Positions 1-36,882 of a stretch of DNA of 36,882 nt are shown here, one piece after another; the stretch's first letter is position 1; each line of letters begins with the position of its first letter. Under the pieces are notes generated by a model. It was not told where the DNA came from. It did not search any database and saw only the letters and a list, made by a program, of their open reading frames with translations. The stretch comes from Salpingoeca rosetta (taxonomy: Eukaryota; Protista; Choanoflagellata): NCBI GenBank assembly GCA_033442325.1, contig JAWQFM010000025.1, positions 1,004,467 through 1,041,348 of the forward strand, read 5' to 3'. The translations under genes and the position numbers were made by a program.

Positions 1-174
1 GTGTGTTTTGTGTGTGTGTGTGTGTGTTTTGTGTGTGTGAAGGTAAACAAGGTTGCGCTGTGTCTCTCTCCCACCCTCCCCCTCTCCCCTGTTTACCAGT
101 CCCTCTCACTTTACTCACCCGACCACCACCACCACCACCACCGCCGCCATCATCTCAACCTCTACCCTGCGCAG

Positions 175-3683
<3,509 letters not shown>

Positions 3684-3912
3684 CACCTACGTGTGTGTGC
3701 GTGTGCGTGCGTGTCTGTGATGTGTGATGTGATGTGTGTGTGCGTGTCTGTGATGTGTGTGTGTTGTGTTGTGTTGTGTGAACTTGCACTCCTCTGCTCC
3801 TTTTGCTTCTTCTTCTGTGTTGGGAGGACCTTCAATCAGTTTCAAGTCCAGTGGGCGGTTTTGCCCTTTGCATCTCGCGCGAATACACACGAGCAAACGA
3901 GGCAAGCCAAGC

Positions 3913-8135
<4,223 letters not shown>

Positions 8136-8817
8136 TGGTGGATGCTGTCGTGTCGTGCGTGTGCGTGTGTTCGGGCAAGAACGGACAACTTGCATTGCAC
8201 ACACACGCACGCACGCACACACACACACACGCGCGCGTGTTGATATGTCTGTCTGTGATATCTGAGGATAAGAGCATCGCATTTATTTCTAAACGAAACA
8301 GAACCAACAACAGCAACAAAACACCATCAAACCGTTGAGCGAGCAGTCACCCGTGCACCATTAGCGGGTATACAGGAGGGAGAAGAGAGAGAGAGAGAGA
8401 GAAAGGGGGGGGGGGCATTTAACACAGGAGGGGAAGAGCACACGAAGAATGAAAGCACAGGTCACAAACCAGAGGAGAAAAAAAAAAAGGAGCAACAAAA
8501 TGGAGAGGGCCAAAGATCGACGGGGACGGGCGATGATGGGATGTGATGCGTATGCACAAGCACAGAGTGGAGGAATCAGACGACTGCATCTCACAGTTTA
8601 AGGTCCATGGGATAGCAGCAGGGGCAACACGTTGTGGCACCAGTGCACACACAGAGGCGTGCTGGCGTGTGCATGAGAGATGAGTGTGGAGGAAAGAGGA
8701 CACGGAAGGGGGGGGGGGCATCAGACACGCGTTAGTTCAAGACAGGGAGGGGGGAAGGGAGGGGTAGTTGTGACGGCAGCAATAACAGCGAGGAGGCCGA
8801 TGAAGGGGTGTTGAGCG

Positions 8818-12904
<4,087 letters not shown>

Positions 12905-13593
12905 CGTGTGTTTGTGTTGTCACGAAGATGCCAATGCGCGCTCGTTGGAGCCGTGTGTCGGCCGTGTAGCTGTCTTGCTGGTCGCTGCTTGTCGATCGAC
13001 ACGCTGTCTGTCCTTTCGTGCGTCTGAGTGCGAGTCCTTGGCTGCTGTGCTTGCTTGCTGTGCTTGTTTGCTGGATGCTGCGCTGCCTGTTGTTGATGGT
13101 GGTGGTGCGGCCGTTTCTCTTCCTCCTTCCTCTCCTTCTTCTTCTTCGTCTTGTCTGTCTGTCGGTTGTTCGTTCGTGTGGTGAATTCCCTCGTTGCTAT
13201 CCACCACCTACGATTCGCAACGCATTCACGTCAGCCAATGCGCACAAATTTCCGCTGACTCAGCGAATTCTGGCTGCCGCGAAACTTTGATGATGTGACA
13301 TGGCGCTGATGCAACCGCGACCTTCATCAACGTCATCGTTCCTTTTTGAACGCATCGCTCGCGTCGCCAACCACACACCACGCGCACCACGAGCCAAGCT
13401 CAGCAACCACTTTGAACCACCACCACACATCACCACGTGTGTTGGCTAGTTATTCGTCAGTTCATTCATCATCGACACGGCACACGCACATACGCACACA
13501 GACACACACACACACAGCCACACACACACATTTTCACGCACACACGCACACACAGACACACACTTTTACACGCAACAACAACTGCATATCGCC
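12905..13593. promoter_or_regulatory. Head-to-head intergenic region, probable bidirectional promoter of the B55 and PDE12-like genes
   Basis: The two ATGs diverge 689 bp apart. A microsatellite-free core at ~13200-13360 contains CACGTCA (13227), CCAAT (13235) and the palindrome CGCTGACTCAGCG (13253-13265). Confidence 0.5.
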
Positions 13594-16500
13594 ATGATGG
13601 AAGACAACTTTGTGCTCGTGCACCACACGCACGACGAGGACATTGAGGTTGCGCATCAGAAGCAGCTGTTGAAGCAGCTGCAGCAGCGCGAGGAGAAGCG
13701 CCAAGAGCGCCTCAAACGCCAGGAGGCGAGGCTCAGGCGCCAGATGGAGAGAGAGCAAGGCATCAGCACCAGCACGGCAGACAATAACGTCTTTACCGAG
13801 GGGCAAGGGGATCAGGAGGAGCAGGAGGACGATGATGACGACGTGCCCAACGACGTGATGGTGCCGGAACTGGCGCGCAACATGTACATGCACATGCTCA
13901 TTCGCTGCAACGGCCGCGATGTCCTGCTCAAGCGTGAGATTGACGGCCCGCTCCCGCCAACGCTTGCCCGCATCGCCAAGAAGTTTAAAATGAAGGCTGA
14001 CGACGTGCGCGTGGATACGCAGGGCGCCAGCACGCCCACCCAAGCCCCGACGATCGGCGCTGAGCCTGTGAAGCGCGATGCTGTGGAGCAGCCGCAAGCA
14101 ACAACGACGACAACGCCATCCGCAGCCACAGCCGCCACCACGGCTACGGCAACGACCGCGACAGCGCCGGCTGTGCCGCAAATGATCACGGTGACGGACG
14201 AGCACGCGGAGACGCGCGTCGACGCGACGTCGCCCACCGTCGGCGCAGCAGAGGACGTGTACGGCAACCCGATCAACACGAACACCAAGGACCCGAGCAA
14301 GCTGTCCAACTACTGGGCATTCCGCCAGGGCTGTGCGCTTGTGCTGGGCGATCAGCAGCTGCCCGTGTATCACCACGCGCCGGTGGTGGTGTCGCTGTTT
14401 GTGCGCGGGTTCCCCATGGTCGGCAGCATGCTGCACCCCATGGCAACCCTGCACAACTGCACGGCCAACACCTGCAAGTGGGCGTGGTACCGCACCTCCA
14501 AGTACGTGTCGCACAAGGTCATTGAGCGCGTGGACGCGTTTGGACAGCACGCCAACATCGAGGTCTCGGAGGCGGACGGCGACGTGCTTGTGGCCACGAC
14601 CCGCCGCTACACCCCGACCGCAGACGACATTGGCCACCGCCTCATCTGCATGTGCACCCCCGTCAACGAGCTGTGCGCAGGCATCCCCGTGTGTGTCCTT
14701 GTTGGTTCGCGTGATGACACCCGCATCAACCGCCAAGACTTTTACACCAGCGGTACCGACAACAACGACAGCGGCAACGGCAACGACAACGGCAGCAGCG
14801 TTGAGACGCCAGCAGCGCGATGCCAGCGCCTGTCCCGGTCCGTGTGCGAGATGCAGCTGCACCCTGTCGTGCTTGCCCGCCACGCCTTTGCGCAGAGCCG
14901 CGAGCTCTCGCCAGGCATGATGCGCGTGGTCTCGTACAATATCCTGCACGACATGTTTTGTGATGGCACGTTTGCGCTGGAGCACCTGTACCCGTACCTC
15001 GACCCGATCCACGCCAAGACCAACTACCGCCACCGCCGCATTGCCGAGGAGATTGCAGGCTACCTGCCAGACTTTGTCTGCCTGCAGGAGGTTGGACACG
15101 CAGAGTTTCACGAGGTGCTCGAGCCACGCCTCGGTGCAGCAGGTGCGTTGCTGCTGGTGGGGCGCTGTCGGCAGTGGTTGATGGTGTGATGGTGACGGCG
15201 GTGGTGATGGTGGTGGCAGCAATGCGTTTCTGGTGGTGGCTATGTGTTTGAAGCCCGTGGTGGTGGTGGTGGTGGTGGTGGTGGTGGTGGTGGTGGTGGG
15301 ACAAGGGTGTGGCCGAAGATCGTGACAAACGACCCCACAGCGTGTTTACCATGTGCTTGCGTTACCTTTCACTGACACCCCCTCCCTCCTTTCGCCAACG
15401 ACTTGTCGATTTGACGTTCAGGTCTGCATGGCGTGTATGCGAACAAAATCAGCCAGCAGCGCTGGGGGATGGCCACGTTCTTCCGCCGTGAAAGGTACAG
15501 CATTGTGTGTGTGTGTGTGTGGTGTGTGTGTGTGTGTGTGCTTGCATTTGTTGAAGTCTCGCTCGGCGCTGAACTATTCTTGAAACCCTCCACGCCTCAC
15601 ATCCGTTTCTTGCTCACCCGATGTTCCTCTGTGCTCAATCGCCACCCCCACCACGACCACCGCCGCCACCATCATCACCATTTGCCATTTCCATCATCAC
15701 CATTCCGACCACCGCCGCCACGACGACGGCGACGACTGCGTGTCAGGTGGTCGCTGCTTGAGGCGCACCGGCTCAACCTGACGCGACAGTGGCGCGTGCA
15801 CAGCACTATTGCAAGTGTGGCATCGTCCCAGCCTGCGCTGCAGGATCAGCTTGAGAACAGCACGACCGTTGCCCAGCTGCTGCTGCTGCAGTGTGCAGAC
15901 GGCAGCCGCCACTATGACGGCCAGCTCCTGTGCGTGGTGAACTGCCATCTCTTCAGCCACCCAATGGCCCCGCACGTGCGCGTGATCCAGGCCGCCGTGA
16001 TTGCTGCGGAGATCAAGGACCGCTTTGGTGCCGTGCCCGTCATCTGGTGTGGTGACTTCAACGCCAACCCAAATGCAGCCGTTGTCCAGTTTCTTCACCA
16101 CCGCTCGGTCCGTCATCACGCTGACTTTCTTGCTTGCTTCGTGTGTGTGTGTGTGTGCGTGTGCGTGCGTGTGTGTGTGTGTGTGTGTGCGTGTGCGTGT
16201 GCGTGTGCGTGTGCGTGCGTGTGTGCACGTGGGCTGGTATGTCTTCGAACATGGTTCTTTTGAGTGCGATACCTTGAACGCTCTTGTTAACCCTTCCATA
16301 CACACACACACACGCACACAGATTGAGGAGACACACCCCGTGTGGGCGGAGGGCGCGTGCATCACACGGTTCAAGTCTGCCACAAAGGCCCAGCGCGAGG
16401 CCAACTGGCACAGCGTGCTAGGTAGCGCTGAGGTGCACATGGCTCGCTCCTACTTTGCCACGCTTGCCTCCGCGGACACGCAGTTGCTCAGCCCTGTCGC

Positions 16501-17266
16501 CATGTTCTCCTACACGGACGCGCACGGCGCTGAGGGGCTTGCGGCAACAAAGGCGTTTGGCGAGGATGCGATGCGCGCGTGCACGCAGGAGGGCGGCCTG
16601 TCGTACCAGGACTTCTTTGGAGCGCTGGTCGACCTCCGCTTGGAGGCGCCGGACCTCTTTTCCGCCCTGCAAGACAACGCCCCTCCCATCGATGACCTCC
16701 GCAGTGGCATGGGCAGCCGCACCAACAGCACAAGCGGTGGTCTTCGCAGCAGGCTCGCCTCGTCCCCGACAACAACAGTAGCGCCACACGCCGCACCAGC
16801 ACAGCAACAGCAGCAGCAAGGGGAAGAGGAGTCGTTGGCGAGCAGCAGGACACCAGATCCTGCACTGACGCGGGCTGCCATCAGCAGTGCCGCTCTCACG
16901 GTTCCATCGCCGTCCTCGCAGCACCTGCAGCTGCGTGACAGCGGCGCCAGCACCACCTCCATCGTCAGCCTTGCGTCGCGTGCGCTTGTGTCCGGGTTTG
17001 GGCTGAGCTCGTTCTCCATGGCGCTGCAGCACAACCTTGAGCTGCACTGCTCTGTTCGCCAGCCCACGTACAGTGCCGGCATCCCCGCCAAGCCCGAGCA
17101 GGTGGACTATGTCTTCTACACCCCGCAGATCCAAATGCGCATGGAGCAGCCGCCCACGTTTGCGTTTCACCACATTGAGAACGGCCTCCCCAGCGAATTC
17201 CTGCCGTCTGACCATGTTGCCTCTGTTGTCGATTTCGCGTGGAACCGCATGGCCCTGCAACAGTAA
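13594..17266 (+). CDS. PDE12: 2',5'-phosphodiesterase 12 / CCR4-like EEP-family nuclease, ~975 aa, 4 exons
   Basis: Phase-consistent exons 13594-15142, 15422-15494, 15747-16107, 16322-17266 (2928 nt). Motifs: WAWYR..YTPTADDIGHRLICMCTP (N-terminal module of PDE12/plant CCR4), RVVSYNIL, CLQEV, GMATFFRRER, NCHLFSHP, GDFN, DYVF, PSDH. Confidence 0.88.
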
Positions 17267-17602
17267 ACAAAGAAATCTGCTGCAACGGCACTGCGGCCAC
17301 CACCGCCACTACCACCACCACCGGTAACGACGAGGGGTGGTGGCCACACCTGCAAGAGGGCATCTGGTGTGCCCGCAACAACCAAGTAGTCATTGTGAAT
17401 AGGCGAGGCGGGAGCTCCCTTACTGAAAACTAAATTATGGTGGGAGCGTCAGGTGTTTTCGTCACACCAACCACAACCACGCCCGTCTGTTGGTGATTGA
17501 TATAATGGCTTGTAAGGTGGAAGGAATAGCGTCGCAGGTCGTGTCACATTCCTGTGATGTGATTTGTTTCGAATACAAAGGAACAACACCCACACTAGCA
17601 GC

Positions 17603-17981
17603 ATGAGGTTTCTCGCAGCTACCATCGTGGCTACGGCCCTGCTCGCGACAATGGCCTCCGCCCTCAGCCCAGGTCAAACCTCGCCCAGTAACACGGACGA
17701 GGCCGATGTGTCTGGGGTTGCCGTCGATTACATTGACATTGGCAGTGCCGCATATGAGGCGTTGAACAACTTTGACACCTTCGTTGGCACCTCCGTGAGT
17801 TTGGCAGTGCTGGCGTGCTGATAGCATCGTAGAATCATGCCCTTCTTATCTCGTGTCGAACCAACACATACTAAAGCATCTGCACCGACATTGCCTCAAA
17901 CTGGCTTGCACACACGAGGCCCAACAACGCTGAAACGCTTCCCCAAGCCACGTTGCACTCTCTGTTTCCATCACCCACTCA

Positions 17982-18038
<57 letters not shown>

Positions 18039-20803
18039 AACAGCATGGTATTGTGTTCGACAAGGAGTCGCACAAGCTGATGACCCAGTACATGGCACAG
18101 CTTCTTCAAGCCCTTGACAACGCCATTGGCGAGGACATTGCTGTTGTCCGCGGGTTCCAGTCACGCCCCCAAGTCCCAACATCGGCCCCCTCACTCCTTG
18201 ATGTTGGTCGCGCCCTTCGACTTCGGTACAAAGCGGATGGCAGTGCATCCTCCGATGCCCGCCTCAGCACCCTTGCCCAGGCCTGCATCAACGCCGGCTT
18301 TGACTTTGTGGCTGTGCCCGCAGACACGACCACAGACAACTACGTCTATGTCAGCACCCCCAAGATGGACTGCGGTGACGCTGTTGCAGACCTTCTGTTC
18401 ATTCTCGATGGCTCCGGCTCTGTTGGCTCTGGCAACTTTCAGACCATGCTCAACTTTGCCCAGGAGGTGGTGTCCTTCTTCGACGTCGCACCCGACAAGA
18501 CGCGTGTTGCTGCCATGGTCTATGACAGCTCCAACTACCGCAAGTTTGATTTTGACTACATTCAGTCCGTCTCCAAGCAGCAGCTCATCAACTACTTCGA
18601 CACGTTCGCCTACCCTGATGGTGAGCGACAGAGCGGTTGACGTGATTTGCTGCTTTGGTGCAGATAATTTGGATATGAATGAATGCTGTTTGTCGGTGTG
18701 CGCCTTGAGCATCTTGACTTACACTCTCACCTCCCTCCTTGTGGGTTTCCCTGCTGCAGGTGGTACGGAGACTGGCAGCGCCCTCTCCTTTGCTCTCAGC
18801 AGCATGTTCGTCACATCCCGCGGGGTGAGCGTGTACATGTGTGTGTGTGTGTGTGCGGGTCGATGTGCGTGTTCATGTTCATGTGCTGTTTGCACATGAC
18901 CCCACAGCAAGTTCCCCAATGTGGGCGCCTGTCTTCTTTGAGCTCACACCTGTCTTGCATCTGTGTGCGCATAGGCTCGCGACTTGAGCGAGGGTGTGCC
19001 TCGTGTTGCCATTGTTATCACGGACGGCAAATCCGGCGACGATGTTTCTGCACCAGCGCAGGCCCTTCGCGACGCTGGCGTTACTCTCTATGCTGTCGGT
19101 GAGAACGGAAGTGGATAGCGTTGGGGATTCTGAGGTTGAGTTTGACGAGACGAGATAGAGGTGTGGAAGATTGTGGACACACCCAGCGGGAGTGAGCTTG
19201 CGAGGTTCATACGATAAGTATCACTCACCACTAATAAATGACACCACGCTGCAACTTCGACACGAACAGGCATCTCTGGTGCTGATGTGAGCGAGTTGAA
19301 CCAGATTGCCAGCCCACCTGTTGAGGACAACGTTGTCTTCATTGACACGTTCAGCGAGTTCTCCGCCCTTGCCTCGAAGATTTCCCGCGCCAACTGCGAC
19401 CAGCCTGCTAGTGTCTCCTCCGACATTGACGTGCGTGTGTGCGTGTGTGTGTGTGTGTGTCTGTCTGTCCAAGAGCAGACATGGGATCTCCTTCGCCTTG
19501 CTCGCCCTCTAACAACCCTTTCAATCACTGCACCATCCCTTGCTATCGTCGCTGTCGTGCAGATTGAGGTCAACAACACCTCCCCCGGTGACATCCGCTA
19601 CTACCGCCCGGACCTTGATGGGCTCACAGAGTCCGTCCTCATCGTTGTTGAAACTACCGGTGGCGCAACGTAAGTGAGAGCTAGTGTGTGTGCGCGTGTG
19701 CGTGTGTGTGTGTGGGGGGGTTGGGGGTTGGGGGGGGGGTTGGGGGAGGTGCGCAAGTGCGTGCGTGTTTGTTTCCTGCCCGAGTCGACCATCGTTGTCT
19801 CGCCTCTTTTCCTCCACACTAACACAAACACAAACACAAACACAAACACAAACACAAACACAAACACAAACACAAACACAAACACAAACACACACACACA
19901 CACTACAGTGATCTGTACGTGTCGACCAACCCCAACCCTGGTCCATTCAACTATGACTATGCTGTGGAGAACGACGACGCAATCAAGGCAGTGCTGGTGG
20001 ACAACACTGGCAACGAGGACTACTACGTGAGCGTGCGCAGCCGTTCCGACGACCCCGCAGACACCGTCAGCTACCGTGTGATAATCACCAACGCCATTTT
20101 CCAAGGCAACGCCAGCTACACCATCTACGTCAGCACCGACGAGAACGTTGCAGGCACTCCCATCTTCACGCTGCCGCCACTCCGCAGCTTCGACGTTGTG
20201 CCCTCGTTCATGTTTGACCTGTTTGGTCCGGATGAGGACAAGTTTGTGCTCGTCAACGACAGCGAGGTGGTGCTGACGGCCCCACTCGAGTTTGGCAAGC
20301 GGCACGTGGTTGCCATTGAGGGCATCGACGAAGCCAACAATCTCGCTGGCGGCATTGCCCTCAACGTCATCTACAACGAGATGCCGTGGACGGCCAGCCC
20401 CGACAATGGCCACGAGTACCAGATCAACTACCTGAAGAAGCTCAACTGGTTCGACGCCAAGGAGGCGTGCGAGGCAAACAACGCCCAGCTTGCCTCCGTG
20501 TCCTCAGTGCAGGAGAACAACTGGCTTGCCGAGCTCGCCCTCAACACCACCCTCGGCTCTGGTCTGCATCAAGCCTGGCTTGGCGGCCACTTCCCGCCCG
20601 TGTTCGCTTGGACCGACGGCTCTGCCGCCACCGACTTTGGCTTCCCGTGGAGCGTCGAGGACAACGACCCGCACGCGCACTGCCGCTTCAATTGCCTTGC
20701 CCTCAAGTTCAAGGACAAGAAGACCACGCCCGCTAGCGAGTGGAAAGATCTCCGCTGCGGTCGCAAGCGCGCGTACATCTGCAAGCGCCCCATCGCTGCT
20801 TGA
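17603..20803 (+). CDS. Secreted hedgling-related protein, 706 aa: signal peptide, Hedge domain, vWA, PPC-like domain, cadherin-like repeat, C-type lectin domain
   Basis: Phase-consistent exons 17603-17794, 18044-18620, 18760-18824, 18975-19098, 19270-19430, 19563-19669, 19909-20803 (2121 nt). Signal peptide [20 protein letters not shown]. Hedge-like blocks [38 protein letters not shown]. v[59 protein letters not shown]. Confidence 0.9.
19822..19890. repeat. (ACACAA)n hexanucleotide repeat just upstream of a splice acceptor
   Basis: Direct inspection; appears as TNTNTN / TQTQTQ in the ORF track. Confidence 0.95.
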
Positions 20804-20907
20804 GCCGCAGCATAGGGTGGAGTTTGCCGCATGGAACGGCAAAGACTTCTCGACTACTTGGCGTTGTCTTGCTCTTGTGATGTCAGAGTTCACTTGCTTT
20901 CTCTCTC

Positions 20908-21000
<93 letters not shown>

Positions 21001-21001
<1 letters not shown>

Positions 21002-21972
21002 GGGGACGCTCGTATCCCGATTCGCTATCAGTACACCACAAGCTGCTTTCATTTCTGGTTTCCACTCCAAGTAAGTGAGGGATGCTCGAGACACACTAAA
21101 GGGGGAGGAGGGAAGCATACACAATCAAGCACACATCAAGTGCAGCGGACACGAAAAGGGATGAAGAGCCGGCACGATGCATGGTCACCATGTTGGCACG
21201 ATTGCACTTCTTTGCTTCTCACTACAACAAACTCGCGCAGCGCCAGCATCGTCATCCACTTCAGCAGCACGTCATCGCAGTAGTCGCTGTGGTGCAGCTG
21301 CCTCATCTGACAGGCCACCAGGCTCAGCGCAATGGCCGTCATTAATGACAGCTTGAAGTCGAGGCCCGGCTCCAGGTTGTTGGCGTCCAGAAACGCAACC
21401 AGGTCGCGCGGCTCCAAGCGCGGGTGCAGCTGCTGGCATGTTCCATGTGGTGGCGTGATGGTGGTTATGCTTATCGATGCGCCTACAGTGTGTGTGTGTG
21501 TGTGTGTTGGGGACGCTCGTATCCCGATTCGCTATCAGTACACCACAAGCTGCTTTCATTTCTGGTTTCCACTCCAAGTAAGTGAGGGATGCTCGAGACA
21601 CACTAAAGGGGGAGGAGGGAAGCATACACAATCAAGCACACATCAAGTGCAGCGGACACGAAAAGGGATGAAGAGCCGGCACGATGCATGGTCACCATGT
21701 TGGCACGATTGCACTTCTTTGCTTCTCACTACAACAAACTCGCGCAGCGCCAGCATCGTCATCCACTTCAGCAGCACGTCATCGCAGTAGTCGCTGTGGT
21801 GCAGCTGCCTCATCTGACAGGCCACCAGGCTCAGCGCAATGGCCGTCATTAATGACAGCTTGAAGTCGAGGCCCGGCTCCAGGTTGTTGGCGTCCAGAAA
21901 CGCAACCAGGTCGCGCGGCTCCAAGCGCGGGTGCAGCTGCTGGCATGTTCCATGTGGTGGCGTGATGGTGGT
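21001..21972. repeat. Tandem direct duplication with a 507-bp period (21001-21465 and 21508-21972), each copy preceded by (GT)n
   Basis: The copies look identical by eye from tggggacgctcgtatccc to tggcgtgatggtggt. The ORF track shows identical peptides 507 bp apart (LLLTTTNSRSASIVIHFSSTSSQ; LVAFLDANNLEPGLDFK). Confidence 0.95.
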
Positions 21973-23138
21973 GGTGGGGAGGAGAGATTGGTGGTTGGTG
22001 TGATGAGTGGAAGTTGTGTGTATCAGCAGTAGTCGTGGTGGATGGGAGTCACAAACAGACAGAGACAGACAGGCACACACACACACACACACACAGACAC
22101 ACAGACAGACACACACACACACACACACCTGTAGCCGATGAAGACGTCGTATCACTCCTGCAGGCCGAGGACTGGCAGGAGAGGACCATACTTGGGCGAC
22201 CAAGTCATTGGGCGACAGCAGGTGTTCGTCAACCCACAGCCGCGTCCTGTCGACGTGGAGCACGCTGTTTTCACCTGCAGAGAGTACAGCAGGTGGAGAC
22301 GAACATGCGTTGTGAGTTGGAGATGAGCGGTTAGAGAAGGTCAACACGACTGCTGGTGTAGGTTGTTGACCCATCACACATGCACCCGCTCGCACACACA
22401 GCGGCTGCAAGGATATACACGTGCGTGCCAAGAAAGACAGCGCATGGCAGCCGCCTCCAATGACAGCTGGGTGCCCACGCTCACTTGAGTTGCGTGACAG
22501 CCGTGTTGTGCGTCAGCGCGTCTGCCAACGCCACAGCACCGTCCGGTGCAAGCTGTCAACATGCAAAGCAGTGGTCACTGGTAACGACGGAAAAGAGGAG
22601 CAAGGGGAGGGATCGTGAGTGGCAAGCGAAGGGGGTAGAAGGGTACACTGACATCACACACGGGCTTCAGCCACTGGCTTCAGGTGTGCTGTGCCACAGC
22701 GTGGCATTGCGCTCAGCCATGAACTGGGGGTGGGCTGTGCAATCACAACACACGCCAACGACACTTCTCTCCCATGCATGGGTTGTGTCAAGACTCACTT
22801 GAGCCGCGCGATGGTCGCATTGTGCTTCAGCCCTTGTGCCAACGCTGTAGCGCCCTCGGGGCTGATGTGGTTGCTGCTCAGGCTGTAGCCCCACAACCAA
22901 AACCACGATGGTGGGAGGGGAGGGGAAAGGGAAGGTAGGGGTGGTTGGTCATGAGCCAAGGGCGAAGGCAGCACGAGGAACATGACATGGCATGATGGAA
23001 GCGGTGCGCATGACGGTAGCTGCTGAATCAGTGGCGCGTGTCGCATGCAATCCATATGTGCACGCACGCACGCACTCGAGTCTTGTGACGGTGGTGTTGT
23101 CCTTGACAGCCACTGCAAGTGCGCGCATTCCACCATCG

Positions 23139-23170
<32 letters not shown>

Positions 23171-23343
23171 TGTCATCCCTTGGTCACCTCACTCACGTTT
23201 GTAGAAGCGTACGGATTCAGGCTGGATATGTCGTTGTCACCAGTTTGGATATAACGAAGTTCACATTTCTCGATCTGTCTGCGGCTACTGAGTATTATTC
23301 GATGTACGTGCGATACGGCAAGTGCGCGCATTCCTACCACTCG

Positions 23344-23377
<34 letters not shown>

Positions 23378-23639
23378 TTGGCACAGTAAACAGGACGCGA
23401 CGGCGTTCTGACAACGAGGCGAGGCAAGCACAGCAAGCCAAGCCGGACGCTCGACTCGAACTGTTGCAGACAACACACAACACACACACTCACACACACG
23501 CACTCACTCACTTTGCGCGTGGCTCAGACGTGTTGTTGGCGATGGCGCGAATCAGGTCCTTTACCTCCTCATCTTCGATCTGCGTCTGCACCAACAGGCC
23601 CTCCACCTCCTCGCTCACTGTCTTCTGTCCGCCGGACAT
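21643..23639 (-). pseudogene. Disrupted gene with N-terminal RI-like LRRs and a C-terminal TIR-like domain
   Basis: Exon 23639-23512 MSGGQKTVSEEVEGLLVQTQIEDEEVKDLIRAIANNTS. LRR exons DGGMRALAVAVKDNTTVTRL, LSSNHISPEGATALAQGLKHNATIARL, and an out-of-phase APDGAVALADALTHNTAVTQL. Exon 22274-22129 has a frameshift and ends LQE*YDVFIGYR (TGA at 22152-22154). Exon from ~21939 reads VAFLDANNLEPGLDFKLSLMTAIALSLVAC..DYCDDVLLKWMTML. Confidence 0.75.
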
Positions 23640-24427
23640 GGCCGATGATGGAGTTGGTGGGGCTGCTGTGCGTGGCGGTGGTGCTTGAAGGTCGTGTCGT
23701 CAACGGCGGTTTGACCGAAATTCCAAACAGCCAACGGTTGACAAAACCGGACGAGACACTGGCTGCTGCACGAACAACAAGTCAACGCAAAGGTGAGGTG
23801 GAGGGGGTGAGGTGCAGTGAGGGGAGGTGTCATTGGTGGTGTTGTGCGTGCCACGTTCCTTCCTTCCTTCCCCTTCTTCGTCCTCGCTGACGCATTCACA
23901 CACATTCACACATGCAGGGAGGGTGTACACACCGTCTCTCTTCTCCCTTCTCCCTTCCATCCATCCTTCCATCGTTGTCCATTTCCTTCTCCTGTGATGA
24001 ACCACGCACAACCAACCAACCAACCAACGACCACATGAATGACACATCTATCGACAGGTGAGACTTTTTCCTCCCACTCCGTGCTCCTCTTCCCCTTCTT
24101 CTCCTTGCACACTGCGCACAGCAACAACAACCACCACCATCAACAACAACAACACCACAGCGTACGCTGTCACCGTGCACACACACATGTGGACCACAAT
24201 CCGTGCATCCATGGGTGGTTGGATCACAACCAACACACCACTGCGTGTGGCACTCACAACTGCACACACACACACACACTTGCTCACCGTTGTGTGGTGA
24301 CAGAACAACTGCCATCAGCCACCGTCATGCAGCGGCGACCCTGAGAATGGATCATGCAACCTCTCAACCAGTGAGCAGCACACACATGAGAGAGAGGGGG
24401 AAATGACATCAACCAACATCACAGCCA

Positions 24428-24471
<44 letters not shown>

Positions 24472-27288
24472 ACGAGTTGTGTTCCTTCTCATCCTCCTGC
24501 CTTCTCCTCCTTTCTGTCTGTGACACGCTGGTCACTGTTGTTGTTGTTGCTTGTTGCTTGCTTGTTTGTTGTGGGTGTAGATGGATGTCTTCCATCATCA
24601 TCATCATCAGCAGCAGCAGCAGCAGCAGGTGCTGGCTGATGCGTGAGGCAGTGGGCAACCCCCACCAACCAACCCACAAACGACTACATGCTGACGGATG
24701 AATGGTGATCCAACCACTGCATCACCCAGACAGTTGTGCATGTGTGTGTGTGTGTGTGTCGACGTGCACGTGCTCTTCTCCACCCATCCACACGCCATCA
24801 TCACCACCTCCTCATGTTCTTGTGTGTTTGCTCACATCCTTCCCTTCCCACCCTCAACACCACCACCACCACCACCCTCCACGCTTGCTTGTTTCCCCTT
24901 CCTTCCTTCTGCTGTTGCCGCACACAGGGCCTTGAGCCAGAAGCTGTCACCCCTCCACCAACCACCGCTGCTCTCGTGGGATGAACAGACGAGCATTGCC
25001 ATGTAATGGTCATCCAGCCACGCCTGTGCGGCTGTGGAAACAGCAACACCAACACACACCACACCACAAGCAAGCGATGAACAACGTGAGTGCATCTCTC
25101 CATGTGCGTGTGTATGCTGCGCACCGCACCAGTGTGCGTGTTTTGTGCTCGCTGTCTCTGTTTCTCCTGTCTCCCCTTGTTGTCCACATCAATGTGCATG
25201 CATGTGTGTGGTGCAGCTGCCTGTTTTGCCTTGCTTGATGCGCTGTCTCATTCGACGTTCTCACACACAACTGCCTGCACACTTGCACATTCTCCACCTT
25301 GCCGCTGCTTATATTCCCCTCTCTTCCTCGCCCTCCCTGACGGCCATCACAACAACAGCAACAACAACAACAACACCAGCAGCAGCCAACACACCCTCCA
25401 CCGCCGATGCAGCAGCAGCAGAGGATGCACCACCACCATCACTTGCTGCTGAACACATCCCCCAACCAACCAACCAAGCCATCACCCAATGCTGCTGCTG
25501 GCGGAAGCTGGCTGTTTGCAGCTGGGAACAGGTGGCGACAGCACAAGTTGCATTTTCGGCTGGAAGCAGCAGCAGAGGTGAGGGCGAGAAGAAGAGGGGA
25601 AACGGCGAAGATATGTGTTGGCTGGATGGATGGATGGATGGATGAGGTGGGGTGGGGGATGCTGGGTGAGTGTGGTGTGGTGTGGTTGGCTGGTTGGTGA
25701 CAGAGGACGGTGGTGTGGTGGTGGGGAAGAGGAATGGATGGATGGGTGGATGGAATGGGGTGCAGCATGTCTTGTTCTTTCCCTTCTGTTTTCTGTTTTC
25801 TCTCTCTTCCCTTTCTCCTCCTTCACACACAAATGCATGCACAACACCAGCAGAGGCATCAGCAGCATCAGTGTAGCTGCGCACATATTCATGCTCCCTC
25901 TTGCCCCTCACTCACTCACCACGCTGGTGCTCGCACACAAACACACTCACAGGCGATGCGCACACGCACAGGCAGGATGAGGGAAATGTCGAGGATACTT
26001 GCCACGCGTGCCAGCTGCACTCGCCTCACACATGGTATGTGGGTGGTGATGGGCGGTTGGTTGGTGGTGTGATAGGGTGCGGTGATGGTGCTGGGGTGCG
26101 GTAAAGCGAACACGAGGGAAGGGGGTTGATGGGGGGGGGTTGATGGACACACACATCGACACACACGCACACGTGTGAATGTGGTGTCAGTCACTCGTTC
26201 TGCTGTGCTGACGTGATGGCTTACTCTGTGCCTGTTGTGTTCTGTTCCCATCCACGTTCCCTGCAACCACACACACACATACATATGCACAGGTGGCGAG
26301 GTACCAGCACACATCAGGATGGTGATGGAAGCGGGCTAGCATGCCGGCTGCTGCTGCAACTTCCCCGATTCAGCTGCCGCTGCTGTGCTCATGCAGTATT
26401 CCTACATGCGTGAGCCCATCATGGATGCTTTGGTTGGCACATGGTGCATGTGTTGTTGTTGTTGCTGTGGGTGTGCTTGTTGTTGCTGCTGCTGTGTCTC
26501 GTGCACCAGTGTAGCTGTGCGACTCACATGCAATGTGTGCGTGTGTGTTATTGCGGCTGTAGGGAGCGACTGCCTGAGGATCGTTGGAGGATGATGGGCG
26601 GTACACACACATGATAGATTGGGAGGAGCAGCTGTGGACACACACGTCCATGGCCATGGCGGGCACATCCAACCACAGTGACGCAGTCATGTGCAGGTGT
26701 GTGTGCGTGTGTGTGTGTCGTGGGGCGAACAGGAGGAAAGCAAAAGAGGGGCAGCAGGAAGGTGAACACGTCTGCTGTGCTCACATGCCATGCATGTGTG
26801 TTGTGTGTGATGATGTCGTTGTGTCTTGTCGTTGTGTGTTGGTTGTACGGGCACCAGGGCCACGTCAGAGGAGGGGAAAGAAGCCGCCATGAACGACCCA
26901 TCATCATCATCATCATCATCAACCTTCCCCATTTCTTTCTCCTTTCTCGCTCTTCCACCTCAGCTCCTCTGTCATCACCGTCATCATCATCGCCATCGAC
27001 TGCACAGCCGCCATCACACTCCGGCTCACACCAGCCCCAATCTGGCGTGATGCAGACATTGCACATGTCAGTCGCTCTCATGAAGAGGTGAGCAATGTGT
27101 GTGTGTGTGTGTGTGTGTGTCGTGGTGGTGAGTGGGGACAACATGTGTGCGTGTGGTTGTGTGTCAGTGTGGATGGTTGAAATGGGGCTGGCGTGTGGTT
27201 GATGATGCGTCGCTGTCAACCTCACCCCCTGCATTCTCTCCCATTTTGTGTCTGTGCACACACATTTCACAGCGTTGAGGAGGCGCGC

Positions 27289-27355
<67 letters not shown>

Positions 27356-27996
27356 GTTCATGCCGACACCAACTGCACCACGGCGTCTTCCTGGCCCACC
27401 GTGCTCAAGATGGTGTGCGGCACACTGCTGTTTGCCCAAGGCGCCCCCTCGACATGTGCCTGTGCAAGGCTTAGCGCATCAGCTCAGGCACGCAGCTGGT
27501 GTTCAGCAAAGAGGGTGGGCGGGGTCTGCCTCGACTACTCCCGGACCCAAGCATGCAGGCTGAGACATTGCCATGCCGGACCCCCCCCCCCGGCAGCCTT
27601 CATCCAGACCGCACGAAACGCGGCAGCCCAGAACGGACACCATTGTGCTCGAAAACGCCACCACAACGACAAACGTGCGCGATCTCACCACATTCACGTG
27701 CAGACACATCAACGCGACCCTCTTGTAGGCCTCCGTGGCCTGTTGCTGTTGTTCTTCTCCTTGTTGCTGTGTTGGAATGTACGTCAGCAATAAGCAGTCC
27801 TCCACTACAGTCCGCAACAACAGCATGCGTCATCCGTTACAACAGCATGCGTCATCAGTTACAACTGCATACGTCATCAGCAACACCAACGACATAATCA
27901 AGAACATGTACTGTCTACGTGTTGTCATTTATCCTACAGCTTTTCTATGCGTTGAGTCTACATCATACACAGTATCCACACATCTGAACATGCTGG

Positions 27997-28908
27997 NNNN
28001 NNNNNNNNNNNNNNNNNNNNNNNNNNNNNNNNNNNNNNNNNNNNNNNNNNNNNNNNNNNNNNNNNNNNNNNNNNNNNNNNNNNNNNNNNNNNNNNNNNNN
28101 NNNNNNNNNNNNNNNNNNNNNNNNNNNNNNNNNNNNNNNNNNNNNNNNNNNNNNNNNNNNNNNNNNNNNNNNNNNNNNNNNNNNNNNNNNNNNNNNNNNN
28201 NNNNNNNNNNNNNNNNNNNNNNNNNNNNNNNNNNNNNNNNNNNNNNNNNNNNNNNNNNNNNNNNNNNNNNNNNNNNNNNNNNNNNNNNNNNNNNNNNNNN
28301 NNNNNNNNNNNNNNNNNNNNNNNNNNNNNNNNNNNNNNNNNNNNNNNNNNNNNNNNNNNNNNNNNNNNNNNNNNNNNNNNNNNNNNNNNNNNNNNNNNNN
28401 NNNNNNNNNNNNNNNNNNNNNNNNNNNNNNNNNNNNNNNNNNNNNNNNNNNNNNNNNNNNNNNNNNNNNNNNNNNNNNNNNNNNNNNNNNNNNNNNNNNN
28501 NNNNNNNNNNNNNNNNNNNNNNNNNNNNNNNNNNNNNNNNNNNNNNNNNNNNNNNNNNNNNNNNNNNNNNNNNNNNNNNNNNNNNNNNNNNNNNNNNNNN
28601 NNNNNNNNNNNNNNNNNNNNNNNNNNNNNNNNNNNNNNNNNNNNNNNNNNNNNNNNNNNNNNNNNNNNNNNNNNNNNNNNNNNNNNNNNNNNNNNNNNNN
28701 NNNNNNNNNNNNNNNNNNNNNNNNNNNNNNNNNNNNNNNNNNNNNNNNNNNNNNNNNNNNNNNNNNNNNNNNNNNNNNNNNNNNNNNNNNNNNNNNNNNN
28801 NNNNNNNNNNNNNNNNNNNNNNNNNNNNNNNNNNNNNNNNNNNNNNNNNNNNNNNNNNNNNNNNNNNNNNNNNNNNNNNNNNNNNNNNNNNNNNNNNNNN
28901 NNNNNNNN
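27997..28908. other. Assembly gap (N run)
   Basis: Run of N. Confidence 1.
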
Positions 28909-29030
28909 GCCCGCGGCACCAAGAAGCCACCAAGCCCACCGTCCGCGCCACACGGATTGCCCACTGAGCGATTGACCTCCAACCAAACCCCACAACCCTA
29001 CGCCGCTCCTCAGGCTCCACACACACAGCC

Positions 29031-31091
<2,061 letters not shown>

Positions 31092-31249
31092 GGGTTTGCG
31101 TGTGTTGTCGTTCTTTCCTTCACATACATGCTTTCCCCTTGCTTTTACTTGTTTGACATTGCTTGTTTCACACTTTAGTCAACTCTTCATGCAATCCAAC
31201 CGGCTGATAAGCAACGAGCATACAACCTTCCACACCACACGTCAACCAA

Positions 31250-31991
31250 ACAGGTCGTGTTCCCCAACCCATCCACGCGGATACGTCCGCCTTGCCCATC
31301 AGCAGCTCCAGGTGCGGCCGGTGGAAAAGTGGCTCCGTCAGCACGTTGGACTGCAACAGTATCTGCAGGCGGCGGGTTCGGCCGTTCAGCGTGCACGACG
31401 CCCAGCAGCTTTGTCGGAGGGCTGGGTCGCCAGCCTGTACTCGTTGTCCATCCATGACCGTGCGGAACAGCAAGTCGTCGCTGCAGGCCCACGCCAATCG
31501 GCGATGCGCCCAACTCTCGTGCTGCACCTCCACCACCGTCTCCCTCCTCCGGGTTCAGGTCGCCCCTCCCCAGCGACAGGTCCCACCATACAAATGGGCT
31601 GCAGCGCCATCAGGAACGTGAAGAGGCGCGTCCCGGCAGCGTGCTTCCGCAACCCTGCACGTGCGGAGAAATGCCACGTCGGTCTTTCTGCGCACTGTGT
31701 CCGCAAACACGGCGGCAATCCCTGACAGCAGCTGCAGCTCCGTCTCGAACGGCGCCTGCAGCGTCTTCTCGTTGACGACCACGTGCGTGTCCTTGCCCAC
31801 CTCGCGCGCGCGCGTGTACTCAGGCGAGAAGTTGGAGCACACCTCCCGCGTGTGGGGTGCACCCGTCCACCTGCGCAAACCACAATCGTGTTGAGGGTGT
31901 TGTTGTGCTGTAAACGTGCACTTGGGGTCCCCGGCTCCCTCCACACGTGCCTGCCGGGGTCGGCGAGCGACCTGAACCCATACGGCTGTGG
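31250..31991 (-). pseudogene. Frameshifted exon fragments of an unidentified gene
   Basis: Microsatellite-free, coding-like stretches (HTREVCSNFSPEYTRAREVGKDTHVVVNEKTLQAPFETELQLLSGIAAVF; RLFTFLMALQPICM; LQILLQSNVLTEPLFHRPHLELLMGK) that sit in different frames. Family not recognised. Confidence 0.35.
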
Positions 31992-32097
31992 NNNNNNNNN
32001 NNNNNNNNNNNNNNNNNNNNNNNNNNNNNNNNNNNNNNNNNNNNNNNNNNNNNNNNNNNNNNNNNNNNNNNNNNNNNNNNNNNNNNNNNNNNNNNNN
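31992..32097. other. Assembly gap (N run)
   Basis: Run of N. Confidence 1.
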
Positions 32098-33391
32098 GAA
32101 ACGACGCCACGATAGAAGGGCAAATGACTGGGCGTGGACGAGGAGGCGTTGTGGCAACGGAGCATGTCAGCTGAACACACTTGTCGACATAGATGAAGTG
32201 CAATGCCTGCAACAGTGAGGAGAGATGGTCGCCTGTTGGACAGGCGAGGAGACGGGTGAGTGATGGATGAGAAGGAGCACGACAGGTACACACGGGGGAC
32301 TCAGGTGAACCGCAAACAAGGGTGCAGACAAGGGCGCAAACGCACGCACGCATGAACGCACGCACGCACCGTCGATGGAGATGCCTGCGTCGTTGGCAAG
32401 AGCGAGCCAGGTGTGGGTGACGGTGGCGGCGGCGATGGTGTTGATGCGTTTCAGCTCTTCATTCGATTGAGACAGCTGCCGTACACGGGGTGCAATGGAG
32501 AAGGAATGGTGGTGGTGGTGGTGGTGGTGGTAGTGGTGGTTGAGTGAGAAGGGTGAGAGACGCTCTTCATGGAAGGACAGACTTAATTCCCCAATGCAAG
32601 TTCACACACACACTCACACACACGTTCATCCGCACACACACACACACACACTCAAACACAATCTCACCCACCATCCTCGTTCTCGTCATCAATGCTGAGG
32701 CCTGCGGCGGCGGTGCGCTTGCGGTCAGACATGAGCGTGGTCAGGACACAGAAGAGCTGCAGAATGTGGATGAAGTGCAGGGTGCTCAGGCAGTCCAGGA
32801 TGCCGTTCAGCATGAGCGCAAATGGGTGCAGCAGCTTCGGGTGGTCTGTGGCCAGCGACAGTAGCAGCACAGGCATGGCTGCGTCCACCTCCTGTGCCTG
32901 CCCCGTGCCAATGTGCGCCACCAGGGCCCCGACCACCTCCGGCCGTTAAGGCGAGGTCGCGGCACGCGGCCCCCTGCCGCTGGCTCAGGATGTCCGCCAT
33001 GTGCACAATCGACTTGAAGCACATCAAGAACGCGCGCGTGTGTCTGGCAAACGTGGCAGCGGCCATGGCGGCGATGAGCCGGCCCGTGCTTGCAAGCTTG
33101 ATGACGGTGGTCTCTGCGCCGCGGCGGTGGGCGTTCTGGTGCTTGGTAAAGCAGCAACAGCACAAGCAGATCGAGGGCGGTGATTGGCTGGGCCGTGGTC
33201 GTCTTGAGTTGGCCGCAGCCACGCCTTTGCAATGCGCGCATCAAATGCCAGCCCGTTCTTGATGGCATCCACCACACACAAGCACATGGTGATCGTCGCC
33301 CCGTTGTTGGTGTTGCATGTTCGCTGTCAGCGCATTCACATCATCCATTCCATCCGCTGAACATCAACGTGCATGTGTGTGAGTGTGTGTG

Positions 33392-33449
<58 letters not shown>

Positions 33450-33905
33450 AGGCATATGAGGGATCGGCTGCGAGAGAACAAGCCACAGTGACACGTGCAG
33501 GCGGGCGCGTGTGAGATCGCAATCACACACTGTCACACACTGCGGCAACATCTGCCACTCCCCTCAACAACAGCGCCACCTTGCTGCATGAGAAACTTGA
33601 TGACGACTGAAGGCACTCTGGGCTGTACGATCCAAGCTGGCTCAACACGTGGTCGCAGATCTGGCACAGGCGTACCGGCGCCACACTGCACAGCAAGGGT
33701 GTGGATGAGGGTGGTCGTGGTGTGTGTGTGTGTGGGTGGGGGGGAGATGGGTGAGGGATGATGGTGGAATGGCTGCGTCGCAATCCAAGAACATGGTGGC
33801 TGAGGATCACTCCGCAGATACACAGCATCATCAACAACACCACCAACATCAGTGTTCGCACTTGAGATTTGAGAATGTGTCGAGGATGGCCGGCGCCAAC
33901 GACGG
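32098..33905 (-). pseudogene. FANCD2: Internal, intron-containing, multiply frameshifted fragment of FANCD2
   Basis: Blocks colinear with the FANCD2 N-terminal solenoid as recalled: PSLAPAILDTFSNL; VLSQLGSYSPECL/VVIKFLMQQ (cf. KLSSIRLEDLPVIIKFIL); VVDAIKNGLAFDARIAKAWL; ALDLLVLLLLY; EVVGALVAHIGTGQAQEVDAAM..LMLNGILDCLSTL..LFCVLTTL (cf. [42 protein letters not shown]); LSQSNEELKRINTIAA. At least four frame switches. Confidence 0.85.
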
Positions 33906-33957
<52 letters not shown>

Positions 33958-33963
33958 ATGTGT

Positions 33964-34010
<47 letters not shown>

Positions 34011-34168
34011 GTGTGTTTGTGGTGGGAGGGGGCAATGACGGACGAGCGCATTGCGTCGTGACACCCACACCAAGCAAGGCTGGCGTACCAAGGGTGCACA
34101 TCAACGACAGGTGAACAAGCCAAAGTGTCGCTCGCATGTTCCAGTCATGGTTGTTGGCTTGCGCTCAC

Positions 34169-34232
34169 CTCACTGTGCTGATGAAGCAGGTGTTGTTGGC
34201 AATGGTTGTGATGTTGTCCTTCACTTCATCAC
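34169..34232 (-). pseudogene. Isolated fragment of exon 1 of the same LRR family as 21643-23639
   Basis: DEVKDNITTIANNTCFISTV followed by a phase-2 GTGAG donor; matches EEVKDLIRAIANNTS and its phase-2 donor at 23512. Confidence 0.6.
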
Positions 34233-35055
34233 CTTTCTTACTCACATGTGTGTGTGTGTGTGTGTGGTTGCTGTGGTGCAGCTGTCTTCTCGCTTGTGTA
34301 TCTGCTGTCCTTTGTACAACCAGCTTGTGTTGATGTTCTTTGGTTGCTGTGGTTGCTTTCCTCGTCCGCCACTGCCCATCATCTGCATCACTGCAGACAG
34401 CGACAAAAGAAATGCCACCAACACCACCACACAGGTTTGTTTGTTCTTCCACACGCGCATGTGTGTGTGTGTGTGTGTGTGTGTGTGCTTTGATGAGTTG
34501 TTTCCTTTCGTCAACAAACATTGTGAACCGCACCATCATCATCAACATCACGTGTTCGTGTTGTCGCAGACGAGACACAGCGCATAGCAATGGCAATGTG
34601 CTTCTCTCTCACTCACTCTCACACACACTCACACACACACTCACTCACACACACAACCTCGATTGACCAGGCCATGCACTGCGGCATGGTGAGATACAGA
34701 CACCAGGGGCGTGCCACTTGAGAGCATCATCATCTTCCCCTGTTATACCAGCTGCCCTGAGGTGAGTGCGTACTTGTGCATGTGCGCATGTGTGAGCGTG
34801 CGTGTGCGTAACACCGTGTGTTTCCAAATCGTGTATCAAGCAAGATGGTGCCATGGTGAATTGAAGGTGGTGACGCACTGCGCATGCTAAACTTTTGACT
34901 TCGGCTTCAACTTCCCTCCCTAACCCTCATGGCCATCACCATCACGAAGGGGGGTGTAAAAGAAAGGGGTTTTTGCCCCAGGGAATCTTCAGAAATCAGC
35001 GGCCGTAACAGCCCCCTCCCCCCCATTTTTTAAAATTTTCACGAAGGTGACTAGA

Positions 35056-35152
<97 letters not shown>

Positions 35153-35254
35153 CAACATGTCGATTGATGGGATTTCAACTCGACTGTATGCACACTCACC
35201 TACTATCTTGATCCATACACACGAACCCCCCTCGACATACAATATCACACAACC

Positions 35255-36506
35255 TGTTGACAGCAAGTGTGTGCTGTACGAGAAGCCAGCGGGACGATGG
35301 GCACGGGCGCCAACGTCGACGTCATTGTGCCGCACACCATCAACTCATACAGCGACGGCGGCGACGCAGAAGCAGGTATGTGTGCTGTGTACACGTGCGT
35401 GTGTGCATTTGAGAAGCTTACACGGTCGTTTGCATCCTATCCAGCCCCATCGTCTCACCGCCACTCAACATCTTCTTTCATCTTCTTTTTCTGTTCTCAG
35501 GTGGCGGCATTCCCATGTGCACGCTGCGCAGCTTCCCGCACCTCATCGAGTGGGGCGCGGGCCAAGTTCGGGGACCTGTTTGTGAGCCCTGCGTCGCAGC
35601 TGCAGCAGTTCCTGGAGGACCCTGAGGGCTTCATCTCGGGGCTGCAGACGAAGATTGAGCAGCACGAGCGGATTGGCGCCCTCGAACGCGGCGTGGACAC
35701 GCTCAAGGCCATCAAGGACCTCGCCGCACAGGTGCTGGTGTTTGTTGTTGTTGTTGAAGGTGGCAGCGTGTGGTAGTTGTGTGATGGATGTGTGATGGAT
35801 GTGATGGAGGTTTGTGATGACACGCCCTTTCCTGGTGATGAGGGTTCACACCACCACCACCACCACTACAGCTGGCGCGTGTTATGCCTCAGCTGCAAGA
35901 GAAGCCGACGATGGAGACGTGAGTGTCGCTGGCGTGGCGCGACTTTCACGCGTTTTTCCGCGACGTCATTCTGGACCTCATCGCCACCTTCCCCGCAGAC
36001 GCAAAGACCAAGAGTGGAGAGCCCTTCTGGTCAGGTGAGGACTCGTGTGTGTGTGTGTGCGTGCGTGTGTGTGTGTGCGTGCGTGTGTGTGTCTGTGTTT
36101 GTGTGTGTGTGTGTGTGCGTGTATGTGTGTGTGTGTTCGCTCTGGCAGCACCATCCACACCGCAACTGATCGCGTGTTTGCCTCGTTCCATTGCTCCGCA
36201 CCCTCGCGTGTGCTGGCCACAAAGACCACAAGATCTTCCCCGAGGCGCTCGAGTTTGATCCGCAGAATCCGTTGCACAAGGAGTTTCTGATTGCCGCCGC
36301 CAACCTCTACGCATGCGTCTGCAAGGTGGGCTGGCTGTGGGGCGACTTGTTTGCTTTGGAGTGAGGTGGTGGTGGCGGTTGCTTGGGGTCGGGTGGTGGC
36401 GTTTGTGTGCAGTCGTGTTATGCTGACGCCATTGCCTCATCTGCGATGATGTTCAGGTGCACCCGACCAAGTACCCGAGTAAGGAGAACAAGCTCCACAT
36501 CAAGCG
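35255..36506 (+). pseudogene. Fragment of a ubiquitin-activating enzyme E1 (UBA1/UBA6-like) with frameshifts and a premature stop
   Basis: VDSKCVLYEKP/SGTMGTGANVDVIVPHTINSYSD (LLE missing, frame shifted). IPMCTLRSFPHLIE/W-ARAKFGDLFVSP (catalytic Cys motif, then a deletion and frameshift). [36 protein letters not shown] (TGA at 35920-35922). [29 protein letters not shown]. Introns are retained. Confidence 0.88.
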
Positions 36507-36882
36507 GTGAGCCGTGATGTGTGTGTGTGTGTGTGTGTGTGTGGGTGTGGCGCATCCTGAAGCTGCTGCTCTTCCACTGCAGCAGCTGTTCCTTTCTCTT
36601 CTATTGGTGCTTTGACCTTTCTTTCGTGTTCCGTCCACGTTGCGTGCGTTGGCTCAGTTCTTTGGCTCACACCATCGGGCACGTTCAATACAGCCACTCA
36701 TCCATCCAACAACACTTCCCTCTCAACACAAACCACGAATATACATCGCACATCCATTTCAGCACCAGTCTTCCCAGGACATCAAGAACATCAAGCAGCC
36801 AAGCAGATACGCACTCCTACTCTTGTCTCTCTGAGGCCTCCTGGCAGCTGTCCTTCTGCTTCTTCTGGGCATGAAGGCTACT

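What the first reader, a model, noticed from the sequence alone, without database searches (positions are those of the whole stretch)
17603..20803. Soluble 'mini-hedgling': a secreted Hedge domain fused to vWA and a C-type lectin, with no Hint domain or membrane anchor
Seen: joining exons 1-2 reveals a domain hidden in the ORF track. It aligns end to end with the Hedgehog N-terminal signalling domain: [23 protein letters not shown] (cf. TLGASG..ISRNSERFKEL..IIFKDE), [14 protein letters not shown] (RLMTQRCKDKLNAL), [11 protein letters not shown] (SLHYEGRAVDI), [13 protein letters not shown] (LARLAVEAGFDWV), YVYVS (HIHCS). It is followed by a vWA domain, two beta-sandwich modules and a terminal CTLD. 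Established: hedglings of choanoflagellates, sponges and cnidarians have Hedge+vWA on long membrane-anchored cadherin stalks, and a secreted C-type-lectin protein (Rosetteless) is needed for S. rosetta colonies. Hedge-domain proteins in choanoflagellates are already known, so the novelty is the architecture and function. Inference: a diffusible two-ended ligand or matrix cross-linker, giving a pre-animal way to release a Hedge domain without Hint autoprocessing.
Basis: partly seen in the sequence, partly recalled or inferred. Interest (0 to 1): 0.88.

Follow-up and report, generated by a model that had tools for sequence, protein, structure and literature searches.

The report
Secreted Hedge-vWA-lectin protein, already published
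This is a real, expressed choanoflagellate gene for a secreted protein that joins a Hedgehog-like N-terminal domain to vWA, cadherin-like and C-type lectin domains, but this class of protein was already described in the 2013 Salpingoeca rosetta genome paper and its function is still untested.

Summary
Window 17603-20803 (+) is a seven-exon GT-AG gene for a 706-aa protein. Transcript contigs and stranded RNA reads match every exon and run unspliced through the stop codon into the 3' UTR.

Domain order:
- signal peptide
- Hedge domain, split over exons 1 and 2
- vWA
- an unassigned beta module
- one cadherin-like EC fold
- C-type lectin domain (CTLD)

There is no Hint domain and no second hydrophobic segment.

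The Hedge call fails Pfam HH_signal directly. Three other tests support it:
- A six-sequence paralogue profile puts only Hedgehog N domains among its top 22 PDB hits (best E 0.003).
- An AlphaFold model matches 38 Hh-N structures first (E down to 7e-6, TM about 0.63), then M15 peptidases.
- hhalign links it to the genome's own hedgling (E 3.9e-7), which passes Pfam.

The Zn and Ca ligands of Shh are absent.

The architecture is not new. Fairclough et al. 2013 (PMC4054682, endnote c and Fig. S6) report seven S. rosetta N-hh+VWA proteins. Their domain key includes C-type lectin. Three are described as small, secreted, TM-less and possibly "secreted ligands". My profile finds exactly seven such loci; only this one and a paralogue carry a CTLD.

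Function is inferred: most likely a multivalent extracellular matrix or adhesion protein. Interest is low to moderate.

The parts
17603..17662 (+). Start codon and signal peptide (residues 1-20, likely cleavage after ASA)
   Evidence: This is the only hydrophobic 19-mer window in the protein (KD 2.02, residues 3-22). The transcript contig X12 starts at 17604. The cleavage site is inferred from the AxA rule; SignalP was not run.
17690..18385 (+). Hedge (Hedgehog N-terminal-like) domain, residues ~30-178, split by intron 1 (17795-18043)
   Evidence: The paralogue profile against PDB gives only Hh-N in its top 22 hits (best E 0.003). Foldseek's top 38 hits are Hh-N (E 7e-6 to 3e-4, TMq 0.56-0.65). 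hhalign to the S. rosetta hedgling gives E 3.9e-7. Exon 1 aligns to the hedgling at E 2e-4. Pfam HH_signal itself gives no hit.
18389..19397 (+). vWA domain (residues ~180-362) across exons 2-5. MIDAS-type residues DGSGS, GGTETG and TDG are present. Cys174 and Cys362 flank the domain.
   Evidence: Pfam VWA hits exon 2 at E 8e-14 and exon 4 at E 1e-8, both above cut-off. The MIDAS residues and cysteines are read from the spliced protein. The C174-C362 disulfide is inferred.
19563..20101 (+). First post-vWA beta-rich module (residues ~374-473), exon 6 plus the start of exon 7; family unassigned (PPC-like is a lead only)
   Evidence: It is conserved in all paralogues and in the hedgling (alignment A3; tblastn). 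It has no Pfam hit. The Atlas feature search gives PPC-containing clusters at 0.86, below the reliable range.
20102..20389 (+). Cadherin EC-like beta-sandwich (residues ~474-569)
   Evidence: The AF2 model has pLDDT 77-90 over this stretch. More than 40 of the top Foldseek hits are cadherin/protocadherin EC domains, best E 8e-5. The aligned hedgling stretch gets a sub-threshold Pfam Cadherin_FAT4_N hit (30.8 bits, cut-off 35), followed by cadherin repeats that pass the Pfam Cadherin cut-off (90.5 vs 28.8 bits).
20438..20788 (+). C-type lectin-like domain (residues ~586-702). The canonical EPN/QPD and WND motifs are absent (EDNDPH and WKD instead).
   Evidence: Pfam Lectin_C gives E 4.6e-10 and 40.6 bits against a cut-off of 22.6. 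PDB phmmer finds mannose-receptor-family CTLDs at E 5e-15. The AF2 model of this part is poor (pLDDT below 50).
20801..20905 (+). Stop codon TGA (20801-20803) and the start of the 3' UTR
   Evidence: Transcript contigs run uninterrupted from 19911 to 20905 and beyond. Read depth is about 300 in the last bin, and no joint leaves exon 7.
17603..20803 (+). Whole CDS: exons 17603-17794, 18044-18620, 18760-18824, 18975-19098, 19270-19430, 19563-19669 and 19909-20803

Best explanation
Shown: this is an expressed seven-exon gene of Salpingoeca rosetta. It encodes a 706-aa secreted protein with the order signal peptide, Hedge domain, vWA, beta module, one cadherin-like EC domain, C-type lectin-like domain. 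It is one of the five 'non-hedgling' Hedgehog-domain/VWA proteins of this species already reported in 2013. In effect it is the N-terminal ~570 residues of a hedgling, with the cadherin stalk and membrane anchor replaced by a lectin domain.

Inferred: it works as a multivalent extracellular matrix or adhesion protein, not as a Hedgehog-type morphogen. The Hedge domain has lost the zinc triad and the calcium ligands, so it is a non-catalytic binding module fixed directly to the vWA. The vWA keeps MIDAS-type residues and could bind a partner through a divalent cation. The EC-like and lectin-like domains offer further binding surfaces at the other end. The whole protein could therefore bridge matrix or cell-surface components.
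For: Gene model and expression.

Secretion without an anchor: there is a single N-terminal hydrophobic stretch, the stop comes directly after the CTLD, and RNA is contiguous through it.

Hedge fold and homology.

Metal sites: in the HMMER alignment to Dhh, the Shh Zn ligands H141/D148/H183 fall on L/R/Y, catalytic E177 falls on P, and the acidic Ca cluster (TEGWDEDGHH) falls on [10 protein letters not shown].

Other domains: vWA and CTLD pass Pfam cut-offs; EC fold.

Homology to the hedgling beyond the Hedge-vWA cassette.

Same species and same gene set as the paper: the genome is 55.4 Mb, and its paralogue loci read identically to PTSG_11196 and PTSG_10134. The profile finds exactly seven Hedge loci, five non-hedgling and two hedglings.

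Prior description: PMC4054682 endnote c and Fig. S6 legend.
Against: No functional data exist for this protein, and matrix localisation is not shown.

Pfam HH_signal does not reach threshold on this protein. The Hedge model rests on a six-sequence alignment, covers only the exon-2 part, and has pLDDT 70.7.

The CTLD lacks the canonical sugar-binding motifs, so its ligand is unknown.

I could not see Fig. S6 itself or obtain the PTSG identifier. I therefore cannot tell whether the paper drew this gene among the TM-less, colony-enriched three or among the four with a 'predicted TM'.
Confidence: 0.6

Rival explanations
1. It is a diffusible signalling ligand. The secreted Hedge domain binds a Patched-like receptor of S. 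rosetta, which would be a pre-animal Hedgehog-Patched signal without Hint processing.
For: Fairclough et al. suggest that the TM-less Hh-domain proteins 'may act as secreted ligands' and note Patched homologues in the genome. The protein is secreted and has a Hedge fold.
Against: The Zn and Ca sites are not conserved; from structural literature recalled here, these form much of the Shh surface bound by Ptch1, Hhip, CDO/BOC and Ihog. There is no N-terminal Cys for palmitoylation and no cholesterol-adding Hint domain. The Hedge domain is never freed from a 706-aa multidomain protein. Patched-family proteins also act as sterol transporters (my own knowledge, not checked here), so their presence does not imply a ligand.
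Confidence: 0.15
2. It is a secreted bacteria-binding (prey or cue recognition) protein. The Hedge domain, derived from the LAS/M15 peptidoglycan-peptidase fold, and the lectin domain would bind bacterial cell-wall components without cleaving them.
For: After Hh-N, the next structural neighbours are peptidoglycan peptidases and endolysins. A CTLD is present. By established biology, choanoflagellates feed on bacteria and respond to them.
Against: The Zn ligands and catalytic residues that line the substrate cleft are replaced. The CTLD lacks EPN/QPD and WND. No binding data exist. The hedgling relatives are adhesion-type molecules.
Confidence: 0.15
3. It is membrane-tethered after all, through an alternative 3' exon, a GPI anchor, or a stable complex with a membrane protein, and so acts as a short hedgling at the cell surface.
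For: The 2013 paper says four of the seven Hh-domain proteins have a predicted TM, and only two of the seven loci are true hedglings.
Against: RNA contigs and reads run through the stop with no joint leaving exon 7. The C-terminus (…YICKRPIAA) is not hydrophobic, so there is no GPI signal. The paralogue on C34 also stops right after its CTLD. TM predictors often score signal peptides as TM helices (my own knowledge).
Confidence: 0.05

Closest known systems
The five non-hedgling Hh-domain/VWA proteins of Salpingoeca rosetta (Fairclough et al. 2013, Genome Biol 14:R15, endnote c and Fig. S6)
   Same: The species is the same, and the number of loci is the same: seven in all, five of them non-hedgling. 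All have the Hedge domain immediately N-terminal of a VWA. C-type lectin is listed in the figure's domain key. A small, signal-peptide-bearing, TM-less subclass is described as possible secreted ligands.
   Different: Nothing differs in kind: this gene is one of them. Points added here are the RNA-verified exon structure, the fold-level proof of the Hedge domain, the loss of the metal sites, the EC-like fold, and the existence of a full-length CTLD-bearing paralogue on contig C34.
Hedgling (Adamska et al. 2007; choanoflagellates, sponges, cnidarians); S. rosetta copy at G000:C5 (L006)
   Same: Both have an N-terminal Hedge domain abutting a vWA, followed by the same beta module and a first cadherin-type domain. 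Homology is colinear over ~570 residues. Both have an incomplete DD-peptidase motif (PMC6027127).
   Different: Hedgling continues into many cadherin repeats (plus EGF/TNFR/furin modules in some) and, per the 2013 paper, a transmembrane anchor. Here a single degenerate EC-like domain is followed by a CTLD and a stop. The hedgling Hedge domain passes Pfam HH_signal (56 bits); this one does not.
Hedgehog N-terminal signalling domain (ShhN/IhhN/DhhN, Pfam PF01085)
   Same: Same alpha/beta fold (Foldseek TMq ~0.63, 24-27% identity). The sequence motifs are colinear: LMT-helix, GRAL, AGFDFV, YV.VS.
   Different: It has no Zn triad, no Ca cluster, no palmitoylated N-terminal Cys, and no Hint/Hog autoprocessing domain or cholesterol adduct. 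The domain is not released from the rest of the protein.
Rosetteless
   Same: Same organism, and both are secreted proteins with C-type lectin-like domains.
   Different: No homology outside the CTLD was tested or is claimed. Rosetteless has no Hedge or vWA domain as far as I recall. Any functional link is speculation.

Membership tests
Hedgehog N-terminal signalling domain (Pfam HH_signal, PF01085) | Score above the Pfam gathering cut-off (22.1 bits) | tested here: not met
   No hit at E<=1 on the exon 1 or exon 2 pieces, nor on the full paralogues P0002 and P0003. The spliced domain as one chain could not be submitted. The genome's hedgling scores 56-60 bits.
Hedgehog N-terminal signalling domain (Pfam HH_signal, PF01085) | Hh-N / LAS alpha-beta sandwich fold | tested here: met
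   The AF2 model of residues 65-179 (pLDDT 70.7) gives Foldseek ranks 1-38 that are all Hh-N (E 7e-6 to 3e-4, TMq 0.56-0.65), followed by M15 peptidases.
Hedgehog N-terminal signalling domain (Pfam HH_signal, PF01085) | Detectable sequence homology to solved Hh-N domains | tested here: met
   The six-sequence paralogue profile gives Dhh at E 0.003, and all 22 top PDB hits are Hedgehog proteins. The link through the hedgling is hhalign E 3.9e-7, prob 92.8%.
Hedgehog N-terminal signalling domain (Pfam HH_signal, PF01085) | Zn-coordinating H/D/H triad plus catalytic Glu (Hh/DD-peptidase motif), and the acidic Ca-binding cluster | tested here: not met
   In the HMMER alignment to Dhh, the positions of Shh H141, D148, H183 and E177 are L, R, Y and P. 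The TEGWDEDGHH stretch corresponds to [10 protein letters not shown].
Hedgehog proteins (full-length) | C-terminal Hint/Hog autoprocessing domain and an N-terminal Cys for lipidation | tested here: not met
   No Hint family appears in any exon piece. The CDS ends in a CTLD. The mature N-terminus has no Cys: the cysteines are at 145, 174, 362, 596, 667, 671, 692 and 700.
Hedgling | N-terminal Hedge domain immediately followed by a vWA domain | tested here: met
   The Hedge domain ends at about residue 178 and the vWA starts at about residue 180.
Hedgling | Long stalk of multiple cadherin repeats | tested here: not met
   There is one EC-like fold only and no Pfam Cadherin hit. The CDS ends 137 residues after it.
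Hedgling | Transmembrane anchor | tested here: not met
   There is no hydrophobic 19-mer outside residues 3-22, and RNA runs through the stop. The scan used Kyte-Doolittle hydropathy, not TMHMM.
von Willebrand factor A domain (PF00092) | Pfam score above cut-off; MIDAS residues DxSxS...T...D | tested here: met
   Scores are 52.6 and 35.9 bits on exons 2 and 4 against a cut-off of 23.8. DGSGS, GGTETG and ITDG are read in the spliced protein. Metal binding itself was not tested.
C-type lectin-like domain (PF00059) | Pfam score above cut-off and the conserved Cys framework | tested here: met
   The score is 40.6 bits against a cut-off of 22.6. PDB hits to mannose-receptor-family CTLDs reach E 5e-15. 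C596, C671, C692 and C700 are at the expected places.
C-type lectin-like domain (PF00059) | Ca-dependent sugar-binding motifs EPN or QPD plus WND | tested here: not met
   The sequence reads ...[11 protein letters not shown]... and ...EWKDLRC.... The exact register of the first motif is uncertain.
Non-hedgling Hh+VWA proteins of S. rosetta (Fairclough 2013) | Encoded in the S. rosetta genome, Hh-like domain N-terminal of a VWA, not a hedgling | tested here: met
   The genome is 55.4 Mb, and loci L003 and L004 carry PTSG_11196 and PTSG_10134. It is one of exactly five non-hedgling loci hit by the profile. The PTSG identifier of this gene could not be retrieved.

The most novel reading that the evidence does not exclude
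The secreted Hedge-vWA-EC-CTLD protein (with its C34 paralogue) may be a functional extracellular cue or scaffold of S. rosetta multicellularity. It could be a matrix organiser of rosettes acting alongside Rosetteless, or a true ligand of the choanoflagellate Patched homologues. Either would place a Hedge-domain-based cell-cell system before the origin of animals.
Probability: 0.07. Interest if true: 0.85.

Novelty: already known. Interest (0 to 1): 0.25.

Why it matters
Hedge-domain proteins in the closest relatives of animals bear on where Hedgehog signalling came from. This gene shows that the Hedge-vWA cassette was reused in short secreted proteins as well as in membrane-anchored hedglings. 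That point was made in 2013.

What remains open is function, and it is directly testable now that S. rosetta can be edited: do these secreted proteins build matrix, bind bacteria, or signal?

The present work adds a verified gene model, fold-level proof of the Hedge domain, the finding that its metal sites are gone, and the recognition of an EC-like domain. These should steer experiments toward adhesion and matrix roles rather than morphogen-like roles.

Tried and rejected
- Pfam HH_signal on the exon pieces and on paralogues: no hit, or a sub-threshold one (P0004, E 0.036, 14 bits).
- Single-sequence phmmer of the exon-2 piece against PDB: only chance hits.
- The search of protein representatives with the Hedge piece: 5 hits only, and the window's own protein was not returned.
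- Two homologous-protein runs with PTSG_10134 (whole, then region 40-200) to pull out the full-length protein id. The first was swamped by vWA candidates and the second returned only the query. The spliced protein therefore never had an id. The Hedge domain was folded from exon 2 only, and the full 706-aa chain was not scanned or folded as one piece.
- Attempts to find the PTSG identifier and per-cell-type FPKM in the paper's supplements. Phrase search does not cross punctuation, and only two hits per file are shown. This failed, so expression by cell type for this gene is not reported.
- AF2 of exon 7: the CTLD part was poor (pLDDT below 50), so the CTLD rests on sequence evidence only.
- Atlas feature search for the first beta module: PPC-like clusters at 0.86, which is below the level where such hits are reliable. 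I kept this as a lead only.
- Idea that a loose end at 20398 marks alternative splicing: rejected. Its letters read like the C34 paralogue.
Full report
**What is there**

ORF listing and direct reading of 17400-21100 show seven coding pieces on the + strand, separated by short introns rich in (CA)n. I joined them at GT..AG sites. The result is a 2121-nt CDS of 706 codons plus a TGA stop, with no frame problem. The exons are 17603-17794, 18044-18620, 18760-18824, 18975-19098, 19270-19430, 19563-19669 and 19909-20803.

**RNA evidence**

Public runs of the same organism hold the stretch. Laying four of them on 17450-20905 gave the following:
- Two assembled transcript contigs (X12, from a 2011 study, and X4) are each split into exactly the seven pieces of the model.
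- Two 2026 stranded RNA-seq runs have depth 20-540 over the exons and about 0 over the introns. Nearly all first mates lie on the minus strand, so the RNA is on the + strand under the usual stranded-library convention.
- Raw-read joints with GT..AG ends fall at 18619/18759 and 19097/19269.
- Loose ends at 18974, 19563 and 19669 spell the end or start of the neighbouring exon. The remaining junctions lie next to microsatellites that the tool skipped.
- The contigs run without a break from 19911 through the stop (20801-20803) to 20905 and beyond. Depth stays near 300 in the last bin, and no joint leaves exon 7.

**Which organism**

The window is contig C25 of a 55.4-Mb, 68-contig assembly. Two paralogue loci in it read identically to NCBI proteins PTSG_11196 and PTSG_10134 of Salpingoeca rosetta. 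The genome paper gives 55 Mb for that species. I take the genome to be S. rosetta.

**Domains that pass curated thresholds**

Pfam on the exon pieces gives the following:
- VWA on exon 2: E 8e-14.
- VWA on exon 4: E 1e-8.
- Lectin_C on exon 7: E 4.6e-10, 40.6 bits against a cut-off of 22.6.

The CTLD piece also finds mannose-receptor-family CTLDs in the PDB at E 5e-15. It has the usual cysteine framework. It reads EDNDPH and WKD where sugar-binding CTLDs have EPN/QPD and WND, so canonical Ca-dependent sugar binding is not expected (inference).

The vWA has DGSGS, GGTETG and ITDG at the MIDAS positions. It is flanked by Cys174 and Cys362, which are conserved in every family member inspected. 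A stapling disulfide is inferred.

**Is the N-terminus a Hedge domain?**

This was the core claim, and the simple tests fail:
- Pfam HH_signal gives nothing at E<=1 on exon 1, on exon 2, or on the full-length paralogues. A 14-bit hit on one metagenomic relative is the only trace.
- Single-sequence phmmer against PDB gives only noise.

More sensitive tests succeed:
- An exhaustive phmmer of the exon-2 Hedge piece against 1.84 billion representatives found four relatives, two S. rosetta paralogues and two marine-metagenome proteins. The fifth hit, E 3.6e-4, looks like chance.
- A search of the own genome found five further loci.
- A profile of six non-hedgling pieces (A2) searched against the PDB returns Desert, Sonic, Indian and Drosophila Hedgehog N domains as all 22 top hits. 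The best E is 0.003, and the match is colinear over profile positions 4-107.
- AlphaFold2 on the same alignment gives a model with pLDDT 70.7 and pTM 0.68.
- Foldseek against the PDB ranks 38 Hh-N structures first (E 7e-6 to 3e-4, TMq 0.56-0.65, 21-27% identity). These are followed by M15/LAS peptidases: ChiX, endolysins, VanXY and DD-peptidase.
- One of the genome's own loci (C5, L006) is a true hedgling. It passes Pfam HH_signal (56 bits), VWA and Cadherin.
- hhalign of A2 against the hedgling gives probability 92.8% and E 3.9e-7 over the HH_signal-matched stretch.
- Exon 1 aligns just upstream on the hedgling at E 2e-4.

**What the Hedge domain lacks**

In the HMMER alignment to Dhh:
- The Zn ligands of Shh (H141, D148, H183) are L, R and Y here.
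- The catalytic Glu is P.
- The acidic Ca cluster is replaced by [10 protein letters not shown].

There is no Cys after the signal peptide and no Hint domain. This matches what Roelink (PMC6027127) notes for hedglings: an incomplete Hh/DD-peptidase motif. The Hedge domain ends about two residues before the vWA starts, so nothing suggests that it is released on its own.

**The middle of the protein**

- The second module was folded from exon 7 (pLDDT 77-90 over model residues 65-160). It is a cadherin EC fold: more than 40 top Foldseek hits are cadherins or protocadherins, best E 8e-5. It aligns to the first cadherin-type domain of the hedgling.
- The first module has no family assignment. A PPC-like resemblance is only a weak lead.

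The protein is therefore literally a hedgling N-terminus (Hedge, vWA, module, first EC) capped by a CTLD.

**No anchor**

A Kyte-Doolittle scan finds one hydrophobic stretch, residues 3-22, which is the signal peptide. The C-terminus is polar.

**Family in the genome**

The profile A2 finds exactly seven loci:
- C25, which is this gene.
- C34.
- C27, which is PTSG_10134.
- Two near-identical copies on C4, of the PTSG_11196 type with a receptor-L-domain C-terminus.
- Two long-ORF loci on C5. One (L006) is shown to be a hedgling; the other I take to be the second hedgling from its 1513-aa open frame.

The C34 paralogue is 63% identical in the Hedge piece. It has the same full architecture, including a CTLD and a stop right after it, plus a poly-Thr linker. 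A marine-metagenome relative, 52% identical over exon 2 by tblastn, shares the exon 1/exon 2 split.

**Comparison with what is known**

Endnote c and the Fig. S6 legend of Fairclough et al. 2013 (PMC4054682) state the following:
- S. rosetta encodes seven proteins with an Hh signal domain, always N-terminal of a VWA.
- Five of the seven are not hedglings.
- The domain key of the figure includes C-type lectin.
[quoted passage not shown] My count of seven loci matches. Only this gene and its C34 paralogue carry a CTLD, so the C-Lec box in that figure must be one or both of them. The architecture and the 'secreted ligand' idea are therefore published.

I could not see the figure or recover the PTSG id. 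I therefore cannot say in which expression group the paper placed this gene.

**How it most likely works**

Shown: it is a secreted protein with several binding-type domains, the Hedge domain has no metal site, and the vWA has MIDAS-type residues.

Inferred: it acts as a multivalent extracellular matrix or adhesion protein that bridges partners through the Hedge-vWA head and the EC-CTLD tail (confidence about 0.6).

Rivals:
- A Patched-directed diffusible ligand, 0.15. The missing Shh interaction sites and lipids weaken this.
- A bacteria-binding protein that uses the peptidase-derived fold and the lectin domain, 0.15.
- A hidden membrane tether, 0.05.

**Verdict**

Novelty: already known. Residual value lies in the verified model and the structural details, and in the fact that no one has tested the function.

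Read laying was given 3456 letters.

Noticed in passing
window 20981-21280 and 21488-21787: A perfect 300-nt direct repeat with 507-nt spacing lies just 3' of the gene. The duplicated ORFs come from it. It may be a recent tandem duplication or an assembly artefact.
   Followed up: partly
window ~27997-29000: A run of N (assembly gap) explains the GC 0.059 bin in the composition profile.
   Followed up: yes
window 17985-18043 and 19810-19908: Introns 1 and 6 end in long (CA)n / (CAAA)n tracts directly before the AG acceptor instead of a U-rich tract. Both junctions are used in RNA. The same pattern was noted by the scan elsewhere in this genome (s1-434539).
   Followed up: partly
G000:C4:122956-123273 (L003) and G000:C4:264758-265075 (L005): Two near-identical copies of the PTSG_11196-type Hedge-vWA gene lie about 142 kb apart on one contig. 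The second is interrupted by an N gap. They probably correspond to PTSG_11196 and PTSG_11167, both listed as colony-upregulated in the 2013 supplements.
   Followed up: partly
G000:C34:~19500-23200 (L007, minus strand): A full-length paralogue with the same Hedge-vWA-module-EC-CTLD order carries a ~20-residue poly-Thr linker before the CTLD and a stop right after the CTLD.
   Followed up: partly
L008 (ENA marine metagenome contig, 4237 nt), 670-1616: An environmental relative is 41% identical to this protein over exon 1 and 52% over exon 2 (tblastn). It has the same split of the Hedge domain over two exons, so the subfamily exists in uncultured marine organisms.
   Followed up: partly
window 16001-17266: A long upstream + strand ORF, with a poly-Gln stretch and a C-terminal part that looks like a conserved enzyme domain, ends about 340 nt before the start codon. 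Contig X4 joins it to this gene's transcript, presumably an assembly join across neighbouring genes.
   Followed up: no
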